A stretch of 64,000 nt of DNA from Escherichia coli. GTDB lineage: Bacteria > Pseudomonadota > Gammaproteobacteria > Enterobacterales > Enterobacteriaceae. Where the stretch lies: assembly GCF_003018255.1 (NCBI RefSeq), contig NZ_CP027440.1; one strand, written 5' to 3'. How positions within the stretch are numbered: the stretch's first letter is position 1; each line of letters starts with the position of its first letter. The translations under genes were made by a program, and so were the position numbers. The notes under the pieces were generated by a model. The model had not been told where the DNA came from and did no database searches. It saw nothing but the letters and a program-made list of their open reading frames with translations. Below are positions 1-64,000 of this stretch, in pieces.

Positions 1-2161
1 TGTTGTCTGGGCGTTGCTTGCCGTCTCACTGGTGCGCCACACCGATGGTACGCCGCTCTATTTTATCGCTCAGATTGAAGACATTAACGAGCTAAAACGC
101 ACCGAACAGGTGAACCAGCAACTGATGGAGCGCATCACGCTGGCTAACGAAGCGGGCGGGATTGGCATCTGGGAGTGGGAGCTAAAGCCGAATATTTTTA
201 GCTGGGATAAGCGGATGTTCGAGCTGTATGAAATTCCTCCGCATATCAAACCGAACTGGCAGGTGTGGTACGAGTGCGTACTGCCGGAAGATCGCCAGCA
301 TGCCGAAAAAGTGATTCGTGATTCGTTGCAATCACGCTCGCCCTTTAAGCTGGAATTTCGCATTGCCGTGAAAGATGGCATCCGCCATATCCGCGCCCTC
401 GCCAACCGGGTACTGAATAAAGAAGGCGAAGTCGAACGCCTGCTCGGCATTAATATGGATATGACCGAAGTGAAACAGCTTAACGAGGCATTGTTTCAGG
501 AAAAAGAGCGCCTGCACATTACGCTGGATTCCATCGGCGAAGCCGTGGTCTGTATTGATATGGCAATGAAAATTACCTTTATGAATCCGGTGGCGGAGAA
601 GATGAGCGGCTGGACGCAGGAAGAAGCGTTAGGTGTTCCGCTCCTGACGGTGTTGCATATTACTTTTGGCGACAACGGACCATTAATGGAGAACATTTAC
701 AGTGCCGACACCTCACGTTCCGCGATTGAACAAGATGTGGTGTTGCACTGTCGGAGCGGCGGCAGCTACGACGTGCATTACAGTATTACGCCGTTAAGTA
801 CTCTGGACGGCAGCAATATAGGCTCGGTTCTGGTGATTCAGGACGTCACCGAATCGCGTAAAATGCTGCGCCAGCTGAGCTACAGCGCCTCCCATGATGC
901 ACTGACGCATCTCGCCAATCGCGCCAGTTTTGAGAAGCAACTACGCATCCTGCTGCAAACGGTAAACAGTACACATCAGCGACATGCACTGGTGTTTATC
1001 GATCTTGATCGCTTTAAAGCGGTGAATGACAGCGCCGGGCACGCCGCTGGCGACGCTTTACTGCGCGAACTGGCGTCATTGATGCTGAGTATGCTGCGCT
1101 CCAGCGACGTGCTGGCGCGACTCGGTGGCGATGAATTTGGTCTGCTGCTGCCAGATTGTAATGTCGAAAGTGCGCGTTTTATCGCTACACGCATTATCAG
1201 CGCCGTGAATGACTATCACTTTATCTGGGAAGGACGTGTACATCGGGTAGGTGCCAGTGCCGGGATTACCTTGATTGATGACAACAATCATCAGGCGGCT
1301 GAAGTGATGTCGCAGGCTGATATCGCCTGTTATGCCTCCAAAAATGGTGGACGGGGCCGGGTGACGGTTTACGAACCGCAGCAAGCTGCCGCACATAGCG
1401 AACGGGCGGTGATGTCGCTTGATGAACAGTGGCGGATGATTAAAGAGAATCAGTTGATGATGATCGCCCACGGTGTCGCTTCGCCGCGGATCCCGGAAGC
1501 GCGTAATTTGTGGCTGATTTCACTTAAGCTCTGGAGTTGCGAAGGCGAGATTATTGATGAACAAACATTTCGTCGTAGCTTCAGCGATCCGGCACTTAGC
1601 CATGCTCTTGACCGACGGGTATTCCACGATTTTTTCCAGCAGGCCGCAAAAGCGATTGCCAGTAAAGGCTTAAGCATCGCCCTCCCCCTTTCCGTTGCCG
1701 GTTTGAGTAGCGCCACGCTGGTGAATGAACTGCTTGAGCAGCTGGAAAATAGCCCTCTACCCCCACGGTTATTACATCTGATTATTCCGGCAGACGCGAT
1801 TTTAGATCACGCAGAAAGCGTGCAAAAACTGCGGCTGGCGGGATGTCGGATCGTATTCAGTCAGGTGGGCCGCGATCTGCAAATCTTCAACTCGCTGAAA
1901 GCGAATATGGCAGATTACCTGCTACTTGATGGTGAGTTATGCGCCAATGTGCAGGGAAATTTGATGGATGAGATGCTGATTACGATCATTCAGGGGCACG
2001 CTCAGCGGCTCGGGATGAAGACCATCGCCGGGCCAGTAGTTTTACCCCTGGTGATGGATACGCTTTCTGGCATCGGCGTCGATCTGATTTATGGCGATGT
2101 GATTGCCGATGCCCAACCGCTGGATTTGCTGGTGAATAGCAGTTATTTCGCGATTAACTGA
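1..2161 (+). CDS. dgcE: Diguanylate cyclase DgcE (YegE), C-terminal portion only; gene begins upstream of the window
   Basis: ORF 14..2161 translation contains PAS-like segments, a GGDEF core (RLGGDEFGLLL) and a C-terminal EAL-like region; open reading frame runs to window edge. Confidence 0.8.
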   Translation, partial: VVWALLAVSLVRHTDGTPLYFIAQIEDINELKRTEQVNQQLMERITLANEAGGIGIWEWELKPNIFSWDKRMFELYEIPPHIKPNWQVWYECVLPEDRQHAEKVIRDSLQSRSPFKLEFRIAVKDGIRHIRALANRVLNKEGEVERLLGINMDMTEVKQLNEALFQEKERLHITLDSIGEAVVCIDMAMKITFMNPVAEKMSGWTQEEALGVPLLTVLHITFGDNGPLMENIYSADTSRSAIEQDVVLHCRSGGSYDVHYSITPLSTLDGSNIGSVLVIQDVTESRKMLRQLSYSASHDALTHLANRASFEKQLRILLQTVNSTHQRHALVFIDLDRFKAVNDSAGHAAGDALLRELASLMLSMLRSSDVLARLGGDEFGLLLPDCNVESARFIATRIISAVNDYHFIWEGRVHRVGASAGITLIDDNNHQAAEVMSQADIACYASKNGGRGRVTVYEPQQAAAHSERAVMSLDEQWRMIKENQLMMIAHGVASPRIPEARNLWLISLKLWSCEGEIIDEQTFRRSFSDPALSHALDRRVFHDFFQQAAKAIASKGLSIALPLSVAGLSSATLVNELLEQLENSPLPPRLLHLIIPADAILDHAESVQKLRLAGCRIVFSQVGRDLQIFNSLKANMADYLLLDGELCANVQGNLMDEMLITIIQGHAQRLGMKTIAGPVVLPLVMDTLSGIGVDLIYGDVIADAQPLDLLVNSSYFAIN

Positions 2162-2174
2162 GGCGTGCTTCTCC

Positions 2175-2265
2175 ATCGCCTGATACGACGCTAACGCGTC
2201 TTATCAGGCCTACAAATCGCTCATTCCCCAGGCCGGATAAGGCGCTCGCACCGCATCCGGCGACC
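2175..2265. repeat. REP (repetitive extragenic palindromic) elements, two units
   Basis: Imperfect palindromes gcctgatacgacgctaacgcgtcttatcaggcctac and gccggataaggcgctcgcaccgcatccggcg between convergent genes. Confidence 0.6.
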
Positions 2266-2269
2266 AACG

Positions 2270-3118
2270 TCATGCTTCGTCTGGTTGCCAGCCTTCCGTA
2301 TACCAGATATGCAACAGCGCATAAGAACGCAAGGGCTTCCAGCGTTCGGCATAACGGCGGATTTGTGCCGGTGTCATTCCCGGAAATCGCTGTTTAATCA
2401 GATAATCATCCGGCAGGAAAACATCTTTCGCCTGCCAGCCGCGCAAGGCGAAATAATTCGCCGTCCAGCGCCCGATACCCGGAAAAGTTTGCAGCGTTTT
2501 CATCGCCTGCTCCACATCGCCCGGTATTGTCATTGGTAAGGTGCCCTCCAGCGCCGCATTTGCCAGATGAATCAGCGCCTCTGCCCGTTTCAACGGCATA
2601 CCTAACGCTTTTAATGCCTGCGGATCTGCTGCTGCCAGCCGCTGAGGCGTGGGGAAGCAGACATAATCCGGAAAATCATCCAGCCTTTCGCCATAAAGCT
2701 GTGCCACTCTGGCGGTCAATTTTGCCGCCATCGCCACGCTCACCAGCTGGCCTAAAATCGCCCGCACGCCCTGCTCAAAAGCATCAACACAACCGGGTAA
2801 ACGCAATCCGGGCCGTGCCGCGCCTAACTTGCCCAACGCACCGTTAACAATCTGCGGGTTACATTGCAGATCAAACAGGCGGCTCATTTTCGCCAGACAC
2901 TCTGCGGCAACGGGTTCTAAACCTGCACTTAAATTTATGTGCAGAGTATGGCTGGCTATATCCGGAATAGCAGTCACCACGCCGCGACATTCGCCCACCG
3001 CCAGACTACGGGCATAATAATCGTCAGCGACCGTTTCCACACCGTTCACCGCACGGGCGGCGAGAAATCCCAACATCCACGACCAGTCATACGGCGGCTG
3101 CCAGTTCAGGGTATACAT
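2270..3118 (-). CDS. alkA: 3-methyladenine DNA glycosylase II
   Basis: 282 aa ORF; translation recognised as AlkA (MYTLNWQPPYDWSWMLGFLAARAV...). Confidence 0.9.
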   Translation of the reverse strand: MYTLNWQPPYDWSWMLGFLAARAVNGVETVADDYYARSLAVGECRGVVTAIPDIASHTLHINLSAGLEPVAAECLAKMSRLFDLQCNPQIVNGALGKLGAARPGLRLPGCVDAFEQGVRAILGQLVSVAMAAKLTARVAQLYGERLDDFPDYVCFPTPQRLAAADPQALKALGMPLKRAEALIHLANAALEGTLPMTIPGDVEQAMKTLQTFPGIGRWTANYFALRGWQAKDVFLPDDYLIKQRFPGMTPAQIRRYAERWKPLRSYALLHIWYTEGWQPDEA

Positions 3119-3251
3119 CGCATCTCCTTGTTAATCCGCTTTCAGCATAAACGTTATTCAGACGCTACGCTTTGCTTTCATATTCCGGTTGTCGCGACGG
3201 CAACATTTCGCTAAAGTCACGCCCCTTCTTCACCGGCATGGGGATTATTTC

Positions 3252-4604
3252 GTGTTTATTGGTTTTGATTACGGTACAGCAAACTGTTCAGTGGCGGTCA
3301 TGCGCGACGGTAAGCCGCAATTACTGAAAATGGAAAACGACAGCACGCTGCTGCCTTCAATGCTTTGCGCGCCAACGCGTGAAGCGGTAAGCGAATGGCT
3401 GTACCGCCATCATGATGTTCCGGCAGACGACGATGAAACGCAGGCGCTGTTGCGTCGGGCGATTCGTTATAACCGCGAAGAAGATATCGATGTTACGGCG
3501 AAAAGCGTGCAGTTCGGTCTTTCCTCACTGGCACAGTACATTGATGATCCAGAAGAGGTGTGGTTTGTGAAATCACCAAAATCATTCCTCGGTGCCAGCG
3601 GCTTAAAACCGCAGCAGGTAGCGCTGTTTGAGGATCTGGTCTGCGCAATGATGTTGCACATTCGCCAGCAGGCGCAGGCGCAGCTGCCGGAGGCAATTAC
3701 TCAGGCGGTGATTGGTCGCCCGATCAACTTCCAGGGGCTGGGCGGCGATGAAGCAAACGCCCAGGCGCAAGGGATTCTGGAACGCGCGGCGAAGCGTGCC
3801 GGGTTTAAGGATGTGGTATTCCAGTACGAGCCGGTCGCGGCTGGGCTGGATTACGAAGCCACCTTGCAGGAAGAAAAACGGGTGCTGGTGGTGGATATCG
3901 GCGGTGGTACGACTGACTGTTCATTGCTGCTGATGGGGCCGCAGTGGCGTTCGCGTCTCGATCGTGAAGCCAGCCTGCTGGGTCACAGTGGTTGCCGTAT
4001 TGGCGGTAACGATCTGGATATCGCACTGGCGTTTAAAAACCTGATGCCGTTACTGGGCATGGGTGGCGAAACCGAAAAAGGCATCGCCCTGCCGATTCTG
4101 CCGTGGTGGAATGCGGTTGCCATCAACGACGTTCCTGCGCAAAGTGATTTCTACAGTAGTGCCAACGGTCGTCTGCTTAACGACCTGGTACGCGATGCCC
4201 GCGAACCGGAAAAAGTGGCCCTGTTACAGAAAGTCTGGCGTCAGCGTTTAAGCTATCGCCTGGTACGTAGCGCAGAAGAGAGCAAAATTGCGCTTTCAAG
4301 CGTAGCGGAAACCCGCGCCTCACTGCCGTTTATCAGCGATGAACTGGCTACGCTGATTAGCCAGCAAGGGCTGGAAAGCGCCCTCAGCCAGCCACTGGCG
4401 CGGATTCTGGAACAGGTGCAACTGGCGCTGGATAACGCCCAGGAAAAACCGGATGTTATCTATCTGACCGGCGGTAGCGCCCGTTCACCGCTGATTAAAA
4501 AAGCGCTGACAGAACAGTTGCCGGGCATTCCGATTGCAGGTGGCGATGACTTTGGCTCCGTCACCGCCGGGCTGGCACGCTGGGCGGAAGTGGTGTTTCG
4601 TTAA
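3252..4604 (+). CDS. yegD: Hsp70/actin-fold ATPase YegD
   Basis: ORF 3189..4604; likely GTG start at 3252 giving 450 aa (VFIGFDYGTANCSVAV...), DnaK-like N-terminal phosphate loop. Confidence 0.8.
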   Translation: MFIGFDYGTANCSVAVMRDGKPQLLKMENDSTLLPSMLCAPTREAVSEWLYRHHDVPADDDETQALLRRAIRYNREEDIDVTAKSVQFGLSSLAQYIDDPEEVWFVKSPKSFLGASGLKPQQVALFEDLVCAMMLHIRQQAQAQLPEAITQAVIGRPINFQGLGGDEANAQAQGILERAAKRAGFKDVVFQYEPVAAGLDYEATLQEEKRVLVVDIGGGTTDCSLLLMGPQWRSRLDREASLLGHSGCRIGGNDLDIALAFKNLMPLLGMGGETEKGIALPILPWWNAVAINDVPAQSDFYSSANGRLLNDLVRDAREPEKVALLQKVWRQRLSYRLVRSAEESKIALSSVAETRASLPFISDELATLISQQGLESALSQPLARILEQVQLALDNAQEKPDVIYLTGGSARSPLIKKALTEQLPGIPIAGGDDFGSVTAGLARWAEVVFR

Positions 4605-4616
4605 TTGAAAACTGGC

Positions 4617-6566
4617 TCAGCAACGGCTTAAATCAGCCTGCGCCTGAGCCAGTTTTTCTGCCGCCTGACGTAGCGGTTCCATCAACGGCATGGTCCGTGC
4701 TGGAGCATGAAGGCGGAATCGCTGCAACTCTGTCGCACCGACATTCAGCGCCGATTCCAGCCGATGTCGTTTGGCGGCCATTTTTGCCATTACCGCTTGT
4801 CTGTCTGCAGGCGTTACCGCTTCGTTCGGCCTGAACACAAAACGGCGTTCACAGCTCGCTTTCCAGTCGATAACCGCCTGGGTCAGATGATCACCAAAAC
4901 CTTTCACTTGCTTAACGCTCCGTCGGGTAACATCCGCTGCTGTTTCAATACCAAAGGACCGTAACGCCGCTTTACGCGCAGGGCCAACGCCGGGAATAGA
5001 GGCAACATCAATAAAAAATCCCTCCAGAAACTTCTGCTTCTGCCGTTCCCTTGCGGTGTCCTGAAGTGCTGCCAGATCGCGCTTTTCTTCTTCCGGTAAC
5101 CCAAGAATTTCGTCCTTCATTTTTTCGAGCATCGTCCGTTTGGCGATAAAACCTTCCAGCCCGCCCAACTGCTGGATCTGGCTGACTAAATGGTCATAGT
5201 CCATTTTCGCGCGATTAAACGCCTCACGGCGTTGCTGGATTTCTGCTTTGTACGCTTTGCTTGTCAGGCTGCCAATAATCCAGATAGCCGCCAGCACAGG
5301 AACCAAAATAATATAACGTGGTTCTGTCTGAAGGCCGCAAAGCAGCAGCGATAACGCTGACAGTGCGATCTCAATCAGAATGATGTATTCACGCCTTAAC
5401 AGGCCTAAAGGAAGCGGCCTGCCAGTCGGTTGGAAATGATCGGGTAATGGTAATTGCAATGCTGGCGGTGCTACTGACGCCATCACCATCGCCCAGACTT
5501 TCGCCAGCACAAAATCACCGCTGGTGGTAATGACCTCTTCGCCGAGATCAATAAAATAGATAACGCCTTGATTATCCAGAGCACACCACGGGCAGTCAGC
5601 CAAATGACCGGGATAAACATGCATTGCCGAAACGGTACATTTCTTTAACTGTTGGCGTAGTAAATCAAGTGCCGCTACCCACGCTTTTGCCGTCGGACGC
5701 CCGGTTGCCACGCCACTTTCCGTGAATGCCTGCTGAAACATGGCTTCAACATCGCCCGGTAACATCGACAGCGGAATAGATCGTGGCGGCGGTTTTAAAC
5801 CACGTCGCTGATTATCTGACGCGTAGGCATAACGGAAATGGGCAATATCCGTCTCCAGTGCATTACCCGCATCAGAGACAAGCGGTACACCGGAATAAGG
5901 ATGCCGCCCACCAAACAAGACGTGAAAAATCAGCAACGCAAGGCCAAAATTATCGTGATTCGCGGTGCGTTCAAAGCCGACAAATGATGGCAAGGTTTGT
6001 TGCTCTGGCGGCGTAAAATGCGACACGCCGACTTCGCATAAATGCAGCGTGCCATTGGCGTTAATCTGAAAGGAGTCGCTATCAATCAACACCACTTTGC
6101 TGTCGCGACCTACCATAAAGCTGTTCTGGTTTACGTCACCCACGACGTGCCCGTGCTCGTGAATCGTAGCAAAAGATGAAGCAATATTGCGCGCAACATA
6201 GAGTAGAAAATCCCACGCACAATGAGGGTAACGTTGACGACGATGTGCCGGGCTATAGATCATATGAATCGGTTCTTTACCAGAAACTTTTGGCATCATA
6301 AAACCGATTACTTTTCCGCCTCGTCCACCGTGAAGCGTTGCCTGCGGCCAGGCGACATAATTCAACAACTGCGCGTCAGCTGTCGCAGCCATAAAGGCAA
6401 GTTTGTCCTGTTTTAAGGCGGGTGGCGGCGTGTGATAAATCTTGGCGACGCTATCGACAAACTCCTCGATATCATAAACCGCGCCTTCACCGCCTTTGCC
6501 CAGTTCACAGCCTGGCGTAACGCACTCACCAGTAGCAGTATATAAAGTGGGTTTCATGGTAACCAC
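4617..6566 (-). CDS. yegI: Ser/Thr protein kinase-like membrane protein YegI
   Basis: 649 aa ORF; N-terminal kinase-like domain, central hydrophobic segments, C-terminal helix-hairpin-helix-like region; start overlaps stop of upstream yegK. Confidence 0.8.
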   Translation of the reverse strand: MVTMKPTLYTATGECVTPGCELGKGGEGAVYDIEEFVDSVAKIYHTPPPALKQDKLAFMAATADAQLLNYVAWPQATLHGGRGGKVIGFMMPKVSGKEPIHMIYSPAHRRQRYPHCAWDFLLYVARNIASSFATIHEHGHVVGDVNQNSFMVGRDSKVVLIDSDSFQINANGTLHLCEVGVSHFTPPEQQTLPSFVGFERTANHDNFGLALLIFHVLFGGRHPYSGVPLVSDAGNALETDIAHFRYAYASDNQRRGLKPPPRSIPLSMLPGDVEAMFQQAFTESGVATGRPTAKAWVAALDLLRQQLKKCTVSAMHVYPGHLADCPWCALDNQGVIYFIDLGEEVITTSGDFVLAKVWAMVMASVAPPALQLPLPDHFQPTGRPLPLGLLRREYIILIEIALSALSLLLCGLQTEPRYIILVPVLAAIWIIGSLTSKAYKAEIQQRREAFNRAKMDYDHLVSQIQQLGGLEGFIAKRTMLEKMKDEILGLPEEEKRDLAALQDTARERQKQKFLEGFFIDVASIPGVGPARKAALRSFGIETAADVTRRSVKQVKGFGDHLTQAVIDWKASCERRFVFRPNEAVTPADRQAVMAKMAAKRHRLESALNVGATELQRFRLHAPARTMPLMEPLRQAAEKLAQAQADLSRC

Positions 6567-7315
6567 AGCGCCAGTGCCAACGTTTTATCATCATCGGTAC
6601 GCTCGTTTACCGCCGGGCCGGACAAAAACTGCTTTAACAATTCAGGTAATAAATCGAGTTGTTCCTGCGTTGCTGACGCCAGCCCATTGAAAAACGGGGT
6701 AAAGAAAGGCACATGCGGAGAATTATCCAGCATATTTAACGCCAGCCGCTGGATACCATCCGTAAATGCTGCAACTTTGTGCGCACGCTCAGTGCTGGTG
6801 AAAGTTTCCAGTCTGGAAACGGCATCTTCATCGGTAATGAAGTGCGTCATATTGGTATATTCACCCACCATCGGCGTGAGCGGCAGTTGCAAACCGTGCC
6901 CCAAATCTACCACCACGCCGCCATCGCCAATCTGCATAATCAAGGTGCCATTAGCTGATGAAATCAATCCCAAAAACGTGCAGGCAAAATCGCGAACCGC
7001 TAATTCTTTGGCTTCCGCCTCGGCAAAAAGTCGCTGACGAATGGTCAGCACAATGTCCGTTGCGAGAACATCATTAAGCCCCAATTCCCCGCCCTGCACT
7101 TTTTGCGACATATAAGCCATCGCTTCATTGACGGCGAGCATCGCACCTTCGCCTCCCTGCGAGGCGCTACCTGCGCCATCAGCGACAAATACCGACAATA
7201 ATGGCTGCTGGTCATTTAACCAGGCAACCTGCATCTGGCAGGCATCCTGGCAAGGCAAGTCCGCGCTGATGTGCGACGTTCCAACGGTTGATGCATAGAC
7301 CAGACGCCAGCTCAC
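6554..7315 (-). CDS. yegK: PP2C-family Ser/Thr protein phosphatase YegK (PphC)
   Basis: 253 aa ORF with PP2C-like metal-binding motifs (VADGAGS, FTDGI); overlaps yegL stop by 4 nt. Confidence 0.75.
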
Positions 7316-7971
7316 ACTGACGTCCAGCCTTTTGGCGCTTCCAGCACAACTTCCGTTCCCGGCGTGGAGCGGGAAACCGAACGCAGCGAACTGGATAACC
7401 AGCTAAATAGTTCGCGGAATTGTAATCCTTGAAGAGGCAAAGGCTGACGAACGCTGATTTGGGCCAGCGTCTTCATATCCGCCCCCTGAACACCGATGGA
7501 AAAGAAGGCAAACTTCTTATCTTCTTCCCCCTGAAACACCTTGTTGGCAGCAGCCTGCCACTCATCGGTTGGTGCGCCATCGGTAATCAGGAAAATCCAC
7601 GGACGATAATAGGAAATACCATTGGCGCGATACTCACGTTTGCGCTCCTCAACCATATCCAGGGCTTTGGTAATGGCGGCCCCCATTGGTGTATCGCCCT
7701 GGGCAAACAGGATGGGCGGGAAAAAATTAGCGGCGCTGGTAAATGGTTGTTCCACATGCACCGGGCCGAACGTCACAATGCCGAGTTCCACTCTTTTTAA
7801 GGCCAGCGGATCGGCAAGCAGCTCATCGCGAAAGGTAACCAATCCGGCGTTAAGTTCATTAATAGGTCTACCGTTCATAGAACCAGAAACATCCAACAGC
7901 AAAATGCAGGGGCAACGTGGTTCCGGGTTACTGGCAAAATCGCTGGTGGCAAACGTGATTTGTTCGCTCAT
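7312..7971 (-). CDS. yegL: von Willebrand factor A domain protein YegL
   Basis: 219 aa ORF with MIDAS motif DVSGSM and downstream TDG. Confidence 0.8.
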
Positions 7972-8152
7972 AAGAAATCCTTTCTTAGAGAATTATTGAG
8001 GCCCGGTATCATACCGACTGCAACAATGAAATAAGAGCAAACGAAGAAACTTTCAGAATTAGGCCCGGCGGCGCAGAAAATTTTGCTATTCGCCTCGCAA
8101 GAACGGAGAGCCGTCGATTGACACTAAGGGCGGAGTGACATAATTTCAGGAG

Positions 8153-8300
8153 TGAGGGTTAGGGAGAGGTTTCCCCCTCCCCCTGGTGTTCTTAGTAAGC
8201 CTGGAAGCTAATCACTAAGAGTATCACCAGTATGATGACGTGCTTCATCATAACCCTTTCCTTATTAAAAGCCCTCTTCTCCGGGAGAGGGTTTCCCGTT
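8153..8300 (+). ncRNA. sibA: Sib antisense RNA antitoxin, copy 1 (boundaries approximate)
   Basis: Plus-strand -35 ttgaca 8118-8123, 17 bp spacer, -10 taattt 8141-8146; transcript fully covers ibs ORF; hairpin plus T tract near 8268-8303. Confidence 0.55.
8192..8251 (-). CDS. ibsA: Ibs type I toxin, 19 aa hydrophobic peptide (MMKHVIILVILLVISFQAY)
   Basis: Reverse complement of 8192..8251 reads ATGATGAAGCACGTCATCATACTGGTGATACTCTTAGTGATTAGCTTCCAGGCTTACTAA; SD-like ggaaaggg upstream. Confidence 0.8.
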   Translation of the reverse strand: MMKHVIILVILLVISFQAY

Positions 8301-8487
8301 TCAGCGTCCCGCTGAAATCGTCGGCTTACCTCCTTTCGCCCTGAATGCAGTCTATCGCTAACGCGTGAACAAAATAGTTTCCTCTGTGATTATTGCGTAA
8401 CGACTCGCAAAGAATATTTGCTGGCAGGATCGCAGACTACAAAGCCTGCGGATTGACAATCTTATCGTGAAGGCATAATTTCAGGAG

Positions 8488-8630
8488 TGAGGGTAGAGCG
8501 GGGTTTCCCCCGCCCTGGTAGTCTTAGTAAGCTGGCCAGCTAATAACTAAGAGCACCACGATGATGAGTAGCTTCATCATGACCCTTTCCTTATTTAAGG
8601 CCCCTTCCTCGGGAGGGGCTTTCCCGTTTC
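8488..8630 (+). ncRNA. sibB: Sib antisense RNA antitoxin, copy 2 (approximate)
   Basis: ttgaca 8453-8458, 17 bp spacer, taattt 8476-8481; hairpin ggccccttcctcgggaggggct followed by ttcccgtttc. Confidence 0.55.
8524..8580 (-). CDS. ibsB: Ibs type I toxin, 18 aa (MMKLLIIVVLLVISWPAY)
   Basis: Reverse complement of 8524..8580 gives ATGATGAAGCTACTCATCATCGTGGTGCTCTTAGTTATTAGCTGGCCAGCTTACTAA. Confidence 0.8.
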   Translation of the reverse strand: MMKLLIIVVLLVISWPAY

Positions 8631-8815
8631 AGCGTCCCGCTGAAATCGGCGGCCTACCTCCTTTCGCCATGCAAGCAGTCTATCGCTAACTTGCAGATAA
8701 AATAGTTTCACATGTGATTATTGCGTAACGTCTCGCAAAGAATATTTGCTGGCAGGATCGCAGACTACAAAGCCTGCGGATTGACAATCTAATTGTGAAG
8801 GCATACTTTCAGGAG

Positions 8816-8957
8816 TGAGGGTAGAGCGGGGTTTCCCCCGCCCTGGTAGTCTTAGTAAGCCGGGAAGCTTATGACTAAGAGCACCACGATGATGATCCAC
8901 TTCATCATGACCCTTTCCTTATTTAAGGCCCCTTCCTCGGGAGGGGCTTTCCCGTTT
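8816..8957 (+). ncRNA. Sib-family antisense RNA, copy 3 (approximate)
   Basis: ttgaca 8781-8786, 17 bp spacer, -10-like tacttt 8804-8809; terminator hairpin ending near 8957. Confidence 0.5.
8852..8908 (-). CDS. Ibs-family type I toxin, 18 aa (MMKWIIIVVLLVISFPAY)
   Basis: Reverse complement of 8852..8908 gives ATGATGAAGTGGATCATCATCGTGGTGCTCTTAGTCATAAGCTTCCCGGCTTACTAA. Confidence 0.75.
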   Translation of the reverse strand: MMKWIIIVVLLVISFPAY

Positions 8958-9143
8958 CAGCGTCCCGCTGAAATCATCGGCTTACCTCCTTTCGCCCTGA
9001 ATGCAGTCTATCGCTGACTTGCGGATAAAATAGTTTCACATGTGATTATTGCGTGACGTCTCGCAAAGAATATTTGCTGGCAGGATCGCAGACTGCAAAG
9101 CCTGCGGATTGACAATCGGACCGTGAAGGCATACTTTCAGGAG

Positions 9144-9287
9144 TGAGGGTAGAGCGGGGTTTCCCCCGCCCTGGTAGTCTTAGTAAGCTGGGTAGCTAAC
9201 GACTAAGAGCACCACGATGATGAGTATCTTCATCATGACCCTTTCCTTATTTAAGGCCCCTTCCTCGGGAGGGGCTTGCCCGTTTCA
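9144..9287 (+). ncRNA. Sib-family antisense RNA, copy 4 (approximate)
   Basis: ttgaca 9109-9114, 17 bp spacer, tacttt 9132-9137; terminator hairpin ending near 9286. Confidence 0.5.
9180..9236 (-). CDS. Ibs-family type I toxin, 18 aa (MMKILIIVVLLVVSYPAY)
   Basis: Reverse complement of 9180..9236 gives ATGATGAAGATACTCATCATCGTGGTGCTCTTAGTCGTTAGCTACCCAGCTTACTAA. Confidence 0.75.
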   Translation of the reverse strand: MMKILIIVVLLVVSYPAY

Positions 9288-9444
9288 GCGTCCCGCTGAA
9301 ATCGTCGGCCTACCTCCTTTTGCCCTGAATGCAGTCTATCGCTAACGCGTAGATAAAATAGTTTCCTGTGTTATTACTGGATGGGTGCTCGCAAATGTGC
9401 CCGCCATTCAGACGATTCCCGATAGTGTTTCATAATTCCTCCAT

Positions 9445-9462
9445 TTTTCTCCCTGATTGGCT
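9445..9462 (+). promoter_or_regulatory. BaeR response-regulator binding box in mdtA promoter
   Basis: tttttctccctgattggc resembles the BaeR box consensus as recalled (TTTTTCTCCATDATTGGC); about 55 bp upstream of mdtA start. Confidence 0.5.
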
Positions 9463-9514
9463 GGCTACACTAGTATCATTCCGCGAATCGTTTCAGGAAG
9501 AGAAACTCTTAACG

Positions 9515-10762
9515 ATGAAAAGCAGTTATAAATCCCGTTGGGTAATGGTAATCGTGGTGGTTATCGCCGCCATCGCCGCATTCTGGTTCTGGCAAGGCCG
9601 CAATGACTCCCGGAGTGCAGCGCCAGGGGCGACGAAACAAGCGCAGCAATCGCCAGCGGGTGGTCGCCGTGGTATGCGTTCCGGCCCATTAGCCCCGGTT
9701 CAGGCGGCGACCGCCGTAGAACAGGCAGTTCCGCGTTACCTCACCGGGCTTGGCACCATTACCGCCGCTAATACTGTTACGGTGCGCAGCCGCGTGGACG
9801 GTCAACTGATGGCGTTGCATTTCCAGGAAGGCCAGCAGGTCAAAGCAGGCGATTTACTGGCAGAAATTGACCCCAGCCAGTTCAAAGTTGCATTAGCACA
9901 AGCCCAGGGCCAACTGGCAAAAGATAAAGCCACGCTTGCCAACGCCCGCCGTGACCTGGCGCGTTATCAACAACTGGTAAAAACCAATCTCGTATCTCGT
10001 CAGGAGCTGGATGCCCAACAGGCGCTGGTCAGTGAAACCGAAGGCACCATTAAGGCTGATGAAGCAAGCGTCGCCAGCGCGCAGCTGCAACTCGACTGGA
10101 GCCGCATCACCGCACCAGTCGATGGTCGCGTTGGTCTCAAGCAGGTTGATGTTGGTAACCAAATCTCCAGTGGTGATACCACCGGGATTGTGGTGATCAC
10201 CCAGACGCATCCTATCGATTTGCTCTTTACCCTGCCGGAAAGCGATATCGCTACCGTAGTGCAGGCGCAAAAAGCCGGAAAACCGCTGGTTGTTGAAGCC
10301 TGGGATCGCACCAATTCAAAGAAATTAAGTGAAGGCACGCTGTTAAGTCTCGATAACCAAATCGATGCCACTACCGGTACGATTAAAGTGAAAGCACGCT
10401 TCAATAATCAGGATGATGCGCTGTTTCCCAATCAGTTTGTTAACGCGCGCATGTTAGTCGACACAGAGCAAAACGCTGTGGTGATCCCAACAGCCGCCCT
10501 GCAAATGGGCAATGAAGGCCATTTTGTCTGGGTGCTGAATAGCGAAAACAAGGTCAGCAAACATCTGGTGACGCCGGGCATTCAGGACAGTCAGAAAGTG
10601 GTGATCCGCGCAGGTATTTCTGCGGGCGACCGCGTAGTGACAGACGGCATTGATCGCCTGACCGAAGGGGCGAAAGTGGAAGTAGTGGAAGCCCAGAGCG
10701 CCACCACTCCGGAAGAGAAAGCCACCAGCCGCGAATACGCGAAAAAAGGAGCACGCTCCTGA
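9515..10762 (+). CDS. mdtA: Multidrug efflux RND membrane fusion protein MdtA
   Basis: ORF 9368..10762; start placed at ATG 9515 ([16 protein letters not shown]..., 415 aa) rather than the longest ORF; periplasmic adaptor coiled-coil/lipoyl features. Confidence 0.9.
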
Positions 10763-13700
10763 TGCAGGTGTTACCCCCGAGCAGCACAGGCGGCCCGTCG
10801 CGCCTGTTTATTATGCGTCCTGTCGCCACCACGCTGCTGATGGTGGCGATCTTACTCGCCGGGATTATCGGTTATCGAGCCCTGCCCGTTTCGGCGCTGC
10901 CGGAAGTGGACTATCCGACCATTCAGGTAGTCACGCTCTACCCAGGTGCGAGCCCGGATGTCATGACCTCTGCCGTTACCGCGCCGCTTGAACGCCAGTT
11001 TGGGCAGATGTCTGGCCTGAAACAGATGTCGTCGCAAAGTTCCGGCGGTGCGTCAGTTATCACTTTGCAGTTCCAGCTAACATTACCGCTCGATGTCGCC
11101 GAGCAGGAAGTGCAGGCCGCGATTAACGCTGCGACCAACTTGTTGCCGAGCGATCTGCCTAACCCGCCGGTTTACAGCAAAGTGAACCCGGCAGATCCGC
11201 CGATCATGACGCTCGCTGTCACCTCAACCGCCATGCCGATGACGCAAGTGGAAGATATGGTGGAAACCCGCGTCGCGCAGAAAATCTCGCAGATTTCCGG
11301 CGTCGGCCTGGTGACACTTTCCGGCGGTCAGCGTCCGGCTGTTCGCGTCAAACTTAACGCTCAGGCGATTGCCGCCCTCGGCCTGACCAGCGAAACCGTG
11401 CGCACCGCCATTACCGGCGCTAACGTCAACTCGGCAAAAGGTAGCCTCGACGGCCCTTCTCGTGCGGTTACGCTTTCCGCTAACGACCAGATGCAATCCG
11501 CCGAAGAGTATCGCCAGCTAATCATCGCCTACCAGAACGGCGCGCCGATTCGTCTGGGCGATGTCGCAACCGTAGAGCAAGGTGCAGAAAACAGCTGGCT
11601 TGGCGCATGGGCTAACAAAGAACAGGCCATTGTGATGAATGTTCAGCGCCAGCCCGGTGCTAACATTATCTCCACCGCCGACAGCATTCGGCAGATGCTG
11701 CCACAGCTCACCGAGAGTCTGCCGAAATCGGTGAAGGTGACGGTACTTTCTGACCGTACCACCAATATTCGCGCATCCGTGGATGATACTCAGTTTGAAT
11801 TGATGATGGCTATCGCGCTGGTAGTCATGATTATCTACCTGTTTTTGCGTAATATTCCGGCGACCATCATTCCCGGCGTCGCAGTGCCGCTGTCGTTAAT
11901 CGGCACCTTCGCGGTCATGGTGTTTCTCGATTTTTCAATCAATAACCTGACGCTGATGGCGTTAACTATCGCCACCGGATTTGTGGTCGATGACGCCATC
12001 GTGGTGATCGAAAACATTTCCCGCTATATCGAAAAAGGCGAAAAACCGCTGGCGGCGGCGCTCAAAGGCGCAGGTGAAATCGGTTTTACCATTATCTCGC
12101 TGACCTTCTCGCTGATTGCAGTGCTGATCCCGCTACTGTTTATGGGCGATATCGTCGGGCGACTGTTCCGCGAATTTGCTATTACTCTGGCAGTCGCGAT
12201 TTTGATCTCAGCCGTGGTGTCGCTGACCCTGACACCGATGATGTGTGCGCGGATGCTCAGCCAGGAGTCGCTGCGTAAACAGAACCGCTTCTCCCGTGCC
12301 TCGGAAAAAATGTTCGACAGGATAATCGCCGCCTATGGTCAGGGACTTGCGAAAGTGCTGAATCATCCGTGGCTGACCTTAAGCGTGGCGCTCAGCACGC
12401 TGCTGCTTAGCGTGCTGTTGTGGGTGTTCATTCCGAAAGGTTTCTTCCCGGTACAGGACAACGGCATTATTCAGGGCACTTTGCAGGCACCGCAATCCAG
12501 CTCCTTTACCAATATGGCCCAGCGGCAACGCCAGGTCGCGGATGTGATTTTGCAAGATCCGGCGGTGCAAAGTCTGACCTCATTTGTTGGCGTTGATGGC
12601 ACTAACCCGTCGCTGAACAGTGCGCGTTTGCAGATCAACCTCAAACCGTTGGATGAACGTGATGATCGGGTGCAAAAAGTCATCGCCCGCCTGCAAACGG
12701 CGGTGGATAAAGTGCCGGGCGTCGATCTCTTCCTGCAACCAACGCAGGACCTGACCATCGATACTCAGGTCAGCCGCACCCAGTACCAGTTTACCTTGCA
12801 GGCCACGTCACTGGATGCGCTCAGTACCTGGGTGCCACAGTTGATGGAAAAACTCCAGCAACTGCCACAGCTTTCTGATGTCTCCAGCGACTGGCAGGAC
12901 AAAGGGCTGGTGGCGTATGTCAATGTTGATCGCGACAGCGCCAGCCGTCTGGGGATCAGCATGGCGGACGTCGATAACGCCCTTTACAACGCGTTTGGTC
13001 AGCGACTGATTTCCACTATTTATACTCAGGCCAACCAGTATCGCGTGGTGCTGGAGCACAACACCGAAAATACTCCTGGGCTTGCGGCGCTGGATACTAT
13101 TCGCCTGACCAGCAGCGACGGCGGCGTGGTACCGCTAAGCTCAATTGCCAAAATTGAGCAGCGTTTTGCGCCGCTTTCCATCAACCATCTGGATCAGTTC
13201 CCGGTAACGACCATCTCCTTTAACGTGCCGGATAACTATTCGCTGGGCGATGCGGTGCAGGCGATTATGGACACCGAAAAGACGCTGAATCTGCCGGTGG
13301 ATATCACCACGCAGTTCCAGGGCAGCACCCTCGCCTTCCAGTCGGCGTTGGGCAGCACTGTCTGGCTGATTGTCGCGGCGGTGGTGGCGATGTATATCGT
13401 GCTCGGCATTCTGTACGAGAGCTTTATTCACCCGATCACCATTCTCTCGACGCTACCCACCGCAGGGGTCGGCGCACTGCTGGCGTTACTGATTGCCGGT
13501 AGCGAGCTGGATGTGATTGCGATTATCGGCATTATTTTGCTGATCGGTATCGTGAAGAAGAACGCCATCATGATGATCGACTTCGCGCTGGCTGCTGAGC
13601 GCGAGCAAGGCATGTCGCCGCGCGATGCAATCTACCAGGCTTGTCTGTTGCGTTTTCGTCCGATCCTGATGACCACCCTGGCGGCTCTGCTTGGCGCGCT

Positions 13701-13884
13701 GCCGCTGATGTTGAGTACCGGGGTCGGCGCGGAACTGCGTCGTCCGTTAGGTATCGGCATGGTCGGCGGTCTGATTGTCAGCCAGGTGCTGACGCTGTTC
13801 ACCACGCCGGTGATTTATCTGCTATTCGACCGCCTGGCATTGTGGACCAAAAGCCGCTTTGCTCGTCATGAAGAGGAGGCGTAA
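10762..13884 (+). CDS. mdtB: RND multidrug efflux transporter MdtB
   Basis: 1040 aa ORF, 12-TM RND permease architecture; ATG overlaps mdtA stop (tgATGcag). Confidence 0.9.
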
Positions 13885-16800
13885 GTGAAGTTTTTTGCCC
13901 TCTTCATTTACCGCCCGGTGGCGACGATTTTACTGTCGGTCGCCATTACCCTGTGCGGCATACTGGGTTTCCGTATGCTGCCAGTCGCCCCGCTGCCGCA
14001 GGTCGATTTTCCGGTGATTATGGTCAGCGCCTCGCTGCCCGGTGCGTCACCAGAAACAATGGCGTCTTCCGTTGCCACGCCGCTGGAACGTTCGCTTGGA
14101 CGCATTGCCGGGGTCAGTGAAATGACCTCCAGCAGTTCGCTCGGCAGCACGCGCATTATTTTGCAGTTTGATTTTGACCGCGATATCAACGGCGCAGCGC
14201 GCGATGTGCAAGCGGCGATCAACGCCGCGCAAAGTTTGCTGCCCAGCGGGATGCCAAGCCGTCCGACCTATCGCAAAGCGAACCCGTCGGATGCGCCAAT
14301 TATGATCCTCACGCTGACATCCGATACTTATTCGCAGGGTGAACTGTACGATTTCGCCTCGACGCAGCTGGCTCCGACGATTTCGCAAATCGACGGTGTC
14401 GGTGATGTCGATGTTGGCGGCAGCTCACTGCCCGCCGTACGCATCGGGCTGAATCCGCAGGCGCTGTTTAATCAGGGCGTGTCGCTGGACGATGTGCGCA
14501 GCGCCATCAGCAATGCCAACGTGCGTAAGCCGCAGGGGGCGCTGGAAGATGATACCCATCGCTGGCAGATCCAGACTAACGATGAACTGAAAACCGCCGC
14601 CGAATATCAGCCGTTGATTATTCATTACAACAACGGCGGCGCGCTTCGTCTGGGCGATGTGGCGACGGTGACCGACTCGGTGCAGGATGTGCGCAACGCC
14701 GGGATGACCAACGCCAAACCGGCTATTTTGCTGATGATCCGCAAGCTGCCGGAAGCCAATATTATCCAGACGGTTGACAGCATCCGGGCAAAATTACCGG
14801 AGTTGCAGGAGACCATTCCGGCGGCGATTGATCTGCAAATTGCCCAGGATCGCTCCCCCACCATTCGCGCCTCGCTGGAGGAAGTCGAGCAAACGCTGAT
14901 TATCTCGGTGGCGCTGGTGATTCTGGTGGTCTTTTTATTCCTGCGCTCGGGTCGCGCCACTATTATTCCCGCCGTTGCGGTGCCGGTTTCGCTGATTGGT
15001 ACGTTTGCGGCGATGTACCTGTGCGGATTCAGTCTCAATAACCTTTCGTTAATGGCGCTCACCATCGCTACTGGTTTCGTGGTGGATGACGCCATCGTGG
15101 TGCTGGAAAACATTGCCCGTCACCTGGAAGCGGGGATGAAACCGCTACAGGCCGCGCTGCAAGGCACTCGCGAAGTCGGTTTTACGGTGCTGTCGATGAG
15201 TCTGTCACTGGTGGCGGTGTTTCTGCCGCTGCTGTTGATGGGCGGATTGCCGGGTCGCCTGTTACGCGAGTTTGCCGTGACGCTTTCTGTCGCCATTGGT
15301 ATTTCGCTGCTGGTTTCTCTGACGCTAACGCCAATGATGTGCGGCTGGATGCTAAAAGCCAGTAAGCCGCGCGAGCAAAAGCGACTACGTGGTTTTGGTC
15401 GCATGTTGGTAGCCCTGCAACAAGGCTATGGTAAGTCGCTGAAATGGGTGCTTAATCATACCCGTCTGGTGGGCGTGGTGCTGCTTGGCACCATTGCTTT
15501 GAATATCTGGCTGTATATCTCGATCCCGAAAACCTTCTTCCCGGAGCAGGACACCGGCGTGTTGATGGGCGGGATACAGGCGGATCAGAGTATTTCGTTT
15601 CAGGCGATGCGCGGTAAGTTGCAGGATTTTATGAAAATTATCCGTGACGATCCGGCAGTGGATAATGTCACCGGATTTACCGGCGGTTCGCGGGTGAACA
15701 GCGGGATGATGTTTATCACGCTGAAGCCACGCGGCGAACGCAGCGAAACGGCGCAGCAAATTATCGACCGTCTGCGCGTGAAGCTGGCGAAAGAACCGGG
15801 GGCGAATCTGTTCCTGATGGCGGTACAGGATATTCGCGTTGGCGGACGTCAGTCGAACGCCAGCTATCAGTACACGTTGCTGTCCGACGACCTGGCGGCA
15901 CTGCGCGAATGGGAGCCGAAAATTCGCAAAAAACTGGCGACATTGCCGGAACTGGCGGACGTGAACTCCGACCAGCAGGATAACGGCGCGGAGATGAATC
16001 TGGTTTACGACCGCGACACCATGGCACGGCTGGGAATCGACGTGCAGGCCGCCAACAGCCTGTTAAATAACGCCTTCGGTCAGCGACAAATCTCGACCAT
16101 TTACCAGCCGATGAACCAGTATAAAGTGGTGATGGAAGTGGATCCGCGCTATACCCAGGACATCAGTGCGCTGGAAAAAATGTTCGTTATCAATAACGAA
16201 GGAAAAGCGATCCCGCTGTCGTATTTCGCTAAATGGCAACCGGCGAATGCTCCGCTGTCGGTGAATCATCAGGGATTATCGGCAGCCTCGACCATCTCGT
16301 TCAACCTGCCGACCGGGAAATCGCTCTCGGACGCCAGTGCGGCGATCGATCGCGCAATGACCCAGCTTGGTGTGCCTTCGACGGTGCGCGGTAGTTTTGC
16401 CGGCACGGCGCAGGTGTTCCAGGAGACGATGAACTCGCAGGTGATCCTGATTATCGCCGCCATCGCCACGGTGTATATCGTGCTGGGTATCCTTTACGAG
16501 AGTTACGTACATCCGCTGACGATTCTCTCCACCCTGCCCTCGGCGGGCGTTGGAGCGCTGCTGGCGCTGGAGCTGTTCAATGCCCCGTTCAGCCTAATCG
16601 CCCTGATAGGGATCATGCTATTAATCGGCATCGTGAAGAAAAACGCCATTATGATGGTCGATTTTGCGCTTGAAGCCCAACGGCACGGTAACCTCACGCC
16701 GCAGGAAGCTATTTTCCAGGCCTGTCTGCTGCGTTTTCGCCCGATTATGATGACTACCCTGGCGGCGCTGTTTGGCGCGCTGCCGCTGGTATTGTCGGGC

Positions 16801-16962
16801 GGTGACGGTTCGGAGCTGCGGCAACCCCTGGGGATCACCATTGTCGGCGGTCTGGTCATGAGCCAGCTTCTGACGCTGTATACCACGCCGGTGGTGTATC
16901 TCTTTTTCGACCGTCTGCGACTGCGTTTTTCGCGTAAACCTAAACAAGCGGTAACCGAGTAA
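13885..16962 (+). CDS. mdtC: RND multidrug efflux transporter MdtC
   Basis: 1025 aa ORF, paralogous to MdtB; GTG start immediately after mdtB stop. Confidence 0.9.
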
Positions 16963-18378
16963 ATGACAGATCTTCCCGACAGCACCCGCTGGCAATTGTG
17001 GATTGTGGCTTTCGGCTTCTTTATGCAGTCGCTGGACACCACCATCGTTAACACCGCGCTTCCCTCAATGGCGCAAAGCCTCGGGGAAAGTCCGTTGCAT
17101 ATGCACATGGTCATTGTCTCTTATGTACTGACCGTGGCGGTGATGCTGCCCGCCAGCGGCTGGCTGGCGGACAAAGTCGGCGTGCGCAATATTTTCTTTA
17201 CCGCCATCGTGCTGTTTACTCTCGGTTCACTGTTTTGCGCGCTTTCCGGCACGCTGAACGAACTGTTGCTGGCACGCGCGTTACAGGGCGTTGGCGGCGC
17301 GATGATGGTGCCGGTCGGCAGGTTGACGGTGATGAAAATCGTACCGCGCGAGCAATATATGGCGGCGATGACCTTTGTCACGCTGCCCGGTCAGATCGGG
17401 CCGCTGCTTGGCCCGGCGCTCGGCGGTCTGCTGGTGGAGTACGCATCGTGGCACTGGATCTTTTTGATCAACATTCCGGTGGGGATTATTGGCGCGATCA
17501 CCACACTGATGTTAATGCCGAACTACACCATGCAGACGCGGCGCTTTGATCTCTCCGGCTTTTTATTGCTGGCGGTTGGCATGGCGGTATTAACCCTGGC
17601 GCTGGACGGCAGTAAAGGTACAGGTTTATCGCCGCTGGCGATTGCTGGCCTGGTCGCAGTTGGCGTGGTGGCACTGGTGCTTTATCTGCTGCACGCCAGA
17701 AATAACAACTGCGCCCTGTTCAGTCTGAAACTGTTCCGTACTCGTACCTTTTCGCTGGGTCTGGCGGGGAGTTTTGCCGGACGTATCGGTAGCGGCATGT
17801 TGCCCTTTATGACGCCGGTTTTCCTACAAATTGGCCTTGGCTTCTCACCGTTTCATGCCGGACTGATGATGATCCCGATGGTGCTCGGCAGCATGGGGAT
17901 GAAGCGAATTGTGGTACAGGTAGTGAATCGCTTTGGTTATCGTCGGGTACTGGTGGCGACCACGCTGGGTCTGTCGCTGGTCACCCTGTTGTTTATGACT
18001 ACTGCTCTGCTGGGCTGGTACTACGTTTTGCCGTTCGTCCTGTTTTTACAAGGGATGGTCAACTCGACCCGTTTCTCCTCCATGAACACCCTGACGCTGA
18101 AAGATCTCCCGGACAATCTGGCGAGCAGCGGCAACAGTCTGCTGTCGATGATTATGCAATTGTCGATGAGTATCGGCGTCACTATCGCCGGGCTGTTGCT
18201 GGGACTTTTTGGTTCACAGCATGTCAGCATCGACAGCGGCACCACACAAACCGTCTTTATGTACACCTGGCTTAGCATGGCGTTGATCATCGCCCTTCCG
18301 GTGTTTGTCTTTGCCAGAGTGCCGAGCGATACGCATCAAAATGTAGCTATTTCACGGCGAAAAAGGAGCGCGCAATGA
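16963..18378 (+). CDS. mdtD: MFS transporter MdtD
   Basis: 471 aa ORF with about 14 hydrophobic segments; starts immediately after mdtC stop. Confidence 0.85.
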
Positions 18379-19778
18379 AGTTCTGGCGACCCGGTATTAC
18401 CGGCAAACTGTTTCTGGCGATTTTCGCCACCTGCATTGTCTTGCTGATCAGTATGCACTGGGCGGTGCGTATCAGTTTTGAGCGTGGCTTTATCGATTAC
18501 ATCAAGCATGGTAATGAACAACGGCTGCAAATGCTCGGCGATGCGCTTGGTGAGCAGTACGCCCAGCACGGGAACTGGCGCTTCCTGCGTAATAACGATC
18601 GCTTTGTATTTCAGATCCTACGTTCACTGGAGCATGATAACAACGAAGATAAGCCCGGCCCCGGTATGCCACCACACGGCTGGCGCACGCAATTTTGGGT
18701 GGTTGATCAAAATAATAAAGTGCTGGTTGGCCCGCGAGCACCGGTTCCACCCGACGGCACACGGCGGCCCATTATGGTCAATGGTGCGGAAGTTGGCGCG
18801 GTGATCGCCTCCCCTGTTGAACGACTGACCCGTAATACTGATATCAATTTTGACAGACAACAGCGGCAAACCAGTTGGCTGATTGTGGCTTTATCTACCT
18901 TATTAGCGGCGCTGGCGACATTCCCACTGGCGCGCGGTTTGCTGGCTCCGGTAAAACGACTGGTGGATGGCACGCACAAACTGGCAGCGGGTGATTTCAC
19001 TACTCGCGTAGCCCCCACCAGCGAAGATGAGTTGGGCAGACTGGCAGAGGATTTCAATCAACTCGCCAGCACACTGGAGAAAAACCAGCAGATGCGCCGC
19101 GATTTTATGGCCGATATTTCTCATGAACTGCGCACGCCTTTAGCAGTACTGCGCGGCGAACTGGAAGCCATTCAGGATGGTGTGCGTAAATTCACGCCGG
19201 AGACGCTGGCTTCTTTACAGGCGGAGGTCGGTACACTGACCAAACTGGTTGACGATCTTCATCAGTTGTCGATGTCTGATGAAGGCGCTCTCGCCTATCA
19301 AAAAGCACCGGTAGATTTGATCCCACTGCTGGAAGTGGCGGGCGGCGCATTTCGCGAACGATTTGCCAGCCGTGGCCTGAAACTGCAATTTTCCCTGCCA
19401 GACAGTATTACCGTATTTGGCGATCGCGATCGTTTAATGCAGTTGTTCAATAACTTACTGGAAAACAGCCTGCGCTACACTGACAGCGGCGGCAGCCTGA
19501 AAATCTCTGCCGAGCAGCACGACAAAACGGTGCGCCTGACCTTTGCCGACAGCGCGCCGGGCGTCAGTGACGATCAGCTACAAAAATTGTTTGAACGTTT
19601 TTATCGCACCGAAGGTTCCCGCAACCGTGCCAGCGGCGGTTCCGGGCTGGGACTCGCGATTTGCCTGAACATTGTTGAAGCACATAATGGCCGCATTATT
19701 GCTGCCCATTCGCCTTTTGGCGGGGTAAGCATTACAGTAGAGTTACCGCTGGAACGGGATTTACAGAGAGAAGTATGA
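18375..19778 (+). CDS. baeS: Envelope-stress sensor histidine kinase BaeS
   Basis: 467 aa; HAMP region, H-box ([17 protein letters not shown]), GxGLGL ATP lid; start overlaps mdtD stop. Confidence 0.9.
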
Positions 19779-20497
19779 CCGAGTTACCAATCGACGAAAA
19801 CACACCGCGTATTTTGATCGTGGAAGATGAACCGAAGCTGGGACAGTTGCTCATTGATTATCTGCGTGCCGCGAGCTATGCGCCGACGCTTATCAGCCAC
19901 GGCGATCAGGTACTGCCGTATGTGCGCCAGACACCACCGGATCTGATCCTGTTGGATCTGATGCTCCCTGGCACCGATGGCCTGACGCTGTGCCGGGAAA
20001 TTCGTCGTTTTTCTGACATTCCGATCGTGATGGTGACGGCAAAAATCGAAGAGATCGACCGCCTGCTGGGGCTGGAGATTGGCGCCGATGACTACATCTG
20101 CAAGCCGTACAGCCCACGGGAAGTGGTAGCGCGTGTCAAAACCATTTTGCGCCGTTGTAAACCGCAACGCGAACTTCAGCAACAGGATGCCGAAAGCCCG
20201 TTGATGATCGACGAAGGTCGTTTTCAGGCTTCATGGCGCGGTAAAATGCTTGACCTGACGCCTGCGGAATTTCGTCTGCTGAAAACGCTCTCTCATGAAC
20301 CAGGAAAAGTGTTCTCCCGCGAGCAATTGCTCAATCATCTTTATGACGACTACCGCGTAGTAACCGACCGCACCATCGATAGCCACATTAAAAACCTGCG
20401 CCGCAAGCTGGAATCTCTCGACGCCGAACAGTCATTTATCCGTGCCGTTTACGGTGTCGGTTACCGCTGGGAAGCCGACGCCTGCCGCATCGTTTAG
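19775..20497 (+). CDS. baeR: OmpR-family response regulator BaeR
   Basis: 240 aa; receiver domain (ILIVEDEP...[14 protein letters not shown]) plus winged-helix C-terminus; overlaps baeS stop. Confidence 0.9.
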
Positions 20498-20687
20498 TTT
20501 TAGCGACATGACTTTGTTAGCCGGAGATGGCGTTCAGATCAGATCCGGCAACATTATCCCACGTATGGTCAGCAAACTGACATTATCTCTCCGCCCTGGC
20601 AGGCACCAGAAAATCGCTCATACTTTAATCGGTAAACAGCACCTTTAGATGCTGTTTTCGATACGCAATTTCAATCAAGGAGTCATT

Positions 20688-21020
20688 ATGGCTGGTTGGT
20701 TTGAACTCAGTAAGAGCAGTGATAATCAATTCCGGTTTGTGCTAAAAGCGGGCAATGGTGAGACTATCCTCACCAGCGAGCTGTATACCTCAAAAGCCTC
20801 TGCGGAAAAGGGCATCGCGTCGGTGCGTAGCAACAGCCCGCAAGAAGAACGCTATGAGAAAAAAACGGCAAGCAATGGCAAATTCTATTTCAATCTGAAA
20901 GCCGCCAATCATCAAATTATCGGCTCCAGCCAGATGTATGCCACCGCGCAATCTCGTGAAACCGGAATTGCCTCCGTTAAAGCAAATGGCACAAGCCAGA
21001 CGGTGAAAGACAATACGTAA
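20688..21020 (+). CDS. yegP: Small protein YegP (tandem DUF1508-like repeats)
   Basis: ORF 20649..21020; start placed at ATG 20688 after aaggag RBS (MAGWFELSKSSDNQFRFVLKAG..., 110 aa). Confidence 0.8.
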   Translation: MAGWFELSKSSDNQFRFVLKAGNGETILTSELYTSKASAEKGIASVRSNSPQEERYEKKTASNGKFYFNLKAANHQIIGSSQMYATAQSRETGIASVKANGTSQTVKDNT

Positions 21021-21167
21021 TTACGATGCCGGGCGCGTGTTGTTGGCGTCCGGCGCTTTACCAGCTCCCCCCTACAGCGCTACAATGCCCGCCCTTAAAG
21101 TGGGGGCACTCCCCTGGCCGCTTCATCAGGTGAAGCGGATCTGACCTGTCATCAGAACGAGAGAATT

Positions 21168-22529
21168 ATGTTTAAACCGGAACTCCTTTCCCCGGCGGGA
21201 ACGCTGAAAAATATGCGTTACGCTTTCGCTTATGGCGCAGATGCTGTTTATGCGGGCCAGCCGCGTTACTCCCTGCGTGTGCGCAACAACGAATTCAACC
21301 ACGAAAATCTTCAGCTCGGCATCAATGAAGCCCACGCGCTGGGGAAAAAGTTTTATGTCGTGGTCAACATTGCACCGCACAACGCCAAGCTGAAAACCTT
21401 TATCCGTGACCTGAAACCGGTGGTGGAAATGGGGCCGGATGCGCTAATAATGTCCGATCCAGGGCTGATTATGCTGGTGCGTGAGCACTTCCCTGAAATG
21501 CCGATCCATCTCTCGGTACAGGCTAACGCCGTGAACTGGGCGACGGTGAAATTCTGGCAGCAAATGGGACTGACCCGCGTGATCCTCTCTCGCGAGCTGT
21601 CGCTGGAAGAGATTGAAGAGATCCGCAATCAGGTGCCAGATATGGAGGTAGAGATCTTCGTTCACGGCGCGCTGTGCATGGCCTACTCTGGTCGCTGCCT
21701 GCTCTCTGGCTACATCAACAAGCGCGATCCGAATCAGGGCACCTGCACTAACGCCTGCCGCTGGGAGTACAACGTCCAGGAAGGCAAAGAAGATGACGTT
21801 GGCAACATCGTACACAAGTACGAGCCAATTCCGGTGCAAAATGTTGAGCCGACGCTGGGTATCGGCGCACCAACTGACAAAGTGTTTATGATCGAAGAAG
21901 CCCAGCGTCCGGGCGAGTATATGACCGCGTTTGAAGATGAGCACGGCACTTACATCATGAACTCGAAAGATCTGCGCGCCATCGCCCATGTAGAACGCCT
22001 GACCAAAATGGGCGTGCATTCGCTGAAAATCGAAGGTCGTACCAAATCTTTCTACTATTGCGCACGCACCGCGCAGGTTTACCGTAAAGCTATCGATGAC
22101 GCCGCTGCGGGAAAACCATTCGATACCAGCCTGCTGGAAACTCTGGAAGGTCTGGCGCATCGTGGCTATACCGAAGGTTTCCTGCGTCGTCATACTCACG
22201 ACGATTATCAGAACTACGAATACGGTTATTCAGTTTCTGACCGCCAGCAGTTTGTTGGTGAGTTTACCGGTGAGCGCAAGGGCGACCTCGCGGCGGTAGC
22301 GGTGAAAAATAAATTCTCCGTTGGCGACAGTCTTGAGCTGATGACGCCGCAAGGGAACATTAACTTTACCCTTGAGCATATGGAAAACGCCAAAGGTGAA
22401 GCTATGCCGGTCGCACCAGGCGATGGTTATACTGTGTGGATCCCGGTGCCGCAGGATCTTGAGCTAAATTACGCGCTGCTGATGCGTAATTTCTCCGGGG
22501 AAACCACGCGTAACCCCCACGGTAAGTGA
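21168..22529 (+). CDS. yegQ: U32-family peptidase-like protein YegQ
   Basis: 453 aa ORF recognised as YegQ. Confidence 0.8.
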   Translation: MFKPELLSPAGTLKNMRYAFAYGADAVYAGQPRYSLRVRNNEFNHENLQLGINEAHALGKKFYVVVNIAPHNAKLKTFIRDLKPVVEMGPDALIMSDPGLIMLVREHFPEMPIHLSVQANAVNWATVKFWQQMGLTRVILSRELSLEEIEEIRNQVPDMEVEIFVHGALCMAYSGRCLLSGYINKRDPNQGTCTNACRWEYNVQEGKEDDVGNIVHKYEPIPVQNVEPTLGIGAPTDKVFMIEEAQRPGEYMTAFEDEHGTYIMNSKDLRAIAHVERLTKMGVHSLKIEGRTKSFYYCARTAQVYRKAIDDAAAGKPFDTSLLETLEGLAHRGYTEGFLRRHTHDDYQNYEYGYSVSDRQQFVGEFTGERKGDLAAVAVKNKFSVGDSLELMTPQGNINFTLEHMENAKGEAMPVAPGDGYTVWIPVPQDLELNYALLMRNFSGETTRNPHGK

Positions 22530-22613
22530 TTAATTTCGATTATTTTTCCCGGATGGAAAATTCTTAGAAACCGATCACATACAGCTGCATTTATTAAGGT
22601 TATCATCCGTTTC

Positions 22614-22700
22614 GCTGAAAAACATAACCCATAAAATGCTAGCTGTACCAGGAACCACCTCCTTAGCCTGTGTAATCTCCCTTACACGGGCTTATTTTTT
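22614..22700 (+). ncRNA. cyaR: CyaR (RyeE) Hfq-dependent small RNA
   Basis: Sequence gctgaaaaacataacccataaaatgctagctgtaccaggaaccacctccttagcctgtgtaatctcccttacacgggcttatttttt matches CyaR as recalled, including terminator hairpin and U tract. Confidence 0.85.
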
Positions 22701-22870
22701 ATACATAAACCATAGAGACGGATTGATCCCAGGTCACCGTCTTCCATTGACCACATCGATAGAATCTCCCTTCATAGCACGATGCCTTTCACGTAACGGC
22801 ATCGTGCTCGCACAGGTTCCGGCTAAGCACAACCAGAACGCGGATGTTTGACGCTTACCAAAAAATATTC

Positions 22871-23188
22871 TCACTCTCCACATTTGAATGTCAGACGAGC
22901 GACGCCATGTAATCCTGCACCTTCTGTCTTCAGGTCAACTATCTGCATTTTTTTGCCCTGAGTAACACAGAAATGAACTGCATCATTTTTTACTATATTT
23001 TCTGCACCAGATATTCTACCCCTGGCTAAAGAAGCTTCGGCTTCGGTGTAGTATTGGTTATCGAGTTTACGCTGAATATTACTTTTATATGCAAGACCAA
23101 ATTTACCGATACTTGTCTCATCATTATGTACAGCACACCCAGACATAAGAAAAACACTAATTAATGATATAGCAGCTATCTTTTTCAT
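22871..23188 (-). CDS. yegR: Lipoprotein-like small protein YegR
   Basis: ORF 22871..23248; start placed at ATG giving 105 aa (MKKIAAISLISVFLMSGCAV..., lipobox-like LMSGC). Confidence 0.7.
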   Translation of the reverse strand: MKKIAAISLISVFLMSGCAVHNDETSIGKFGLAYKSNIQRKLDNQYYTEAEASLARGRISGAENIVKNDAVHFCVTQGKKMQIVDLKTEGAGLHGVARLTFKCGE

Positions 23189-23602
23189 CTCACCTTCCCC
23201 CATTAAATACCAACGACACGCTCTGGTGTTTAAATATAATAATGGCATGATTATTATAATTGAATAGGATTATAATAAATGTTCTGTACAACATTTCCTA
23301 CATAAGTAGGAATTACATACACGGATGCCCTTCCAGGTAACCCCATGGGGGGGTTAATATATTTTTAATAGTATATTGAAGATGCCACTGTTTAGTTGAA
23401 TATTAGGTATATGTTCTTTTTTGAAATTTACCGGTGGCTACCGTTAATATTCGCTGTTCCCATTGCAAGCTCCTGGTGGTAACCACTGAATCCTCCATAC
23501 TTGAACTGACTTTTTATCCTCCGACTTTCATCCTGTTCTGACTCCACCTTTTCTTTTCTGCTCTACACTATCTACAGTCCAATCATAAAGGCACATACGA
23601 TC

Positions 23603-24502
23603 ATGGCAGAATTTCCCGCCAGCTTACTGATTCTTAATGGCAAAAGTACTGACAATCTACCCTTGCGCGAAGCAATTATGCTGTTGCGTGAGGAAGGAAT
23701 GACGATCCATGTGCGGGTCACCTGGGAGAAAGGCGATGCCGCACGATATGTAGAGGAGGCACGGAAGTTGGGCGTCGCAACGGTGATTGCCGGTGGTGGC
23801 GATGGCACCATTAATGAAGTTTCTACGGCGTTGATTCAGTGTGAGGGGGATGACATACCCGCGCTGGGAATTTTACCATTAGGAACCGCCAATGATTTTG
23901 CCACCAGTGTAGGGATTCCTGAGGCACTGGATAAGGCGCTGAAACTGGCAATTGCCGGTAACGCCATTGCGATAGATATGGCGCAGGTCAATAAACAAAC
24001 CTGTTTTATTAATATGGCGACAGGCGGATTTGGGACGCGTATTACCACAGAAACGCCGGAAAAATTAAAAGCCGCGCTGGGTGGCGTCTCTTACATCATT
24101 CATGGCTTAATGCGCATGGATACTCTGCAACCGGACCGTTGTGAGATCCGCGGTGAAAACTTTCACTGGCAAGGTGACGCCCTGGTCATTGGTATTGGTA
24201 ACGGGCGTCAGGCCGGTGGCGGTCAGCAATTGTGCCCGAACGCGTTAATTAACGATGGCTTGCTGCAACTGCGCATTTTTACCGGCGATGAAATTCTTCC
24301 AGCTCTCGTATCAACCTTAAAATCTGACGAAGATAACCCGAATATTATCGAAGGCGCTTCGTCGTGGTTTGATATACAAGCCCCACACGAAATCACTTTT
24401 AATCTTGATGGCGAACCGTTGAGCGGACAAAACTTTCATATTGAAATACTTCCGGCGGCGTTGCGTTGTCGATTACCACCAGATTGTCCATTGTTGCGTT
24501 AA
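23603..24502 (+). CDS. yegS: Lipid kinase YegS (DAGK-catalytic-domain family)
   Basis: 299 aa; diacylglycerol-kinase-like GGDGT motif. Confidence 0.85.
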
Positions 24503-24540
24503 TCAAACTATTCTCTCTTGAACCAGGGAGAATCCGTAAT

Positions 24541-24574
24541 GCCGGATGCGGTGTAAACACCTTATCCGGCATAC
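24541..24574. repeat. REP element
   Basis: gccggatgcggtgtaaacaccttatccggcatac palindromic unit between convergent yegS and gatR. Confidence 0.6.
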
Positions 24575-24583
24575 AGAACAATA

Positions 24584-25363
24584 CTACACCGTAATTAATT
24601 TCACCCGTGTCTTCTGCAATGCCAGTTTATCCACCTCTGACACAGCATCGTCGGTAATAATAATGTCGATTTTTTCGATTGGCAGTACCTGATTAAAACC
24701 GCGACGATTAAATTTCGATGAATCGAGAACGGCAATCACTTTATTTGCGGCGGTGACCATCGCCCCGCTAATCGAATAACCTTCATTAAAGGTCGTAATA
24801 CCATTAACCGCATCAATACCATCAGCACCGACAAACATTAAATCGGCATTAATATCCTGCAATGAACGCTCGGCAATGGAACCATGCATCGAGCGTGTTT
24901 TATGGCGGACGGTCCCACCACAGACGACCAGAGTAATGTCTTTATTTTCGGAAAGGGCAAACGCCGCCGGGAGACTGTTGGTAATCACCGTGATATTTTT
25001 GGCGGTCATTAAACCTTCGGCGATAAGCATTGTGGTACTTCCGCTGTCGAGAATAACGGTCATCCCTTCGTGGATCATTTTGACTGCCGCCTGCGCTATT
25101 CTGTTTTTTGGCGCACTGGCGAGCTGAAATCGCTCTTTAAACCCAACTTCCTGGGTCTCGGTTTCGCTATTACCGGACATTATTTTCGCCGCACCGCCAT
25201 GAAAGCGCGTAACCACGCCTTTTTGTTCGAGAAAGCGCAAATCGGCACGGATTGTCGCTTCCGAGGCAGCAAATACTCCCGCCAGATCCTGAACAAGCAC
25301 GGTTCCCTGTTCATTCACTAATTGGATGATCTTATTCCTTCGCTCGAATGAATTCATCGTCAT
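24584..25363 (-). CDS. gatR: DeoR-family galactitol operon repressor GatR, uninterrupted
   Basis: 259 aa continuous ORF; N-terminal HTH (ERRNKIIQLVNEQGTVLVQDLAGVF) and DeoR sugar-binding C-terminus. Confidence 0.8.
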   Translation of the reverse strand: MTMNSFERRNKIIQLVNEQGTVLVQDLAGVFAASEATIRADLRFLEQKGVVTRFHGGAAKIMSGNSETETQEVGFKERFQLASAPKNRIAQAAVKMIHEGMTVILDSGSTTMLIAEGLMTAKNITVITNSLPAAFALSENKDITLVVCGGTVRHKTRSMHGSIAERSLQDINADLMFVGADGIDAVNGITTFNEGYSISGAMVTAANKVIAVLDSSKFNRRGFNQVLPIEKIDIIITDDAVSEVDKLALQKTRVKLITV

Positions 25364-25462
25364 TTACCCATATTCAATTGTGGCTAGTGTAAACGAAGGG
25401 GGACCATTGGTGAATGATCTGTTTTGCACAATACCGGGCCAGCATCACGCTGGCCCGCGGTT

Positions 25463-26503
25463 TCAGGGAATGAGCAACACTTTGCCCGGCATAGCATTAC
25501 GAGCGATGTCACGCACCGCCTGGGCGAAGCTTTCAAAGCTTCCACGGTGAACGATTAATGGCTCCAGGCTTAACTTACGTTCTGTCAGCAACCGACTCGC
25601 CGTTTCCCACTCCTGCCCCGGCCAAGGGCTGGAGTAGTTCATCCAGCTGCCGATCACCGTCAGCTCTTTACGTAATATTTTGCCAAACGTTGTCGATGTT
25701 AAATGCAGATCCTGATGCAACGTGCCCACCAGCGCCAGCTGGGCATGAGGCCCGGCAATCTCTACCGCCAGTTCGACAGTTTGCGGGACGCCAGCCGTCT
25801 CGAGGATAAGCTGATTAAAGCGCAGCTCGCGTAAAACGCCCTGCATTTGCGGCGCGCTCATTTCAAGGCTGTTAAATGTTTGCATCGCACCGAAAGATTT
25901 TGCCAGTGCCAGTTTTTCTGAGCTAATGTCGATAGCCGTCACACTCTTTGCTCCCAGCGCGACAGCGCACTGAATAGCCAGCAGGCCAATGGTTCCGGCA
26001 CCAATAATAATAACGTTTTTATTCTCACAACCTTGCGCTAAATGAAAAGCATGCAGGCCAACGGTAATCGGCTCAATAAAAGCCCCATCCTCAATAGGCA
26101 TATCCGTGGGTAGAGCAAAGACATTTTTTCGCTTAACGACAATATATTCAGCAAGTCCACCATCACGCCGCGAGCCAATAAAATCATATTTTGCGCACTG
26201 GGAATAAAACCCTTTCAAACACTCTGGACAAGTAAAACAGGGTAATAACGGCACACAGGCAACCACATCGCCAGGGTGTAAATCATCAACACCGGATCCC
26301 ACCGCATCAATATAGCCGCTAAATTCATGACCTAACGTTATTGGATAATAATGTGCACCATTTTTAAATATCCTGGGTAAATCGGAACCACATAAGCCCG
26401 AGCTGGCAATTTTTACCCGCACCTCATCCTGATGTTTAATTTCAGGAATGACGCTTTCTGCTACGCGCACGATACCATCAGTATCATTCACCACTGATTT
26501 CAT
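25463..26503 (-). CDS. gatD: Galactitol-1-phosphate 5-dehydrogenase
   Basis: 346 aa Zn-dependent MDR-family dehydrogenase with Rossmann GAGTIG motif. Confidence 0.9.
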   Translation of the reverse strand: MKSVVNDTDGIVRVAESVIPEIKHQDEVRVKIASSGLCGSDLPRIFKNGAHYYPITLGHEFSGYIDAVGSGVDDLHPGDVVACVPLLPCFTCPECLKGFYSQCAKYDFIGSRRDGGLAEYIVVKRKNVFALPTDMPIEDGAFIEPITVGLHAFHLAQGCENKNVIIIGAGTIGLLAIQCAVALGAKSVTAIDISSEKLALAKSFGAMQTFNSLEMSAPQMQGVLRELRFNQLILETAGVPQTVELAVEIAGPHAQLALVGTLHQDLHLTSTTFGKILRKELTVIGSWMNYSSPWPGQEWETASRLLTERKLSLEPLIVHRGSFESFAQAVRDIARNAMPGKVLLIP

Positions 26504-26550
26504 AAAAACTCCTGATTGTTAAGGGGGATAACATCCCCCTCAGGTAAAAA

Positions 26551-27906
26551 TTATTCTGCGAGAACGGCTTTCTCTTGTTTAATAAAACCACGCGCTCTAC
26601 GCCAGGTCATGAAAATACCGGTAAGATAAATTGTGCCGATAATAATGAAGCCGGGAATATTTTGCGGGGAGAAAACCTGAATCAGTAACCAGGTAATGGG
26701 AGAACCGCCCTGATCCATTGAAGCCACCATACCCCCGGCTTTTAACGCCCCAGCATTAGCCGCCAGTTGGGTGTGCAAACCAATAGTTTGCGTCGCGATC
26801 CACAGGGTGATGCTCATAATGATGACACCCGAGATTAAGGTGCGGAACAGATTTCCACGATGCACCGCGACCGCCATCGCTACAAAGAAACCGATGGTGG
26901 CAAGGTCGCCAAACGGCAGTACCTGATTACCCGGAACACAAACAGCAATTAAAATGGTGAGCGGGATAAAAATCAGGCTTGCCGATACCACCGCCGTATG
27001 CCCCAGCAGCAACGCCGGATCAAGGCCAATCAGGAACTCCTGACCGCCGAACTTCGCCTGTAAACGACTACGGGCCTGCTTAGCGATGGGCGTTAAACCA
27101 TCCATGATGGGTTTAATCACCCGTGGCATCAGCAGCATAACTGCCGCCGTTTTTACCGCCAGCTGCAATACACCTTTGACATCGTAACCCGCGAGGATGC
27201 CGATAATCAGCCCCATCACAAAGCCCACGGTGACAGGTTCGCCAAATGGGCCAAATTTGCGCTGAATATCGTCGGCGCTAAATTTAATACGGTTAACGCC
27301 TGGGATTTTCTCGATGATAGCATCCACCAGCACCGCAATTGGCCCCAGATACGCCGACGTACCGTGCGGAATAGCAATGCCTTCCAGCTCAAAGAAATTT
27401 CGGGTATCGCGGGCAAACCAGTCGCCGAGCTTATAAACAAACGCCGCGTGAATTACCACACCCGCCATCCCTATCATCCATGAACCGGTTGCCAGATGCA
27501 GCAATGCGCCGGTGAAGGTCATATGCCAGATATTCCAGATATCAACATTTACCACCCGCGTCATACGGGTCAGTAGCATCGCCACGTTAACCAGAATCGC
27601 AATCGGAATCGCCACCAGCGCAATTTGCGACGCCCAGGTCATTGGTGAAGAGCCCGGCCAACCGACATCGACCACATGCAGATTCAGGTCAAAATTTTCC
27701 GCCATCGCTTTCGCCGCCGGGCCAATGGAATCCAGCATTAAGCCAATCACAAGGCCAATACCAACAAAGCCAATCCCGATATGCAGACCTGCTTTAAAGC
27801 AATCGCCTGCCTTCATGCCTAATATTTTAGAAAAAATAATGATGACAATCGGCAGCATCACCGTAGGGCCGAGGTCGAGAATATAACGCATGACTTCTGA
27901 AAACAT
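26551..27906 (-). CDS. gatC: PTS galactitol-specific EIIC component
   Basis: 451 aa polytopic membrane protein in gat operon context. Confidence 0.9.
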   Translation of the reverse strand: MFSEVMRYILDLGPTVMLPIVIIIFSKILGMKAGDCFKAGLHIGIGFVGIGLVIGLMLDSIGPAAKAMAENFDLNLHVVDVGWPGSSPMTWASQIALVAIPIAILVNVAMLLTRMTRVVNVDIWNIWHMTFTGALLHLATGSWMIGMAGVVIHAAFVYKLGDWFARDTRNFFELEGIAIPHGTSAYLGPIAVLVDAIIEKIPGVNRIKFSADDIQRKFGPFGEPVTVGFVMGLIIGILAGYDVKGVLQLAVKTAAVMLLMPRVIKPIMDGLTPIAKQARSRLQAKFGGQEFLIGLDPALLLGHTAVVSASLIFIPLTILIAVCVPGNQVLPFGDLATIGFFVAMAVAVHRGNLFRTLISGVIIMSITLWIATQTIGLHTQLAANAGALKAGGMVASMDQGGSPITWLLIQVFSPQNIPGFIIIGTIYLTGIFMTWRRARGFIKQEKAVLAE

Positions 27907-27909
27907 AGG

Positions 27910-28194
27910 TCACCCCTGTAAGATAGTCAGAATTTTATTTTGTAATGCTTCGATACCGACACCAGAAACAAAAGGCATGCCGTGAACTAACGGAATATCG
28001 CCAAAACTTCGATCCACCCTGGCAGTGGTGCATATCAAATGCACGCCATCCATATAGGTTTCTATTTCATTAACCCGACACTGGATTAATTCAACAGGAA
28101 TATTATGACTCTGACACAACTCTTTAATTTCTTCCGCCGCCATCGTAGAGGTCGCAACCGCGCCTCCGCAAGCGACAATAATCTTGCGTTTCAT
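27910..28194 (-). CDS. gatB: PTS galactitol-specific EIIB component
   Basis: 94 aa with N-terminal active Cys ([12 protein letters not shown]). Confidence 0.9.
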
Positions 28195-28224
28195 AAATAG
28201 TCCTTTTTATTGTTACAGAGGGAT

Positions 28225-28677
28225 TTATTCGTCTGAATCTAAAACATACTTTGTGAAGTATTCCTTTAACTGGGTTTCAGGAAGAGTGATTAGTGTCTCG
28301 ACGATCTCGGGCTGTTGTAACTTGCCAAATAAACAGCGTAAAAGTTTCAATTGCTGCTGCGGATTTTCCACAATTAACGCAATAACCAACGATACCGCCA
28401 CGTCGTTATCATCATCCGCTTGCTGAAAATGAACTTTATTTGTTGGCCTTAACAGATAAATGGCTGACGACTTAGCATGAATCGCCTCACAATGCGGTAT
28501 TGCAATGGCGTGCTGCTCAAGCATTATCCCGGTAGGGAATTCTGCTTCTCTGGCAATTAATGCCTGTGGCCAGGTATCATGAACCACACCTTTCGCGAGC
28601 ATCTCATTACCGATATGGGTTAAAACTTCGCTACGATCGACAAAAGAAATTCCGCTACGAACAAACAGGTTAGTCAT
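28225..28677 (-). CDS. gatA: PTS galactitol-specific EIIA component
   Basis: 150 aa EIIA-like ORF in gat operon context. Confidence 0.9.
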   Translation of the reverse strand: MTNLFVRSGISFVDRSEVLTHIGNEMLAKGVVHDTWPQALIAREAEFPTGIMLEQHAIAIPHCEAIHAKSSAIYLLRPTNKVHFQQADDDNDVAVSLVIALIVENPQQQLKLLRCLFGKLQQPEIVETLITLPETQLKEYFTKYVLDSDE

Positions 28678-28686
28678 ATACCGTCC

Positions 28687-30886
<2,200 letters not shown>

Positions 30887-30997
30887 TTAAATGTCGCGAT
30901 AACGATCACAAAAACGACAATATGAAAATCAATCCAGGAATGAAAGGCAAAAAAAACGGCCTCCCGGGGGAAGCCGTAACAAAGTACGCGTGGTTTT

Positions 30998-31032
30998 ATG
31001 CCGGATGTGGCGTTAACGCCTTTTCCGGCCTA
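30998..31032. repeat. REP element
   Basis: atgccggatgtggcgttaacgccttttccggcctac palindromic unit between fbaB 3' end and gat promoter. Confidence 0.55.
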
Positions 31033-31060
31033 CGGGGTAGTGCTGTTCGTATGAAGCGCA

Positions 31061-32113
31061 TCAGGCGATAGTAATTTTGCTATCGAGATAAACGTCCTGC
31101 ACGGCGTTAATCAGTTTCACGCCGTCAGCCATCGATTTCTTGAACGCCTTACGTCCAAGAATCAGCCCCATTCCGCCTGCGCGTTTGTTGATAACCGCAG
31201 TACGCACTGCATCGCTGAGGTCAGTTTCACCGCCTGCAGCACCGCCGGAGTTTATCAACCCGGCCCGGCCCATATAGCAGTTAGCTAACTGATAACGCAC
31301 CAGGTCAATCGGGTTTTCACTGGTCAGTTTGCTGTAGACTCGATCGTCGGTATAACCGTAGTTAATCGCTTTATAACCGCCGTTATTTTCCGCCATTTTT
31401 TGTTTGACGATATCTGCACCTATGGTCGCCGCCAGATGGTTTGCCTGACCGGTCAGGTCGGCGAAAACATGGTAATCAACGCCATCTTTCTTAAAGGCGG
31501 AGTTACGCAAATAGGCCCACAGCACTGTCACCATGCCCAGCTCGTGCGCACGTTCAAAAGCCGCAGAAATTTCTTCAATCTGGCGACGTGACTCTTCCGA
31601 ACCAAAATAGATAGTCACACCAACCGCCACCGCGCCCATGTTGAAGGCCTGCTCCACGCTGGCATACAGCGTTTGATCGTAGGTATTCGGGTAACTTAGC
31701 GTCTCGTTGTGATTAAGTTTGACGAGGAATGGAATGCGATGCGCGTAACGCCGCGATACCGATGCCAGCACGCCGTAAGTTGACGCCACACAGTTACAGC
31801 CCGCTTCGATCGCCAGTTCAACAATGTTTTTCGGGTCAAAGTAGAGCGGGTTAGCGGCAAATGAAGCTCCGGCAGAGTGCTCAACGCCCTGGTCAACCGG
31901 CAGAATAGAAAGATATCCTGTGCCAGCCAGACGCCCAGTGTTGTACAACGTCTGCATATTACGTAACACCGCTGGCGGGCGATTATTGTCAATCATCACG
32001 CGGTCTACGTAGTCATGTCCGGGGAGATAAAGCTGGTCAGAAGGAATAGTCATACAACGGTGCTGTAAAAGGTTGTCGGCGTCTTTGCCAAGCAACTGCG
32101 CAATATCTGTCAT
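31061..32113 (-). CDS. fbaB: Fructose-bisphosphate aldolase class I
   Basis: ORF 31061..32185; start placed at ATG 32113 ([19 protein letters not shown]..., 350 aa). Confidence 0.9.
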
Positions 32114-32369
32114 TACTATGCTCCCGTAAATTCCGATTGGATATCGGCTATGGATTGTCCTGGCCCGCCTTTTGCGGGCAATCATAATCCTGGTCGTTAC
32201 AGGCGAGTTTTTCCATCTTTTGGATGTTTTTTCAGCGTTTTCTGTTGGCTCGATTCATCAGAAAAAATGTTACCGCGGTCAAGTTTTCACCGCAAAGGTA
32301 TTTAAAAGGTATTATTAAATGGTATTGTCATCGCGTACCTTACATTACCTGTCATGAAGGAATTAAAAG

Positions 32370-33647
32370 ATGAAAACAACAGCAAAGCTGTCGTTCATGA
32401 TGTTTGTTGAATGGTTTATCTGGGGCGCGTGGTTTGTGCCATTGTGGTTGTGGTTAAGTAAAAGCGGTTTTAGTGCCGGAGAAATTGGCTGGTCGTATGC
32501 CTGTACCGCCATTGCGGCGATCCTGTCGCCAATTCTGGTTGGCTCCATCACTGACCGCTTTTTCTCGGCGCAGAAAGTGCTGGCGGTATTGATGTTCGCT
32601 GGTGCGGCGCTGATGTATTTCGCTGCGCAACAGACCACTTTTGCCGGGTTCTTCCCGTTACTGCTGGCCTACTCGCTAACCTATATGCCGACCATTGCGC
32701 TGACTAACAGTATCGCTTTTGCCAACGTGCCGGATGTGGAGCGTGATTTCCCACGCATTCGTGTGATGGGCACTATCGGCTGGATTGCCTCCGGTCTGGC
32801 ATGTGGATTTTTGCCGCAAATGCTGGGTTATGCCGATATCTCTCCGACTAACATCCCGCTGCTGATTACCGCCGGAAGTTCTGCTCTGCTCGGTGTGTTT
32901 GCGTTTTTCCTGCCCGACACGCCGCCAAAAAGCACCGGCAAAATGGACATTAAAGTCATGCTCGGCCTGGATGCGCTGATCCTGCTGCGCGATAAAAACT
33001 TCCTCGTCTTTTTCTTCTGTTCATTCCTGTTTGCGATGCCACTGGCGTTCTATTACATCTTTGCCAACGGTTATCTGACAGAAGTCGGCATGAAAAACGC
33101 CACCGGCTGGATGACGCTCGGCCAGTTCTCTGAAATCTTCTTTATGCTGGCATTGCCGTTTTTCACTAAACGCTTTGGTATCAAAAAGGTATTGTTGCTT
33201 GGTCTGGTCACCGCTGCGATCCGCTATGGCTTCTTTATTTACGGTAGTGCGGATGAATATTTCACCTACGCGTTACTGTTCCTCGGCATTTTGCTGCACG
33301 GCGTCAGTTACGATTTTTACTACGTTACCGCTTACATCTATGTCGATAAAAAAGCCCCCGTGCATATGCGTACCGCCGCGCAGGGGCTGATCACGCTCTG
33401 CTGCCAGGGCTTCGGCAGTTTGCTCGGCTATCGTCTTGGCGGTGTGATGATGGAAAAGATGTTCGCTTATCAGGAACCGGTAAACGGACTGACTTTCAAC
33501 TGGTCCGGGATGTGGACTTTCGGCGCGGTGATGATTGCCATTATCGCCGTGCTGTTCATGATTTTTTTCCGCGAATCCGACAACGAAATTACGGCTATCA
33601 AGGTCGATGATCGCGATATTGCGTTGACACAAGGGGAAGTTAAATGA
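32370..33647 (+). CDS. yegT: Nucleoside-permease-like MFS transporter YegT
   Basis: 425 aa, 12 hydrophobic segments, NupG/XapB-like. Confidence 0.8.
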   Translation: MKTTAKLSFMMFVEWFIWGAWFVPLWLWLSKSGFSAGEIGWSYACTAIAAILSPILVGSITDRFFSAQKVLAVLMFAGAALMYFAAQQTTFAGFFPLLLAYSLTYMPTIALTNSIAFANVPDVERDFPRIRVMGTIGWIASGLACGFLPQMLGYADISPTNIPLLITAGSSALLGVFAFFLPDTPPKSTGKMDIKVMLGLDALILLRDKNFLVFFFCSFLFAMPLAFYYIFANGYLTEVGMKNATGWMTLGQFSEIFFMLALPFFTKRFGIKKVLLLGLVTAAIRYGFFIYGSADEYFTYALLFLGILLHGVSYDFYYVTAYIYVDKKAPVHMRTAAQGLITLCCQGFGSLLGYRLGGVMMEKMFAYQEPVNGLTFNWSGMWTFGAVMIAIIAVLFMIFFRESDNEITAIKVDDRDIALTQGEVK

Positions 33648-34648
33648 AAACAGAACGTATTCTCGGTGCTCTTTATGGGCAGGCGTTAGGGGATGCGATG
33701 GGGATGCCCTCCGAGCTTTGGCCGCGCAGTCGCGTCAAAGCACACTTTGGCTGGATTGACCGTTTTCTGCCTGGGCCAAAGGAGAATAACGCAGCCTGTT
33801 ATTTTAACCGCGCCGAATTCACCGACGATACCTCGATGGCGCTGTGTCTGGCGGATGCGTTACTGGAACGTGAAGGCAAGATCGATCCGGATCTGATTGG
33901 GCGTAATATTCTCGACTGGGCGCTGCGTTTCGACGCCTTTAACAAAAACGTACTAGGTCCGACCTCGAAGATTGCTCTCAACGCCATTCGCGACGGTAAA
34001 CCCGTTGCTGAACTGGAAAACAACGGCGTGACCAACGGCGCAGCGATGCGCGTCTCGCCATTAGGTTGTTTGCTTCCGGCGCGTGATGTTGATTCCTTTA
34101 TTGATGATGTGGCGCTGGCCTCCAGCCCGACACATAAATCCGATCTGGCGGTTGCGGGGGCGGTAGTCATCGCATGGGCGATTTCTCGTGCCATTGACGG
34201 AGAAAGCTGGTCAGCGATTGTTGATTCACTGCCTTCAATTGCGCGACATGCTCAACAAAAACGCATCACTACCTTCAGCGCCTCACTGGCAGCACGTCTG
34301 GAGATTGCGCTGAAAATTGTGCGCAATGCCGACGGCACCGAATCCGCCAGCGAACAGCTTTACCAGGTCGTTGGCGCAGGTACCAGCACTATTGAGTCCG
34401 TTCCGTGCGCCATTGCGCTGGTTGAACTGGCACAAACCGACCCGAACCGTTGCGCCGTCCTGTGCGCTAACCTTGGCGGCGACACAGACACCATCGGTGC
34501 TATGGCGACGGCAATTTGCGGCGCGTTGCATGGCGTTAATACTATCGATCCTGCGTTAAAGGCGGAACTGGATACAGTAAATCAGCTTGATTTCAACCGC
34601 TATGCCACGGCGCTGGCGAAGTATCGCCAACAACGGGAGGCGATATGA
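33644..34648 (+). CDS. yegU: ADP-ribosylglycohydrolase-family protein YegU
   Basis: 334 aa; ARH-family N-terminal motif (LGALYGQALGDAMGMP) and C-terminal GGDTDT; overlaps yegT stop. Confidence 0.8.
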   Translation: MKTERILGALYGQALGDAMGMPSELWPRSRVKAHFGWIDRFLPGPKENNAACYFNRAEFTDDTSMALCLADALLEREGKIDPDLIGRNILDWALRFDAFNKNVLGPTSKIALNAIRDGKPVAELENNGVTNGAAMRVSPLGCLLPARDVDSFIDDVALASSPTHKSDLAVAGAVVIAWAISRAIDGESWSAIVDSLPSIARHAQQKRITTFSASLAARLEIALKIVRNADGTESASEQLYQVVGAGTSTIESVPCAIALVELAQTDPNRCAVLCANLGGDTDTIGAMATAICGALHGVNTIDPALKAELDTVNQLDFNRYATALAKYRQQREAI

Positions 34649-35610
34649 GCGGCGCTCGATTACACACGCTGCTGCCTGAATTAACCTCGCGTCAGCCAGT
34701 TATGGTGATTGGCGCGGCGGTCATTGATGTGATCGCCGACGCTTATGCCCTCCCCTGGCGTGGGTGCGATATCGAACTGAAACAGCAGAGCGTTAACGTT
34801 GGCGGCTGTGCACTGAATATTGCCGTGGCATTAAAGCGCCTCGGCATCGAAGCGGGTAATGCCTTGCCGCTCGGTCAGGGGGTGTGGGCGGAGATTATTC
34901 GCAACCGGATGGCAAAAGAGGACTTAATCAGCCTGATCGATAACGCCGAAGGTGATAACGGCTGGTGTCTGGCGCTGGTTGAGCCTGATGGCGAACGCAC
35001 TTTTATGTCATTCAGCGGTGTGGAAAATCAGTGGAATCGCCAGTGGCTGGCGCGATTAACCGTTGCGCCTGGCAGCCTGCTCTATTTTTCCGGTTATCAA
35101 CTGGCCTCGCCCTGCGGCGAATTGTTAGTGGAATGGCTGGAAAAGCTGCAAGACGTGACGCCGTTTATCGATTTTGGCCCACGTATTGGCGATATCCCGG
35201 ATGCATTACTGGCGCGGATCATGGCCTGTCGACCTTTAGTGTCACTCAATCGTCAAGAGGCTGAGATTGCCGCCGAACGTTTTGCTTTATCCGCAGAGAT
35301 AACAACACTTGGCAAGCAATGGCAGGAGAAATTTGCCGCGCCGTTGATCGTTCGTCTCGATAAAGAGGGCGCATGGTATTTCAGCAACGACGCTTCTGGC
35401 TGCATTCCGGCATTTCCAACGCAAGTTGTAGACACCATTGGGGCGGGCGACAGTCATGCCGGTGGCGTACTTGCCGGGCTGGCCTCTGGTCTGCCACTGG
35501 CGGATGCCGTATTACTGGGCAATGCAGTGGCGTCGTGGGTTGTCGGGCATCGGGGCGGTGATTGTGCGCCAACGCGCGAGGAACTACTCCTCGCACACAA
35601 AAACGTATAG
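34645..35610 (+). CDS. yegV: PfkB-family sugar/nucleoside kinase YegV
   Basis: 321 aa; PfkB signature DTIGAGDSHAGG; overlaps yegU stop. Confidence 0.8.
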   Translation: MSGARLHTLLPELTSRQPVMVIGAAVIDVIADAYALPWRGCDIELKQQSVNVGGCALNIAVALKRLGIEAGNALPLGQGVWAEIIRNRMAKEDLISLIDNAEGDNGWCLALVEPDGERTFMSFSGVENQWNRQWLARLTVAPGSLLYFSGYQLASPCGELLVEWLEKLQDVTPFIDFGPRIGDIPDALLARIMACRPLVSLNRQEAEIAAERFALSAEITTLGKQWQEKFAAPLIVRLDKEGAWYFSNDASGCIPAFPTQVVDTIGAGDSHAGGVLAGLASGLPLADAVLLGNAVASWVVGHRGGDCAPTREELLLAHKNV

Positions 35611-36330
35611 ATCGCTGCGACAGTGGCTGATGCTGTACTCAATAGGCCGTTGCTGTTGGTCAAGCGCCACTTGCTTGATCACCAGCACCGGTATTTTGCT
35701 ATCTAACTGAATATGTGACTGAAACTCGGCATCCGGCATCCGGGCGCTAACGCGGGAACGCGTACGTTGTGGGTAAATGTGCTGGCTGCGGAAGTAGTCA
35801 TAAAGAGAAATCCCGATGGCATCAACATCATGAATTAAATGTGCCGGAACCCACGATTCCTCAATCGATACCGCCTCTTCATCGACATAGCGAATACGCT
35901 TAAGCAAAAAGACATCACTTCCCGCTTCGACCGCCAGCTGCTGCGCGACTTCTTCGGGACATTTCACGACACGCTTGTTAACCCATAACGTATCGGGCTT
36001 TTTCCCGCGCAATACCACCTGCTGAGAAAACCCCCGCGCTTCTTTCAGCGAGTATTCGAAGATGTTGTTGATCTGCGTGCCGTAACCACGCGAACGCGTC
36101 ACCACGCCCTCTTCTTCCAGCGACTGCATCGCCTTGCGCACCGTAATGCGCGAAACGCCGGTTAACTGACTTAAATCACGCTCACCGGGCAAAATATTGC
36201 CATGCTCCAGCACCCCGCTGCGCACGGCATTTTTTACCGTTTCGGCAAACTTAATATAAAGCGGCGTGTTATCCGCCGCTAAAATACGCTCGTTCAGTTG
36301 GGCAATCAGCTGGGTATGCGCTTGTTCCAT
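35584..36330 (-). CDS. yegW: GntR-family (HutC subfamily) transcriptional regulator YegW
   Basis: 248 aa; N-terminal winged HTH and UTRA-like C-terminus. Confidence 0.8.
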   Translation of the reverse strand: MEQAHTQLIAQLNERILAADNTPLYIKFAETVKNAVRSGVLEHGNILPGERDLSQLTGVSRITVRKAMQSLEEEGVVTRSRGYGTQINNIFEYSLKEARGFSQQVVLRGKKPDTLWVNKRVVKCPEEVAQQLAVEAGSDVFLLKRIRYVDEEAVSIEESWVPAHLIHDVDAIGISLYDYFRSQHIYPQRTRSRVSARMPDAEFQSHIQLDSKIPVLVIKQVALDQQQRPIEYSISHCRSDLYVFVCEE

Positions 36331-36381
36331 TTGTCTTTTTCCTGCCGGGGAATCTGGTGGGAGTATATCACTGCTTCTTAT

Positions 36382-37209
36382 TTAAGGCGTTTCTTTAATC
36401 CCATCAACGAATGCCTGCAACTCCTCCACCGTGCCATTAAACACATTAAAATCCACCGGACCATTAATGCCATCGACCTGTCCACGGTCGGAATGCTGCC
36501 AGAAGCGCCAGGCCATGCCGTCATTGTCCGGGCGACGTTGATAATAGTGAGCCACCCACCACGGATATTCATTGAAATAGCCCGCCAGATTGGTGTGATA
36601 AAAAACGGCTCCTGAGTAAATAATTGGCTTTTTACCCGTACGTTTTTCGACCATTTTTAGCCACTGACTTACCCGCTTGCGTAATTCTTTTGCCGATAAT
36701 TTTCCCCGTTCTTCTACGTCCAGCACGGCAGGGAAATCGCCTTGTGAGAAATCCACCGTTTGCAGAAATAATCTCGCCTGAACTGAAGCAGATACCGACG
36801 GGGAAAAATAATGATACGCCCCGCGCAGCAGGCCATTTTCGCGGCTTAGTTGCCAGTTACGCGAAAAATAGGGGTCCACCAGCTTTTCGCCTTCCGTCGC
36901 CTTAATAAAAGCAAACTGTAAGCGGATACCGTTGTCGCGCATTTTTGCCACACGCTGCCAGTCGATCCGCTCCTGCCAGCGTGAAACATCTATTCCGTGA
37001 ATGGTGTAACTGGCAGGAATGCGAATAGCGAAAGATTTAACCGGGCGATAACCGTAGAAGTGGATGTAGTCTTTAATCTGAATTGCTGTCGAATAGAAAA
37101 AATTCACCGTCTGACGCGGATAAATTGCAACGATGGAAATTAGCCCAAGAGCGCATAATAAAACGGTGAATTTTTTTCGACTGGTGATTCTCAACTGCAT
37201 TGGTTTCAT
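36382..37209 (-). CDS. yegX: Glycoside hydrolase family 25 (lysozyme-like) protein YegX
   Basis: 275 aa; N-terminal signal/anchor (FTVLLCALGLISIVAIY) followed by GH25-like domain (GIDVSRWQERIDW...). Confidence 0.7.
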   Translation of the reverse strand: MKPMQLRITSRKKFTVLLCALGLISIVAIYPRQTVNFFYSTAIQIKDYIHFYGYRPVKSFAIRIPASYTIHGIDVSRWQERIDWQRVAKMRDNGIRLQFAFIKATEGEKLVDPYFSRNWQLSRENGLLRGAYHYFSPSVSASVQARLFLQTVDFSQGDFPAVLDVEERGKLSAKELRKRVSQWLKMVEKRTGKKPIIYSGAVFYHTNLAGYFNEYPWWVAHYYQRRPDNDGMAWRFWQHSDRGQVDGINGPVDFNVFNGTVEELQAFVDGIKETP

Positions 37210-37264
37210 CCCTGAATGTCAGCACCAAAGGCTGACAATAACCAAAGCAGCTATAGTACGGTGC

Positions 37265-38065
37265 TCACCACCAGGCGTGGAAGTGGTGAACCGGACCAAT
37301 ACCGTGACCAACTTCCAGCGTGTCGGCCTGGGCTAATGCCGATGAAAGCCAGCTTTTTGCCTCCTGTACGGTGTCAGCCCAGTTTGTATGGCGCGGGCGT
37401 AGTGCAGCCAACGCCGCAGAGAGCGTACAACCAGTGCCGTGGGTGTTTTTGGTCATAATGCGCGGTGCAGTAAATCGTTGTTCCCCCTCACGAGTAAACA
37501 GCCAGTCCGGGCTTTGCTCATCATCCAGATGACCACCTTTCATTAGCACTGCGCCACAGCCCATCACCAACAGCGATCGCCCTTGTTCCAGCATTTCCTG
37601 TTCGGTGCGCGCGTGTGGCGCGTCGAGCAAGGCGGCTGCTTCGGGCAAGTTTGGCGTTATTAATGAAACATGTGGCAATAATCGACTGCGCAGCGTAGCA
37701 ACCGCCGAAGGTGAAAGCAGCGGGTCGCCGCTTTTTGCCAGCATAACGGTGTCGAGTACCACGTTTTGGATCTGATAACGTTGCAACCGTTCTGCCACCG
37801 CTTCAACAATATCGGTTTCCGCCAACATACCGATTTTAGTGGTGTCGATTCGCACATCACTGAACACCGAATCGAGCTGGGCGGCGACAAAATCAGGCTC
37901 AATGCGATACACCGACTGTACACCACGGGTATTTTGCGCCACCAGTGCAGTAATAACTGAGCAACCATAAGCGCCAAGTGCCGAGAAGGTTTTAAGATCG
38001 GCCTGAATCCCCGCACCACCACTCGGATCAGTACCGGCAATCGTCAGAGCGTTAATTCGTTTCAT
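37265..38065 (-). CDS. thiD: Hydroxymethylpyrimidine/phosphomethylpyrimidine kinase
   Basis: 266 aa ORF recognised as ThiD; overlaps thiM stop. Confidence 0.9.
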
Positions 38066-38850
38066 GCCTGCACCTCCTGCGTCAATTGCCAGAGCGCATC
38101 AAGGAAATGTGGAACAAAACTGCCTGGCCCCTCGCTTCTGGCAACTGCGCGTTCTCCGGCTTGTTTCATCCAGTGACAGGCAGATGCGATATTTTCCAGC
38201 GTATCGCCTGGTAGCGCACAACAGGCAGCGACAACCGCCGATAGTGCACAGCCAGTTCCTACCACTTTGGCCATTAGCGGATCGCCACCGTGAATGCCAA
38301 CGGTGCGACGACCATCGGTAACATAATCCACCTCGCCAGTGACCACGACGATTGCGCCAGTTTCCCGTGCCAGTGTTTGTGCAGCGGGTATCGCATTAGC
38401 TGCGGCGTCAGTGGTATCCACTCCCCGTCCACCATTAGCAACGCCAGCTAATGCCATGATTTCCGAAGCATTACCACGTATGGCGGTTGGCTTATGGGAC
38501 AGAAGTTCCACACAAAAACGGCGGCGATAATCGAGCGCACCAACCGCAACCGGATCAAGCGTCCAGGGCGTTTGTGATCGTGTTGCTTGCTCAACGGCAG
38601 CACTCATCGCTTGCGCTCGTGGCTGCGTCAGTGTGCCAACGTTAATCAGCAACGCACTGGCGATAGCCGCAAACTGACTGGCTTCTTCGGTTTCGATAAC
38701 CATCGCTGGCGATGCACCGAGCGCCAGCAAGGTATTGGCAGTAAAGGTTTGCACCACATCGTTGGTCATACAGTGCACAAGAGGGGAATGTTGGTGAAAA
38801 AGGTGTAACGCGTGCGCAGATTGCGCTGAACTCAGCAGGTCGACTTGCAT
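38062..38850 (-). CDS. thiM: Hydroxyethylthiazole kinase
   Basis: 262 aa ORF recognised as ThiM. Confidence 0.9.
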
Positions 38851-38859
38851 AGTTTGCTC

Positions 38860-38975
38860 CTGCCATAACGTGAAGAAGCAATGACCTGGTGGTCCGTGAC
38901 TTCCCTACGCTGGCATTATCCAGATCAGGTGATACGGGTATTTCTCAGCCTTCACAAAGAAGGGCACCCCGAGTC
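38860..38975 (-). promoter_or_regulatory. TPP (THI-box) riboswitch in thiMD leader
   Basis: Minus-strand sequence ...ctcggggtgcccttct...ctgagaaatacccgtatcacctgatctggataatgccagcgtagggaagtcacggacc... matches the thiM thi-box aptamer as recalled. Confidence 0.85.
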
Positions 38976-39072
38976 GTTTGGTTGCGATAATAAATCGCAG
39001 AGGAGGATGGTAATGTCCAGCGCACGCGTTGTAAACGGGGAAAAACGGCGGTATTACAATCGCGTTAATAAA

Positions 39073-39345
39073 TTATTTGATATAAGAATCCAGCACCTTC
39101 AGAACGACATCCAGATCTTCTTCACGTTTTAGCTCATCCCCCTGGTGAACGATGTGTTCCGTCAGATGGCCTTTAATCACTTCCCGCATCAGACCGTTTA
39201 CCGCGCCACGGATAGCAGCAATCTGTTGTAAAACTGCAGCGCATTCATGCGGTTCGTCGAGCATTTTCTTGAGCGCCACGACCTGGCCCTGAATCTTACT
39301 GGCACGCGCTTTCAGTTTCTGTTTATCACGGATTGTATGAGACAT
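39073..39345 (-). CDS. rcnR: Ni/Co-responsive transcriptional repressor RcnR
   Basis: 90 aa ORF recognised as RcnR (CsoR/RcnR family). Confidence 0.9.
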
Positions 39346-39392
39346 GGCAACACCTGGTTAACAAGAATATGAAAAATCATAGCACTATTAAT

Positions 39393-39428
39393 CTACTGGG
39401 GGGTAGTATAAGGTACTGGGGGGGAGTA
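39393..39428. promoter_or_regulatory. Two tandem RcnR operator sites (TACT-G6/7-N-AGTA) in rcnR-rcnA intergenic region
   Basis: tactggggggtagta (39393-39407) and tactgggggggagta (39414-39428), G-tract-centred inverted repeats. Confidence 0.75.
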
Positions 39429-39465
39429 GAATCAGATTGCCGAATTAATACTAAGAATTATTATC

Positions 39466-40290
39466 ATGACCGAATTTACAACACTTCTTCAGCAAGGAAA
39501 CGCCTGGTTCTTCATCCCCAGCGCCATCTTACTTGGTGCGCTTCATGGCCTGGAACCGGGGCACTCAAAAACGATGATGGCGGCGTTTATCATCGCCATC
39601 AAAGGCACCATTAAACAGGCGGTGATGCTCGGACTGGCAGCAACTATTTCGCATACCGCAGTGGTCTGGTTAATTGCCTTTGGCGGGATGGTGATCAGCA
39701 AACGCTTTACTGCTCAATCAGCAGAACCGTGGCTCCAGTTGATTTCCGCAGTGATCATTATTAGCACCGCGTTCTGGATGTTCTGGCGTACCTGGCGCGG
39801 CGAACGCAACTGGCTGGAGAATATGCACGAGCATGATCATGAGCATCATCACCACGATCACGAAGATCACCACGACCATGGACATCATCACCATCACGAA
39901 CATGGCGAGTATCAGGATGCCCATGCACGAGCCCATGCCAATGACATTAAACGACGCTTTGATGGTAGAGAGGTCACCAACTGGCAAATTTTGCTATTTG
40001 GCTTAACCGGTGGCCTTATCCCCTGCCCGGCAGCAATTACCGTGCTGTTGATTTGCATTCAGTTGAAAGCCCTGACACTGGGCGCAACACTGGTCGTCAG
40101 TTTCAGCCTCGGCCTGGCGTTAACGCTTGTCACCGTAGGCGTTGGCGCAGCAATCAGCGTTCAGCAGGTCGCAAAACGCTGGAGCGGATTTAACACTCTC
40201 GCTAAACGCGCTCCCTATTTTTCCAGTCTGTTGATTGGCTTAGTTGGTGTGTATATGGGCGTACATGGCTTCATGGGCATAATGCGATAA
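39466..40290 (+). CDS. rcnA: Ni/Co efflux protein RcnA
   Basis: 274 aa membrane protein with His-rich cytoplasmic loop (HEHDHEHHHHDHEDHHDHGHHHHHEHGEYQDAHARAH). Confidence 0.9.
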   Translation: MTEFTTLLQQGNAWFFIPSAILLGALHGLEPGHSKTMMAAFIIAIKGTIKQAVMLGLAATISHTAVVWLIAFGGMVISKRFTAQSAEPWLQLISAVIIISTAFWMFWRTWRGERNWLENMHEHDHEHHHHDHEDHHDHGHHHHHEHGEYQDAHARAHANDIKRRFDGREVTNWQILLFGLTGGLIPCPAAITVLLICIQLKALTLGATLVVSFSLGLALTLVTVGVGAAISVQQVAKRWSGFNTLAKRAPYFSSLLIGLVGVYMGVHGFMGIMR

Positions 40291-40508
40291 CTCAATCCTT
40301 TAGGCTTGCATGTTATCTTCAGCCCAGGATGATTCTTAAATCAGCTATTTCCGCTGACTCTCTGCTCGCTAAGGATGCTTTTAGGGCATCCTTTCATTTA
40401 CACTTTTTACGAAATCATGGGATCACTAACAAAATATCGCTTGTCAGTTATATTGTATGGCAGGAAAGATATGCGACTGATATTACAGATCCCCAAAGTG
40501 GAGAGTTT

Positions 40509-40847
40509 ATGACCATTAAAAATAAGATGTTGCTGGGTGCGCTTTTGCTGGTTACCAGTGCCGCCTGGGCCGCACCAGCCACCGCGGGTTCGACCAATAC
40601 CTCGGGAATTTCTAAGTATGAGTTAAGCAGTTTCATTGCTGACTTTAAGCATTTCAAACCAGGTGACACCGTCCCAGAGATGTACCGCACCGATGAGTAC
40701 AACATTAAGCAGTGGCAGTTACGTAACCTGCCCGCGCCTGATGCCGGGACGCACTGGACCTATATGGGTGGCGCGTACGTGTTGATCAGCGACACCGACG
40801 GTAAAATCATTAAAGCCTACGACGGTGAGATTTTTTATCATCGCTAA
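40509..40847 (+). CDS. rcnB: Periplasmic Ni/Co homeostasis protein RcnB (YohN)
   Basis: ORF 40329..40847; start placed at ATG 40509 (MTIKNKMLLGALLLVTSAAWA signal peptide, 112 aa). Confidence 0.8.
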   Translation: MTIKNKMLLGALLLVTSAAWAAPATAGSTNTSGISKYELSSFIADFKHFKPGDTVPEMYRTDEYNIKQWQLRNLPAPDAGTHWTYMGGAYVLISDTDGKIIKAYDGEIFYHR

Positions 40848-40873
40848 AAAAAAGCCCCCTCGGAGAGAGGGGG
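40845..40873 (-). terminator. Rho-independent terminator downstream of yehA
   Basis: GC hairpin gccccctcggagagagggggg with adjacent A run on the plus strand (U tract on the minus strand). Confidence 0.6.
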
Positions 40874-40928
40874 GAATGCAGACACCTTAATATTTTTATT
40901 ATTAGCCACTTGCTCGTCTTGCTTGTTA

Positions 40929-41963
40929 TTAGTCGTATTTCACGTTGATTAATGCGGTTGCCTCCAGTGCGCCAGATTTAACTTTGTTTGTATCGTAGAC
41001 GTAGTAACTGGCCGTTATCGGAATTGAAACCGTTGTATCTGTAAGTTTTGACTTTGCCGCAATTTCTTTTAAATTTGTATATCCTTTACTGCTGTTAGTG
41101 ATATTTAAAAGTGTGACTGGCGTACCATTACTTTCAAGAATAAATCCTACGCCATTATCTTCCGCACCTTTCAGGATCGTGTTGCTGTTGGTTAACAAGT
41201 CAGAACTTGATAAATACACCTGCATTTTCCGTGATGTTTGATTTTGTTGACCTAATAAATTTTTACAACGCAGAATAATATCCCCTTTTTTACTATTTAT
41301 TGTTGTTTTGTTACCTGTGGCTGGTAATTGTGAAACGGGAATACTCTCTAACGTAATTAATAAATCGTCCGGTTTGCAGGTTGTGGTTATCGGGTTGTAT
41401 GACAATGTCAGATTAAAGGAATAGACACCTGCATTTTGTGCCAATGCATTTCTGTAGCTATTTACACATGCATCCCATGACTTACCACCTAATAAACACA
41501 GTAGAAATTGTACTGCGGCACTCCCGCGTGTCGATGATGAAGCACTGGATAATGTCGCAACTCCATTAATCATCACTGAACCACCGCCCCCCGCAGAAAC
41601 ATTCACTTTTGCATTACTGGCCGCAGGTGTCACCGTCACCGAATAACCACTGGTGAAACTGGTCTGATTATTTGACAACGTAATGTTGTTTTTATTGGTC
41701 CATTCAAAATGTAAATTTAATTTAATGGTATCGTTATAAAGTCCAACAATAATATCCGACGGGCTCATAGGTGTGATAGTATTTGTACTCACGCATGACG
41801 AATCATTAAAATTATGCTCATATGTCGCCATTTGTGTTTGAGTAAGTGCAAAATCCCCCTGAACAACCAAATTGTGCTGAACAGATAACTCACTATAACA
41901 TGCCGCATAGCTCACAGGCATAACCATCATCATTACTATAAATAGCATTATGCGAATTTCCAT
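40929..41963 (-). CDS. yehA: Fimbrial adhesin-like protein YehA
   Basis: 344 aa, signal peptide, Thr/Ser-rich; last gene of chaperone-usher operon. Confidence 0.8.
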   Translation of the reverse strand: MEIRIMLFIVMMMVMPVSYAACYSELSVQHNLVVQGDFALTQTQMATYEHNFNDSSCVSTNTITPMSPSDIIVGLYNDTIKLNLHFEWTNKNNITLSNNQTSFTSGYSVTVTPAASNAKVNVSAGGGGSVMINGVATLSSASSSTRGSAAVQFLLCLLGGKSWDACVNSYRNALAQNAGVYSFNLTLSYNPITTTCKPDDLLITLESIPVSQLPATGNKTTINSKKGDIILRCKNLLGQQNQTSRKMQVYLSSSDLLTNSNTILKGAEDNGVGFILESNGTPVTLLNITNSSKGYTNLKEIAAKSKLTDTTVSIPITASYYVYDTNKVKSGALEATALINVKYD

Positions 41964-41978
41964 AGAACCACCTGACTA

Positions 41979-44474
41979 TTACTGGCAAATATAATTTCTA
42001 CTTTCATCAATCTCTTTACCGAAGGTGATTGTGCATGAAAGCCCTTGTTGCTTATCAATTGCCACATTAACCGATGGCGGTACTTCATTGGTGCGAATAA
42101 ATAACTGGCTTCCCTGGCCGACAACACCAATATTATGACCATGGATATCATTGACTTCATAACCAAACGTTAATGGTTGCCCATCCGCTCTTAACGCTTT
42201 TATAAACCATGGCTTGCGCTGATCGGTATCAAAATTAACCAGTACAACCGCGCCGCGATAAGGGGCGGCAATTTTCCGGTTGCCACGTAATTCTGCTTCG
42301 CTATCGCTTTGTGACACATCCAACATCAGGTAATTTTCCCGATAAGGTGTCATTCCGTCGTATACCACCACTCCATTACGGTTTGTTGTGCGATATTTTT
42401 GCCCATTGACATAAGCATCTTTAATTCCTGGCGCATTCATCACAGCAAACGTTTCAGAAAGACGGTTTGCCAGATTAACGCCACCCGACCAGGCGACAAT
42501 GCCCCCTGAAACACTGGCTCCAGCCTGTCGATAAGCACTCGACTGACTATAACTGCCATTCACTGTCGCAACCGGCGCGTTCCAGGTTAAATTCGCCCCA
42601 GCTGTCGTTTCATTTCCCTGATACTGATAACTCAGGTTGACCCCATAGTTAAACTGATCCCGGCTTCCAACGGTTCCTGATAATCCCGTATTATTTGAGG
42701 CAACCCCCTGATCATCAAACGTCGTTGAGTTAGACATATATATTTGCCGACGAGGCGTCGTAACGTCATCACCCCAATCAAAGGGAATCGATATAAAAAT
42801 ATTAAAACGTTTCTCTTCATGATGATTCTCGTCATAAGCATGGCTTGCCGCGAGGGTATAGCTTATCCTTCGCAGGTTGTTGGAATAACTCAACTGATAA
42901 TCCTTACTGCTGCCGCTACGCCCCCAGTAATCTCGCCATAACGTACTTAAGGACACAGAACCCCAGCCTTCTGGCAATGACTGACTCATATTGGCAGAGA
43001 AGCTATTTTTACGGCCAAAATCGTTCTGGTAATAATCGGCAATGTCATAGATATCGTTTTCATCACGGCGATAATTATCTTTATTGTTTGCCCATACGTG
43101 ATCATTAAATGTCCGATAATCACGCGACGAATAACGCCAGGCCGCCAGACCAAAACGTGTCGACGTTTGGCTCACAAATTTGTTGTAGGCAATTTGATAA
43201 CTTTGCCCGTCAAACACATCGCCGTTGTCTTGTTTACTATGCGACTTCGTGGCATCGACGGAAATGGCACCAATGCGTGTATTCCAGCCAGTCCCCAAAG
43301 TGAACGCGTAATAATTATTCGCGACCATCGAGCCACCATACAGCGTTAATAAGTTATTAAAACCATACTGATGACCCGCCTGGACAAAATCACTTTGTTT
43401 GCTCGCCCCTTCAATATGGCTACGACCCGCCGCAAAATCATATTTCGACACGCCGGGTTGCAGCATATTTGGTACCGCTGCATAAGGCACCAGATAGGTG
43501 GTTACCGAACCGTCCGCCTCTTTCACGCTGACATCAAGATCTGCTCCACCTCCGGCCAACTGCAAATCTGTAATCGCAAACGGGCCAGGAGGAACCTCTT
43601 TCTGATAAACCACAAAACCATTCTGTTCAATAGTTACCAGCGCGTTACTCTGAGCAATCCCCTGCACCCGTGGCGTAAAATTTTGTTTCGAGTTAGGCAA
43701 CATCTGCATATCACGAAACAACCGCACACCGCTGAAGCGAACAGAATCAAAAATATCGCTTGATGTGTACATATCACCCACACGAAGCGTGCCGAGAAGT
43801 TGGGCAAATCCACGTTCCAGATACAGGGTATTGCTTTTCCACACCCCTGGATTGTTATTTGTTTTACTGAAACTGGCATCAGAATGCAGTTGCCACCCCT
43901 GTAAATTTAACCCGCTGTTAAAACGTACATATGTACTCTTGCTATTACCCGACGCTTTATAGTCGCTGTAATACTGACTCACATAATAAGAGGTATAAAA
44001 CGCATTAATACCCCGCTCCCAGTTTTCCGGTGGAACATAGCCACTTTCCAGTTCTTCCACCCACGCCTGCGGGACACTGAAATCGAGACGAAAAACTCCG
44101 ATATCCCAGGTATAGCTCCCACCCTGAACAAGTTGCTCAAATGTTAAACATTGCTTACCGCTGGCAAAGTTATCGGTATTAATGCCTAACCGCTTGATAA
44201 TTTCCCTTGATAAACATGTTTCTTGCGGGTTGTCTTTAACAATAATCTCATATTTCCCGCGCCATTGCTTATTGACATAAATATCGATGTCATACTGCCC
44301 CGGCAAGGGTTGATTATCATCAAGACGAATATTTGCAACCTGCTGGTCTTTCATTCCACCTATCATGAAATGGGTATCAAAGGTTTCTTCAGCTGCATAA
44401 GCTTCAATGCCGAGCAATAACGCTACGATTGCTGATGCAAGTGGGGTCATTCTCAACATAGGCAGCTCCTGCAA
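41979..44474 (-). CDS. yehB: Fimbrial outer-membrane usher YehB
   Basis: 831 aa ORF, signal peptide, usher-family architecture (true start may be a downstream in-frame ATG). Confidence 0.85.
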   Translation of the reverse strand: MQELPMLRMTPLASAIVALLLGIEAYAAEETFDTHFMIGGMKDQQVANIRLDDNQPLPGQYDIDIYVNKQWRGKYEIIVKDNPQETCLSREIIKRLGINTDNFASGKQCLTFEQLVQGGSYTWDIGVFRLDFSVPQAWVEELESGYVPPENWERGINAFYTSYYVSQYYSDYKASGNSKSTYVRFNSGLNLQGWQLHSDASFSKTNNNPGVWKSNTLYLERGFAQLLGTLRVGDMYTSSDIFDSVRFSGVRLFRDMQMLPNSKQNFTPRVQGIAQSNALVTIEQNGFVVYQKEVPPGPFAITDLQLAGGGADLDVSVKEADGSVTTYLVPYAAVPNMLQPGVSKYDFAAGRSHIEGASKQSDFVQAGHQYGFNNLLTLYGGSMVANNYYAFTLGTGWNTRIGAISVDATKSHSKQDNGDVFDGQSYQIAYNKFVSQTSTRFGLAAWRYSSRDYRTFNDHVWANNKDNYRRDENDIYDIADYYQNDFGRKNSFSANMSQSLPEGWGSVSLSTLWRDYWGRSGSSKDYQLSYSNNLRRISYTLAASHAYDENHHEEKRFNIFISIPFDWGDDVTTPRRQIYMSNSTTFDDQGVASNNTGLSGTVGSRDQFNYGVNLSYQYQGNETTAGANLTWNAPVATVNGSYSQSSAYRQAGASVSGGIVAWSGGVNLANRLSETFAVMNAPGIKDAYVNGQKYRTTNRNGVVVYDGMTPYRENYLMLDVSQSDSEAELRGNRKIAAPYRGAVVLVNFDTDQRKPWFIKALRADGQPLTFGYEVNDIHGHNIGVVGQGSQLFIRTNEVPPSVNVAIDKQQGLSCTITFGKEIDESRNYICQ

Positions 44475-45149
44475 TTAAATTTTGTCACTAATATAGTTGC
44501 CATGGTCATCGATAATGGTCAGATGCCAGTTATTCGCATTATTACTTTTGACATTAATACTCTGACTTTCTAAGGGGGCAATCATAATAGTTTCATAATT
44601 GACTTTGACATTATTAGCTTTGACATCCGAAATCGTTACCCAATTTTCTGAGTCATTTTTTATCACCAATCCATTGCCACTGCGATTTACCAGTAACTTT
44701 TTAAATGTCGCTTTATTTACCGGAGCAATACCCGCTGGCCGGTAAAACAACTTAATTCTGTTTTGCATCGCAAACTTCAGTGCATTCTTACCTTCTTGTT
44801 CTGGACTATTTGGTGGAATATCCAGAACATTCAGATAAAAAATACTCTCTTTATTAGTGGGTAGTTTATTCGGCATAATTTTAATTTTTACTTGCTGCCC
44901 GGAATTTGCCCCTATTTTTGCCACTGGTGGCGTTAACATGAAAGGAACCTGAATTTTTTCTGGTGGTAATGACGTATCGCCATCATCAATCCACGCCTGC
45001 AGCAGCGAAGAACGGTTTCCCTGGTTCATCAACTGCACCATCACTTCTTTATTTTCTGCCGGGTAAATAATGCGCGTCCCGTAGATAACAATACCGGCAT
45101 GTGCAGGAAGGACCATAGAAGAAATGAGTAAAGCTAATAATCCTTTCAT
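44475..45149 (-). CDS. yehC: Periplasmic fimbrial chaperone YehC
   Basis: 224 aa, signal peptide (MKGLLALLISSMVLPAHA), PapD-like chaperone. Confidence 0.8.
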   Translation of the reverse strand: MKGLLALLISSMVLPAHAGIVIYGTRIIYPAENKEVMVQLMNQGNRSSLLQAWIDDGDTSLPPEKIQVPFMLTPPVAKIGANSGQQVKIKIMPNKLPTNKESIFYLNVLDIPPNSPEQEGKNALKFAMQNRIKLFYRPAGIAPVNKATFKKLLVNRSGNGLVIKNDSENWVTISDVKANNVKVNYETIMIAPLESQSINVKSNNANNWHLTIIDDHGNYISDKI

Positions 45150-45157
45150 CTTAATGC

Positions 45158-45193
45158 CTCTTAAATTAAAAGGCCGCCATGGGGATAGCGGCC
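45158..45193 (-). terminator. Intra-operon rho-independent terminator/attenuator between yehD and yehC
   Basis: Hairpin ggccgccatggggatagcggcc; on the minus strand it is followed by TTTTAATTT. Confidence 0.55.
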
Positions 45194-45229
45194 ATGTTTA
45201 TTACCTGGAGAAACTTGCAATTTTATTTA

Positions 45230-45772
45230 TTAATCCTGCGCCACACGCATAACCAGAGAAGATAACACATCACCTGATTGCACTGAATTATCTGTCAGCT
45301 TCAGGTATTTTGCTTTAAACGGAATAGCATATTGACCTTCCGCTGTTTTATAACTCTCAATGTTAAAAGGTGCAGAAATATCCAGGACATCACTGTTATC
45401 ACCTAAATAGAGATAGTAACCCACGGTATCGTTGCTACTGGCTATCGCCTTATCGTTGCCGGTTATTTTGTCGTTTGTGATCAACGAGAGTTTTACACCA
45501 GCAACTTCTTTCGGGCAGCTAATTTTTAACATGCTGCTGGTTACACCGACTGCATCATCATAGGTAGAATATTTAGCTTTACCTTCAAAGACAGTGGTTG
45601 GTACAGTTGGCATATTAATACTTACTGAATCGCCACCTGCTTCGAATTTACACGGAGATTCTGCAATATTCCCTTTAATGGTTAATGTTCCGGTATCAAC
45701 GTCTGCGGCAAATACCCCAGCGCTCATAAAAAAAGAAGAAAAAACAGCGGCAGCAATAATTGAACGTTTCAT
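45230..45772 (-). CDS. yehD: Major fimbrial subunit-like protein YehD
   Basis: 180 aa, signal peptide, fimbrial-subunit-like C-terminus. Confidence 0.8.
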   Translation of the reverse strand: MKRSIIAAAVFSSFFMSAGVFAADVDTGTLTIKGNIAESPCKFEAGGDSVSINMPTVPTTVFEGKAKYSTYDDAVGVTSSMLKISCPKEVAGVKLSLITNDKITGNDKAIASSNDTVGYYLYLGDNSDVLDISAPFNIESYKTAEGQYAIPFKAKYLKLTDNSVQSGDVLSSLVMRVAQD

Positions 45773-46001
45773 AATATGCTCCTTAATAAAATCTATTTTT
45801 GGTTGTTAAGAGTCTGTATCTCTTGGAAACAAATTTCTCACACCCAAAAAGTTGCCGCAATGTAAACACATTGTTTTATTGATTTAAAGCAAATTAACCA
45901 TTGCAATATAAACACAACAAATACTTAAACGCATTAAATATTTATCAAATCTATTAATTAATGTAGATTTCTATAAATGGTATTATTAATATCAATAAAA
46001 A

Positions 46002-46040
46002 AGCTTAAATCATTCATGTGAATGATTTAAGCTTTCTAAA
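46002..46040 (-). terminator. Rho-independent terminator downstream of yehE
   Basis: Perfect 15 bp inverted repeat agcttaaatcattca/tgaatgatttaagct with 2 bp spacer; U tract on the minus strand. Confidence 0.55.
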
Positions 46041-46064
46041 TCCGATTAAAACCAGGGTGGCAAA

Positions 46065-46346
46065 TTAATCGTAGCGATTTAACACGATTCGACGTTTGCT
46101 ATCGCTATCTGCAGCAATCACTTCCGTCGTTACACCTTTAACTGGCGAAGAAACCTGATGACGGGTATCAACATTATACGTTAACTGACCACAATGCTGT
46201 TGAGGTTGACCATTAACCATAGCCATACTGCATGTCGGGGGACTGATCCTACCATTAATCGTTAATGTGGCAGTTTCTGAAGAGAACGCGGGAGAGGCCA
46301 ATCCATAGGCAAGAAAAATAATTCCTGACAGCCAATACTTATTCAT
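46065..46346 (-). CDS. yehE: Small secreted protein YehE
   Basis: 93 aa with signal peptide. Confidence 0.7.
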   Translation of the reverse strand: MNKYWLSGIIFLAYGLASPAFSSETATLTINGRISPPTCSMAMVNGQPQQHCGQLTYNVDTRHQVSSPVKGVTTEVIAADSDSKRRIVLNRYD

Positions 46347-46608
46347 TGAACGTTATCCCTGTAGTAAAGGTTATGCCTGGATAGAATGAGTGCATAACAA
46401 ACTATAGCTGTACATCCACTACACAGCCACGAAGGATGATAATGAAGCATTGCCTGTACGATCAATCGACTTTGTAGAGTTTCGGACGAAGGTCCGCAGA
46501 ATATTCGCAGCATTAAATAAGTGTTCATTAATGCGGCAAAAACAAATACACCGCATCAATGTAACATCTCTGCGGTGTATGAAGAATAACCAGAATGGTT
46601 AATACGCG

Positions 46609-47718
46609 TTAGACCGCGCGGAAGGAAATCTCGCCTGGAATGACTTCACCCTGCCAGTAAAGCTGAGCTGCAACGCGGTCAGCCAGCTGGCGGTAGATAG
46701 CGGTAAATTCGCTCTCAGGACGGCTGATAACCGTTGGCGTGCCTTTATCGAGATCCTCACGTAAGGAGATGTGTAACGGCATCTGCCCCAGCAGCTGTGT
46801 GTGGTATTTCTCGGCCAGTTTCTCTGCACCACCGGTACCGAAAATCGGTTCATGGTGACCACAGTTACTGCAAATATGCACACTCATGTTCTCGACAATA
46901 CCGAGCACCGGAACCTCGACTTTCTCGAACATCACAATGCCTTTTTTCGCATCGATCAACGCGATGTCCTGCGGGGTGGTGACCACGACTGCACCGGTTA
47001 CTGGAATGTTTTGTGCCAATGTCAATTGAATGTCACCGGTACCTGGCGGCATATCAAGCACCAGATAGTCGAGATCCGGCCACAAGGTTTCCTGCAACAT
47101 TTGCATTAACGCCTTGCTCGCCATTGGGCCACGCCACACCATCGCATTGTCGTCTGTCACCAGATAACCAATTGAATTAGTTGCCAGGCCATGAGACATA
47201 ATCGGTGCCATATGGGTACCGTCCGGCGAAGTTGGACGCTGATTTTCTGCACCCAGCATGTTAGGGATTGATGGGCCGTAGATATCGGCGTCCAGAATGC
47301 CGACTTTCGCCCCTTCCGCCGCCAGTGCCAACGCCAGGTTTACCGCCGTGGAGGATTTACCCACGCCACCTTTACCGGAACTGACCGCGATAATGTTCTT
47401 CACGCCGTTAATTCCCGGCTGATTCTTCACGCGTTTCAGAGTGGCTATGTTATGCGACAGTTTCCAGTCGATAGCTTTCGCTCCGGTGATGCGCAGCAGT
47501 TCGGCGCTACATTGCTCTTTTAACTCTTCGAACGCGCTATGCCAGACGAATGGCATAACCAGTTCCACATGCAGCGTGTCGTCCATCCAGGCGACATGGT
47601 GCAACGCTTTCAGCGTTGTGAGGTTATGCTTCAGGGTTGGGTGCTGAAAATTGGCCAGTGTCCCGGCGACCATTGCGCGCAAGGCTTCTGGTGATTTGGC
47701 CTGGGATTGTTCGTTCAT
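46609..47718 (-). CDS. mrp: Fe-S cluster carrier ATPase Mrp/ApbC
   Basis: ORF 46609..47748; start placed at ATG 47718 (MNEQSQAKSPEAL..., 369 aa); P-loop SGKGGVGKS, CxxC motif. Confidence 0.9.
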   Translation of the reverse strand: MNEQSQAKSPEALRAMVAGTLANFQHPTLKHNLTTLKALHHVAWMDDTLHVELVMPFVWHSAFEELKEQCSAELLRITGAKAIDWKLSHNIATLKRVKNQPGINGVKNIIAVSSGKGGVGKSSTAVNLALALAAEGAKVGILDADIYGPSIPNMLGAENQRPTSPDGTHMAPIMSHGLATNSIGYLVTDDNAMVWRGPMASKALMQMLQETLWPDLDYLVLDMPPGTGDIQLTLAQNIPVTGAVVVTTPQDIALIDAKKGIVMFEKVEVPVLGIVENMSVHICSNCGHHEPIFGTGGAEKLAEKYHTQLLGQMPLHISLREDLDKGTPTVISRPESEFTAIYRQLADRVAAQLYWQGEVIPGEISFRAV

Positions 47719-47849
47719 CCCGACTCCTTTTTTGTATAGATAAACCATCAGTTGATAGTTTACCTGAAGAATATAGAGAAGTACTTACTTAACATTTTCC
47801 CATTTGGTACTATCTAAGCCCTTTTCACTATTAAGAAGTAATGCCTACT

Positions 47850-49883
47850 ATGACTCAAGTCGCGAAGAAAATTCTGGTGACGTGCGCACTGCCGTACGCT
47901 AACGGCTCAATCCACCTCGGCCATATGCTGGAGCACATCCAGGCTGATGTCTGGGTCCGTTACCAGCGAATGCGCGGCCACGAGGTCAACTTCATCTGCG
48001 CCGACGATGCCCACGGTACACCAATCATGTTGAAAGCTCAGCAGCTTGGTATCACTCCGGAGCAGATGATTGGCGAAATGAGTCAGGAGCATCAGACTGA
48101 TTTCGCAGGCTTTAACATCAGCTATGACAACTATCACTCGACGCACAGCGAAGAGAACCGCCAGTTGTCAGAACTTATCTACTCTCGCCTGAAAGAAAAC
48201 GGTTTTATTAAAAACCGCACCATCTCTCAGCTGTACGATCCGGAAAAAGGCATGTTCCTGCCGGACCGTTTTGTAAAAGGCACCTGCCCGAAATGTAAAT
48301 CCCCGGATCAATACGGCGATAACTGCGAAGTCTGCGGCGCGACCTACAGCCCGACTGAACTGATCGAGCCGAAATCGGTGGTTTCTGGCGCTACCCCGGT
48401 AATGCGTGATTCTGAACACTTCTTCTTTGATCTGCCCTCTTTCAGCGAAATGCTGCAGGCATGGACCCGCAGCGGTGCGTTGCAGGAGCAGGTGGCAAAT
48501 AAAATGCAGGAGTGGTTTGAATCTGGCCTGCAACAGTGGGATATCTCCCGCGACGCCCCTTATTTCGGTTTTGAAATTCCGAACGCGCCGGGCAAATATT
48601 TCTACGTCTGGCTGGACGCACCGATTGGCTACATGGGTTCTTTCAAGAATCTGTGTGACAAGCGCGGCGACAGCGTAAGCTTCGATGAATACTGGAAGAA
48701 AGACTCCACTGCCGAGCTGTACCACTTCATCGGTAAAGATATTGTTTACTTCCACAGCCTGTTCTGGCCTGCCATGTTGGAAGGTAGCAACTTCCGCAAG
48801 CCGACCAACCTGTTTGTTCACGGCTATGTAACGGTGAACGGCGCGAAGATGTCCAAGTCTCGCGGCACCTTTATTAAAGCCAGCACCTGGCTGAATCATT
48901 TTGACGCTGACAGCCTGCGTTACTACTACACTGCGAAACTCTCTTCGCGCATTGATGATATCGATCTCAACCTCGAGGATTTCGTTCAGCGTGTGAATGC
49001 TGATATCGTCAACAAAGTGGTTAATCTGGCGTCCCGTAACGCGGGCTTTATCAACAAACGTTTTGACGGCGTGCTGGCAAGCGAACTGGCTGACCCGCAA
49101 CTGTACAAAACCTTCACTGATGCCGCTGAAGAGATTGGCGAAGCGTGGGAAAGCCGTGAATTTGGTAAAGCAGTGCGCGAAATCATGGCACTGGCTGACC
49201 TGGCTAACCGCTATGTCGATGAACAGGCTCCGTGGGTGGTGGCGAAGCAGGAAGGTCGCGATGCTGACCTGCAGGCGATTTGCTCTATGGGCATTAACCT
49301 GTTCCGCGTACTGATGACTTACCTGAAGCCGGTACTGCCGAAACTGACTGAACGAGCAGAAGCATTCCTGAATACGGAACTGACCTGGGATGGTATCCAG
49401 CAACCGCTGCTGGGCCATAAAGTGAATCCGTTCAAAGCACTGTATAACCGTATCGACATGAAGCAGGTTGAAGCACTGGTGGAAGCGTCTAAAGAAGAAG
49501 TGAAAGCCACTACCGCGCCAGTTACTGGCCCACTGGCAGATGATCCGATTCAGGAAACCATCACCTTTGACGACTTCGCTAAAGTTGACCTGCGCGTGGC
49601 GCTGATTGAAAACGCAGAGTTTGTTGAAGGTTCTGACAAACTGCTGCGCCTGACGCTGGATCTCGGCGGTGAAAAACGCAATGTCTTCTCCGGCATTCGT
49701 TCTGCTTACCCGGATCCGCAGGCACTTATTGGTCGTCACACCATTATGGTGGCTAACCTGGCACCACGTAAAATGCGCTTCGGTATCTCCGAAGGCATGG
49801 TGATGGCTGCTGGTCCTGGCGGGAAAGATATCTTCCTGCTAAGCCCGGATGCCGGTGCTAAACCGGGTCATCAGGTGAAATAA
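47850..49883 (+). CDS. metG: Methionyl-tRNA synthetase
   Basis: ORF 47841..49883; start at ATG 47850 ([10 protein letters not shown]..., 677 aa); HIGH motif ([12 protein letters not shown]), KMSKS present, Zn knuckle CPKC...CEVC. Confidence 0.95.
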
Positions 49884-49893
49884 TCCCCCCTTC

Positions 49894-49925
49894 AAGGCGC
49901 TGCATCGACAGCGCCTTTTCTTTAT
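49894..49925 (+). terminator. Rho-independent terminator of metG
   Basis: Hairpin aaggcgctgcatcgacagcgcctt followed by ttctttat. Confidence 0.7.
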
Positions 49926-50024
49926 AAATTCCTAAATTTGTTTTCTTGCGATTTTGTCTCTCTCTAACCCGCATAAATACTGGTAGCATCTGCATTCAAC
50001 TGGATAAAATTACAGGGATGCAGA

Positions 50025-53000
50025 ATGAGACACTTTATCTATCAGGACGAAAAATCACATAAATTCTGGGCGGTGGAGCAGCAGGGAAACGAACTGCACA
50101 TCAACTGGGGTAAAGTCGGCACCAACGGACAAAGCCAGGTAAAAAGTTTTGCGGATGCAGCAGCGGCGGAAAAAGCGGGACTGAAGCTGATTGCAGAGAA
50201 GGTGAAGAAGGGGTATGTGGAGCAAGCGAAGGATAATTCTTTGCAACCTTCCCAAACGGTAACGGACTCTCTCAAGGTAGCTGACTTATCCACCATTATT
50301 CAGGAACAACCCTCTTTCGTAGCAGAAACCCGTGCGGCTGACAAAAATACAGATGCTGTTTTACCGTGGCTGGCGAAAGATATTGCTGTCGTTTTTCCGC
50401 CCGAAGTTGTACACACCACGTTAAGTCATCGCCGCTTTCCCGGAGTTCCTGTTCAGCAAGCAGACAAATTGACCCAATTACGTCGCTTAGCCTGTAGTGT
50501 GTCGCAACGGGATAATAAAACAGCCACATTTGACTTCAGCGCCTGTTCTTTAGAATGGCAAAACACCGTCGCCCAGGCGATCAGTCAGATCGACGGCCTG
50601 AAAACAACACAGCTACCATCACCCGTAATGGCTGTACTCACTGCACTTGAAATGAAATGCACAAGATATAAAGAGCGTGAGGATGTTATGGATCAGATTA
50701 TTCAGGAAGGCGGTCTGGAATATGCTACTGATGTAATAATACATCTTCAACAAATATCTATTGAATGGGATTATGTCAACAATAATATTGTTTTCCTGTC
50801 GTCTGGCATTTCACCTGATTACTTGCAGCAATATTCCAGCTTTGAATTACGCCTACGTAAACATTTATCACTGGCGGAAGAGTCTCTCTGGCAAAAATGT
50901 GCACAAAAACTTATTGCCGCAATTCCACATATTCCAGAATGGCGGCAACCATTAATTGCTTTGTTATTACCCGAAAAACCAGAAATTGCACATGAAATTT
51001 CCCAGCGTCTACTGGGGCAAAAGAAATTACCCTCGCTTGAGTGGCTAAAAATAGTGGCGACTGATGAGCACATTCTTGCCTCATTAGAAAAATATCACGA
51101 GCCATATGCCATTTTTGATGATTACTATTGTGGTGCGATATGGTCAGCCACCGTATTACAGGAGCAAGGTGTTACAGCCCTGCCCCGATTTGCTCCCTAT
51201 GCCGCAAGTGACTACTGCGCCGATGTGTTGCGTCATATCAATCATCCGTTCGCATTAACACTGCTTATACGTGTAGCCGGGCATACTAAACGCTGTCACG
51301 ATCGAATGACGAAAGCCTGCGCTGCGTTCCCACACGCAGCACTGGCAGCACTGGCGGAACTTCTAGTGCAAAAAGAAGAGAATAGTTGGCGCATTATGCT
51401 AATGACGATGCTTATCTCGCATCCGACACTAGCAGAACAGGTCATTCCCTGGCTTTCGACACCCGCAGTTGCAGTGCTGAAATCATGTCAGCAACAACTG
51501 ACACAGCCCTCAAACCATGCCAGCGCCGATCTACTGCCGGCCATAGTAGTCTCCCCACCATGGCTTTCGAAAAAGAAAAAATCGCCGATTCCGGTGCTGG
51601 ATTTAGCACCGCTCAACCTCGAATCCATATGCACAATAACCGACACAGAAGCTAAAGAGTTTCAAACTCATTGGGACTGGGAACCGCATAAGCCAAGTGA
51701 AGGTGCTAAAAATTTCCTTTACTCGCTGGGGTATCGCCGCTGGGATTTTGACACATATAAATATATCGGCGCTTCTGACTCGGCAATTGACGCATGGGAA
51801 CGTGAGGACTTCGCTACACTCATCCAAATGTTTAAAGCCCACCATGCACCGTATCAGGGGGAGTGGCATCTCAACTCACTTCCCTTTTTACCTATGCAAA
51901 AAGCGATTAAGCTATGGGAATTTCTCAGCAAAGAGCCGCATACCGCGATAAAACCAGTCATGCTTTATTTGCGACTGGCAGGTATGAGTGGTTTTCTACA
52001 CTCGTTTTCACGCTACCCTCAAGAAGGTTTTGCGGTTGCTAATTATTTTGCCGCAACGGAACTGGCTCCTGCCGTCGCCCGCGCCTTCAACAAACTCAAA
52101 ACATTACGACAAGACGCCAGTAGCTGGCTGCTGAAATACCCGGAACACGCCATTACCGGCCTGCTGCCTGCAGCGCTCGGCAAAGCCAGTGAAGCACAGG
52201 ACAACGCCCGTGCTGCCTTGCGTATGCTTACCGAAAACGGTCATCAGCCATTGCTGCAAGAAATCGCCCGGCGTTATAACCAGCCGGAAGTAACCGATGC
52301 GGTGAACGCTCTACTTGCGCTCGATGCCTTAGATAATCACCCGACAAAAATCCCCACTCTTCCGACCTTTTATCAGCCATCGCTCTGGACGCGCCCGTTA
52401 TTAAAAGCAAACGCCCAATCACTGCCTGATAGCGCACTCCTCCACCTCGGTGAAATGCTCCGCTTCCCTCAGGAAGAGGCACTGTATCCGGGATTATTGC
52501 AGGTGAAAGATGCCTGTACCACCGACTCACTGGCTGAATTTGCCTGGGATCTGTTTACCGCCTGGCAGACCGCTGGCGCGCCGTCGAAAGAGAGTTGGGC
52601 GTTCACTGCGTTAGGCGTTCTCGGTAACGATGACACCGCCCGCAAACTGACGCCTTTGATTCGCGCCTGGCCTGGTGAATCCCAGCATAAACGCGCCACC
52701 GTCGGGTTGGATATTCTCGCTGCTATCGGTAGTGATATCGCCCTGATGCAGCTTAACGGCATCGCCCAGAAACTGAAATTCAAAGCATTACAGGAGCGGG
52801 CAAAAGAAAAAATTGCCGACATTGCCGAGAGCCGCGAACTCACGGTGGCGGAGCTTGAAGATCGGTTAGCACCGGATCTCGGTCTGGATGATAATGGTTC
52901 GTTGTTGCTGGATTTCGGCCCACGCCAGTTCACCGTCAGCTTTGATGAAACCTTAAAACCGTTTGTGCGTGACGCTTCCGGCAGTCGTCTGAAAGACCTG

Positions 53001-53813
53001 CCCAAACCAAACAAAAGCGATGATGAATTACAGGCGAACAATGCTGTTAACCGCTACAAATTGCTGAAAAAAGATGCGCGTACCGTCGCCGCCCAGCAGG
53101 TAGCAAGGCTGGAATCCGCCATGTGCCTGCGTCGCCGCTGGTCACCGGAAAACTTTCAGCTCTTCCTGGTTGAGCATCCGCTGGTCCGCCACTTAACCCG
53201 CCGTCTGATTTGGGGCGTTTATAGCGCCGAAAACCAGCTACTGGCTTGCTTTCGCGTAGCGGAAGATAACAGCTACAGCACCGCTGACGATGATCTTTTC
53301 ACCCTGCCGGAAGGCGATATCTCTATTGGTATTCCTCACGTTCTGGAAATATCACCGACGGATGCTGCCGCCTTCGGGCAGCTTTTTGCCGACTACGAAC
53401 TGTTACCACCGTTCCGCCAGCTTGATCGTAACAGTTACGCGCTGACAGAAGCCGAGCGCAATGCCAGCGAACTGACACGCTGGGCAGGCAGAAAATGCCC
53501 GAGTGGTCGGGTAATGGGGCTGGCAAATAAAGGCTGGATGCGTGGTGAACCGCAGGACGGTGGCTGGATCGGCTGGATGATCAAACCTCTGGGCCGCTGG
53601 TCGTTAATCATGGAAATCGATGAAGGTTTTGCGGTCGGCATGTCGCCAGCCGAACTCAGTGCCGAGCAACTCTTAAGCAAGCTGTGGCTATGGGAAGGCA
53701 AAGCGGAAAGCTATGGCTGGGGGAGTAATTCAACACAGGAAGCGCAGTTCTCCGTACTCGATGCCATCACCGCCAGCGAGCTAATTAACGATATTGAAGC
53801 CCTGTTTGAATAA
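50025..53813 (+). CDS. molR: Large WGR-domain / DUF4132 protein (MolR/YehH family), uninterrupted 1262 aa
   Basis: Single continuous ORF; N-terminal WGR-like domain (FWAVEQQGNELHINWGKVGTNGQ); extensive similarity to the downstream paralog. Confidence 0.75.
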   Translation: MRHFIYQDEKSHKFWAVEQQGNELHINWGKVGTNGQSQVKSFADAAAAEKAGLKLIAEKVKKGYVEQAKDNSLQPSQTVTDSLKVADLSTIIQEQPSFVAETRAADKNTDAVLPWLAKDIAVVFPPEVVHTTLSHRRFPGVPVQQADKLTQLRRLACSVSQRDNKTATFDFSACSLEWQNTVAQAISQIDGLKTTQLPSPVMAVLTALEMKCTRYKEREDVMDQIIQEGGLEYATDVIIHLQQISIEWDYVNNNIVFLSSGISPDYLQQYSSFELRLRKHLSLAEESLWQKCAQKLIAAIPHIPEWRQPLIALLLPEKPEIAHEISQRLLGQKKLPSLEWLKIVATDEHILASLEKYHEPYAIFDDYYCGAIWSATVLQEQGVTALPRFAPYAASDYCADVLRHINHPFALTLLIRVAGHTKRCHDRMTKACAAFPHAALAALAELLVQKEENSWRIMLMTMLISHPTLAEQVIPWLSTPAVAVLKSCQQQLTQPSNHASADLLPAIVVSPPWLSKKKKSPIPVLDLAPLNLESICTITDTEAKEFQTHWDWEPHKPSEGAKNFLYSLGYRRWDFDTYKYIGASDSAIDAWEREDFATLIQMFKAHHAPYQGEWHLNSLPFLPMQKAIKLWEFLSKEPHTAIKPVMLYLRLAGMSGFLHSFSRYPQEGFAVANYFAATELAPAVARAFNKLKTLRQDASSWLLKYPEHAITGLLPAALGKASEAQDNARAALRMLTENGHQPLLQEIARRYNQPEVTDAVNALLALDALDNHPTKIPTLPTFYQPSLWTRPLLKANAQSLPDSALLHLGEMLRFPQEEALYPGLLQVKDACTTDSLAEFAWDLFTAWQTAGAPSKESWAFTALGVLGNDDTARKLTPLIRAWPGESQHKRATVGLDILAAIGSDIALMQLNGIAQKLKFKALQERAKEKIADIAESRELTVAELEDRLAPDLGLDDNGSLLLDFGPRQFTVSFDETLKPFVRDASGSRLKDLPKPNKSDDELQANNAVNRYKLLKKDARTVAAQQVARLESAMCLRRRWSPENFQLFLVEHPLVRHLTRRLIWGVYSAENQLLACFRVAEDNSYSTADDDLFTLPEGDISIGIPHVLEISPTDAAAFGQLFADYELLPPFRQLDRNSYALTEAERNASELTRWAGRKCPSGRVMGLANKGWMRGEPQDGGWIGWMIKPLGRWSLIMEIDEGFAVGMSPAELSAEQLLSKLWLWEGKAESYGWGSNSTQEAQFSVLDAITASELINDIEALFE

Positions 53814-53822
53814 GGAAAGAGC

Positions 53823-56800
53823 ATGGACAAGGAATTACCGTGGCTGGCGGATAACGCCCAACTGGAACTGAAATATAAAAAAGGCAAAACACCACTCAGC
53901 CATCGCAATTGGCCAGGCGAACCGGTACCTGTTATCACTGAAAACATCATTCAGACACTGGGTGATGAATTGCTACAAAAAGCAGAGAAGAAAAAAAACA
54001 TTGTCTGGCGTTATGAAAACTTTTCACTGGAGTGGCAGTCCGCCATCACGCAGGCCATCAACTTGATCGGCGAACACAAACCCTCAATCACGGCCCGGAC
54101 AATGGCGGCGCTAGCCTGTATCGCGCAAAATGATAGCCAACAGTTGCTCGACGAAATCGTCCAACACGAGGGGCTGGAATATGCAACTGAGGTGGTGATT
54201 GCACGCCAGTTTATTGTACGGTGTTATGAGAGTGATCCTCTGGTAGTAACATTGCAATATCAGAACGAGGACTATGGCTATGGTTATCGCTCAGAAACCT
54301 ATAACGAATTCGATCTCCGATTGCGTAAGCATCTCTCTCTGGCAGAGGAAAGCTGCTGGCAGCGTTGCGCCGACAAACTCATTGCCGCACTGCCAGGAAT
54401 AACCAAAGTTCGCCGCCCTTTTATTGCGCTGAACCTCCCGGAAAAACCCGAAATCGCCAACGAGCTGGTAAGCCTTGAATGTTCGCAAACTCATTTTCGC
54501 TCAAAAGAGTGGTTAAAAGTTGTTGCTGATGACCCTAAGGCGGTGAAAGAACTCGCACGTTACTGGAGCCAGGATATATTTAGCGATCGAGAAGCCAGCT
54601 ACATGTCGCATGAAAACCACTTCGGCTACGCGGCCTGCGCTGCCCTTTTGCGCGAACAAGGACTGGCAGCCGTTCCGCGCCTCGCGATGTATGCACATAA
54701 AGAAGATTGCGGCAGTCTGCTGGTACAAATTAACCATCCGCAAGTCATCCGCACCTTGCTACTGGTGGCTGATAAAAACAAACCCAGCCTGCAACGTGTG
54801 GCTAAATACAGTAAAAACTTCCCCCATGCGACGCTCGCCGCACTGGCAGAACTGCTGGCGTTAAAAGCCCCCCCTGCGCGCCCTGGTTATCCCATCATCG
54901 AAGACCAAAAGCTGCCTGCACAGCAAAAAGCACGTGATGAATACTGGCATACGCTGTTACAAACGCTGATGGCATCGCAGCCACAACTGGCAGAAGAGGT
55001 GATGCCGTGGTTAAGTACTCAAGCCCGGGCAGTGCTGAATAGTTATTTATCGGCACCGCCCAAAACGGTTATTGATAGCACCGATAACAGCCAAATGCCT
55101 GAAATCCTCGTTTCACCACCGTGGCGTAGTAAGAAAAAAATGACAGCTCCACGTCTTGATTTGGCACCGCTCGAATTAACCCCGCAAGTTTACTGGCAAC
55201 CAGGCGAACAAGAGAGGCTTGCCTCCACTGAGTCTGCCCGTTATTTCAGCACGGAATCTCTTGCTGAACGCATGGAACAAAAAAGTGGACGAGTTGTATT
55301 ACAGGAACTGGGTTTTGGGGATGATGTATGGCTGTTTCTGAATTATATACTCCCCGGAAAACTGGATGCTGCACGCAATTCACTCATTGTTCAGTGGCAT
55401 TACTACCCAGGGCGGGTTGAAGAGATCATGAATGGCTGGAGCTCCCCGGAAGCTCAATTAGCAGAACAGGCGCTTCGCAGCGGTCACGTAGAAGTGTTAA
55501 TTAACATATGGGAAAATGACAGCTACTCACGTTATCGTCCGGAAAAGAGTGTCTGGAACCTGTATTTATTGGCACAGTTGCCGCGTGAGATGGCTTTGCC
55601 TTTCTGGCTACGTATCAATGAGAAAAAGCATCTGTCTGCGGGTGAGGACTATTTTCTCAGTATCTTCGGATTGGATGCTCTACCAGGTCTGCTGTTGGCT
55701 TTTTCACATCGTCCAAAAGAAACATTTCCGTTAATTTTAAATTTTGGCGCAACAGAACTGGCCCTGCCCGTTGCCCGCGTCTGGCGACGTTTCGCGGCGC
55801 AGCGTGATCTGGCCCGCCAGTGGATTTTACAATGGCCGGAACATACGGCTACTGCACTTATCCCTCTTGTCTTCACCAAACCCAGCGATAATAGCGAAGC
55901 TGCATTACTTGCCCTACGTTTACTTTACGAACAGGGACATGGTGAATTGCTGCAAACCGCGGCAAACCGCTGGCAGCGTACAGATGTATGGCCTGCCCTG
56001 GAGCATTTACTTAAACAGAGTCCAATAGAGATTTACCCGGCACGCATGCCAAAAGCCCCTGATTTCTGGCATCCGCTAATGTGGTCCAGGCCGCGCCTAA
56101 TCATTAATCATCAACTTATTACCGATGACGCTCTGGAAATTATCGGCGAAATGCTGCGCTTTACCCAGGGGGGACGTTTTCATAGCGGGCTGGAACAACT
56201 GAAAACGTTCTGCCAGCCGCAAACGCTGGCAGCTTTTGCCTGGGATCTCTTCACTGCGTGGCAACAAGCTGGTGCCCCCGCAAAAGACAACTGGGCATTT
56301 CTGGCGTTAAGTCTCTTTGGTGACGAAAGCACGGCACGGGATCTAACGACACAGATCCTCGCCTGGCCACAAGAAGGCAAATCTACCCGTGCTGTCAGTG
56401 GCCTGAACATCCTTACCCTGATGAATAATGATATGGCGCTGATACAGCTGCATCATATATCGCAACGGGCGAAATCCCGCCCCTTACGTGATAACGCGGC
56501 GGAATTTCTTCAGGTGGTCGCAGAAAATCGCGGGCTAAGCCAGGAAGAGTTAGCGGACAGATTAGTCCCAACACTGGGCCTTGATGATCCGCAGGCGTTG
56601 AGTTTTGATTTTGGTCCCCGGCAGTTTACCGTTCGCTTCGATGAAAACCTTAACCCGGTTATCTTTGATCAGCAAAACGTTCGCCAGAAAAGCGTTCCCC
56701 GGTTGCGCACCGATGACGATCAACTGAAAGCGCCCGAGGCACTGGCCCGATTAAAAGGGCTAAAAAAAGATACGACTCAGGTGAGCAAAAACCTGCTCCC

Positions 56801-57455
56801 CCGTCTTGAAGCTGCCCTGCGTACCACCCGACGCTGGTCGCTGGCAGATTTTCATTCTCTGTTTGTTAATCATCCCTTTACCCGTCTGGTTACCCAGCGA
56901 TTAATATGGGGCGTGTATCCGGCAAATGAACCGCGTCGTTTACTCAACGCCTTTCGTGTGGCCGCAGAGGGGGAGTTCTGCAATGCGCAAGATGAGCCCA
57001 TTGACCTGCCTGCGGATGCTCTGATTGGCATTGCCCACCCGTTAGAAATGACAGAAGGAATGCGCAGTGAATTTGCACAGCTTTTTGCCGATTACGAAAT
57101 TATGCCGCCTTTTCGCCAGTTGGCGCGGCGCACGGTGCTGCTCACACCTGACGAGTCAACCAGTAACAGCCTGACTCGCTGGGAAGGTAAATCCGCTACC
57201 GTTGGGCAGCTTATGGGAATGCGATACAAAGGCTGGGAGTCAGGCTATGAGGACGCATTTGTCTATGGCCTGGGCGAGTACCGGCTGGTCCTTAAGTTTT
57301 CACCCGGTTTTAACCACTACAATGTTGATAGCAAAGCGTTAATGAGCTTCCGTTCTCTTCGAGTGTACCGTGACAATAAATCCGTCACTTTTGCCGAACT
57401 TGATGTGTTTGATTTGAGTGAGGCGTTAAGCGCACCTGACGTCATTTTCCATTAA
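53823..57455 (+). CDS. yehI: Large DUF4132 protein YehI, paralog of MolR
   Basis: 1210 aa ORF; shared blocks with MolR (LRLRKHLSLAEES, AWDLFTAWQ.AGAP, GEMLRF). Confidence 0.8.
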   Translation: MDKELPWLADNAQLELKYKKGKTPLSHRNWPGEPVPVITENIIQTLGDELLQKAEKKKNIVWRYENFSLEWQSAITQAINLIGEHKPSITARTMAALACIAQNDSQQLLDEIVQHEGLEYATEVVIARQFIVRCYESDPLVVTLQYQNEDYGYGYRSETYNEFDLRLRKHLSLAEESCWQRCADKLIAALPGITKVRRPFIALNLPEKPEIANELVSLECSQTHFRSKEWLKVVADDPKAVKELARYWSQDIFSDREASYMSHENHFGYAACAALLREQGLAAVPRLAMYAHKEDCGSLLVQINHPQVIRTLLLVADKNKPSLQRVAKYSKNFPHATLAALAELLALKAPPARPGYPIIEDQKLPAQQKARDEYWHTLLQTLMASQPQLAEEVMPWLSTQARAVLNSYLSAPPKTVIDSTDNSQMPEILVSPPWRSKKKMTAPRLDLAPLELTPQVYWQPGEQERLASTESARYFSTESLAERMEQKSGRVVLQELGFGDDVWLFLNYILPGKLDAARNSLIVQWHYYPGRVEEIMNGWSSPEAQLAEQALRSGHVEVLINIWENDSYSRYRPEKSVWNLYLLAQLPREMALPFWLRINEKKHLSAGEDYFLSIFGLDALPGLLLAFSHRPKETFPLILNFGATELALPVARVWRRFAAQRDLARQWILQWPEHTATALIPLVFTKPSDNSEAALLALRLLYEQGHGELLQTAANRWQRTDVWPALEHLLKQSPIEIYPARMPKAPDFWHPLMWSRPRLIINHQLITDDALEIIGEMLRFTQGGRFHSGLEQLKTFCQPQTLAAFAWDLFTAWQQAGAPAKDNWAFLALSLFGDESTARDLTTQILAWPQEGKSTRAVSGLNILTLMNNDMALIQLHHISQRAKSRPLRDNAAEFLQVVAENRGLSQEELADRLVPTLGLDDPQALSFDFGPRQFTVRFDENLNPVIFDQQNVRQKSVPRLRTDDDQLKAPEALARLKGLKKDTTQVSKNLLPRLEAALRTTRRWSLADFHSLFVNHPFTRLVTQRLIWGVYPANEPRRLLNAFRVAAEGEFCNAQDEPIDLPADALIGIAHPLEMTEGMRSEFAQLFADYEIMPPFRQLARRTVLLTPDESTSNSLTRWEGKSATVGQLMGMRYKGWESGYEDAFVYGLGEYRLVLKFSPGFNHYNVDSKALMSFRSLRVYRDNKSVTFAELDVFDLSEALSAPDVIFH

Positions 57456-57516
57456 AAACACAGCGGGCAGTGATGCAACTGCCCGTTATCAACACGACTT
57501 ACCAGCGGGGAAAGCG

Positions 57517-57870
57517 ATGATCGTGCAAAAAGAGCTGGTTGCTATTTACGATTATGAGGTCCCTGTACCTGAAGATCCGTTTTCCTTCAGACTTGAGATC
57601 CATAAATGCTCTGAATTATTTACAGGTTCCGTCTATCGACTGGAGCGATTCCGGCTACGTCCAACATTTCATCAACGTGATCGAGAAGATGCTGACCCGC
57701 TAATAAATGATGCGTTGATTTATATAAGAGATGAGTGTATTGATGAGCGGAAATTACGAGGTGAATCACCTGAAACTGTAATAGCAATTTTTAATCGTAA
57801 ACTACAGAATATATTCAACCAACTAATAGAATATTACTTTATTAAAGGGGGAAGCGGTTTTCCCCCTTAG
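57517..57870 (+). CDS. yehK: Small uncharacterised protein YehK
   Basis: 117 aa ORF; its last codons run into the terminator hairpin shared with zorO. Confidence 0.65.
   Translation: MIVQKELVAIYDYEVPVPEDPFSFRLEIHKCSELFTGSVYRLERFRLRPTFHQRDREDADPLINDALIYIRDECIDERKLRGESPETVIAIFNRKLQNIFNQLIEYYFIKGGSGFPP
57844..57867. terminator. Bidirectional hairpin terminator shared by yehK (+) and zorO (-)
   Basis: Stem ggggga/tccccc with loop agcggttt; T-rich on both sides. Confidence 0.55.
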
Positions 57871-57889
57871 TTGCGTTTCAATTTGCCCA

Positions 57890-57979
57890 TTACTTCAACA
57901 AATCAATCAACCGTAACAGAGCCACTAATAGCTCCAGTACAGCAATGAGCACGGTTAACTTTTGTGTCAGCGTGTCCAT
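57890..57979 (-). CDS. zorO: ZorO type I toxin, 29 aa (MDTLTQKLTVLIAVLELLVALLRLIDLLK)
   Basis: Reverse complement of 57890..57979: SD aaggagag, ATGGACACGCTGACACAAAAG...TTGAAGTAA; matches ZorO as recalled. Confidence 0.85.
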   Translation of the reverse strand: MDTLTQKLTVLIAVLELLVALLRLIDLLK

Positions 57980-58160
57980 CCGCTCTCCTTATTAAGGAGC
58001 GCAACACCAGCACCTTACCCTTACACTGCCTGTCGACACTGGTTTACGTTTGTTGAGTCGCCATGTTGCACTCCGGATCAGAGCACTACCTGCGGCACCA
58101 CCCGTCCGGTAGCCAGGACTTGAAATGGGTTCGATCCGGCGCAACTTCCCAACAGTCAGG

Positions 58161-58211
58161 ATTATAAATCTCATTATCTTAATTGCAACACGGTCCAGCG
58201 GTGGTTATAAT
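58161..58211. promoter_or_regulatory. Divergent sigma70 promoters for zorO (-) and orzO (+) sharing one palindromic -35 hexamer
   Basis: + strand: -35 ttgcaa 58183-58188, 17 bp spacer, -10 tataat 58206-58211. - strand: -10 tataat (complement of 58161-58166), 16 bp spacer, same ttgcaa hexamer. Confidence 0.6.
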
Positions 58212-58217
58212 TCGTTC

Positions 58218-58304
58218 GTTGAGATGCCATGTTGCACTATCAGTAACTTAACATCAAAGTAGTAAATAAAAGAACCTGCCTCACCAGCAGGTTCTTTTAT
58301 TTTC
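58218..58304 (+). ncRNA. orzO: OrzO small RNA antitoxin (approximate ends)
   Basis: Starts about 7 nt after tataat; contains gccatgttgcact complementary to the zorO 5' UTR (plus-strand coordinates about 58060-58073); terminator aaagaacctgcctcaccagcaggttctttt plus T tract. Confidence 0.65.
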
Positions 58305-58497
58305 TGCGATCTACTTTCCAGATATTTTTCGCCAATAGCCCACCATAAATATTCACATCCCGGCCAAATAGTACGTTGATTATAAAATCGATGAATTTAT
58401 AAATAAAAATGAGTTATATGATGAATTAATAAAAACAGTAATCATTTTATTAAAGGGGGAAACGGTATTCCCCCTTAGATGCGTTTCAATTTGCCCG

Positions 58498-58587
58498 TTA
58501 CTTCAACAAATCAATCAACCGTAACAGAGCCACTAATAGCTCCAGTACAGCAATGAGCACGGTTAACTTTTGTGTCAGCGTGTCCAT
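58498..58587 (-). CDS. zorP: ZorP type I toxin, second copy, 29 aa
   Basis: Reverse complement of 58498..58587 encodes a peptide identical or near-identical to ZorO, with the same SD. Confidence 0.8.
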   Translation of the reverse strand: MDTLTQKLTVLIAVLELLVALLRLIDLLK

Positions 58588-58768
58588 CCGCTCTCCTTAT
58601 TAAGGAGCGCAACACCAGCACCTTACCCTTACACTGCCTGTCGATACTGGTTTACGTATGTTGGTACGAAACGTTGCTCTCCGGATCAGGGCACCGCCTG
58701 CGGCACCACCCGTCCAGCAGCCAGGACTTAAAATTGGTCCGATCCGGCACAACCTCCCAACGGGCAGG

Positions 58769-58819
58769 ATTATAAATCTCATTCACTGAATTGCAATGGA
58801 GTGTGGATATGGTTATAAT
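58769..58819. promoter_or_regulatory. Divergent promoters for zorP (-) and orzP (+), second module
   Basis: + strand: ttgcaa 58791-58796, 17 bp spacer, tataat 58814-58819. Confidence 0.55.
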
Positions 58820-58825
58820 TTATTC

Positions 58826-58909
58826 GTTGGTACGAAATGTTGCACAATCAGCAAGTTAGCGTCATTGTAGTAAATAAAAGAACCTGCCTCACCAGCAGGT
58901 TTTTTTATT
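58826..58909 (+). ncRNA. orzP: OrzP small RNA antitoxin (approximate ends)
   Basis: Contains ttggtacgaaatgttgcac, imperfectly matching gttggtacgaaacgttgc in the zorP leader; terminator aaaagaacctgcctcaccagcaggttttttt. Confidence 0.6.
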
Positions 58910-59017
58910 TACTGTGATCTGCTTTCCAGATATTTTTCGCTCAAACAACTAATGCGGCAAACATTTATTGCGCGTAAAATATCGTTTATTTCATTAATAC
59001 ATTTCAGGGATGAATAT

Positions 59018-60106
59018 ATGTCACCGCAGAATAATCATCTGCAGCGTCCGCCTGCCGCTGTGTTATACGCCGATGAACTGGCAAAATTAAAACAAAATGA
59101 TCACGCACCTTGCCCGCCCGGTTGGCAGTTAAGTTTGCCTGCGGCCCGCGCTTTTATCCTTGGCGATAGCGCGCAAAATATTAGCCGTAAAGTCGTGATC
59201 AGTCCCTCCGCTGTCGAACGCATGTTAGTCACTCTCGCTACCGGGCGCGGTTTGATGTTGGTGGGGGAACCTGGCACCGCAAAATCGCTCCTGTCTGAAT
59301 TACTGGCAACCGCTATTAGCGGCGATGCCGGGTTAACCATCCAGGGCGGCGCATCTACCACCGAAGATCAAATCAAGTACGGCTGGAACTACGCCCTGCT
59401 TATCAACCATGGTCCGTCAACGGAAGCGCTGGTCCCTGCCCCGCTTTACCAGGGAATGCGCGACGGCAAAATTGTCCGTTTTGAAGAGATAACGCGTACA
59501 CCGCTGGAAGTACAAGACTGTCTGTTAGGTATGCTTTCTGACAGGGTAATGACGGTGCCGGAACTCACCGGTGAAGCCAGTCAGCTCTATGCGCGAGAAG
59601 GCTTTAATATTATTGCCACTGCCAATACCCGCGATCGCGGCGTCAATGAGATGAGTGCCGCGCTAAAGCGTCGCTTCGATTTTGAAACCGTCTTTCCGAT
59701 TATGGATTTCGCCCAGGAGCTGGAACTGGTCGCCAGTGCTTCGGCGCGTTTGCTGGCCCATAGCGGTATTCCGCATAAAGTGCCTGACGCGGTACTGGAG
59801 TTACTGGTCCGCACCTTCCGCGATCTGCGTGCCAACGGCGAAAAGAAAACGTCAATGGATACCCTGACGGCAATTATGTCCACCGCTGAAGCCGTGAACG
59901 TGGCCCACGCAGTGGGCGTCCGCGCCTGGTTTTTAGCGAATCGCGCAGGTGAGCCAGCCGATCTGGTGGACTGTATTGCCGGAACCATCGTCAAAGATAA
60001 CGAAGAAGATCGCGCTCGTCTGCGCCGTTACTTCGAACAGCGAGTCGCCACACATAAAGAAGCTCACTGGCAGGCTTATTATCAAGCTCGCCACCGCCTG
60101 CCGTGA
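59018..60106 (+). CDS. yehL: MoxR-type AAA+ ATPase YehL
   Basis: ORF 58952..60106; start placed at ATG 59018 (MSPQNNHLQRPP...); Walker A GEPGTAKS, Walker B-like IVRFEEI. Confidence 0.8.
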   Translation: MSPQNNHLQRPPAAVLYADELAKLKQNDHAPCPPGWQLSLPAARAFILGDSAQNISRKVVISPSAVERMLVTLATGRGLMLVGEPGTAKSLLSELLATAISGDAGLTIQGGASTTEDQIKYGWNYALLINHGPSTEALVPAPLYQGMRDGKIVRFEEITRTPLEVQDCLLGMLSDRVMTVPELTGEASQLYAREGFNIIATANTRDRGVNEMSAALKRRFDFETVFPIMDFAQELELVASASARLLAHSGIPHKVPDAVLELLVRTFRDLRANGEKKTSMDTLTAIMSTAEAVNVAHAVGVRAWFLANRAGEPADLVDCIAGTIVKDNEEDRARLRRYFEQRVATHKEAHWQAYYQARHRLP

Positions 60107-60116
60107 GGAAAGATGC

Positions 60117-62396
60117 ATGAGCGAGCCGTTAATTGTCGGCATCCGGCATCATAGTCCGGCCTGCGCCCGGCTGGTGAAATCGTTAATCGAAAGCCAGCGG
60201 CCACGATACGTGTTGATTGAAGGCCCGGCTGATTTTAATGACCGGGTAGACGAACTGTTTTTAGCCCACCAGCTTCCGGTAGCTATTTACAGTTATTGCC
60301 AGTATCAGGACGGTGCAGCCCCCGGGCGTGGTGCCTGGACGCCATATGCTGAATTTTCGCCGGAGTGGCAGGCGCTACAAGCCGCTCGTCGTATTCAGGC
60401 ACAAACTTACTTCATCGATTTGCCTTGCTGGGCGCAGAGTGAAGAAGAGGACGATTCGCCTGATACGCAAGAGGAAAGCCAGACCTTGCTGCTGCGTGCC
60501 ACCCGCATGGATAACAGCGACACCCTGTGGGATCACTTGTTCGAAGATGAAAGCCAGCAAACTGCATTACCCTCTGCACTGGCGCACTATTTTGCACAAC
60601 TGCGGGGCGATTCCCCCGGAGATGCTCTCAATCGTCAGCGCGAAGACTTTATGGCCCGCTGGATTGGTTGGGCGATGCAGCAAAACAATGGCGACGTGTT
60701 AGTCGTCTGCGGTGGCTGGCACGCTTCTGCACTGGCAAAAATGTGGCGCGAATGCCCGCAGGAAATTAACACGCCGGAATTGCCCTCGCTGGCAGATGCC
60801 GTTACAGGTTGTTATCTCACCCCCTACAGTGAAAAGCGCCTTGATGTGCTGGCAGGATACCTTTCCGGTATGCCTGCCCCGGTCTGGCAAAACTGGTGCT
60901 GGCGGTGGGGCTTGCAGCAGGCAGGTGAACAACTGCTGAAAACGGTTCTTACCCGTTTGCGCCAGCACCACTTGCCTGCTTCAACAGCGGATATGGCTGC
61001 CGCTCATCTGCATGCGATGGCACTGGCACAGTTGCGTGGTCATACACTACCGTTACGCACTGACTGGCTGGATGCCATAGCAGGCTCGCTGATTAAAGAA
61101 GCCCTGAATGCGCCGTTGCCGTGGAGCTATCGCGGCGTTATTCATCCCGATACCGATCCGATTCTGCTAACGTTGATAGACACATTAGCGGGTGACGGAT
61201 TCGGTAAACTTGCCCCCTCTACGCCACAGCCGCCTCTGCCAAAAGATGTCACCTGCGAACTGGAACGTACAGGAATCTCTTTTCCGGCGGAGCTTACTTT
61301 AAATCGCTTTACCCCCGATGGACTGGCGCAAAGTCAGGTGTTACATCGGCTGGTAATACTGGAGATCCCAGGGGTTGTGCGCCAGCAGGGAAGTACACTG
61401 ACACTTGCAGGCAACGGTGAAGAACGCTGGAAATTAACCCGCCCGCTTAGCCAACATGCGGCATTAATTGAGGCCGCCTGCTTTGGTGCCACACTCCAGG
61501 AAGCCGCACGCAATAAATTAGAAGCCGATATGCTGGACGCGGGTGGAATCGGCAGTATCACCACATGTCTTAGCCAGGCGGCGTTAGCGGGTCTGGCGTC
61601 CTTCAATCAACAATTACTGGAGCAACTCACATTATTAATCGCCCAGGAAAATCAGTTTGCCGAAATGGGCCAGGCGCTGGAAGTGCTATATGCCTTATGG
61701 CGGCTGGATGAAATTAGCGGTATGCAGGGCGCGCAGATATTACAAACGACATTATGCGCGGCCATCGATCGCACGCTGTGGCTATGTGAATCCAACGGCA
61801 GACCGGATGAAAAGGAGTTTCACGCTCACCTGCATAGCTGGCAAGCGCTTTGCCATATCCTGCGCGATCTACATAGCGGCGTTAATTTACCCGGCGTTTC
61901 TCTTTCTGCGGCGGTAGCCTTACTGGAGCGACGCAGTCAGGCGATTCATGCCCCGGCGCTGGATCGCGGCGCGGCACTTGGCGCACTGATGCGTCTGGAA
62001 CATCCCAACGCCAGTGCCGAAGCGGCGCTGACAATGCTGGTGCAATTATCCCCGACACAATCCGGCGAGGCGCTGCACGGTTTGCTGGCATTAGCCCGTC
62101 ATCAACTGGCCTGTCAGCCGGTATTTATCGCCGGTTTCAGCAGTCATTTAAATCAACTGAGTGATGCCGATTTTATCAATGCCCTGCCCGATTTACGCGC
62201 GGCGATGGCCTGGCTACCACCACGAGAACGCGGGACGCTGGCGCATCAGGTGCTTGAGCATTATCAACTGGTGCAACTTCCCGTTTCGGCACTGCAAATG
62301 CCGTTGCATTGTCCACCACAAGACATTGCACATCATCAACAACTCGAACAGCAGGCACTGGCATCGCTGCAACACTGGGGAGTTTTCCATGTCTGA
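60117..62396 (+). CDS. yehM: Large uncharacterised protein YehM (759 aa)
   Basis: ORF 59949..62396; start placed at ATG 60117 (MSEPLIVGIRHHSPACARLVK...) 11 nt after yehL stop. Confidence 0.75.
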   Translation: MSEPLIVGIRHHSPACARLVKSLIESQRPRYVLIEGPADFNDRVDELFLAHQLPVAIYSYCQYQDGAAPGRGAWTPYAEFSPEWQALQAARRIQAQTYFIDLPCWAQSEEEDDSPDTQEESQTLLLRATRMDNSDTLWDHLFEDESQQTALPSALAHYFAQLRGDSPGDALNRQREDFMARWIGWAMQQNNGDVLVVCGGWHASALAKMWRECPQEINTPELPSLADAVTGCYLTPYSEKRLDVLAGYLSGMPAPVWQNWCWRWGLQQAGEQLLKTVLTRLRQHHLPASTADMAAAHLHAMALAQLRGHTLPLRTDWLDAIAGSLIKEALNAPLPWSYRGVIHPDTDPILLTLIDTLAGDGFGKLAPSTPQPPLPKDVTCELERTGISFPAELTLNRFTPDGLAQSQVLHRLVILEIPGVVRQQGSTLTLAGNGEERWKLTRPLSQHAALIEAACFGATLQEAARNKLEADMLDAGGIGSITTCLSQAALAGLASFNQQLLEQLTLLIAQENQFAEMGQALEVLYALWRLDEISGMQGAQILQTTLCAAIDRTLWLCESNGRPDEKEFHAHLHSWQALCHILRDLHSGVNLPGVSLSAAVALLERRSQAIHAPALDRGAALGALMRLEHPNASAEAALTMLVQLSPTQSGEALHGLLALARHQLACQPVFIAGFSSHLNQLSDADFINALPDLRAAMAWLPPRERGTLAHQVLEHYQLVQLPVSALQMPLHCPPQDIAHHQQLEQQALASLQHWGVFHV

Positions 62397-63525
62397 ACTG
62401 AACGATCTTCTGACCACCCGTGAGCTACAACGCTGGCGATTAATTCTTGGCGAAGCGGCAGAAACGACGCTTTGTGGGCTGGATGACAACGCCCGGCAGA
62501 TAGACCACGCGATGGAGTGGCTGTATGGGCACGATCCTGAACGGTTCCAGCGTGGTGAACGCTCCGGTGGATTAGGTTGCTCAAATCTCACCCCCCCTGA
62601 GTGGATCAACAGTATTCACACGCTGTTTCCGCAACAGGTGATTGAACGGCTGGAAAGCGATGCCGTACTGCGCTACGGCATTGAAGATGTGGTGACGAAT
62701 CTCGACGTGCTGGAACGTATGCAACCGTCTGAAAGCCTGCTACGCGCCGTTTTGCACACCAAACATCTGATGAATCCCGAAGTACTGGCTGCCGCCCGCC
62801 GGATAGTACGCCAGGTTGTTGAAGAAATTATGGCTCGACTGGCAAAGGAAGTTCGTCAGGCTTTTTCTGGTGTCCGCGATCGCCGCCGTCGCTCATTTAT
62901 TCCACTGGCGCGTAATTTCGATTTCAAAAGTACGCTGCGTGCCAACCTGCAACACTGGCATCCGCAACACGGCAAGTTGTATATCGAATCCCCCCGCTTT
63001 AACAGCCGCATTAAGCGCCATAGCGATCAATGGCAACTGGTCTTACTGGTTGATCAAAGCGGATCGATGGTTGACTCGGTGATCCACTCAGCGGTGATGG
63101 CGGCCTGTTTATGGCAGTTACCCGGCATTCGTACCCATCTGGTGGCGTTTGACACCAGCGTGGTTGATCTCACGGCAGACGTTGCCGATCCGGTAGAGTT
63201 ATTAATGAAAGTACAACTGGGCGGCGGGACCAATATCGCCAGTGCCGTGGAGTATGGTCGGCAACTTATTGAACAACCTGCAAAAAGTGTCATTATCCTC
63301 GTGAGCGATTTCTATGAAGGTGGTTCATCATCATTGCTGACGCATCAGGTGAAAAAGTGTGTCCAGAGCGGCATCAAAGTGCTGGGACTGGCGGCGCTCG
63401 ATAGCACCGCAACACCTTGCTATGACCGCGATATGGCCCAGGCACTGGTTAATGTCGGTGCACAAATAGCCGCCATGACGCCGGGCGAACTGGCGACCTG
63501 GCTTGCGGAGAATCTTCAGTCATGA
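62389..63525 (+). CDS. yehP: von Willebrand factor A domain protein YehP
   Basis: ORF 62161..63525; start placed at ATG 62389 (MSELNDLLTTRELQRW..., 378 aa) overlapping yehM stop; MIDAS motif LVDQSGSM. Confidence 0.8.
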   Translation: MSELNDLLTTRELQRWRLILGEAAETTLCGLDDNARQIDHAMEWLYGHDPERFQRGERSGGLGCSNLTPPEWINSIHTLFPQQVIERLESDAVLRYGIEDVVTNLDVLERMQPSESLLRAVLHTKHLMNPEVLAAARRIVRQVVEEIMARLAKEVRQAFSGVRDRRRRSFIPLARNFDFKSTLRANLQHWHPQHGKLYIESPRFNSRIKRHSDQWQLVLLVDQSGSMVDSVIHSAVMAACLWQLPGIRTHLVAFDTSVVDLTADVADPVELLMKVQLGGGTNIASAVEYGRQLIEQPAKSVIILVSDFYEGGSSSLLTHQVKKCVQSGIKVLGLAALDSTATPCYDRDMAQALVNVGAQIAAMTPGELATWLAENLQS

Positions 63526-64000
63526 ATTCACTACGTCCGGAATTATTAGAACTGACACCACAGGCACTGACGGCGTTAAGCAATGCCGGTTTTGTTAAGC
63601 GCAGCCTTAAAGAACTGGAAAATGGCAACGTCCCGGAAATCAGTCATGAGAACGGCGCTTTAATCGCCACCTTCAGTGACGGTGTCCGCACCCAGCTGGC
63701 GAACGGCCAGGCACTGAAAGAGGCTCAGTGCAGCTGCGGGGCCAGCGGCATGTGCCGCCATCGCGTGATGCTGGTTTTAAGTTATCAGCGACTTTGCGCC
63801 ACCACCCAGCCTACGGAAAAAGAAGAAGAGTGGGATCCGGCAATCTGGCTGGAAGAACTGGCTACCCTGCCCGATGCCACCCGCAAACGCGCACAGGCGC
63901 TGGTCGCTAAAGGCATCACCATTGAGTTGTTCTGTACGCCGGGCGAAATTCCCTCTGCCCGCTTACCGATGAGCGATGTACGTTTTTATTCCCGCAGCAG
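63522..64000 (+). CDS. yehQ: SWIM zinc-finger protein YehQ, N-terminal portion; continues past the window end
   Basis: ATG 63522 overlaps yehP stop (caTGAat); translation MNSLRPELLELTPQALTALSN... contains CSCGASGMCRHRVMLVL (CxC...CxH SWIM-like); no stop before window end. Confidence 0.7.
   Translation, partial: MNSLRPELLELTPQALTALSNAGFVKRSLKELENGNVPEISHENGALIATFSDGVRTQLANGQALKEAQCSCGASGMCRHRVMLVLSYQRLCATTQPTEKEEEWDPAIWLEELATLPDATRKRAQALVAKGITIELFCTPGEIPSARLPMSDVRFYSRS

Follow-up and report, generated by a model that had tools for sequence, protein, structure and literature searches.

The locus examined here spans positions 32370–36330 of a 64,000-nucleotide stretch of the Escherichia coli contig NZ_CP027440.1 (the window) and is the known yegTUV operon with its repressor gene yegW (ggaR), a real system that has already been largely charted. 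Three genes lie on the plus strand: yegT (32370–33647, 425 aa), encoding an MFS importer of the NHS (nucleoside:H+ symporter) family; yegU (33644–34648, 334 aa), encoding a metal-dependent glycohydrolase with the ADP-ribosylglycohydrolase fold (ARH family); and yegV (34645–35610, 321 aa), encoding a PfkB-family kinase that is predicted to be a riboside 5'-kinase. The fourth gene, yegW (35584–36330, 248 aa), lies on the minus strand and encodes a GntR repressor of the HutC subfamily. These positions and strands are exactly those given in an earlier reading of this DNA that used no database searches (the original prediction), and RefSeq annotates a strain of 99.9% identity with the same boundaries and names. 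The two ATGA start/stop overlaps that it described, yegT/yegU at 33644–33647 and yegU/yegV at 34645–34648, were both found, with a Shine-Dalgarno-like GGGGA or GGGAGG ahead of each. Its assumption of a single operon is borne out by northern blots, on which yegTUV appears as one 3.3-kb mRNA (PMC10819704).

The original prediction called yegW divergent in its title but convergent in its text, and only the latter holds, as the 3' ends of yegV and yegW overlap by 27 nt of coding region on opposite strands (35584–35610). In 25 loci spread over many genera of enterobacteria, the overlap measures exactly 27 nt. No terminator-like site was found between yegV and yegW in a sequence scan. The overlap is a candidate excludon, and the yegV-yegW pair has been listed as an excludon on the basis of RNA-seq coverage (PMC12288877). 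The yegTUV-yegW locus was present in 5424 of the 5426 complete E. coli genomes and is part of the core genome of this species.

Both the yegTUV promoter and the primary site of GgaR lie in the 256-bp fbaB/yegT intergenic region (32114–32369; the RefSeq fbaB start maps to 32113). A consensus scan detected one promoter-like site in this spacer (plus strand, 32286–32315; 9/12 matches), although the number of such sites in the scanned region was at chance level. This candidate yegTUV promoter consists of a -35 element, TTCACC, at 32286–32291, an 18-nt spacer, and a -10 element, TATTAT, at 32310–32315. It overlaps the repeats of candidate GgaR operator 1 (plus strand, 32297–32339), an arrangement that fits repression by occlusion. 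This operator is composed of direct GGTATT half-sites at 32297, 32308, and 32321 (spacing of 11 and 13 bp), and a conserved GTACC downstream (32335–32339) makes GGTAT-N9-GTACC with the third half-site. A weaker candidate, operator 2, with the sequence GGTATC-N5-GGTATT-N7-GGTCTG, lies inside yegT (plus strand, 33177–33206) and has the same half-site spacing. The pattern GGT[AC]TN-N5-GGT[AC]TN-N7-GGT[AC]TN matched only at these two places on both strands of the 64 kb and never in 300 shuffles. The half-site GGT(A/C)T resembles what we take to be a TGGTCTAGACCA-type dre half-site.

Both copies fall within published GgaR-binding segments: the ChIP-chip peak and EMSA probe-2 span ~190 bp upstream of yegT, and the lower-affinity probe-5 (yegT nt 571–869, or 32940–33238 in the window) contains operator 2 (PMC10819704). 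The same study defined no GgaR motif, and the GGTAT triple array is, from its pattern and placement, a candidate GgaR operator that is new in the present analysis. The triple repeat upstream of yegT is kept in about 12 genera (Escherichia, Superficieibacter, Pseudocitrobacter, Enterobacter, Lelliottia, Cedecea, Mangrovibacter, Budvicia, Pectobacterium, Kluyvera, and Providencia), with variant forms in Citrobacter and Vibrio. Operator 2 is also coding sequence for the peptide RFGIKKVLLLGL, which is conserved, and the synonymous positions within it have drifted from genus to genus; selection for GgaR binding to this copy can therefore not be shown outside E. coli.

The families originally proposed for the four proteins were all upheld by profile matches. 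YegW combines a GntR winged helix-turn-helix domain (PF00392) with a UTRA effector domain (PF07702), as is typical of the HutC type, and NagR/YvoA is the nearest relative with a known structure (E=2e-22). Like these repressors, GgaR represses an adjacent catabolic operon; unlike those of the HutC subfamily in general, its candidate operator is made of three direct half-sites and a downstream inverted GTACC, not one simple palindrome. The effector-phosphate residues of NagR, which presumably bind the phosphate of GlcNAc-6-P, are kept in GgaR according to the alignment, yet the effector reported for GgaR is ADP-glucose and not an amino-sugar phosphate. A 2024 study that relied on ChIP-chip, EMSA, northern blotting, and RT-qPCR established GgaR as a single-target repressor, mapped two GgaR-binding segments, and found that deletion of ggaR derepresses yegTUV about 30-fold (PMC10819704).

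YegT matched PF03825 (E=1.6e-183) and TIGR00889 (653.9 bits, cut-off 446), and it corresponds almost perfectly to PDB entry 8ZOJ, 'putative nucleoside transporter YegT'. In the study that solved this structure, YegT was found to share its fold and the TM10 GXXXD protonation motif (G311...D315) with NupG and XapB, and ITC with U, A, C, or G detected no significant binding (PMC11979927). YegT and NupG are 27% identical. Five of the ten residues of the NupG uridine site are kept in YegT and five are changed; unlike NupG, YegT has W138, A226, Y229, H310, and Y314 in its pocket, which is invariant across 38 orthologues.

YegU matched PF03747 (E=6.7e-66), and its closest solved structures are the uncharacterised archaeal protein MJ1187 (1t5j, E=1e-29) and ARH3 (E=3e-16). 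It has the two-metal catalytic centre common to ARH1, ARH3, and DraG, as all seven ARH3 metal/catalytic residues are present (E24, T60, D61, D62, D280, D282, and T283) and invariant in 69 homologues. Also invariant is a His that aligns with ARH3 H182. In contrast, the positions aligned to ARH3 F143 and Y149, which we take to be the adenine-stacking residues, are non-aromatic or deleted. To our knowledge, the ARHs known so far are specific for the alpha anomer. Members of this family cut both N- and O-linkages to ribose C1'', and the bond between nicotinamide and ribose in alpha-NAD+ is among those cleaved (PMC9738213). No assays of YegU or YegV were found in the accessible literature.

YegV matched PF00294 (E=1.6e-55). 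Ribokinases are its best matches among both solved structures and NCBIfam models, but it scored only 81.5 bits on the ribokinase equivalog model against a cut-off of 299.65. The PfkB core is intact, with D28, G53-G54, N58, and G266-A-G-D269 unchanged across 65 homologues. The ribose pocket differs from that of RbsK, in which we take Asn14 and Lys43 to be ribose contacts, the residue types and positions having been verified in alignments. The YegV family has a hydrophobic residue at the Asn14 position and a Cys (Cys55 in YegV) at the Lys43 position in 64 of 65 homologues, and Glu143 is not conserved. Kinases fused to YegU-like domains all keep the Asp/GG/Asn/GAGD core and lack the Asn14/Lys43 contacts. 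Judging from these residues, YegV and the other module kinases look like riboside kinases without the ribokinase ribose-pocket signature.

The hydrolase-kinase pair extends well beyond E. coli. Of 79 reference-genome loci drawn from several phyla, 70 encode a YegV homologue no more than 3.5 kb away from YegU; among them are loci of Firmicutes, Dialister, and Sutterella, with 29–36% identity. The YegU-YegV start/stop overlaps recur across phyla, and ARH::PfkB fusions occur in both domain orders. Given this pairing and the presence of the locus in nearly all E. coli genomes, the clustering of yegTUV greatly exceeds what chance would produce. The importer of the module is an NHS (38 loci), PnuC-family (18), NCS1 (15), or ECF (3) protein, and a PnuC-like module protein matched the nicotinamide-riboside transporter 4qtn (E=2e-47). 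No further conserved enzyme was found in the module neighbourhoods, which implies that the products must enter central metabolism directly. Five enterobacterial loci encode YegU and a GntR regulator without a kinase or transporter, so YegU can work without a dedicated kinase. With cross-phylum adjacency, fusions in both orders, four unrelated but interchangeable importer families, and no other conserved enzyme, the core idea of the original prediction, that a HutC-type GntR regulator controls an importer, a glycohydrolase, and a kinase which together handle a ribosylated, nucleoside-like compound, is strongly supported. The operator motif, the linkage of hydrolase and kinase across phyla and their fusion, the displacement of transporters, and the kinase without a ribokinase pocket signature are new here.

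Two known systems resemble this module. The E. coli pseudouridine genes psuT (yeiM), psuK (yeiC), and psuG (yeiN) encode an importer, a PfkB kinase that acts on the intact nucleoside, and a glycosidase that yields ribose-5-phosphate and the base; some organisms have the latter two enzymes as one fused protein. The logic is that proposed below for yegTUV, but the proteins differ: PsuG has an indigoidine-synthase-A-like C-glycosidase fold instead of the ARH fold, PsuT is of the NupC type and YegT of the NHS type, and YegV matched the pseudouridine kinase model only at E=3e-4. In Salmonella enterica, the STM4065-STM4066-STM4067 operon encodes a permease, a PfkB-family kinase, and a putative ADP-ribosylglycohydrolase (PMC3161100). 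As PMC3161100 relates from Dougherty & Downs 2003, STM4066 phosphorylates 5-aminoimidazole riboside (AIRs) and not free ribose. YegV is not its orthologue, since the match to the STM4066 structure (1tyy) had an E value of only 1.3e-4, far below the ribokinase matches. A GntR-family repressor, STM4068, reportedly adjoins the operon, and its loss is said to derepress it. Salmonella also carries a true YegU orthologue (P0107, 84% identity), which makes the two modules paralogues that presumably act on different substrates.

Taken together, yegTUV most likely imports and breaks down a ribose-linked compound, with a pyridinium or α-riboside as a lead. In our preferred model, to which we give about even chances of being right, GgaR would occupy the GGTAT half-site array over the yegT promoter and the weaker copy inside yegT, keeping the operon off. 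Upon its release, the single mRNA would be translated into the three proteins by translational coupling, and YegT would take up a non-canonical riboside by proton symport. YegV may then phosphorylate the ribose 5'-OH, trapping the compound in the cell, and the two-metal centre of YegU would cut the bond at ribose C1 to give a free aglycone and ribose-5-phosphate, which would enter the pentose-phosphate pathway. As GgaR keeps the phosphate-binding residues of NagR, we infer that its inducer is likely the riboside phosphate made by YegV or a molecule resembling it, ADP-glucose being one example. Read-through from yegV into the convergent yegW may damp repressor synthesis when the operon is on.

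The original prediction had the enzymes in the opposite order, with YegU freeing ribose and base from the imported riboside and YegV making ribose-5-phosphate from ribose or a related sugar. The linkage evidence is the same for both orders, the ribokinase matches of YegV are shared by the fused kinase P0215 (E=2e-32), and the five kinase-less loci indicate that hydrolysis can stand alone. Hydrolysis could also trap the substrate, and pathways composed of Rih nucleosidases and RbsK, in which cleavage comes first and ribose phosphorylation follows, provide a classical precedent. However, E. coli already has its own ribokinase, RbsK, and the missing RbsK contacts and low equivalog score of YegV argue against ribose as its substrate. 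YegU likewise points to the kinase acting first: it combines the complete ARH3 catalytic set and the H182-equivalent His with the loss of the adenine-stacking aromatics, and ARH-family substrates normally bear a phosphate at the ribose 5'' position. Furthermore, Pnu transporters operate by facilitated diffusion, are typically co-located with a kinase of the transported compound, and need such a kinase to trap the imported molecule itself (PMC5749112), and STM4066, in the account cited above, acts on a riboside. The kinase thus probably precedes the hydrolase, and we regard the reverse order as unlikely, if still a serious contender.

A published reading places yegTUV in ADP-glucose/glycogen metabolism, with GgaR sensing ADP-glucose and the operon's proteins transporting, making, or sparing it, so that derepression raises glycogen. 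It draws on the sole experimental physiology, which the riboside model does not predict and which therefore counts against that model: ADP-glucose at 10–100 µM freed GgaR from its operator in EMSA while glucose and ADP did not, glycogen was 2–3 times higher in the ggaR deletion, more glucose raised yegTUV mRNA about 3-fold, an effect that depended on GgaR, and the yegV deletion is on the list of a low-glycogen screen (PMC10819704). The operator and effector of YegW, whose identification the original prediction had suggested, are thus already published as two binding segments and ADP-glucose, but the glycogen phenotype has no explanation in its model. [quoted passage not shown] Its hydrolysis would, moreover, cut glycogen and not increase it. 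A cytosolic sugar nucleotide is also at odds with the situation in other phyla, where the pair is coupled to PnuC, NCS1, or ECF proteins that import compounds resembling vitamins or ribosides. Derepression could have acted indirectly both on glycogen and on growth in minimal medium, which was impaired; growth rate and glycogen are inversely related (PMC10819704). We consider this reading rather improbable. More doubtful by far, YegU could be a true protein or nucleic-acid de-ADP-ribosylase, like DraG, Tri1, or ARH1/3, with loosely related neighbours. The Pfam domain and intact catalytic residues are compatible with such a role, but the equivalog matches to DraG (E=1e-22; 80 bits, cut-off 337) and Tri1 (E=1e-19; 69 bits, cut-off 490) are weak and the adenine-site aromatics are missing. 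No ADP-ribosyltransferase partner was found in the neighbourhood; unlike ARH1, ARH3, and DraG, YegU is translationally coupled, and in some cases even fused, to a sugar/riboside kinase, with importers in the same operon.

The locus comprises yegT (32370-33647, + strand, 425 aa), yegU (33644-34648, +, 334 aa), yegV (34645-35610, +, 321 aa), and yegW (35584-36330, -, 248 aa), as read from a six-frame ORF list. By megablast, it was found under these gene names in 5424 of 5426 complete E. coli genomes, and its boundaries are the same in the RefSeq annotation of a strain with 99.9% identity, where fbaB lies upstream of it and yegX-thiD-thiM follow. Both of the predicted ATGA start/stop overlaps (yegT/yegU and yegU/yegV) were found, each preceded by a Shine-Dalgarno-like purine run. 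The expectation of one operon agrees with a published single 3.3-kb yegTUV mRNA, which was undetectable in the wild type and derepressed about 30-fold in a deletion of ggaR, the newer name of yegW (PMC10819704). The original prediction called yegW divergent in its title and convergent in its text; the ORF strands bear out the latter, as yegW is convergent to yegV and their coding regions share 27 nt.

The predicted family assignments were solid in profile matches. YegT belongs to the NHS family (PF03825, E=1.6e-183 over residues 1-405; TIGR00889, 653.9 bits against a cut-off of 446.1), YegU to the ADP-ribosylglycohydrolase (ARH) family (PF03747, E=6.7e-66, 285/287 model positions), and YegV to the PfkB family (PF00294, E=1.6e-55). 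YegW combines an N-terminal GntR winged HTH (PF00392, E=2.5e-16) with a C-terminal UTRA effector domain (PF07702, E=2.3e-36) and falls in the HutC subfamily. Judged by sequence, the fold membership of these proteins is unambiguous. The locus is real and largely charted: its regulator, operon structure, and transporter structure are already published.

On the fbaB side, the mechanically called fbaB ORF (31061-32185, -) has 374 aa, while the RefSeq start lies 24 codons later, at 32113 (350 aa), so that the fbaB/yegT spacer measures 256 bp, not 184 bp. Immediately past fbaB lies gatY (29978-30838, -), encoding a tagatose-bisphosphate aldolase subunit. The module thus has two aldolase genes on one flank and the thiamine-salvage kinase genes thiD and thiM on the other; only close relatives share this arrangement, which probably reflects simple synteny. 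The glycoside hydrolase family 25 gene yegX (36382-37209, -) shares its strand with yegW, 51 bp upstream of it. Only Escherichia loci have yegX between yegW and thiD, and in other genera, Citrobacter, Enterobacter, and Kluyvera among them, thiD-thiM directly follow yegW; yegX thus looks like a lineage-specific insertion. Of 5425 E. coli records, just 96 match the allele at 32000-36800 with at least 99% identity and the rest with 95-99%, which places the source of the window in a minority E. coli lineage.

The exact 27-nt length of the yegV/yegW overlap is kept in 25 loci, and a sequence scan found no terminator-like site between the two genes. Together, these features suggest antisense read-through into yegW; ExcludonFinder lists yegV-yegW as an excludon (PMC12288877). 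Because the promoter and terminator scan counts were at chance level for the scanned region, the promoter described below is treated only as a candidate and no terminator is claimed.

An initial protein search with YegU returned close enterobacterial orthologues only, and distant relatives were reached through a representative search. Run exhaustively, the latter gave 232 cluster representatives at E<=1e-30, multi-domain proteins included. Pfam resolves the multi-domain relatives as PfkB::ARH and ARH::PfkB, so both domain orders exist, and the fused kinase domains share 26-31% identity with YegV. A scan of reference genomes identified 79 loci with a YegU homologue in Enterobacterales, Vibrio, Aeromonas, Chromobacterium, Gilliamella, gut Clostridia, Lachnospiraceae, Bacilli, Dialister, Sutterella, Parasutterella, and a spirochaete. 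In 70 of these 79 loci, a YegV homologue is encoded no more than 3.5 kb from YegU; of the nine others, one is truncated by the end of its contig. Start/stop overlaps between the two genes occur across phyla, with a 4-nt overlap in 28 of 48 adjacent pairs.

When four fusion-protein contigs were added (83 loci), the importer beside the pair was of the NHS (38), PnuC (18), NCS1 (15), or ECF (3) type, and a GntR/UTRA regulator was present within 3.5 kb in 60. The PnuC-like protein resembles the nicotinamide-riboside transporter of structure 4qtn (E=2e-47). No other conserved enzyme family was found beside the module in the 83 loci. These data show an ancient hydrolase-kinase pair, sometimes fused, whose importer in many gut bacteria comes from one of four interchangeable families. 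The uptake part is a classic case of non-orthologous displacement around a fixed two-enzyme core. This points to a compound resembling a riboside or vitamin that is imported and turned into central metabolites in two steps.

An Rfam scan of 16 GntR-less homologous loci (~229 kb) revealed no riboswitch adjoining the module; the only matches were an unrelated THF riboswitch, SRP RNA, tRNA, and RAGATH-18. The THF riboswitch (locus L059, 4124-4236, +, 85 bits) lies ~3.8 kb upstream of the YegU homologue of Clostridium clostridioforme and belongs to neighbouring genes. Literature searches joining ADP-ribosylglycohydrolase to PnuC, or to pfkB and nucleoside, found no publication, and matches to PnuC with pfkB were irrelevant.

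The binuclear-metal and catalytic residues of ARH3 (E41, T76, D77, D78, D314, D316, and T317; PMC9738213) align to YegU E24, T60, D61, D62, D280, D282, and T283. All seven are invariant in 69 YegU homologues, and the His aligned to ARH3 H182 is likewise invariant in the family. We take ARH3 F143, S148, and Y149 to be adenine/diphosphate contacts, with F143 and Y149 stacking. YegU has Asn126 and Val129 at the F143 and Y149 positions, which are never aromatic in the 69 homologues, and a 3-residue deletion removes the S148 position. Given the intact metal and catalytic residues and the non-aromatic adenine-site positions, YegU appears to be an active hydrolase of the ARH fold with no recognition of adenosine.

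In YegV, D28, the lid motif G53-G54, N58, and G266-A-G-D269 with its catalytic Asp are invariant in 65 homologues. The protein does not reach the ribokinase equivalog TIGR02152 (81.5 bits against a cut-off of 299.65). Presumably, RbsK contacts ribose through Asn14, Lys43, and Glu143 (structure 1RKD). At these positions, YegV and its homologues carry Val or another hydrophobic residue, Cys (64/65), and Ala or a variable residue, respectively, and both Asn14 and Lys43 are also absent from all eleven fused kinase domains. We infer a pocket like that of riboside kinases rather than that of ribokinase. An STM4066-type AIRs kinase was considered for YegV and rejected, as 1tyy reached only 24 bits (E=1.3e-4) and a rank of about 50 among the PDB kinases. 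No enzyme assay of YegU or YegV was found in the accessible literature.

The structure of YegT has been solved by Xiao et al. 2025, who reported that it does not conserve several of the uridine-binding residues of NupG, described its GXXXD motif, and detected by ITC no significant binding of uridine, adenosine, cytidine, or guanosine (PMC11979927). The corresponding PDB entry, 8ZOJ, is the K-12 protein, from which YegT of the window differs by two natural changes besides the engineered K267A. The TM10 GXXXD motif with its protonatable Asp is present (YegT G311 and D315, equivalent to NupG G319 and D323) and invariant in 38 orthologues. Of ten NupG site residues, YegT keeps five (R131, T135, Q252, E255, D315) and changes five (W138, A226, Y229, H310, Y314), and all ten YegT residues are invariant in those orthologues.

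The original prediction had also called for identification of the YegW operator and effector. Binding segments and an effector, ADP-glucose, have been published; the motif described here is a candidate. Saito et al. 2024 renamed YegW as GgaR and found a single genomic binding place, made up of a site in the fbaB/yegT spacer and another, weaker, inside yegT at nt 571-869 (PMC10819704). In EMSA, GgaR was released by ADP-glucose at 10-100 uM and not by glucose or ADP, and the ggaR deletion accumulated 2-3 times more glycogen and grew poorly in M9 glucose (PMC10819704). No follow-up literature under the name GgaR was found.

The candidate operator consists of three direct GGTATT half-sites in the fbaB/yegT spacer, at 32297, 32308, and 32321, which overlap the only promoter-like site of the spacer (-35 at 32286, -10 at 32310). 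AAWGGTATT occurs seven times in the window against 0.93 expected, four of them in the yegT region. The pattern GGT[AC]TN-N5-GGT[AC]TN-N7-GGT[AC]TN has exactly two matches on both strands of the 64 kb, at 32297 and 33177, and none in 300 shuffles. These two copies coincide with both experimentally mapped GgaR segments, the 33177 copy lying in the lower-affinity one. The upstream array is kept before yegT in about 12 genera in all, including Escherichia, Superficieibacter, Pseudocitrobacter, Enterobacter, Lelliottia, Cedecea, Mangrovibacter, Budvicia, Pectobacterium, Kluyvera, and Providencia. In Citrobacter, the third half-site combines with a conserved GTACC downstream of it to give GGTAC-N9-GTACC, and Vibrio has two direct repeats with an inverted AATACC. 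The intragenic copy lies within a highly conserved peptide, and its third-codon, synonymous positions drift.

The best PDB match of GgaR is NagR/YvoA. GgaR keeps S102, R145, R147, S175-L-Y177, and E231, the counterparts of what we assume to be the effector-phosphate residues of NagR. Every module-linked regulator has S/T102, S175-L-Y177, and E231. Among the proteobacterial members R145 never varies, 12 of the 17 others keep it, and R147 is not conserved outside the proteobacterial regulators.

Taken as a whole, a model in which phosphorylation precedes cleavage seems to us about evenly poised between right and wrong. GgaR would leave the GGTAT array, and coupled translation would yield YegT, YegU, and YegV; YegT would bring in a riboside, YegV would phosphorylate its 5'-OH, and YegU would hydrolyse the C1 linkage, giving ribose-5-phosphate and the aglycone. 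Read-through from the operon, once firing, could lower GgaR synthesis. The original prediction of import, N-glycosidic cleavage, and sugar phosphorylation is supported and sharpened in its components by the conserved pair, the fusions, and the importer swapping; its order, with the hydrolase acting first, appears rather unlikely. Phosphorylation first is favoured because the YegV pocket appears riboside-kinase-like and because ribose in ARH substrates is phosphorylated at the 5'' position. A further argument is that Pnu transporters mediate facilitated diffusion and are encoded next to a kinase acting on the compound they transport (PMC5749112). Two precedents point the same way, PsuK/PsuG and the Salmonella STM4065-4067 operon, in which a PfkB kinase is reported to phosphorylate aminoimidazole riboside and the third gene encodes a member of the ARH family (PMC3161100). 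As in PsuK/PsuG-type systems, an importer, a PfkB kinase, and a glycosidase share one operon and are sometimes fused. The yegTUV glycosidase differs in having the ARH fold and not the PsuG fold, and its place after the kinase is only inferred. yegTUV is a variant of the known importer-kinase-glycosidase design for nucleoside catabolism, with an unusual hydrolase fold.

Two other readings give the operon a different role. A direct part for yegTUV in ADP-glucose or glycogen metabolism is, in our estimation, quite improbable. Two observations are not predicted by the riboside model, the rise in glycogen on derepression and the release of GgaR by ADP-glucose in vitro. Speculatively, a reconciliation with riboside processing may lie in mimicry of a ribotide effector by ADP-glucose. 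A second, equally speculative one is that YegU and YegV, when made constitutively, deplete a ribotide of the cell, slowing growth in minimal medium and diverting carbon to glycogen. That YegU is a true de-ADP-ribosylase we regard as very improbable indeed: it shares the catalytic set of ARH3, and it fails the DraG equivalog TIGR02662 (80 bits against a cut-off of 337) as well as the Tri1 equivalog NF041672 (68.8 bits against 490).

A pyridinium riboside, possibly an alpha-riboside, would be the most concrete substrate candidate. This lead comes from the PnuC-type importer of the Clostridial modules and from the alpha-anomer specificity of cleavage by all characterised ARH members (PMC9738213). 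In the boldest version, which we consider a long shot, YegU-type proteins would be the first ARH-fold hydrolases for small-molecule ribosides or ribotides, alpha-specific, in a module that imports, phosphorylates, and cleaves alpha-ribosides beyond the reach of beta-specific nucleosidases and phosphorylases. The compounds handled might then be alpha-nicotinamide riboside or alpha-NMN, both arising by anomerisation of NAD(H), or lower-ligand ribosides of the alpha-ribazole type that gut cobamides release. If so, this would constitute a widespread gut-bacterial pathway for salvage or damage clearance.

yegTUV is among the remaining function-unassigned operons of the E. coli core genome, and GgaR was recently tied to glycogen accumulation without enzymology. 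The module analysis recasts the operon as riboside processing and narrows the search to a few non-canonical ribosides and their 5'-phosphates, with the candidate operator motif as an immediate handle for reporter screens. If confirmed, this would be the first small-molecule catabolic role for the ADP-ribosylglycohydrolase fold; it would also show whether the published connection to ADP-glucose and glycogen is a direct one or follows secondarily from derepression. It would further explain the paralogous Salmonella STM4065-4068 locus.

Several loci depart from the usual arrangement. In Edwardsiella and Serratia (L033, L035, L036, L047; ~8001-9800), a YegU orthologue (61-65%) and a GntR gene occur without kinase or transporter, between phoPQ-like two-component and JmjC (ycfD-like) genes and purB-hflD. 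Brenneria (L029) likewise has a YegU orthologue (65%) without kinase or transporter, in a different neighbourhood and with a short GntR-like fragment; these are 'orphan' versions of the hydrolase. In Aeromonas, Serratia oryzae, and Chromobacterium (L038, L039, L041; 7000-11300), the order is a reverse-strand GntR gene followed by YegU-NCS1-YegV, with a longer YegU of 338-385 aa as called, and the S. oryzae locus has two importer types, as it also carries a divergent NHS transporter 30% identical to YegT. In metagenomic contigs (L080, 1989-11875; also L081 and L082), GntR/UTRA and ECF-type importer genes precede a PfkB::ARH fusion gene, followed downstream by phosphopentomutase-like, NCS1 permease, and DeoC-like genes in a larger nucleoside/pentose catabolic cluster.

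Follow-up and report, generated by a model that had tools for sequence, protein, structure and literature searches.

yegX of Escherichia coli, a predicted membrane-tethered GH25 muramidase gene next to thiMD

Cutting of the glycan strands of E. coli peptidoglycan is generally ascribed almost wholly to lytic transglycosylases, and we know of no need of this bacterium for a hydrolytic muramidase. A conserved, periplasm-facing hydrolase of the GH25 type would thus be a small unexplained item in a well-studied organism. A candidate for such an enzyme, yegX, is located in the 64,000 nucleotides of E. coli DNA analysed here (the window), where a sequence-only reading had pictured it as an isolated and possibly domesticated lysozyme-like gene. 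What does yegX encode, on which side of the membrane would its product act, and how did the gene come to stand beside thiD? The explanation which we consider probable on the whole is that of a tethered periplasmic GH25 muramidase, transcribed by read-through from thiMD and brought in as a single-gene insertion from a cellular family centred on Bacteroidota.

The yegX gene and its catalytic domain

In the list of open reading frames yegX occupies 36382..37209 on the minus strand (275 codons including the stop), between the GntR regulator gene and thiD as previously described; the RefSeq annotation confirmed this placement and gives the coding sequence as 36382..37200 (minus strand, 272 amino acids plus stop). 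The RefSeq start is the second in-frame ATG, at window position 37200, 9 nt inside the end of the frame first read; use of the alternative in-frame ATG (37207-37209, minus strand) would add the residues MKP. An AGGG Shine-Dalgarno-like sequence touches the first ATG and is situated 9 nt upstream of the second one. This spacing favours the annotated start, and the earlier end coordinate was probably 9 nt too far out. The gene is preceded by thiD (37265..38065) and followed by yegW, of the GntR family (35584..36330), all on the minus strand and separated from it by 64 nt and 51 nt, respectively.

The yegX region is 100% identical to that of E. coli strain 2014C-3338, whose annotation there reads ‘yegX: glycoside hydrolase family 25 protein’. 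Hence yegX is an E. coli gene already annotated, and its GH25 assignment already stands in annotations. Complete E. coli genomes carry this locus almost without exception (5424 of 5426). Comparison with other Escherichia and with a Salmonella ortholog gave dN/dS values of 0.05-0.11: yegX is a functional gene under purifying selection. Judged by its sequence, the product would be an unstudied lysozyme-type cell-wall hydrolase of the E. coli core genome. Searches of the full-text literature turned up no work on the enzymatic activity, localisation or mutant phenotype of YegX; the gene was mentioned there only in the tables of screens, for example with a weak sensitivity to boric acid and to epetraborole.

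The muramidase-like character first noticed was borne out by a full-length match to the Pfam GH25 profile (PF01183, positions 1-180 of 180; E 7.6e-55, 186.4 bits for a cut-off of 27) and by the predicted fold; a search of NCBIfam returned no matching model. Pfam, PDB alignments and Foldseek together place the catalytic barrel at about residues 66-254 (36439..37005, minus strand), with D71, D161-x-E163 and D250 as the presumed catalytic residues. D71, D161 and E163 aligned to D9, D98 and E100 of Cellosyl (1JFX), and D161/E163 to D95/E97 of 6ZM8, a DXE pair which has been named catalytic (PMC7954357). The GH25 catalytic Asp and Glu residues are therefore present on alignment; moreover, D71, D161, E163 and D250 were invariant across 21 family members of 44-90% identity (alignment A1).

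The best PDB sequence matches were the GH25 lysozymes 2WAG, 4KRU and 1JFX, with 30-34% identity. The AlphaFold prediction for YegX is a GH25 barrel (pLDDT 87.9), whose top Foldseek match was again 2WAG (E 1.9e-18, TM 0.85, rmsd 2.0 Å); 1JFX was also matched, and all of the 18 best PDB matches were GH25 structures. For the single-domain targets 2WAG, 1JFX and 4KRU, E ranged from 1e-15 to 1e-18 and TM from 0.79 to 0.85. From sequence and model we infer the activity and substrate of the periplasmic domain, which would be a catalytically competent GH25 (Chalaropsis-type) muramidase.

YegX is thus alike in fold to B. anthracis BaGH25c (2WAG), Streptomyces Cellosyl (1JFX) and the endolysin of Clostridium phage phiSM101 (4KRU/4KRT), and has the catalytic Asp / Asp-x-Glu / Asp set in common with the 2WAG, 1JFX and 4KRU enzymes. 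The latter are secreted or phage-released, originate from or are directed against Gram-positives, and some carry separate cell-wall-binding domains. In contrast, YegX is devoid of a binding domain, has a predicted N-terminal membrane helix with a juxtamembrane linker, and is encoded on a Gram-negative chromosome.

The N-terminal helix and the proposed site of action

In YegX the GH25 barrel is preceded by a conserved linker, and this in turn by a hydrophobic helix of 17 residues with a basic N-terminus in front of it. Kyte-Doolittle hydropathy, composition, AlphaFold and alignment A1 define the predicted signal-anchor transmembrane helix at codons 11-27 (FTVLLCALGLISIVAIY; 37120..37170, minus strand). 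L, I, V, F, M, W and Y make up 65% of the 17 residues from F11 to Y27, and Lys/Arg are distributed unequally around them: residues 1-10, ahead of the helix, hold four, the 15 residues that follow it a single one. Composition and flanking charges thereby corroborate the hydrophobic N-terminal signal or anchor suggested earlier. The Kyte-Doolittle maximum of the N-terminus is 1.96 over 19 residues, AlphaFold places the helix at 8-26, and the hydrophobic segment is conserved throughout alignment A1, from Escherichia to Pedobacter. Applied together, sequence rules and the structure model indicate that YegX is probably anchored in the inner membrane in an N-in/C-out orientation, with its muramidase domain in the periplasm; cleavage after Ala25 or a SAR-like release from the membrane would be the less likely alternatives.

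The same N-terminus could also be viewed as a classical signal peptide, whose removal would leave a soluble periplasmic or secreted lysozyme directed at peptidoglycan fragments or at other bacteria. An n-region and an h-region can indeed be recognised in it, the ‘IVA|IY’ sequence (cut after Ala25) loosely meets the -3/-1 rule, and, with a pI of 9.5, the mature domain resembles many secreted lysozymes in being basic. We nevertheless judge cleavage improbable: the 17-residue hydrophobic stretch reaches the candidate cleavage site without a polar c-region, in Bacteroidota relatives the helix is preceded by basic tails of up to ~45 residues, as is usual for signal anchors, and in the model the helix runs on into the conserved linker helix. 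One source, moreover, annotates yegX as a ‘membrane-bound hydrolase’, an annotation and not an experiment.

For the tethered muramidase, a simple scheme can be proposed. The Sec machinery would insert the uncleaved hydrophobic helix (residues 11-27), and the conserved linker of ~40 residues, a helix and a beta-hairpin carrying the SF(G/A)IRIP motif, would keep the barrel close to the membrane. There, D161 and E163 of the DxE pair, aided by D71 and D250, would cleave the MurNAc-beta-1,4-GlcNAc bonds of peptidoglycan by the mechanism usual in GH25 enzymes, which is retaining and substrate-assisted. The products would have reducing MurNAc ends, as opposed to the 1,6-anhydro ends left by the E. 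coli lytic transglycosylases. Tethering and low expression would limit YegX to membrane-near glycan strands or fragments, and thus to turnover or trimming rather than lysis.

The lytic transglycosylases of E. coli (Slt70, MltA-G) are likewise periplasmic and cleave between MurNAc and GlcNAc, as proposed for YegX, and MltG is a single-pass inner-membrane protein thought to work on nascent strands. Their folds are unrelated to that of YegX, however, and they generate 1,6-anhydroMurNAc without water, whereas GH25 enzymes carry out true hydrolysis. The Keio deletion of yegX is reportedly viable. A proven activity and a phenotype would make YegX one more enzyme in the cell-wall toolkit; the present findings leave current understanding unchanged, and their evolutionary and regulatory footnotes are modest.

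Insertion site and transcription downstream of thiMD

In mainstream Salmonella and Citrobacter, yegX is absent and 35-42 nt separate thiD from yegW (empty-site loci L085-L089). About 38 nt of the E. coli yegX-yegW spacer, those nearest yegW, are homologous to this Salmonella/Citrobacter thiD-yegW spacer (alignment A2) and so mark the downstream edge of the inserted segment; on the other side, the junction alignment shows the segment beginning directly after the thiD stop codon. It consists of the yegX ORF and ~70 nt, and no attachment-site or mobile-element scar was found in the junction alignments. As read from these alignments, yegX appears to be a single-gene insertion at the thiMD locus, or else to have been lost in mainstream Salmonella and Citrobacter. 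Besides Escherichia, the gene was found in a rare Salmonella lineage, at another position relative to thiM (rcnB-yegX-thiM arrangement). Both this Salmonella-lineage yegX and that of E. fergusonii were recovered from Logan assemblies and had been missed by the genome-contig search, in which no other Enterobacteriaceae figured in the best 80 of at least 600 stretches.

The GC content of yegX is 47.5%, and its GC3 50.5%. Composition was also considered as a sign of recent transfer: overall GC is below that of thiD and yegW while third positions are within the range of the neighbours, and no usable signal was obtained.

The thiD-yegX spacer (37201..37264, minus strand) includes the AGGG ribosome-binding site and a hairpin, GTCAGC-N7-GCTGAC, without a U-tract. 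Its RNA fold has an energy of -27.1 kcal/mol (z -2.1) and the spacer is conserved in E. albertii and E. fergusonii; terminator scan and RNA folding predicted no terminator in it. Similarly, no stable structure and no terminator was predicted for the yegX-yegW spacer (36331..36381, minus strand). A TPP riboswitch is located upstream of thiM (38885..38981, minus strand; Rfam RF00059, 71.2 bits). TPP has been described to trigger Rho termination within thiM, upon which mRNA of the whole thiMD operon falls (PMC5499598). In an RNA-seq study of three EHEC strains, log2 changes were -3.75, -6.42 and -3.80 for yegX and -3.74, -5.56 and -4.09 for thiD, with thiC, E, F, G and H alongside (PMC6729007).

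Taken with the absence of a predicted terminator, this single RNA-seq table suggests that yegX mRNA follows the thi genes by read-through. Transcribed largely in this way, it would follow the TPP riboswitch, which is likely the upstream controller of a thiM-thiD-yegX transcript. The earlier picture of a gene that sits alone is accordingly doubtful: yegX shares its strand with thiM-thiD and yegW, its short gaps to both neighbours hold no predicted terminators, and its mRNA falls with that of thiD. A promoter of its own may exist as well, as an RNA polymerase binding peak was reported inside the thiD-yegX spacer by genomic SELEX (PMC3946193); scanning the minus strand of this spacer for sigma-70 promoters found none.

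Thiamine-linked regulation of yegX is most simply a by-product of the place of insertion, and the apparent position of the gene on the thiMD riboswitch would be a tidy example of an inserted gene inheriting foreign regulation. The link might instead be functional: when thiamine is limiting, YegX would be deliberately produced along with the salvage kinases ThiM and ThiD, perhaps so that the wall is remodelled or opened for scavenging. In favour of this, yegX mRNA tracks the thi regulon in the three strains, the gene adjoins thiMD downstream of thiD in E. coli, E. albertii and E. fergusonii, and the rare Salmonella lineage has it on the upstream side of thiM, preceded by a decayed TPP riboswitch copy. 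We consider such a function very unlikely, however. The Bacteroidota and Chromobacteriaceae-like loci have no thi genes nearby, mainstream Salmonella and Citrobacter retain thiMD without yegX, and the full complement of GH25 catalytic residues indicates a muramic-acid substrate and not a thiamine-related one. The copy in front of Salmonella yegX, examined as a possible second functional TPP riboswitch, turned out to be only a decayed remnant (blastn 72.7% over 143 nt) that escapes Rfam detection even at E <= 1, so riboswitch control was not kept in this lineage. Finally, a single ancestral insertion, with local duplication and deletion afterwards, is compatible with a place beside thiM or thiD in both lineages.

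Carried furthest, the functional reading would make YegX the only truly hydrolytic membrane-tethered periplasmic muramidase of E. coli, of Bacteroidota-centred origin and induced through the riboswitch when thiamine is scarce. We give little credence to this combination; if true, it would mean that cofactor starvation is tied by regulation to wall turnover or scavenging, and not by an accident of insertion.

Relatives of YegX and the question of a phage origin

Among the matches listed, the closest relatives of yegX (45-57% identity) are chromosomal genes with the same architecture, from Sphingobacteriales and a Chromobacteriaceae-like bacterium; for the cellular relatives taken together, identity over the full length is 44-57%. 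Identity to the Bacteroidota relatives is 44-56% over nearly the full length, and the chromosomal genes of Bacteroidota and of the Chromobacteriaceae-like bacterium adjoin housekeeping genes. These comparisons place yegX, as far as sequence can tell, in a cellular family centred on Bacteroidota. Its occurrence in Escherichia, a rare Salmonella lineage, a Chromobacteriaceae-like bacterium and numerous Bacteroidota is patchy and speaks for horizontal transfer.

The sequence-only reading had noted that no holin, spanin or other phage gene is nearby, which the annotation upheld: within 20 kb on either side of yegX there are no phage genes, all 37 annotated features being chromosomal genes or the TPP riboswitch. 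Phage context was likewise absent at the yegX loci of E. albertii, E. fergusonii and Salmonella. One could still suppose a remnant prophage endolysin, perhaps of the SAR type, in which the helix tethers and later releases the enzyme to the periplasm. GH25 domains are common among endolysins, PHROGs endolysin families match YegX at E 1e-46 to 1e-19, 164 phage records match it by tblastn, and a hydrophobic N-terminus before a muramidase domain resembles the SAR layout. The best phage tblastn matches, however, do not exceed 41% identity, the 41% one being an unannotated 5.6-kb fragment, and the two top matches are unannotated fragments from faecal samples. Named phage endolysins reach at most 37%, over the catalytic domain only, and the endolysin of phage TP-84 falls outside the whole YegX family in a neighbour-joining (NJ) tree. 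The match to an ‘Acinetobacter phage’ is in fact one to a bacterial chromosomal contig.

The SAR endolysins P1 Lyz and R21 of phage 21 also have an N-terminal hydrophobic segment followed by a muramidase domain that ends in the periplasm; their catalytic family is the T4-lysozyme-like GH24, unlike the GH25 of YegX. Gly and Ala abound in SAR helices, two such domains containing 53-65% Gly/Ala/Ser/Thr, whereas the Leu/Ile/Val-rich helix of YegX is 65% strongly hydrophobic with only 29% of these four residues. With chromosomal relatives closest, phage context and holin lacking and the inserted segment scarless, a prophage origin is highly improbable. ‘Domesticated’, if it means phage-derived, is without support: the GH25 proteins nearest to YegX are cellular and membrane-anchored, from Bacteroidota and a betaproteobacterium, and the phage endolysins are more distant.

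The GH25 proteins of Sphingobacteriales (Pedobacter, Solitalea, Mucilaginibacter) are like YegX in having a basic tail, a transmembrane helix, an SFGIRIP linker and the barrel, and differ from it by longer basic N-terminal tails, other neighbours and no thi genes. No experimental study of these membrane-anchored proteins was found in the literature searched. In Pedobacter and close kin, the neighbouring genes include an M20 dipeptidase (32 of 60 loci) and an L-Ala-D/L-Glu epimerase-like protein of the enolase superfamily (26 of 60); both are restricted to this group and do not extend to Mucilaginibacter or Chitinophagaceae. As a guide to function this neighbourhood was set aside, murein-peptide catabolism being only a weak hint with such lineage-restricted neighbours. 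The epimerase-like neighbour scores under the NCBIfam equivalog cut-offs, and the M20 gene beside the Chromobacteriaceae-like homolog is of another subfamily than that of Pedobacter.

The GH25 active site of YegX

The GH25 muramidase-like ORF that the sequence-only reading placed at 36382..37209 is present on the minus strand (275 codons) and is the annotated yegX, 'glycoside hydrolase family 25 protein'. Standard annotation already carries both gene and family; the empty site at thiD/yegW, the Bacteroidota-centred family and the probable riboswitch hitch-hiking described below go slightly beyond it. The window comes from the E. coli chromosome, and its 35400-38200 region is 100% identical to that of strain 2014C-3338 and was matched in 5424 of 5426 complete E. 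coli genomes. RefSeq starts yegX at the second in-frame ATG (37200), giving a 272 aa product, whose residue numbering is used throughout. An AGGG ribosome-binding sequence is contiguous with the first ATG, whereas 9 nt separate it from the second, a spacing which favours translation from the annotated start. The Salmonella ortholog carries the same ATG-x-x-ATG arrangement, so that the annotated start is likely rather than certain.

Pfam GH25 matched YegX over its entire length (profile positions 1-180 of 180, 186 bits, E 7.6e-55), while a search of NCBIfam profiles returned no specific model. The best match among solved structures was the B. anthracis GH25 lysozyme 2WAG (E 6.5e-33), and the other top matches were likewise GH25 lysozymes: the Clostridium phage phiSM101 endolysin (4KRU/4KRT), Streptomyces Cellosyl (1JFX) and fungal 6ZM8. 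YegX D161 and E163 align with D95 and E97 of 6ZM8, described in the structure paper as the catalytic DXE pair (PMC7954357), and D71, D161 and E163 with D9, D98 and E100 of 1JFX. An alignment of 21 family members (44-90% identity to E. coli YegX) shows no variation at D71, D161, E163 or D250, nor at many of the barrel's aromatic positions. When this alignment was used to build an AlphaFold model (mean pLDDT 87.9), the model's best Foldseek matches in the PDB were all GH25 structures, with 2WAG at E 1.9e-18, rmsd 2.0 Å and TM 0.85. Since these acidic residues are conserved and aligned to catalytic ones, the family assignment, which had been made to depend on catalytic Asp/Glu residues, holds. 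On profile match, catalytic residues and fold, the testable features that define GH25, YegX qualifies as a family member. Alignment shows that its active site is conserved and intact, and the protein is predicted to be exposed to the periplasm.

yegX is under purifying selection, with dN/dS values of 0.05-0.11 in comparisons with E. coli-clade genomes, E. albertii, E. fergusonii and one Salmonella ortholog. Many shortened forms (164-241 aa; P0013, P0014, P0020, P0072 and other protein-search hits) were observed in Shigella sonnei, Shigella flexneri and some E. coli, suggesting inactivation in Shigella lineages.

The N-terminus of YegX carries four Lys/Arg and no acidic residue in positions 1-10, followed by a stretch at residues 11-27 (FTVLLCALGLISIVAIY) that is 65% strongly hydrophobic, with a single positive charge in the next 15 residues. 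In the model, a helix at 8-26 runs on into a second one (28-47), which is joined to the barrel by a short beta-hairpin with a conserved SF(G/A)IRIP motif. From Escherichia to Pedobacter, the basic tail, helix, linker and barrel follow one another in the same order; in the Pedobacter homologs the tail is up to ~45 residues long. These features fit an uncleaved signal anchor with a periplasmic catalytic domain. No lipobox was found in the N-terminus, Leu preceding Cys16; cleavage of the N-terminus, or later release of the protein from the membrane, may occur. Of the 'signal/anchor' proposed earlier, the hydrophobic segment stands, and an anchor rather than a cleaved signal is predicted.

Relatives and origin of yegX

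We examined the possibility that YegX is a domesticated phage lysozyme. The 37 features annotated within 20 kb of yegX in each direction include no phage gene, in line with the sequence-only reading, which noticed none nearby. Searching 50,697 phage records by tblastn gave matches of at most 41% identity, the top two lying on fragments from faecal samples that carry no annotation; among named endolysins (Geobacillus TP-84, Bacillus phages) identity was at most 37%, over the catalytic domain only. A GH25 protein of any origin would be expected to match PHROGs endolysin families, and YegX does. The best-scoring family, phrog_23704 (E 6.6e-84), is of unassigned function and spans residues 153-272 only; it was probably built from truncated bacterial yegX calls and not from genuine phage proteins. 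The match in 'Acinetobacter phage MD-2021a' (CAKLQH020000037.1) was rejected as a phage gene: the record is a mislabelled bacterial chromosomal contig with yoaE, dinP and creBCD. Its GH25 gene, annotated 'yegX: membrane-bound hydrolase', is more distant (35% identity). Domestication from a phage is therefore unsupported; YegX fails as a prophage endolysin in both its context and its nearest relatives, which are cellular.

Homologs were ranked from a search of 5.8 billion proteins, and the carriers of the intermediate ones named from exact matches of neighbouring proteins. Beyond Escherichia/Shigella (E. albertii 91%), identity steps down to 77% (E. fergusonii), 68% (a rare Salmonella enterica lineage) and 55-57%, followed by numerous Sphingobacteriales proteins, 44-56% identical along almost the whole length. 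The 55% homolog has ruvC, ruvA, fnr-like and hemN genes as neighbours and belongs to an uncultured, Chromobacteriaceae-like betaproteobacterium, whose DnaB is 85% identical to that of Crenobacter. A neighbour-joining tree recovered Enterobacteriaceae YegX as monophyletic (100/100 bootstraps) and grouped them with the Chromobacteriaceae-like sequences (98/100, with at most one extra taxon) beside Sphingobacteriales; Bacteroides finegoldii, Ensifer, Acinetobacter and the phage TP-84 endolysin fell outside. The family is Bacteroidota-centred. As the tree comes from a fast distance method and limited sampling, transfer from Bacteroidota to Proteobacteria is no more than a suggestion. Base composition (GC3 50.5%) carried no usable signal of origin.

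Mainstream Salmonella and Citrobacter have the order rcnB / thiM thiD yegW / yegVUT, with a thiD-yegW gap of 35-42 nt and without yegX. In E. coli, the ~38 nt that precede yegW are homologous to this Salmonella spacer, so that the extra segment, the yegX ORF plus about 70 nt, starts immediately past the thiD stop codon. Alignment of the junctions revealed no mobile-element scar. This empty site argues for insertion of a single gene. E. fergusonii has thiM-thiD-yegX followed by unrelated genes: two large DUF6493/DUF7824/DUF7825 genes and a SWIM-domain gene (2631-9226 of its locus, L004) replace yegW-yegVUT, breaking downstream synteny. In the rare Salmonella lineage (locus L002), yegX (8001-8807) lies between rcnB and thiM, not after thiD, with an intact riboswitch at 9002-9098. 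At L002:7654-7793, about 350 nt upstream of yegX, lie the degraded remains of a second TPP riboswitch and thiM 5′ end (72.7% over 143 nt), a partial copy that an Rfam scan did not recognise. Tandem duplication of thiMD-yegX followed by deletions would, we infer, explain this layout. Salmonella and E. coli share 68% identity in YegX, 71% in ThiM, 89% in ThiD and 92% in YegW, a divergence compatible with old, vertical presence of yegX at this locus.

Transcription and predicted function

yegX lies on the same strand as the upstream thiM-thiD (thiD, 37265..38065) and downstream yegW (35584..36330), with spacers of 64 and 51 nt. No terminator was predicted in either: the first folds into a hairpin without U-tract (-27.1 kcal/mol, z -2.1), the second is unstructured. 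A TPP riboswitch precedes thiM (38885-38981); it triggers Rho-dependent termination within thiM codons 20-34 and lowers whole-operon mRNA (PMC5499598). In lettuce-extract medium, yegX was among the most repressed genes of three EHEC strains (log2 -3.75, -6.42 and -3.80), with almost equal values for thiD (-3.74, -5.56 and -4.09) and a parallel fall of thiC, E, F, G and H (PMC6729007). The simplest explanation would be that most yegX mRNA comes from thiMD read-through, yegX probably hitch-hiking on the thiM riboswitch. Genomic SELEX placed an RNA polymerase holoenzyme peak in the thiD-yegX spacer (PMC3946193), and a consensus scan of this spacer gave no good sigma-70 site. The 3′ ends of the convergent genes yegV (+) and yegW (-) run 27 nt into each other (35584-35610), as in Salmonella/Citrobacter loci L085-L089.

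YegX is predicted to work like a tethered lysozyme. Expressed at a low, thiamine-dependent level, it would act close to the inner membrane and hydrolyse MurNAc-GlcNAc bonds, either in the peptidoglycan of the cell itself or in fragments of it. Its nearest relatives, membrane-anchored GH25 proteins of Bacteroidota, are themselves uncharacterised. Among Pedobacter and its close relatives, an M20 dipeptidase (NCBIfam NF006053, above cut-off) borders the homolog in 32 of 60 loci, and an enolase-superfamily protein most like L-Ala-D/L-Glu epimerase (below cut-offs) lies on the other side in 26 of 60. These neighbours would fit peptidoglycan-fragment catabolism; the linkage is absent from Mucilaginibacter and Chitinophagaceae and may therefore reflect mere shared ancestry. 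A literature search found no functional study of YegX. The entries that it yielded came from screens: weak sensitivity to boric acid, a growth delay on epetraborole, induction in ground beef (2.3-fold) and, in a heat-adapted strain, an intergenic mutation.

Other features of the window

Rfam matches revealed four tandem Sib antitoxin RNAs at 8118-9251 (+; RF00113, 137-150 bits each, ~330 nt apart), a Sib/Ibs type I toxin-antitoxin array. Similarly, two OrzO-P antitoxin RNA copies (58225-58298 and 58833-58906, +; RF02083, about 90 bits each) indicate a tandem zor-orz type I toxin-antitoxin locus. The CyaR (RyeE) small RNA was matched at full length at 22612-22697 (+; 100.7 bits). Finally, the yehA-D fimbrial operon (40929-41963 and beyond, -) is markedly low in GC, with 38.6% for yehA versus 50.9% for the whole window.

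What the first reader, a model, noticed from the sequence alone, without database searches (positions are those of the whole stretch)
38860..38975. TPP riboswitch upstream of thiMD
The minus-strand leader of thiM contains the conserved thi-box aptamer sequence (ctgagaaatacccgtatcacctgatctggataatgccagcgtagggaagtcacggacc). The expression platform is expected to sequester the thiM SD. This is well established and listed for completeness.
Basis: established knowledge. Interest (0 to 1): 0.2.

Follow-up and report, generated by a model that had tools for sequence, protein, structure and literature searches.

The report
E. coli thiM TPP riboswitch, intact
This is the well-studied vitamin-B1 (TPP) sensing RNA switch in front of the E. 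coli thiM-thiD genes, intact and essentially identical to the laboratory-strain version, so the finding is correct but ordinary.

Summary
Confirmed and already known. Rfam's TPP model (RF00059) hits window 38981-38885 on the minus strand at 71.2 bits (gathering score 54.3, E 4.7e-13). It is the only TPP hit in the 64 kb, and RefSeq annotates the same span as a TPP riboswitch. It lies between rcnR and thiM-thiD. From 38988 to the start codon it matches E. coli K-12 except for two adjacent bases in the P3 apical loop (38957-38956, UU for GC). That variant is exact in 874 of 5407 E. coli genomes, and UUUGU is the commonest loop among 21 enterobacterial thiM leaders.

Published element positions map exactly: anti-anti-SD GAAG 38903-38900, anti-SD CUUC 38878-38875, SD GGAG 38860-38857, AUG 38850-38848. 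Folding with the aptamer enforced buries the SD (P unpaired 0.00 against 0.65 free). The C-rich Rho-loading stretch in early thiM is kept. The best mechanism is therefore the published one: TPP binding blocks translation, and Rho-dependent termination follows.

Side observation, not in this window: in other E. coli genomes two unrelated integrase-bearing elements insert inside this aptamer. One carries an aptamer mimic that rebuilds a full-scoring riboswitch in front of thiM. I found no description of this in the searchable literature.

The parts
39007..39035 (-). Putative thiM promoter: -35-like TTTACA (39035-39030), 17-nt spacer, -10-like TACCAT (39012-39007). The TSS is inferred at about 39000.
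   Evidence: Consensus scan only (9 of 12 matches). The TSS position is inferred from Bastet et al. numbering (AUG = nt 151-153, PMC5499598), which puts +1 seven nt downstream of the -10-like hexamer. Not tested here.
38983..38999 (-). 5'-terminal hairpin of the leader (UGCGAU / AUCGCA, 5-nt loop), upstream of the aptamer.
   Evidence: Predicted in both free and constrained folds of the window and of K-12. The one K-12 difference here (38989) lies in the loop. Function not tested.
38885..38981 (-). TPP aptamer as delimited by Rfam and RefSeq. The core runs from P1-5' to P1-3', 38975-38898. P1 is 38975-38972 with 38901-38898. P2 is 38971-38968 with 38938-38935. P3 is 38965-38959 with 38953-38948. 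P4 is 38929-38926 with 38907-38904. P5 is 38923-38920 with 38913-38910.
   Evidence: cmscan 71.2 bits. The identical span is annotated 'TPP riboswitch' in RefSeq NZ_CP027452.1. P3 shows compensatory changes across genera.
38943..38948 (-). thi-box CUGAGA (J3-2, the pyrimidine-sensing side of the aptamer).
   Evidence: Read directly. Invariant in 21 enterobacterial thiM leaders, although CUGAGA was part of the pattern used to retrieve them.
38956..38957 (-). The only differences from K-12 inside the aptamer: UU instead of GC in the P3 apical loop (published nt 29-30).
   Evidence: Alignment with MG1655. The 62-nt stretch with UU is exact in 874 of 5407 E. coli genomes. The loop is the most variable part of the aptamer across genera, and UUUGU is the commonest state. 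The P3 residue of the L5-P3 contact (C24 = 38962; PMC2018614) is unchanged.
38900..38903 (-). Anti-anti-SD GAAG (published nt 83-86). It is shared with P1-3', so it is free only when the aptamer is unfolded.
   Evidence: Coordinate mapping nt n = 38986 - n from PMC2018614 and PMC1920254. In the free MFE fold it pairs with the anti-SD.
38883..38894 (-). Linker hairpin GACC/GGUC with an ACCA loop (38890-38887, published A96-A99). In longer transcripts CAGGUC 38888-38883 can instead pair with GACCUG 38841-38836 in the ORF.
   Evidence: Folds. The ACCA loop was probed in PMC1920254. The helix is poorly conserved at alignment level (64.9% of cells paired).
38871..38881 (-). Anti-SD arm (P8 5' strand), with core CUUC at 38878-38875.
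   Evidence: Constrained folds. CUUCU paired with AGGAG is kept in 19-21 of 21 leaders.
38854..38865 (-). SD arm (P8 3' strand). The SD GGAG is at 38860-38857.
   Evidence: Bastet's RBS mutant G142C corresponds to window 38859.
38829..38850 (-). Start codon AUG (38850-38848) and the first ~23 nt of the thiM ORF, which form part of the expression platform. One difference from K-12 at 38832 (A for G; Ser for Gly at codon 7).
   Evidence: PMC5499598 states that residues 151-172 belong to the platform. Predicted OFF-state energy is identical to K-12, -51.3 kcal/mol.
38739..38810 (-). Rho-dependent termination module inside early thiM. It has a C-rich, G-poor stretch (nt 191-225 = 38810-38776; published Rho-protected nt 201-210 = 38800-38791), a hairpin (nt 224-251 = 38777-38750), and published stop sites 231, 237 and 262 (38770, 38764, 38739).
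   Evidence: Coordinates transferred from PMC5499598. C is 36% and G 4-8% in 25-nt windows, the same as K-12. The window's C231U (38770) turns a G-C pair of the hairpin into G-U, giving -8.7 against -13.6 kcal/mol. Termination itself was not tested here.
38062..38850 (-). thiM, hydroxyethylthiazole kinase (262 aa), the regulated gene.
   Evidence: TIGR00694 331.8 bits, cutoff 256.4. RefSeq annotation.
37265..38065 (-). thiD, HMP/HMP-P kinase (266 aa), the second gene of the operon, overlapping thiM by 4 nt.
   Evidence: TIGR00097 360.5 bits, cutoff 204.95. RefSeq annotation.
38905..38945 (-). Stretch of the aptamer used as an attachment site by integrative elements in other E. coli genomes; the site is empty in this window. 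The type B 14-nt repeat AGAAATACCCGTAT is 38945-38932. The type A crossover lies within 38930-38905.
   Evidence: Junction alignments and blastn. Junction counts.

Best explanation
[quoted passage not shown] At low TPP, the 3' half of the aptamer, including GAAG 38903-38900, pairs with the anti-SD arm (CUUC 38878-38875). The SD GGAG 38860-38857 stays free, and thiM and thiD are translated. When TPP binds, helices P1-P5 lock. GAAG is drawn into P1, and the freed anti-SD pairs with the SD in an 11-bp helix, reinforced by pairing between the linker and the first codons, so ribosomes cannot initiate. The untranslated early ORF then exposes a C-rich stretch (about 38810-38776) where Rho loads. Rho terminates transcription around 38770-38739, which lowers thiMD mRNA. 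Shown here: family membership, identity with the studied K-12 sequence, and mutually exclusive pairings that bury the SD only when the aptamer is formed. Taken from the literature on the nearly identical K-12 sequence: TPP binding, SD protection and Rho dependence.
For: Rfam TPP hit of 71.2 bits against a gathering score of 54.3, full model length, and the only TPP hit in the window. RefSeq annotates the same span as a riboswitch in a genome 100% identical over 301 nt. thiM and thiD are identified downstream. The leader matches K-12 from 38988 to the AUG except for two P3-loop bases. Constrained folding gives SD P(unpaired) 0.00 with the aptamer formed and 0.62-0.65 free, with the same OFF energy as K-12. 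The SD/anti-SD core is conserved in 19-21 of 21 enterobacterial thiM leaders while flanking pairs drift, and P3 has compensatory changes. No intrinsic-terminator-like site lies in the leader. Published element positions map exactly onto the window (PMC2018614 and PMC1920254). Rho dependence, the rut site and the stop sites come from PMC5499598, and the C-rich, G-poor composition is kept.
Against: Nothing contradicts it. Caveats follow. Whole-leader MFE is not more stable than shuffles (z = -0.55), as expected for a bistable RNA. Thermodynamic folds of thiM leaders from other genera do not all show a clean ON/OFF contrast. P1, P2, P4 and P5 were invariant in my set, so they gave no covariation evidence of their own, and P4/P5 were fixed by the retrieval pattern. 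The window's C231U weakens the ORF hairpin near the Rho stop sites, with unknown effect. TPP binding and regulation were not measured for this allele.
Confidence: 0.95

Rival explanations
1. It is purely a translational switch. TPP controls only SD accessibility, and mRNA level and Rho play no part.
For: My folds explain SD masking without any other factor. A 6-codon translational fusion is already TPP-repressed (PMC5499598).
Against: PMC5499598 reports that transcriptional fusions with at least 34 codons are TPP-repressed, that bicyclomycin abolishes this, and that Rho stops transcription at nt 231, 237 and 262 in vitro. The C-rich, G-poor region is intact in the window.
Confidence: 0.04
2. 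It is a transcription-attenuating riboswitch that forms an intrinsic terminator in the leader, as many Gram-positive TPP riboswitches do.
For: This design is common for the family in Bacillus and related genera (general knowledge).
Against: No terminator-like hairpin with a U tract lies between 39400 and 38700 on either strand. The sequence after the aptamer runs straight into the SD and AUG within 50 nt.
Confidence: 0.005
3. It is a chance or decayed thi-box-like sequence with no regulatory role in this strain.
For: None beyond the fact that function was not assayed for this allele.
Against: E 5e-12 for the whole window. A contiguous copy covering at least 80% of a 131-nt query is present in 5337 of 5424 matching E. 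coli genomes. The only aptamer differences from the functional K-12 sequence are two loop bases, and that loop varies freely across genera.
Confidence: 0.005

Closest known systems
E. coli K-12 thiM TPP riboswitch (Rfam RF00059; aptamer crystal structure and probing studies cited in PMC2018614 and PMC1920254; Rho coupling in PMC5499598)
   Same: Same locus (rcnR - leader - thiM - thiD). Same aptamer, linker, anti-SD, SD and start codon, base for base from 38988 to 38848 apart from two bases. Same C-rich early-ORF composition.
   Different: UU instead of GC in the P3 apical loop (38957-38956). U for C in the loop of the 5' hairpin (38989). Within the first 300 transcript nt, four ORF substitutions (38832, 38770, 38761, 38740). 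Of these, 38832 changes Gly7 to Ser within the ORF part of the platform, and 38770 weakens the hairpin at a published Rho stop site. All are natural polymorphisms, and none alters the predicted switch.
E. coli thiC and tbpA (thiB) TPP riboswitches
   Same: Same Rfam family and ligand, and translational control coupled to effects on mRNA level (PMC5234074 and PMC11487190, from the listing).
   Different: Different operons and different expression platforms. thiM lacks the P3a extension: the 11 consensus positions between CUGAGA and ACCC are deleted in the cmscan alignment. Neither is in this window.
Gene-restoring integrative elements, such as tRNA/tmRNA-targeting integrases and the dusA-specific integrases (PMC4482086, title and abstract only). 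This is relevant only to the side observation.
   Same: The type A element carries a copy of the 5' part of its target, so integration rebuilds an intact target next to the downstream gene.
   Different: The target is a riboswitch aptamer in a 5' UTR rather than a tRNA or a protein-coding gene. I found no report of this in the searchable literature. The window holds the unoccupied site.

Membership tests
TPP riboswitch (Rfam RF00059, THI element) | Covariance-model score at or above the curated gathering score over the full model | tested here: met
   71.2 bits against 54.3, model positions 1-105, not truncated. Still the only TPP hit at gathering threshold in the 64-kb window.
TPP riboswitch (Rfam RF00059, THI element) | Three-way junction: P1 closing two arms, P2-P3 (pyrimidine sensor) and P4-P5 (pyrophosphate sensor) | tested here: met
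   All helices are formed by standard pairs in the window (pair list). The cmscan structure line shows only three non-standard positions. P3 has compensatory changes in other genera. P1, P2, P4 and P5 were invariant in my set and so uninformative.
TPP riboswitch (Rfam RF00059, THI element) | Conserved thi-box sequence (CUGAGA ... ACCUGAUCUGGAUAAUGCCAGCGUAGGGAA) | tested here: met
   Present at 38948-38901.
TPP riboswitch (Rfam RF00059, THI element) | Location in the 5' leader of a thiamine biosynthesis, salvage or transport gene, on the same strand | tested here: met
   The Rfam aptamer span ends 34 nt upstream of the thiM AUG on the minus strand, and thiD follows.
TPP riboswitch (Rfam RF00059, THI element) | Specific binding of thiamine pyrophosphate | not testable with these tools
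   Inferred. The aptamer differs from the K-12 RNA used in published binding and structure studies (PMC2018614, PMC1920254) only at two apical-loop bases of P3, away from the ligand pockets and from the L5-P3 contact residue C24.
Translational OFF riboswitch with SD sequestration (the thiM expression-platform model) | Mutually exclusive pairings: the anti-SD pairs with the aptamer 3' half (ON) or with the SD (OFF) | tested here: met
   The free MFE fold pairs 38880-38863 with 38915-38891. With the aptamer enforced, 38881-38871 pairs with 38865-38854. SD P(unpaired) is 0.62-0.65 and then 0.00. Positions equal the published nt 83-86, 108-111 and 126-129. This is computational only.
Riboswitch with indirect Rho-dependent termination (thiM model of PMC5499598) | C-rich, G-poor Rho-loading region and a downstream hairpin within codons ~9-34, with bicyclomycin-sensitive repression | tested here: inconclusive
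   Composition is conserved (C 36%, G 4-8% at nt 191-225). The hairpin is present but weakened by C231U, -8.7 against -13.6 kcal/mol. Rho dependence itself cannot be tested with these tools.

The most novel reading that the evidence does not exclude
The conserved core of this aptamer also serves as a chromosomal attachment site for mobile elements. In other E. coli genomes, two unrelated tyrosine-integrase elements are inserted inside it. Type B is a ~16-kb tail-less island resembling a capsid-forming PICI, with a 14-nt repeat at 38945-38932. It decapitates the riboswitch, leaving a thiM-side copy that scores 36.9 bits. Type A is a ~9-11-kb island whose crossover lies within 38930-38905. It carries its own mimic of the 5' ~70 nt of the aptamer, so integration rebuilds a full-scoring riboswitch (75.0 bits) on thiM. 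It also leaves the native thiM promoter plus a crippled aptamer (53.3 bits) 87 nt upstream of its integrase gene. If the rebuilt switch works and the element is mobile, this would be target restoration at a riboswitch, possibly with vitamin-dependent integrase expression. The window itself holds only the empty site.
Probability: 0.45. Interest if true: 0.5.

Novelty: already known. Interest (0 to 1): 0.13.

Why it matters
For the window itself it matters little. It confirms a textbook regulatory element and fixes its parts to exact coordinates, which helps annotation. It also shows that the common UU variant of the P3 loop is a neutral polymorphism. The side observation could matter more. A riboswitch aptamer used as an integration site by two unrelated integrases, one of which rebuilds the aptamer, would extend the 'target-restoring attP' idea from tRNA and protein genes to cis-regulatory RNAs. 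It would also offer natural chimeric riboswitches for study.

Tried and rejected
(1) Whole-leader MFE significance: z = -0.55 against shuffles. This is uninformative for a bistable RNA, so I replaced it with constrained folding.

(2) Alignment-column covariation for the aptamer: P1, P2, P4 and P5 were invariant in the 21 leaders, and P4/P5 were fixed by my retrieval pattern. Only P3 and the outer P8 pairs carried information.

(3) Per-species thermodynamic ON/OFF contrast: it was clean only for Escherichia-type leaders (window, E. albertii, L101). Other genera often mask the SD with a different upstream arm, or the folds are ambiguous. I did not pursue whether platform design truly differs between genera.

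(4) Intrinsic terminator in the leader, or between rcnR and the thiM promoter: none found.

(5) A weak mir-598 hit at 39832-39901 (21.2 bits against a gathering score of 69). I rejected it as a chance match to the His-codon repeat inside rcnA.

(6) My first reading of a single 41-nt att core was wrong. It came from comparing the left junction of one element with the right junction of another, and one search corrected it.

(7) Searches of the phage collection with the 41-nt stretch and with the type A element arm plus aptamer mimic found nothing.

(8) Four literature searches for thiM or a riboswitch as an integration site found nothing relevant. One apparent hit was an author surname.

(9) No promoter-like site was found upstream of the element-borne aptamer in PSS-07, so how thiM is transcribed there remains open.

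Full report
OBSERVATION. An Rfam scan of 36000-42000 at permissive thresholds gives one real hit. It is TPP (RF00059) at 38981-38885 on the minus strand, 71.2 bits against a gathering score of 54.3, E 4.7e-13, covering model positions 1-105 without truncation. At gathering thresholds over the whole 64 kb it is the only TPP hit, with E 5e-12.

IDENTITY AND CONTEXT. The ORF that starts 34 nt after the Rfam span is ThiM (38850-38062; TIGR00694 331.8 bits). The next ORF, overlapping it by 4 nt, is ThiD (38065-37265; TIGR00097 360.5 bits). Upstream on the same strand is rcnR (39345-39073), and rcnA is divergent. A 301-nt query across the site matches 5424 of 5426 complete E. coli genomes. In a genome that is 100% identical, RefSeq annotates a 'TPP riboswitch' feature that maps to window 38981-38885.

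Against K-12 MG1655, the leader is identical from 38988 to the start codon except for two adjacent bases, 38957-38956, which read UU instead of GC. These are published nt 29-30, in the apical loop of P3. The 62-nt stretch with UU is exact in 874 of 5407 genomes. Among 21 enterobacterial thiM leaders this loop is the most variable part of the aptamer, and UUUGU is the commonest state, while K-12's UGCGU is the rarer one. The P3 residue that receives the L5 contact (C24 = 38962; PMC2018614) is unchanged. I regard the variant as neutral.

ANATOMY. Two published numbering systems map cleanly onto the window. In the Winkler/Serganov system, nt n equals window 38986 - n:
- anti-anti-SD, nt 83-86: GAAG at 38903-38900
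- probed loop A96-A99: ACCA at 38890-38887
- anti-SD, nt 108-111: CUUC at 38878-38875
- SD, nt 126-129: GGAG at 38860-38857

These assignments come from PMC2018614 and PMC1920254 and agree with the sequence. In the Bastet system, nt n equals 39001 - n, because their start-codon mutant is U152A and their RBS mutant is G142C. That places +1 at about 39000, seven nt downstream of a -10-like TACCAT (39012-39007), which has a -35-like TTTACA 17 nt upstream of it. The promoter is a consensus match only. Helix coordinates are listed under 'parts'.

MECHANISM, WHAT I TESTED. With P1, P2, P4 and P5 enforced, the lowest-energy fold pairs 38881-38871 with 38865-38854. This is an 11-bp helix with one bulge that contains CUUC paired with GGAG. 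In transcripts reaching past codon 5, CAGGUC 38888-38883 also pairs with GACCUG 38841-38836, which encloses the start region. The probability that the SD is unpaired is then 0.00. Without the constraint, the anti-SD arm pairs with the 3' half of the aptamer (38915-38891), and the SD is unpaired with probability 0.62-0.65. The window and K-12 give the same OFF-state energy, -51.3 kcal/mol. No intrinsic-terminator-like site lies in or near the leader.

For an independent check I retrieved loci from a one-genome-per-species collection using a thi-box pattern. I kept the 20 enterobacterial loci where the aptamer lies directly upstream of a thiM homologue and aligned them with the window. Projecting the window's OFF structure onto that alignment gave these results:
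- The CUUCU/AGGAG core is paired in 19-21 of 21 sequences.
- The outer P8 pairs drift, and four of them change on both sides.
- P3 carries compensatory changes.
- 89.8% of cells are paired, against 35-59% when the 3' partners are slid by one to three columns.

P1, P2, P4 and P5 never vary in this set, and P4/P5 could not vary given my pattern, so they add nothing. Single-sequence folds of the other genera are mixed, so I do not claim that the platform design is identical outside Escherichia.

MECHANISM, WHAT I TAKE FROM THE LITERATURE. Chemical probing of the K-12 RNA showed that the SD is reactive without TPP and less reactive with it. It also showed that nt 71-86 pair with nt 108-125 in the free form (PMC1920254). 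PMC5499598 adds several results:
- A 6-codon translational fusion is TPP-repressed.
- Transcriptional fusions need at least 34 codons to be repressed.
- Bicyclomycin abolishes that repression.
- Rho protects nt 201-210 and stops transcription at nt 231, 237 and 262.
- The first 23 ORF nt belong to the platform.

In the window, the C-rich, G-poor stretch (nt 191-225 = 38810-38776; C 36%, G 4-8%) is unchanged from K-12. The hairpin at nt 224-251 (38777-38750) is kept but weakened from -13.6 to -8.7 kcal/mol, because C231U (38770) turns a G-C pair into G-U. Whether that matters is untested.

My best explanation is therefore the published two-layer one. TPP binding blocks translation initiation, and the resulting ribosome-free early ORF lets Rho terminate. 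I put 0.95 on it. The rivals are a purely translational switch, an intrinsic-terminator switch, and a non-functional relic. Each is addressed under Rival explanations.

COMPARISON AND NOVELTY. Every feature of the TPP family that can be tested in silico is met. Ligand binding is inferred from near-identity with the RNA that was crystallised and probed. This is the same element as the K-12 thiM riboswitch, so it is already known and of low interest in itself.

SIDE OBSERVATION. This is outside the window but concerns this exact sequence. With a 131-nt query spanning the aptamer, 87 of 5424 matching E. coli genomes lack a contiguous copy, and there are about 300 extra partial copies overall. Inspecting junctions showed two kinds of inserted element.

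Type B is seen in strains 10671 and O157 Al Ain. Its right-junction sequence occurs in 75 genomes. It is a ~16-kb island with a P4-like integrase (Arm-DNA-bind_3 plus Phage_integrase), a DUF927 primase-like gene, SSB and PerC. It then carries capsid, prohead protease, portal, head-closure, connector, HNH, TerS and TerL genes, but no tail genes. From my own knowledge, that gene content matches capsid-forming phage-inducible chromosomal islands. Its left junction keeps the native leader to 38932, and its right junction resumes at 38945, which gives a 14-nt repeat AGAAATACCCGTAT. The thiM-side copy lacks P1-5', P2-5' and P3 and scores only 36.9 bits. In 10671 a further insertion has replaced the thiM promoter.

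Type A is seen in strains PSS-07, XPFI_3_2, PI6 and ExPEC. Its left-junction sequence occurs in 31 genomes at 100% identity, plus three at about 79%. It is a ~9-11-kb island that begins 87 nt before a 452-aa tyrosine recombinase. That protein shows no significant similarity to the type B integrase. At its far end the island carries its own copy of the aptamer from P1-5' onward, which differs from the native one in the P3 loop (UUAAAU) and by C to U at 38931. Beyond 38905 the sequence continues as the native platform and thiM. The rebuilt aptamer scores 75.0 bits, and RefSeq annotates it as a riboswitch. The displaced native copy next to the integrase scores 53.3 bits, just under the gathering score. 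The crossover must lie within 38930-38905.

Several points stay open. I found no promoter-like site upstream of the rebuilt aptamer. Neither the attP arm nor the shared stretch matched anything in the phage collection. Four literature searches found no description. The type A genomes share identical island proteins, so they may represent a single old event in one lineage, and mobility is unproven. I therefore file this as a lead and not as a result. It is the basis of the 'novel case'.

VERDICT. The element is already known. Interest is 0.13.

Noticed in passing
window 38905-38945 (site empty here); L127, L124 (type B); L128, L129, L123, L125/L126 (type A): In other E. coli genomes two unrelated tyrosine-integrase elements are inserted inside this aptamer. 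Type B resembles a capsid-forming PICI and decapitates the riboswitch (14-nt repeat 38945-38932; right junction in 75 genomes). Type A carries an aptamer mimic and rebuilds a 75-bit riboswitch before thiM, leaving the native promoter and a 53-bit aptamer remnant 87 nt upstream of its integrase (left junction in 31 genomes). I found no report in the searchable literature.
   Followed up: partly
E. coli genome searches with window:38800-39100 and window:38860-38990: 697 of 5424 genomes cover less than 80% of the 301-nt query, but only 87 fail with the 131-nt aptamer query. So about 610 genomes break elsewhere, either in the rcnR-promoter spacer or in early thiM. In addition, the 131-nt query gives about 300 extra partial copies, of which the two element types explain only about 110. 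Neither excess was examined.
   Followed up: no
window 8118-9251 (+), with ORFs on the minus strand at 8251-8192, 8580-8524, 8908-8852, 9236-9180: Four tandem Sib antitoxin RNAs (RF00113, 137-150 bits), spaced about 328 nt apart. Each lies opposite an 18-19-aa Ibs-type hydrophobic toxin ORF. The same locus in strain ExPEC has two annotated ibs genes, so this window carries an expanded array.
   Followed up: partly
window 57890-57979 and 58498-58587 (-); 58225-58298 and 58833-58906 (+): Two tandem type I toxin-antitoxin modules. Each has an identical 29-aa ORF, MDTLTQKLTVLIAVLELLVALLRLIDLLK, which I recognise from memory as ZorO-like. Each lies divergent from an OrzO-P antitoxin RNA (RF02083, 90.2 and 88.9 bits).
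   Followed up: partly
window 22612-22697 (+): CyaR/RyeE sRNA (RF00112, 100.7 bits). An ordinary E. coli feature.
   Followed up: no
window 38770 and 38832 (-): Two natural differences from K-12 fall in functional parts of the thiM regulatory region. C231U lies at a published Rho stop site and weakens the ORF hairpin (-8.7 against -13.6 kcal/mol). G169A (Gly7Ser) lies in the ORF-embedded part of the expression platform. The predicted OFF-state energy is unchanged.
   Followed up: partly
window 39000-39073 (-): No intrinsic-terminator-like structure lies between the rcnR stop codon (39073) and the inferred thiM TSS (~39000). rcnR transcripts might therefore read through into the riboswitch leader. 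The fold of this spacer is not unusual (z = -1.38).
   Followed up: partly
alignment A3 (20 enterobacterial thiM leaders plus the window): Outside Escherichia, many thiM leaders seem to mask the SD with a different upstream arm (CCUG...CAGG), while the CUUCUU element stays nearly invariant. This suggests more than one platform design behind the same aptamer. It rests on thermodynamic predictions only.
   Followed up: partly
window 39832-39901 (-): Weak mir-598 match (21.2 bits against a gathering score of 69, E 0.87) inside the His-rich coding repeat of rcnA. A chance hit.
   Followed up: yes

Follow-up and report, generated by a model that had tools for sequence, protein, structure and literature searches.

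The two inverted repeats found between the divergent genes rcnR and rcnA were almost certainly the tandem 'type 1' operator of RcnR, an Ni(II)/Co(II) sensor of the CsoR/RcnR family. The features found comprised the motif itself, its presence in tandem copies, its genomic position, a cognate repressor encoded next to it, an overlap with promoters and conservation among orthologous loci, and no evidence contradicting the reading as an RcnR operator was found in this analysis. The operator pair is already known; it was published for Escherichia coli K-12, and existing knowledge is left unchanged, the pair of E. coli having been defined biochemically in 2009. The additions made here are modest and descriptive, and none would surprise a specialist. 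They concern the 'N' position of the published motif, which is not free in nature, with site 2 more conserved than site 1 and sometimes the sole site; the arms of the sites, which would double as −10 hexamers; and a set of alleles present at low frequency. Such additions could be of use in engineering operators or in a small survey of how nickel tolerance varies naturally.

Operator sites and flanking genes

A pattern search of the window (the whole stretch of DNA analysed, 64 kb in length) recovered exactly the two strings quoted in the preliminary description. Site 1, TACTGGGGGGTAGTA, was located at 39394-39408 and proximal to rcnR, whereas site 2, TACTGGGGGGGAGTA, was located at 39414-39428 and proximal to rcnA, both on the + strand. 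The placement of two inverted repeats in the divergent rcnR-rcnA promoter region was thereby confirmed, both sites lying inside the 120-bp gap (39346-39465) that separates rcnR (− strand) from rcnA (+ strand). The TACT and AGTA arms are mutually reverse-complementary, each site being an inverted repeat around an asymmetric run of G, of six residues in site 1 and seven in site 2. The fit to the RcnR pattern of TACT and AGTA around a G run, also claimed at that stage, turned out to be an exact match to TACT-G6-N-AGTA, with T as the 'N' of site 1 and G as the 'N' of site 2, and the published K-12 sites are identical; when site 2 is read against that published motif, its seventh G occupies the 'N'. 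Two details of that description needed correction: site 1 begins at 39394, one base later than the 39393 given for its start, and the two sites are separated by 5 bp (TAAGG, 39409-39413, with no strand assigned) instead of 6 bp.

The start-to-start distance between the sites was 20 bp, and a repeat search returned a direct repeat across both of them with a unit of 20 nt and 85% identity. When TACTGGGGGGNAGTA was searched with up to two mismatches, the two sites were the sole matches in the 64-kb window, 0.20 matches being expected from shuffled sequences. The observation of two sites is genuine and not a product of chance. With respect to K-12, a single base of the operator region differed, namely the A at 39410 in the inter-site spacer, which is C in K-12 and in most E. 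coli; no functional difference is expected from this change because it falls outside the recognition motif. A flanking inverted repeat (39382-39397 and 39425-39440) was also considered as an extended symmetric operator, and it was rejected on the poor conservation of its outer arms across species.

The gene on the − strand, rcnR (39073-39345), encodes an Ni(II)/Co(II)-responsive repressor of 90 amino acids that matched the NCBIfam equivalog NF011613 with 197 bits (cut-off 138); the window protein scored 76.5 bits against the FrmR model, under the cut-off of 133 for that model. It was 100% identical to RcnR of K-12. The RASK motif was read from the translation at residues 14-17, and His3, Cys35, His60 and His64, which we take to be the metal ligands of RcnR, were all found in it. 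On the + strand, rcnA (39466-40290; NCBIfam NF007454, 561 bits) is the regulated gene and encodes an Ni/Co efflux permease with a His-rich loop. Its product shared 270 of 274 residues with RcnA of K-12. Three of the four differences fell in the His-rich loop (G122E, Y125H, and H134D, with the K-12 residue first), where residues 121-135 (window 39826-39870) read HGHDYEHHHHDHEHHH in K-12 and HEHDHEHHHHDHEDHH in the window; RcnA seems to vary mainly in this metal-binding loop.

The gene for the periplasmic accessory subunit, rcnB, follows on the + strand at 40509-40847, the coordinates being those that RefSeq gives in a K-12 derivative, shifted to the window (offset +37845). In RefSeq this protein has 112 amino acids starting at the equivalent of 40509, and the program-made open reading frame at 40329-40847 (172 amino acids) over-extends it; no match was obtained for this long frame in the NCBIfam search. 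The order of genes in the annotation of the K-12 derivative (thiD, thiM, TPP riboswitch, rcnR, rcnA, rcnB, yehA) was the same in the window. The TPP riboswitch (RF00059, 71 bits; 38885-38981, − strand) is situated upstream of thiM-thiD, just past the 3' end of rcnR, and corresponds to the expected leader of thiMD. RcnR has been described as regulating the expression of RcnAB (PMC7055735) and as blocking the transcription of RcnA and RcnB (PMC7105576).

Promoters of rcnR and rcnA

Transcription start sites (TSS) were taken from the genome-wide map of MG1655 (Kim et al., 2012, supplementary file 2), in which the read counts considered here were low (11-25) and obtained under non-inducing conditions, and were converted to window positions by subtracting 2,144,473 from the NC_000913.2 coordinate. 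The TSS of rcnR (NC_000913.2 2183841, window 39368, − strand) leaves a leader of 23 nt and lies eight bases past an extended −10 element, TGcTATGAT (39376-39384, − strand; TG at 39384-39383 and hexamer at 39381-39376); at least 90% of the 79 loci aligned kept the TG and, within the hexamer, the T, the A, and the last T. For rcnA two TSS are available, both on the + strand. The downstream one, which is the main start (NC_000913.2 2183912, window 39439; 25 reads), leaves a leader of 27 nt and is preceded by the hexamer TAGAAT (39427-39432), which overlaps the right arm of site 2; its T, A, and final T were conserved in at least 95% of the loci, and other genera presented TATGAT, TATACT, or TACAAT at the same place. 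The upstream one (NC_000913.2 2183891, window 39418; 12 reads) coincides with the first G of the site-2 run and lies eight bases past the hexamer TAGTAT (39404-39409, + strand). This hexamer adds one base to the right arm of site 1, and all six of its positions were kept in at least 90% of the loci, including the T at 39409, which is outside the site. It stands 17 nt upstream of TAGAAT, at the −35 position of the downstream rcnA promoter.

Each TSS thus followed, at a distance of 7-9 nt, a −10-like hexamer overlapping a site or directly adjoining one. The assignment of the promoters rests on the −10 hexamers together with the TSS because the −35 elements are weak or absent. A scan for consensus promoters gave a hit on the + strand (TTGCCG/TATTAT, ending 2 nt before the ATG of rcnA) and a match on the − strand within the coding sequence of rcnR; both disagreed with the published TSS and were discarded.

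Considering the published TSS, the sequence and its conservation jointly, the sites appear to overlap the promoters of both rcnR and rcnA. Site 1 spans approximately positions −26 to −40 of the rcnR promoter, plus the spacer and the −10 of the upstream rcnA promoter, and site 2 spans the upstream rcnA start, plus the spacer and the first two −10 bases of the downstream rcnA promoter. Since the right arm of each site serves at the same time as a −10 hexamer, each 20-bp repeat unit is a module combining an operator with a −10 hexamer.

Natural variants touched these elements in several E. coli strains. The 'N' of site 1 (39404) was mostly T, with C in O55:H7 strains and IAI39 (at most 24 of ~5,358 complete genomes) and G in a few strains (at most 15 genomes). 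The presence of G turns site 1 into a copy of site 2, and with either C or G the TAGTAT hexamer loses its initial T; since a few E. coli genomes do carry these bases, the upstream promoter of rcnA may be dispensable. In strain ETEC4085 an inserted gene for an IS5-family transposase lay a short way upstream of the rcnA start, following a sequence ending in ACTAAGAA (equivalent to ~39458-39466; locus L005, about 205-230), and the insertion parts the operator and the promoter from the expected start of rcnA.

Proposed mode of action

The tandem RcnR operator of E. coli K-12 was reported by Iwig & Chivers (2009, J Mol Biol) as two copies of TACT-G6-N-AGTA. That paper describes an A-form character conferred on the RcnR sites by the G tracts, and non-specific contacts of RcnR with about 50 bp of the DNA around them, by which the DNA is wrapped and one negative supercoil is introduced. 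The motif is repeated in PMC7055735, PMC3902906, and PMC7105576, which class the RcnR sites as tandem 'type 1' within the CsoR/RcnR family. A stoichiometry of one tetramer to one site and minor-groove contacts at the TACT and AGTA arms are given in PMC3902906, where mutation of the AGTA dyad reportedly abolishes regulation. One operator serves both rcnA and rcnR (Blaha et al., 2011, as cited in PMC7055735), and the operator pair has been used in synthetic cobalt-inducible circuits (PMC7105576). For the K-12 protein and sites, to which those of the window are identical, the literature thus covers the binding of apo-RcnR and its stoichiometry, the A-form character of the sites, the wrapping of the DNA, the release by metal, and autoregulation.

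In the mechanism that we propose for the window, metal-free RcnR would bind as one tetramer per TACT-G6-N-AGTA site, reading the arms via the minor groove and recognising the A-form-like shape that the continuous G tract adopts, and would wrap about 50 bp of the flanking DNA. Occupation of site 1 would mask the −35 region of rcnR and the −10 of the upstream rcnA promoter, and occupation of site 2 would mask the upstream rcnA start as well as the spacer and the −10 of the main rcnA promoter. Bound RcnR would in this way cover core elements of all three promoters, and RNA polymerase would be excluded from rcnA(B) and rcnR. Upon binding of Ni(II) or Co(II) by RcnR, through His3, Cys35, His60, His64, and the N-terminus, its affinity for DNA is predicted to fall, which would allow transcription of the efflux genes.

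A different possibility is that the G-rich repeats act mainly via a G-quadruplex or another non-B structure, or by reiterative transcription initiated on the first G of the run, RcnR binding being secondary. The runs of six and seven G are on the same strand, 20 bp apart, but two tracts alone do not make available the canonical intramolecular quadruplex, which takes four. A protein-binding site predicts invariant TACT/AGTA arms and a fixed phasing of 20 bp, and a quadruplex does not. The published rcnA start at 39418 does fall on the first G of the longer run, and the literature credits part of the recognition to the A-form-like geometry of the tract (PMC3902906; Iwig & Chivers, 2009); the latter source describes direct binding of RcnR. 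We give practically no credence to an action through DNA structure, as compared with repression by RcnR bound to the two sites.

Conservation across species and plasmids

A scan made with RcnR over one genome per species yielded 80 loci, 78 of which were usable for site counts; conservation of individual columns was calculated on 79 aligned sequences (the window plus 78 loci), covering ~25 genera. The loci came from Escherichia, Citrobacter, Salmonella, Raoultella, Kosakonia, Rahnella, Hafnia, Erwinia, Edwardsiella, Morganella, and others, with one from Vibrio. Site 2 was exact in 73 of the 78 loci, the rest presenting G8 (two loci), G6 (one locus) or AG6 (two loci) in the place of its G run, whereas site 1 was exact in 59. 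Both sites were exact in 56 loci, in 55 of which the 20-bp phasing was maintained; the distance was 21 bp in the remaining one. Each column of site 2 was conserved in at least 95% of the 79 loci. In four of the five positions of the inter-site spacer (39410-39413), the base of the window was found in just 10-40% of the loci, the length of the spacer being retained. The diagnostic bases of the −10 elements were conserved in at least 90% of the loci for all three promoters. Some species had the G7 site alone, and site 1 was degenerate in Morganella. Judged from this alignment, the G7 site (site 2) is evidently the primary and more constrained one of the two, and the 'N' of the consensus is not free in nature, since most genera had T at this place in site 1 and G in site 2.

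A diverged copy of the rcnR-rcnA pair was present on plasmids. On the IncHI2A plasmid pFJMB80056_1 of Enterobacter hormaechei (locus L090, 419-453), the pair had 76% nucleotide identity overall, and this IncHI2 copy kept the same two sites, with the 5-bp gap and a TGgTATAGT element; the rcnA annotated on it is longer, with ~370 codons. The diverged pair was found in 516 records of large plasmids, most of them conjugative, chiefly from Enterobacter, Ralstonia (partial matches), Salmonella, and Klebsiella.

Outside Enterobacterales, Vibrio europaeus PP-638 (locus L085, upstream of 1501) encodes an RcnR 76% identical to that of E. coli and carries both sites, exact and 20 bp apart; the presence of this module suggests a horizontal transfer of the whole regulatory module. 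In Escherichia whittamii Sa2BVA5 (locus L012, about 1235-1437), the start codon of rcnR abuts sequence matching rcnA from about codon 11 onward. This locus is without the intergenic operator and promoter region and the 5' end of rcnA, owing either to a deletion or to an assembly artefact.

Alleles of the G runs in E. coli

The intergenic region was found in 5,361 of 5,426 complete E. coli genomes, which marks the window as part of an E. coli chromosome, and alleles were counted with exact-match queries of 85-87 nt in ~5,358 of them. The band of matches at ≥99% included ~9 partial-length alignments of 100% identity for those queries containing the wild-type half of site 2, and the counts affected were corrected (from 23 to 14 for the spacer allele with A at 39410, and from 26 to 17 for site 1 with G5); the queries for G8, G6, and AG6 at site 2 should escape this inflation, the 10 genomes counted for AG6 being all of full length.

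Approximately 4,388 genomes (82%) were identical to K-12 over 86 nt. At site 2, G8 was found in 93 genomes, G6 in 118, and AG6 in 10; at site 1, G7 was found in ~27 genomes and G5 in 17. The spacer allele of the window, with A at 39410, was present in 14 genomes. The comparison of G-tract lengths among strains that had been proposed in the preliminary description did therefore reveal variants of ±1, in 3.9% of the genomes at the G7 run and 0.8% (~44 genomes) at the G6 run, against a large majority of genomes that were K-12-identical. These variants were about five times more common at the longer run, in agreement with what slippage predicts. Some of them look real and linked to lineages, with different submitters. 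G8 turned up among strains with the label O121 or O121:H19, deposited by several submitters. G6 was seen among O111:H-/NM strains, one of them being 11128, an early reference genome, and also in some O157:H7 strains, the O157:H7 genomes being split between G6 and G7. Rare ±1 alleles were seen in other genera too. Many of the variant genomes belong to one accession series (CP027xxx, with strain names like 2013C-xxxx), and homopolymer assembly errors probably contribute to the ±1 calls, on the assumption that the series consists of long-read-only assemblies.

These data bear on whether the G7 run of site 2 could be a contingency (phase-variable) homopolymer, in which slippage of ±1 would alter the half-site and the promoter spacing and switch rcnA heritably. 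Its placement would suit such a role, the run being within the operator core as well as within the 17-nt spacer that separates TAGTAT from TAGAAT, and both the existence of ±1 alleles and their greater number at G7 than at site 1, with its G6 run, go in the same direction. Its variability did not. A control run of seven G in non-coding sequence of the window (23347-23353) presented G6, G7, and G9 alleles, with about one quarter of the sampled carrier genomes 1 nt shorter, and was more variable than the operator run; the control is imperfect, as it lies in an AT-rich accessory region present in just 618 of 5,426 E. coli genomes and is flanked by several SNPs, and the comparison is qualitative. 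Besides, G7 was retained in most species-level loci, as given above, and on plasmids, and promoters with spacers of 16 and 18 nt are both expected to be functional, so that an on/off switch is not expected from a change of one base. Typical phase-variable tracts are longer than 6-7 G.

Because G7 was kept in 73 of 78 loci and was less variable than the control run, the operator run appears constrained and not a switch, and we consider phase variation at this site very improbable. The slipped-strand variation anticipated at the difference between the G6 and G7 runs was accordingly borne out no more than weakly: alleles of ±1 exist and are commoner at G7, but the run is constrained and varied less than the control. 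As far as these sequence comparisons allow, the operator G run is a mutable homopolymer within a conserved operator core that appears to be under purifying selection, and not a contingency locus. In the strain 2014C-3338 both the operator region and the segment at 23308-23393, which contains the control run, were exactly as in the window.

One E. coli strain, 97_3250, presented a gap of 100 bp between rcnR and rcnA, as compared with 120 bp (locus L086, 1495-1520), with the loss of one 20-bp unit and the retention of a single site, TACTGGGGGGGAGTA. This looks like a collapse of the tandem repeat, and the resulting single-site layout matches that of some other genera; ~9-10 complete genomes gave alignments shortened in the same way.

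The rare alleles (G8, G6, and the 20-bp deletion of 97_3250) might be functional, heritable regulatory variants, as opposed to neutral noise or assembly errors. We regard this as unlikely. Each of them alters the spacing from TACT to AGTA in the most conserved site, and with the ±1 alleles the 17-nt spacer of the main rcnA promoter also becomes 18 or 16 nt long; if they were functional, particular pathogenic lineages would have a shifted set-point for Ni/Co efflux. Literature searches for polymorphism of the rcn G runs or for adaptive operator mutations gave nothing relevant. An indel of one base that recurred upstream of the paralogous gene frmR in a laboratory evolution study was followed up as a possible hot spot in an operator G tract and rejected.

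Comparison with known systems

In phase-variable promoters of Neisseria and Haemophilus, a homopolymer is situated between the −35 and the −10, and changes in its length alter the spacer. The G7 run of the window shares this placement. In contrast with those tracts, it is short (seven residues), conserved across genera and less variable than the control tract, and no evidence of switching was found at the G7 run of the window.

Among the type 1 operators of other repressors of the CsoR/RcnR family, those of FrmR differ from the pair described here in the sensor and in the effector, which is formaldehyde for FrmR. The type 2 operators of the copper-sensing CsoR proteins (Streptomyces lividans, B. 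subtilis, and M. tuberculosis) are likewise pseudopalindromes with G tracts, in which GTA dyads act as affinity anchors and the DNA has A-form character (PMC3902906). In type 2 sites, 2-4 bases separate two short G/C tracts, the AT-rich arms are ~11 bp apart, and two tetramers bind per site (PMC3902906), whereas the sites of the window have a continuous tract, arms 7 bp apart and one tetramer per site. With the tandem RcnR operator of E. coli K-12, the window shares both 15-nt sites, the spacing of 5 bp, the flanking genes, the repressor itself (100% identity) and the positions of the sites relative to the TSS.

Follow-up and report, generated by a model that had tools for sequence, protein, structure and literature searches.

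A conserved stem-loop in the yehD-yehC spacer of the Escherichia coli yeh fimbrial operon, with a terminator-like U-rich tail in K-12-type alleles

For every usher and every tip adhesin, a pilus needs something like a thousand copies of the major subunit. The four yeh genes lie on one transcript, and a hairpin after the pilin gene is a textbook means of skewing such a ratio. In E. coli operons with a stabilised 5' gene, 26 of 34 stable segments end just after a stable hairpin that lacks a U-tract, and Salmonella and Enterobacter share these protective hairpins (Dar and Sorek 2018, PMC5927463). In such operons (SRPS, malEFG for example) the stable stem-loop lies just 3' of the cistron whose product is needed in excess, and the yeh hairpin is likewise found at this place. 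The structure of the protective hairpins is conserved in related species; so is the yeh stem, and most of its versions are free of a U-tract. Many protective hairpins are located inside the downstream ORF, whereas the yehD-yehC hairpin is intergenic.

The pap and CFA/I fimbrial operons are the classical cases of differential stability, according to the citing passages of PMC5927463 and PMC4423207 (Xu et al.). In these chaperone-usher operons, papBA/papA (Baga et al. 1988; Bricker and Belasco 1999) and cfaAB (Jordi et al. 1993), the major-pilin mRNA is reported to exceed the rest of the message through RNA processing, combined with a 3' hairpin of the terminator type that resists RNase. For pap, a 5' stem-loop and a cut by RNase E on the upstream side of papA are reported to be needed as well. 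Unlike papA, yehD is the first gene of its operon and no upstream processing is needed. No sequence relationship exists between pap or cfa and yeh. Leaky intrinsic terminators inside operons have the same GC-rich 9-bp stem, tetraloop and four abutting U on the transcribed strand, with a positive terminator score; yeh differs from them by its interrupted U-tract, its modest score and the absence of the tail in other Escherichia lineages.

The spacer between fimA and fimI of K-12, which is the same operon position as that of the yeh hairpin, contains the annotated sRNA FimR2 (NC_000913.3). FimR2 is described as regulating fimbriae, flagella and biofilm in stationary phase. The FimR2 region has GGA motifs, and its hairpin is weak (core -7.7 kcal/mol, z about 0), whereas the yeh spacer has no GGA; by inspection, no sequence or motif likeness was found between the two. 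A search of the open-access literature for a precedent at mrkA gave nothing useful. Since the Yhl pilus (PMC12778044) is often found alongside Yeh in phylogroup E, it is probably a separate locus from the O157-type yeh allele.

The yehDCBA genes are reported to form one cryptic H-NS-repressed operon that is induced 3.6-fold by SlyA overproduction (PMC5797941), and in K-12 the operon sits within a silenced protein-occupancy domain (bioRxiv 10.1101/2024.06.20.599902). Both reports agree with the H-NS silencing proposed in the original prediction. According to PMC5797941, which cites Korea et al. 2010, the yeh operon gives functional fimbriae when a single constitutive promoter drives it from upstream. 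No entry for yehD, yehC or yehE is listed among the E. coli 3' ends of Adams et al. 2021 (PMC7815308), which fits a silent operon; H-NS silencing in laboratory strains, K-12 included, explains the absence. A full-text search for 'yehD' together with 'terminator' returned nothing relevant, and a literature search for a per-gene expression step between yehD and yehC gave operon-level or single-gene statements only. A paper on RNA-switch prediction flags the yehD leader, not the yehD-yehC junction. The yehD-yehC hairpin is newly described and unannotated, while hairpins 3' of pilin genes are already well known.

The features of the locus within the window, which is the whole 64-kb stretch of DNA analysed, are collected in Table 1. 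The gene identities given earlier were borne out by Pfam and RefSeq, which agree on a YehD subunit, a PapD-type chaperone YehC, a YehB usher and a two-domain pilin-like YehA; NC_000913.3 labels yehA 'putative fimbrial adhesin YehA'.

Table 1. Coordinates of the yeh genes and of the RNA features discussed in the text (positions of the window)
Feature	Position	Strand	Remarks
yehD, major fimbrial subunit, 180 aa	45230..45772	-	Pfam Fimbrial PF00419 E 1.7e-7; RefSeq 'yehD: fimbrial protein'
A/U-rich 36-nt spacer, yehD stop to hairpin	45194..45229	-	single-stranded in consensus fold, no conserved pairing
5' arm GGCCGCUAU	45185..45193	-	pairs with 45180-45172; pair conservation and compensatory changes
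Loop CCCC	45181..45184	-	CCC in K-12; CUCC/C-rich in other E. coli; AUUC in O157-type
3' arm AUGGCGGCC	45172..45180	-	pairs with 5' arm; conserved pairing
U-rich tail UUUUAAUUU	45163..45171	-	7/9 U, run broken by AA; K-12-type alleles only
Shine-Dalgarno AAGAGG of yehC	45157..45162	-	7 nt before ATG
yehC, periplasmic chaperone, 224 aa	44475..45149	-	Pfam PapD_N E 1.7e-41, PapD_C
yehB, outer-membrane usher	41979..44459	-	Pfam Usher E 4e-194, PapC_N, PapC_C; RefSeq of homologous loci
yehA, two-domain subunit of the tip-adhesin type, 344 aa; final operon gene	40929..41963	-	Pfam Fimbrial, residues 184-344 only
Terminator-like hairpin CCCCCUCUCUCCGAGGGGG, then C, U8	40855..40873	-	55 nt past yehA stop; d +7.1; probable operon-end terminator of yehDCBA
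AT-rich yehE-yehD intergenic region, yehD promoter region	45773..46064	.	26% GC; lowest-GC 292-nt stretch of the window

The hairpin is located on the minus (coding) strand at 45193-45172 and consists of a 9-bp stem closed by the CCCC loop. The plus-strand string that the original prediction quoted is the exact reverse complement of 45193..45172, and its range of 45158-45193 covers the hairpin with its tail and the greater part of the Shine-Dalgarno sequence. It had placed the hairpin 37 bp downstream of the yehD stop codon (45232..45230), which is right within one base, 36 nt being measured. On the coding strand the order is UAA, 36 nt of A/U-rich sequence, GGCCGCUAU, CCCC, AUGGCGGCC, UUUUAAUUUA, AGAGG, CAUUAAG and AUG, where the 10-nt tail UUUUAAUUUA corresponds to 45171..45162 and lies directly 3' of the stem. 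The nine pairs are six G-C, at the base, one U.G and two A-U, and the loop is 4 nt. In the window allele four consecutive U abut the stem base. The yehC Shine-Dalgarno sequence is 10 nt from the stem, and the yehC ATG is 22 nt from the hairpin base.

The 32-nt element folds with a free energy of -15.7 kcal/mol, against -7.1 +/- 2.3 in dinucleotide shuffles (z -3.8; none of 200 shuffles as good), in a spacer of 39% GC overall. The opposite strand folds less well, at -11.8 versus -15.7 kcal/mol for the sense strand, and the U.G pair becomes a C/A mismatch there. Loop length is commonly polymorphic: the 4-nt version matches 2352 genomes and the 3-nt version 2017.

The whole window was scanned on both strands with the d'Aubenton-Carafa discriminant d, which combines a stem energy per length with a weighted U-tract score; d was computed with ViennaRNA energies, while the original used 1990 parameters, and the zero threshold is therefore approximate. 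A value of d of at least 13 was found at seven sites of the 64-kb window, both strands counted, among them the yehD-yehC hairpin and the yehE terminator; local dinucleotide shuffles gave a mean of 0.44 such sites. The chance of a match on the coding strand within the 80-nt yehD-yehC spacer is about 3e-4. A looser terminator pattern was not enriched in the region (8 found, 7.1 expected). The hairpin sequence is single-copy in the window when up to three mismatches are allowed, and it occurs at a median of one place per E. coli genome. A repetitive extragenic palindrome of the REP/BIME type was considered and rejected, as it requires many dispersed copies and the hairpin is single-copy in the window and in the genomes. 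An Rfam search of positions 44000-47000 at E <= 10 returned three chance-level matches only, and no known RNA family for the hairpin.

Of 5426 complete E. coli genomes, 5283 carry the yeh locus, which falls into several allele classes. Ten Escherichia sequences were aligned: the window, K-12, a strain of the 95.5% class, two further E. coli, an O157:H7 strain (80% class), Escherichia sp. E1V33, E. whittamii, Escherichia sp. MOD1-EC7003 and E. albertii. RNAalifold returned exactly the 9-bp helix and no other. On a helix extended to 11 pairs, 95% of the pair cells were paired, against 14-63% when the 3' partners were slid. At pair 2 eight sequences have G-C, and the other two, E. whittamii and E. 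albertii, have A-U through a change on each side; pair 5 goes from G-C to A-U, again on both sides, in Escherichia sp. MOD1-EC7003 alone; pair 7 switches between U.G and C-G. Beyond the two core pairs, a third pair of the 11-pair extended helix also changes on both sides. When alignment columns were shuffled, 1 of 500 shuffles equalled the three two-sided pairs and none of 500 equalled the observed covariation score. In the non-K-12-type sequences the helix is extended to 10-11 bp, with -17 to -19 kcal/mol.

Comparison of the window with the O157 allele showed that 17 of 18 stem positions are kept, against 27 of 51 in the rest of the spacer (Fisher p = 0.001); in the 36 nt upstream of the stem about half of the positions are common to the two allele types. 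The stem is under purifying selection with compensatory substitutions. Compensatory changes would also keep a DNA palindrome, and the U.G asymmetry alone tells an RNA helix from a palindrome. The compensatory changes, the stronger conservation of the stem than of the rest of the spacer and the sense bias of the U.G pair together indicate that the stem is selected, most simply as RNA of the yeh transcript. The hairpin is a genuine element under selection, placed on the coding strand after the gene for the major subunit and before that for the chaperone.

The tail behaves differently from the stem. The window allele has d +13.5 with nT 3.67, a positive but modest value, and K-12 has +14.7; other K-12-type alleles reach +16.3 (L006) and +2.6. 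In O157-type E. coli, E. albertii, E. whittamii and two Escherichia spp. the stem is kept and the U-tract is absent (d about -37 to -44), and the tail of these five non-K-12-type alleles is AGCAUAAAUAU or AUAUGAAUAC in place of UUUUAAUUU. A junction at least 95% identical to that of the window is present in about 4900 of 5426 E. coli genomes, and the near-invariance of the tail among these K-12-type alleles may merely reflect the low diversity of the class. The O157-type junction is at least 99% identical, essentially invariant, in 368 E. coli genomes. Thus the U-tract accompanies a homologous stem in about 90% of E. coli genomes and is absent in about 7% (O157-type).

Judged as an intrinsic terminator, the element has a stem-loop (9 bp, loop of 4 nt) and a U-rich tract of about 7-9 nt, and the allele type of the window scores as a modest intrinsic terminator. 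The terminator signature is not retained at these orthologous sites, and in the wider family d exceeds 0 at only 12 of 35 loci. The terminator reading of the original prediction is only partly supported: it suits the window allele, with its stem, U-rich tail and d of +13.5, and does not extend to the O157-type and sister-species alleles, from which the U-tract is absent. Conservation thus concerns the stem and not the terminator. With an interrupted U-tract and a modest score, termination at the hairpin could be negligible.

A scan for YehC in one genome per species gave 80 loci, and statistics were made on the 35 with a YehD homologue encoded upstream. In all 35, which come from other species, the spacer between the pilin and chaperone genes harbours a hairpin of dG <= -12 (median -16.9), a count that overstates independence since near-duplicates are included (L024/L025, L014/L015 and L011/L033, for example). 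Of same-length coding windows of the same loci, 12% reach dG <= -12 (median -7.2; Mann-Whitney p = 3e-19). A positive d was found in 12 of the 35 loci versus 0 of 140 control windows, and the other 23 have no terminator-grade tail. The stem sequences are unrelated between genera, so the hairpin is maintained by turnover and not by descent alone. Among the loci scanned outside this set, 34 of 45 upstream ORFs of L038-L085 are Pfam fimbrial proteins. Most of loci L041-L085 have strong hairpins; these were left out of the statistics, being from high-GC genomes without a GC-matched control.

Eight of ten K-12 chaperone-usher operons have a hairpin 3' of the first pilin gene: elfA (-17.9 kcal/mol), yraH (-23), yfcV (-16.2), ygiL (-16.1), ecpA (-14.4), yehD (-14.1), ybgD (-11.9) and yadN (a 13-bp stem). 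No hairpin of note was found 3' of the pilin gene in fimA and sfmA of K-12. Only yraH, yehD and ecpA score as terminator-like (d > 0; 3 of 10). The arrangement that had been called common for chaperone-usher operons is therefore common as a hairpin (35 of 35 Yeh-family loci, 8 of 10 K-12 operons), and in only about a third of cases does it look like a terminator (12 of 35 and 3 of 10). As about a third of the family hairpins are terminator-like, this suggests stabilisation as the common denominator of chaperone-usher operons.

Compared with the protective SRPS hairpins, yeh has a stable hairpin right after the cistron and a structure that is conserved across species with covariation. The U-tract-free state by which PMC5927463 defined the class applies to 23 of 35 family loci and to the O157-type allele, not to the window allele. 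Hairpins of this kind, which stabilise the cistron before them, are documented in E. coli (PMC5927463), and stabilisation fits the data better as the conserved function. We consider it probable, on these comparisons, that the stem-loop closing the major-pilin cistron on its 3' side raises the yehD message over that of the chaperone, usher and adhesin. Its conserved job is probably that of a 3' barrier stabilising the pilin mRNA, to which leaky termination would have been added in this lineage. Family-wide, the stem would block 3'-to-5' exonucleases; after a downstream cut in the yehDCBA transcript, or if the transcript stops there, its yehD part would survive and the rest would decay (differential decay, SRPS). 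In the K-12-type allele, where the stem is followed by UUUUAAUUU, a fraction of RNA polymerases may terminate 7-9 nt past the stem, near 45165-45163, and the remaining polymerases would read through into yehC. No promoter-like site for yehCBA was found in the yehD-yehC spacer and the operon works from one upstream promoter, so any termination must be incomplete. The analysis shows that the hairpin exists, is improbable by chance, is under selection and recurs at this operon position; that it ends or protects transcripts in cells, in whatever proportion, is inferred. The poorly studied Yeh pilus is mainly shown to follow a known fimbrial-operon rule. One homologous stem with and without a U-tract, across E. 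coli lineages and sister species, is a natural contrast, and alleles of the two kinds would allow termination and stabilisation to be separated at one site.

Two other readings each take one half of this proposal. The hairpin may be a leaky intrinsic terminator and nothing else, its U-tract-free versions being decayed or non-functional relics. The GC-rich 9-bp stem, the tetraloop, the 7/9 U and the d of +13.5 of the window allele agree with such a terminator, as do the 12 of 35 family loci and 3 of 10 K-12 operons that score likewise against 0 of 140 controls. Against it, exactly the lineages lacking the U-tract have kept the stem with compensatory changes and even strengthened it to 10-11 bp; the O157-type junction is essentially invariant over 368 genomes, and at 23 of 35 family loci the hairpin is strong although its tail is not of terminator grade. 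We hold this reading to be unlikely. Conversely, the element may act in 3' stability only, with no useful termination even in the window allele and with the U-rich tail an incidental part of an A/U-rich spacer. The U-tract-free hairpin is the conserved state and has a precedent (PMC5927463). The tail is broken after four U, and in a spacer of 39% GC runs of U are unsurprising. The U directly abutting the stem base are the most important part of a terminator U-tract, and four of them abut a GC-rich stem base here, a combination that is rare by chance and makes stability alone rather improbable. Combined stabilisation and leaky termination remains our preferred reading.

A hairpin-bearing yehD 3' fragment might instead accumulate as a small regulatory RNA acting in trans, in the manner of FimR2, which is annotated at the equivalent position of the fim operon. 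A terminator-type 3' hairpin is the usual scaffold of sRNAs derived from 3' UTRs. The yeh spacer has neither a likeness to FimR2 nor a GGA motif nor an Rfam family, and the 36 nt upstream of the stem, which would be the seed region, are poorly conserved between allele types; no yeh-derived RNA is in the 3'-end tables of Adams et al. 2021. An sRNA is thus very unlikely. If true, yeh would be the second fimbrial operon, after fim, with a regulator in the spacer downstream of the pilin gene, and its making or its binding (by Hfq, for example) would change as E. coli lineages gained or lost the U-tract. A role directed at yehC is possible by position for the Escherichia hairpin, given its closeness to the ribosome-binding site; it lies 36-44 nt from the stop codon in Escherichia and within 2-10 nt in most other genera. 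Such a translation-level element might be a coding sequence or mini-ORF, might sequester or expose the ribosome-binding site, or might be a 5' protective stem for yehCBA. The MG1655 record starts yehC at an upstream ATG on the 5' edge of the stem, which in the window opens a 9-codon ORF across the hairpin. This ATG is out of frame in the 4-nt-loop version (2352 genomes), E. whittamii and E. albertii have CTG or TTG in its place, and the compensatory changes of the stem are non-synonymous in its frame; a mini-ORF or alternative yehC start at this ATG was rejected on these grounds. The single-sequence fold of 80 nt pairs GUUUCU with the Shine-Dalgarno region, 10 nt from the stem, but this outer 'anti-Shine-Dalgarno' helix has a z of only -2.0, occurs in that fold alone and is dropped by RNAalifold on the ten sequences, and it was likewise rejected. 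The AGAGG core is invariant 7 nt before the downstream ATG, PapD_N starts at residue 19 of the short form, which leaves a normal signal peptide, and stabilising yehCBA over yehD would invert the stoichiometry that a pilus needs. Taken together, these points make a translation-level element highly improbable. The hairpin could also have no function as RNA, being a chance palindrome, a DNA-level protein-binding site or the remnant of a repetitive element. Compensatory changes keep a DNA palindrome as well, and the region shows no enrichment of the loose terminator pattern; but the shuffle statistics, the single-copy sequence, the U.G pair favouring sense RNA and the recurrence of hairpins of unrelated sequence at the same operon position reduce this to a next to negligible probability.

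The annotated starts of yehC differ: the MG1655 record uses the upstream ATG (720 nt) and PGAP the downstream ATG (675 nt). The Shine-Dalgarno core AGAGG is invariant in 10 of 10 Escherichia sequences, and the first base of the motif is U in one of them. As neither the frame nor the upstream ATG is conserved while AGAGG is invariant, the hairpin is intergenic. The start at 45149, chosen in the original prediction, is supported by these sequence comparisons as better than that of the MG1655 record, and the evidence for the downstream ATG corrects the yehC start in this reference record. The AT-rich region of about 290 bp that had been noted at 45773-46064 was confirmed, with 26.0% GC against a window mean of 50.9%. 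On its far side yehE is located at 46065-46346 on the minus strand, which is also the strand of apbC in the window.

Two annotated starts exist for yehC, and the hairpin between yehD and yehC bears on the choice between them. In the curated MG1655 record (NC_000913.3), yehC is read from an ATG at the 5′ edge of the hairpin, giving a gene of 720 nt and a protein of 239 aa, while PGAP starts from a downstream ATG (675 nt, 224 aa). The loop of the hairpin carries a common 1-nt length polymorphism, CCC in 2017 genomes and CCCC-type in 2352. Because this polymorphism leaves nearly half of E. coli with the upstream ATG in a different frame from yehC, the start given by the MG1655 record is probably wrong. 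As shown in the table, the small regulatory RNA FimR2 of the type 1 fimbrial operon occupies a position equivalent to that of the yehD hairpin. The FimR2 region showed a weak fold only (z about 0), and no terminator-like tail was seen in it.

Terminator-like sites, intergenic features and compared genes of the yeh region, with their counterparts in other loci. Strand and details are given where available; d, d'Aubenton-Carafa terminator discriminant.
Feature	Coordinates	Strand	Details
yehC start region and hairpin	window 45147-45195	-	MG1655 counterpart, locus L095 6927-7646
FimR2, fimA-fimI spacer	MG1655 locus L086 1675-1709 = NC_000913.3 4543674-4543708		from annotation
Palindrome downstream of yehE	window 45998-46037	-	18 bp, A/U-rich, perfect: AGAAAGCUUAAAUCAUUC-ACAU-GAAUGAUUUAAGCUUUUU
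Hairpin CCCCCUCUCUCCGAGGGGG, then C, then U8	window 40855-40873	-	between convergent rcnB (+) and yehA (-)
Other site, d ≥ 13	window 30957-30976	-	discriminant scan
Other site, d ≥ 13	window 33354-33387	-	discriminant scan
Other site, d ≥ 13	window 49896-49915	+	discriminant scan
Other site, d ≥ 13	window 58272-58294	-	discriminant scan
Other site, d ≥ 13	window 58883-58899	+	discriminant scan
RNA-switch candidate, yehD leader	MG1655 2190295-2190394; roughly window 45790-45890		PMC4448311
yehD, compared for DUF2574	window 45233-45772	-	
yehE, compared for DUF2574	window 46068-46346	-	

The yehE palindrome lies 27 nt 3′ of the yehE stop and is followed by U-rich sequence. Its spacer folded at −25.1 kcal/mol (z −6.1), and the discriminant scan of the window gave it a d of +22. 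It is probably the terminator of yehE, setting that gene apart from the yehD promoter region. The hairpin between rcnB and yehA looks like the terminator at the end of the yeh operon. Read on the plus strand, the hairpin has A8 before it but GAAUGCAG after it, and is thus not an obvious bidirectional terminator. The five other sites in the table are all those remaining in the window at the threshold of d ≥ 13.

The yehE-yehD intergenic region (45773-46064) has a GC content of 26.0% and is the lowest 292-nt stretch of the 64 kb (mean 50.9%). A simple sigma-70 scan of its minus strand found no promoter match at 9 of 12 positions. In a 2015 structural-entropy screen (PMC4448311), 100 nt of sequence lying upstream of this operon ranked among the top E. 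coli RNA-switch candidates.

Residues 1-44 of YehD gave a weak match (E-value 8e-4) to DUF2574, the family of YehE, that does not reach the Pfam cut-off. DUF2574 was likewise hit by the upstream ORF of a single distant locus. Signal-peptide similarity may be all that lies behind this. The K-12/RefSeq names used here, yehD for the major subunit and yehA for the adhesin-like protein, are the reverse of those in a 2026 Science Advances paper (PMC12778044), in which the yeh genes were named in transcription order, with yehA the major subunit and yehD the adhesin. Either protein may be meant where a paper cites 'YehD'.

The yeh operon is often damaged, as in loci L001 (3233-3600), L005 (3113-3810) and L002 (2549-3606) from other genomes. 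A K-12 Dam/Dcm strain has ISVsa5 inserted in yehB, strain ET846 has lost the yehD 3′ end and most of yehC, the hairpin included, to an IS1, and yehB of O157:H7 Z1825 has an internal stop. On a contig labelled 'MAG: Flavobacterium psychrophilum' (QFQM01000522.1, locus L018), the pilin-chaperone junction is of the yeh type and almost identical to the one in Citrobacter werkmanii (L016); the contig is probably enterobacterial and mis-binned.
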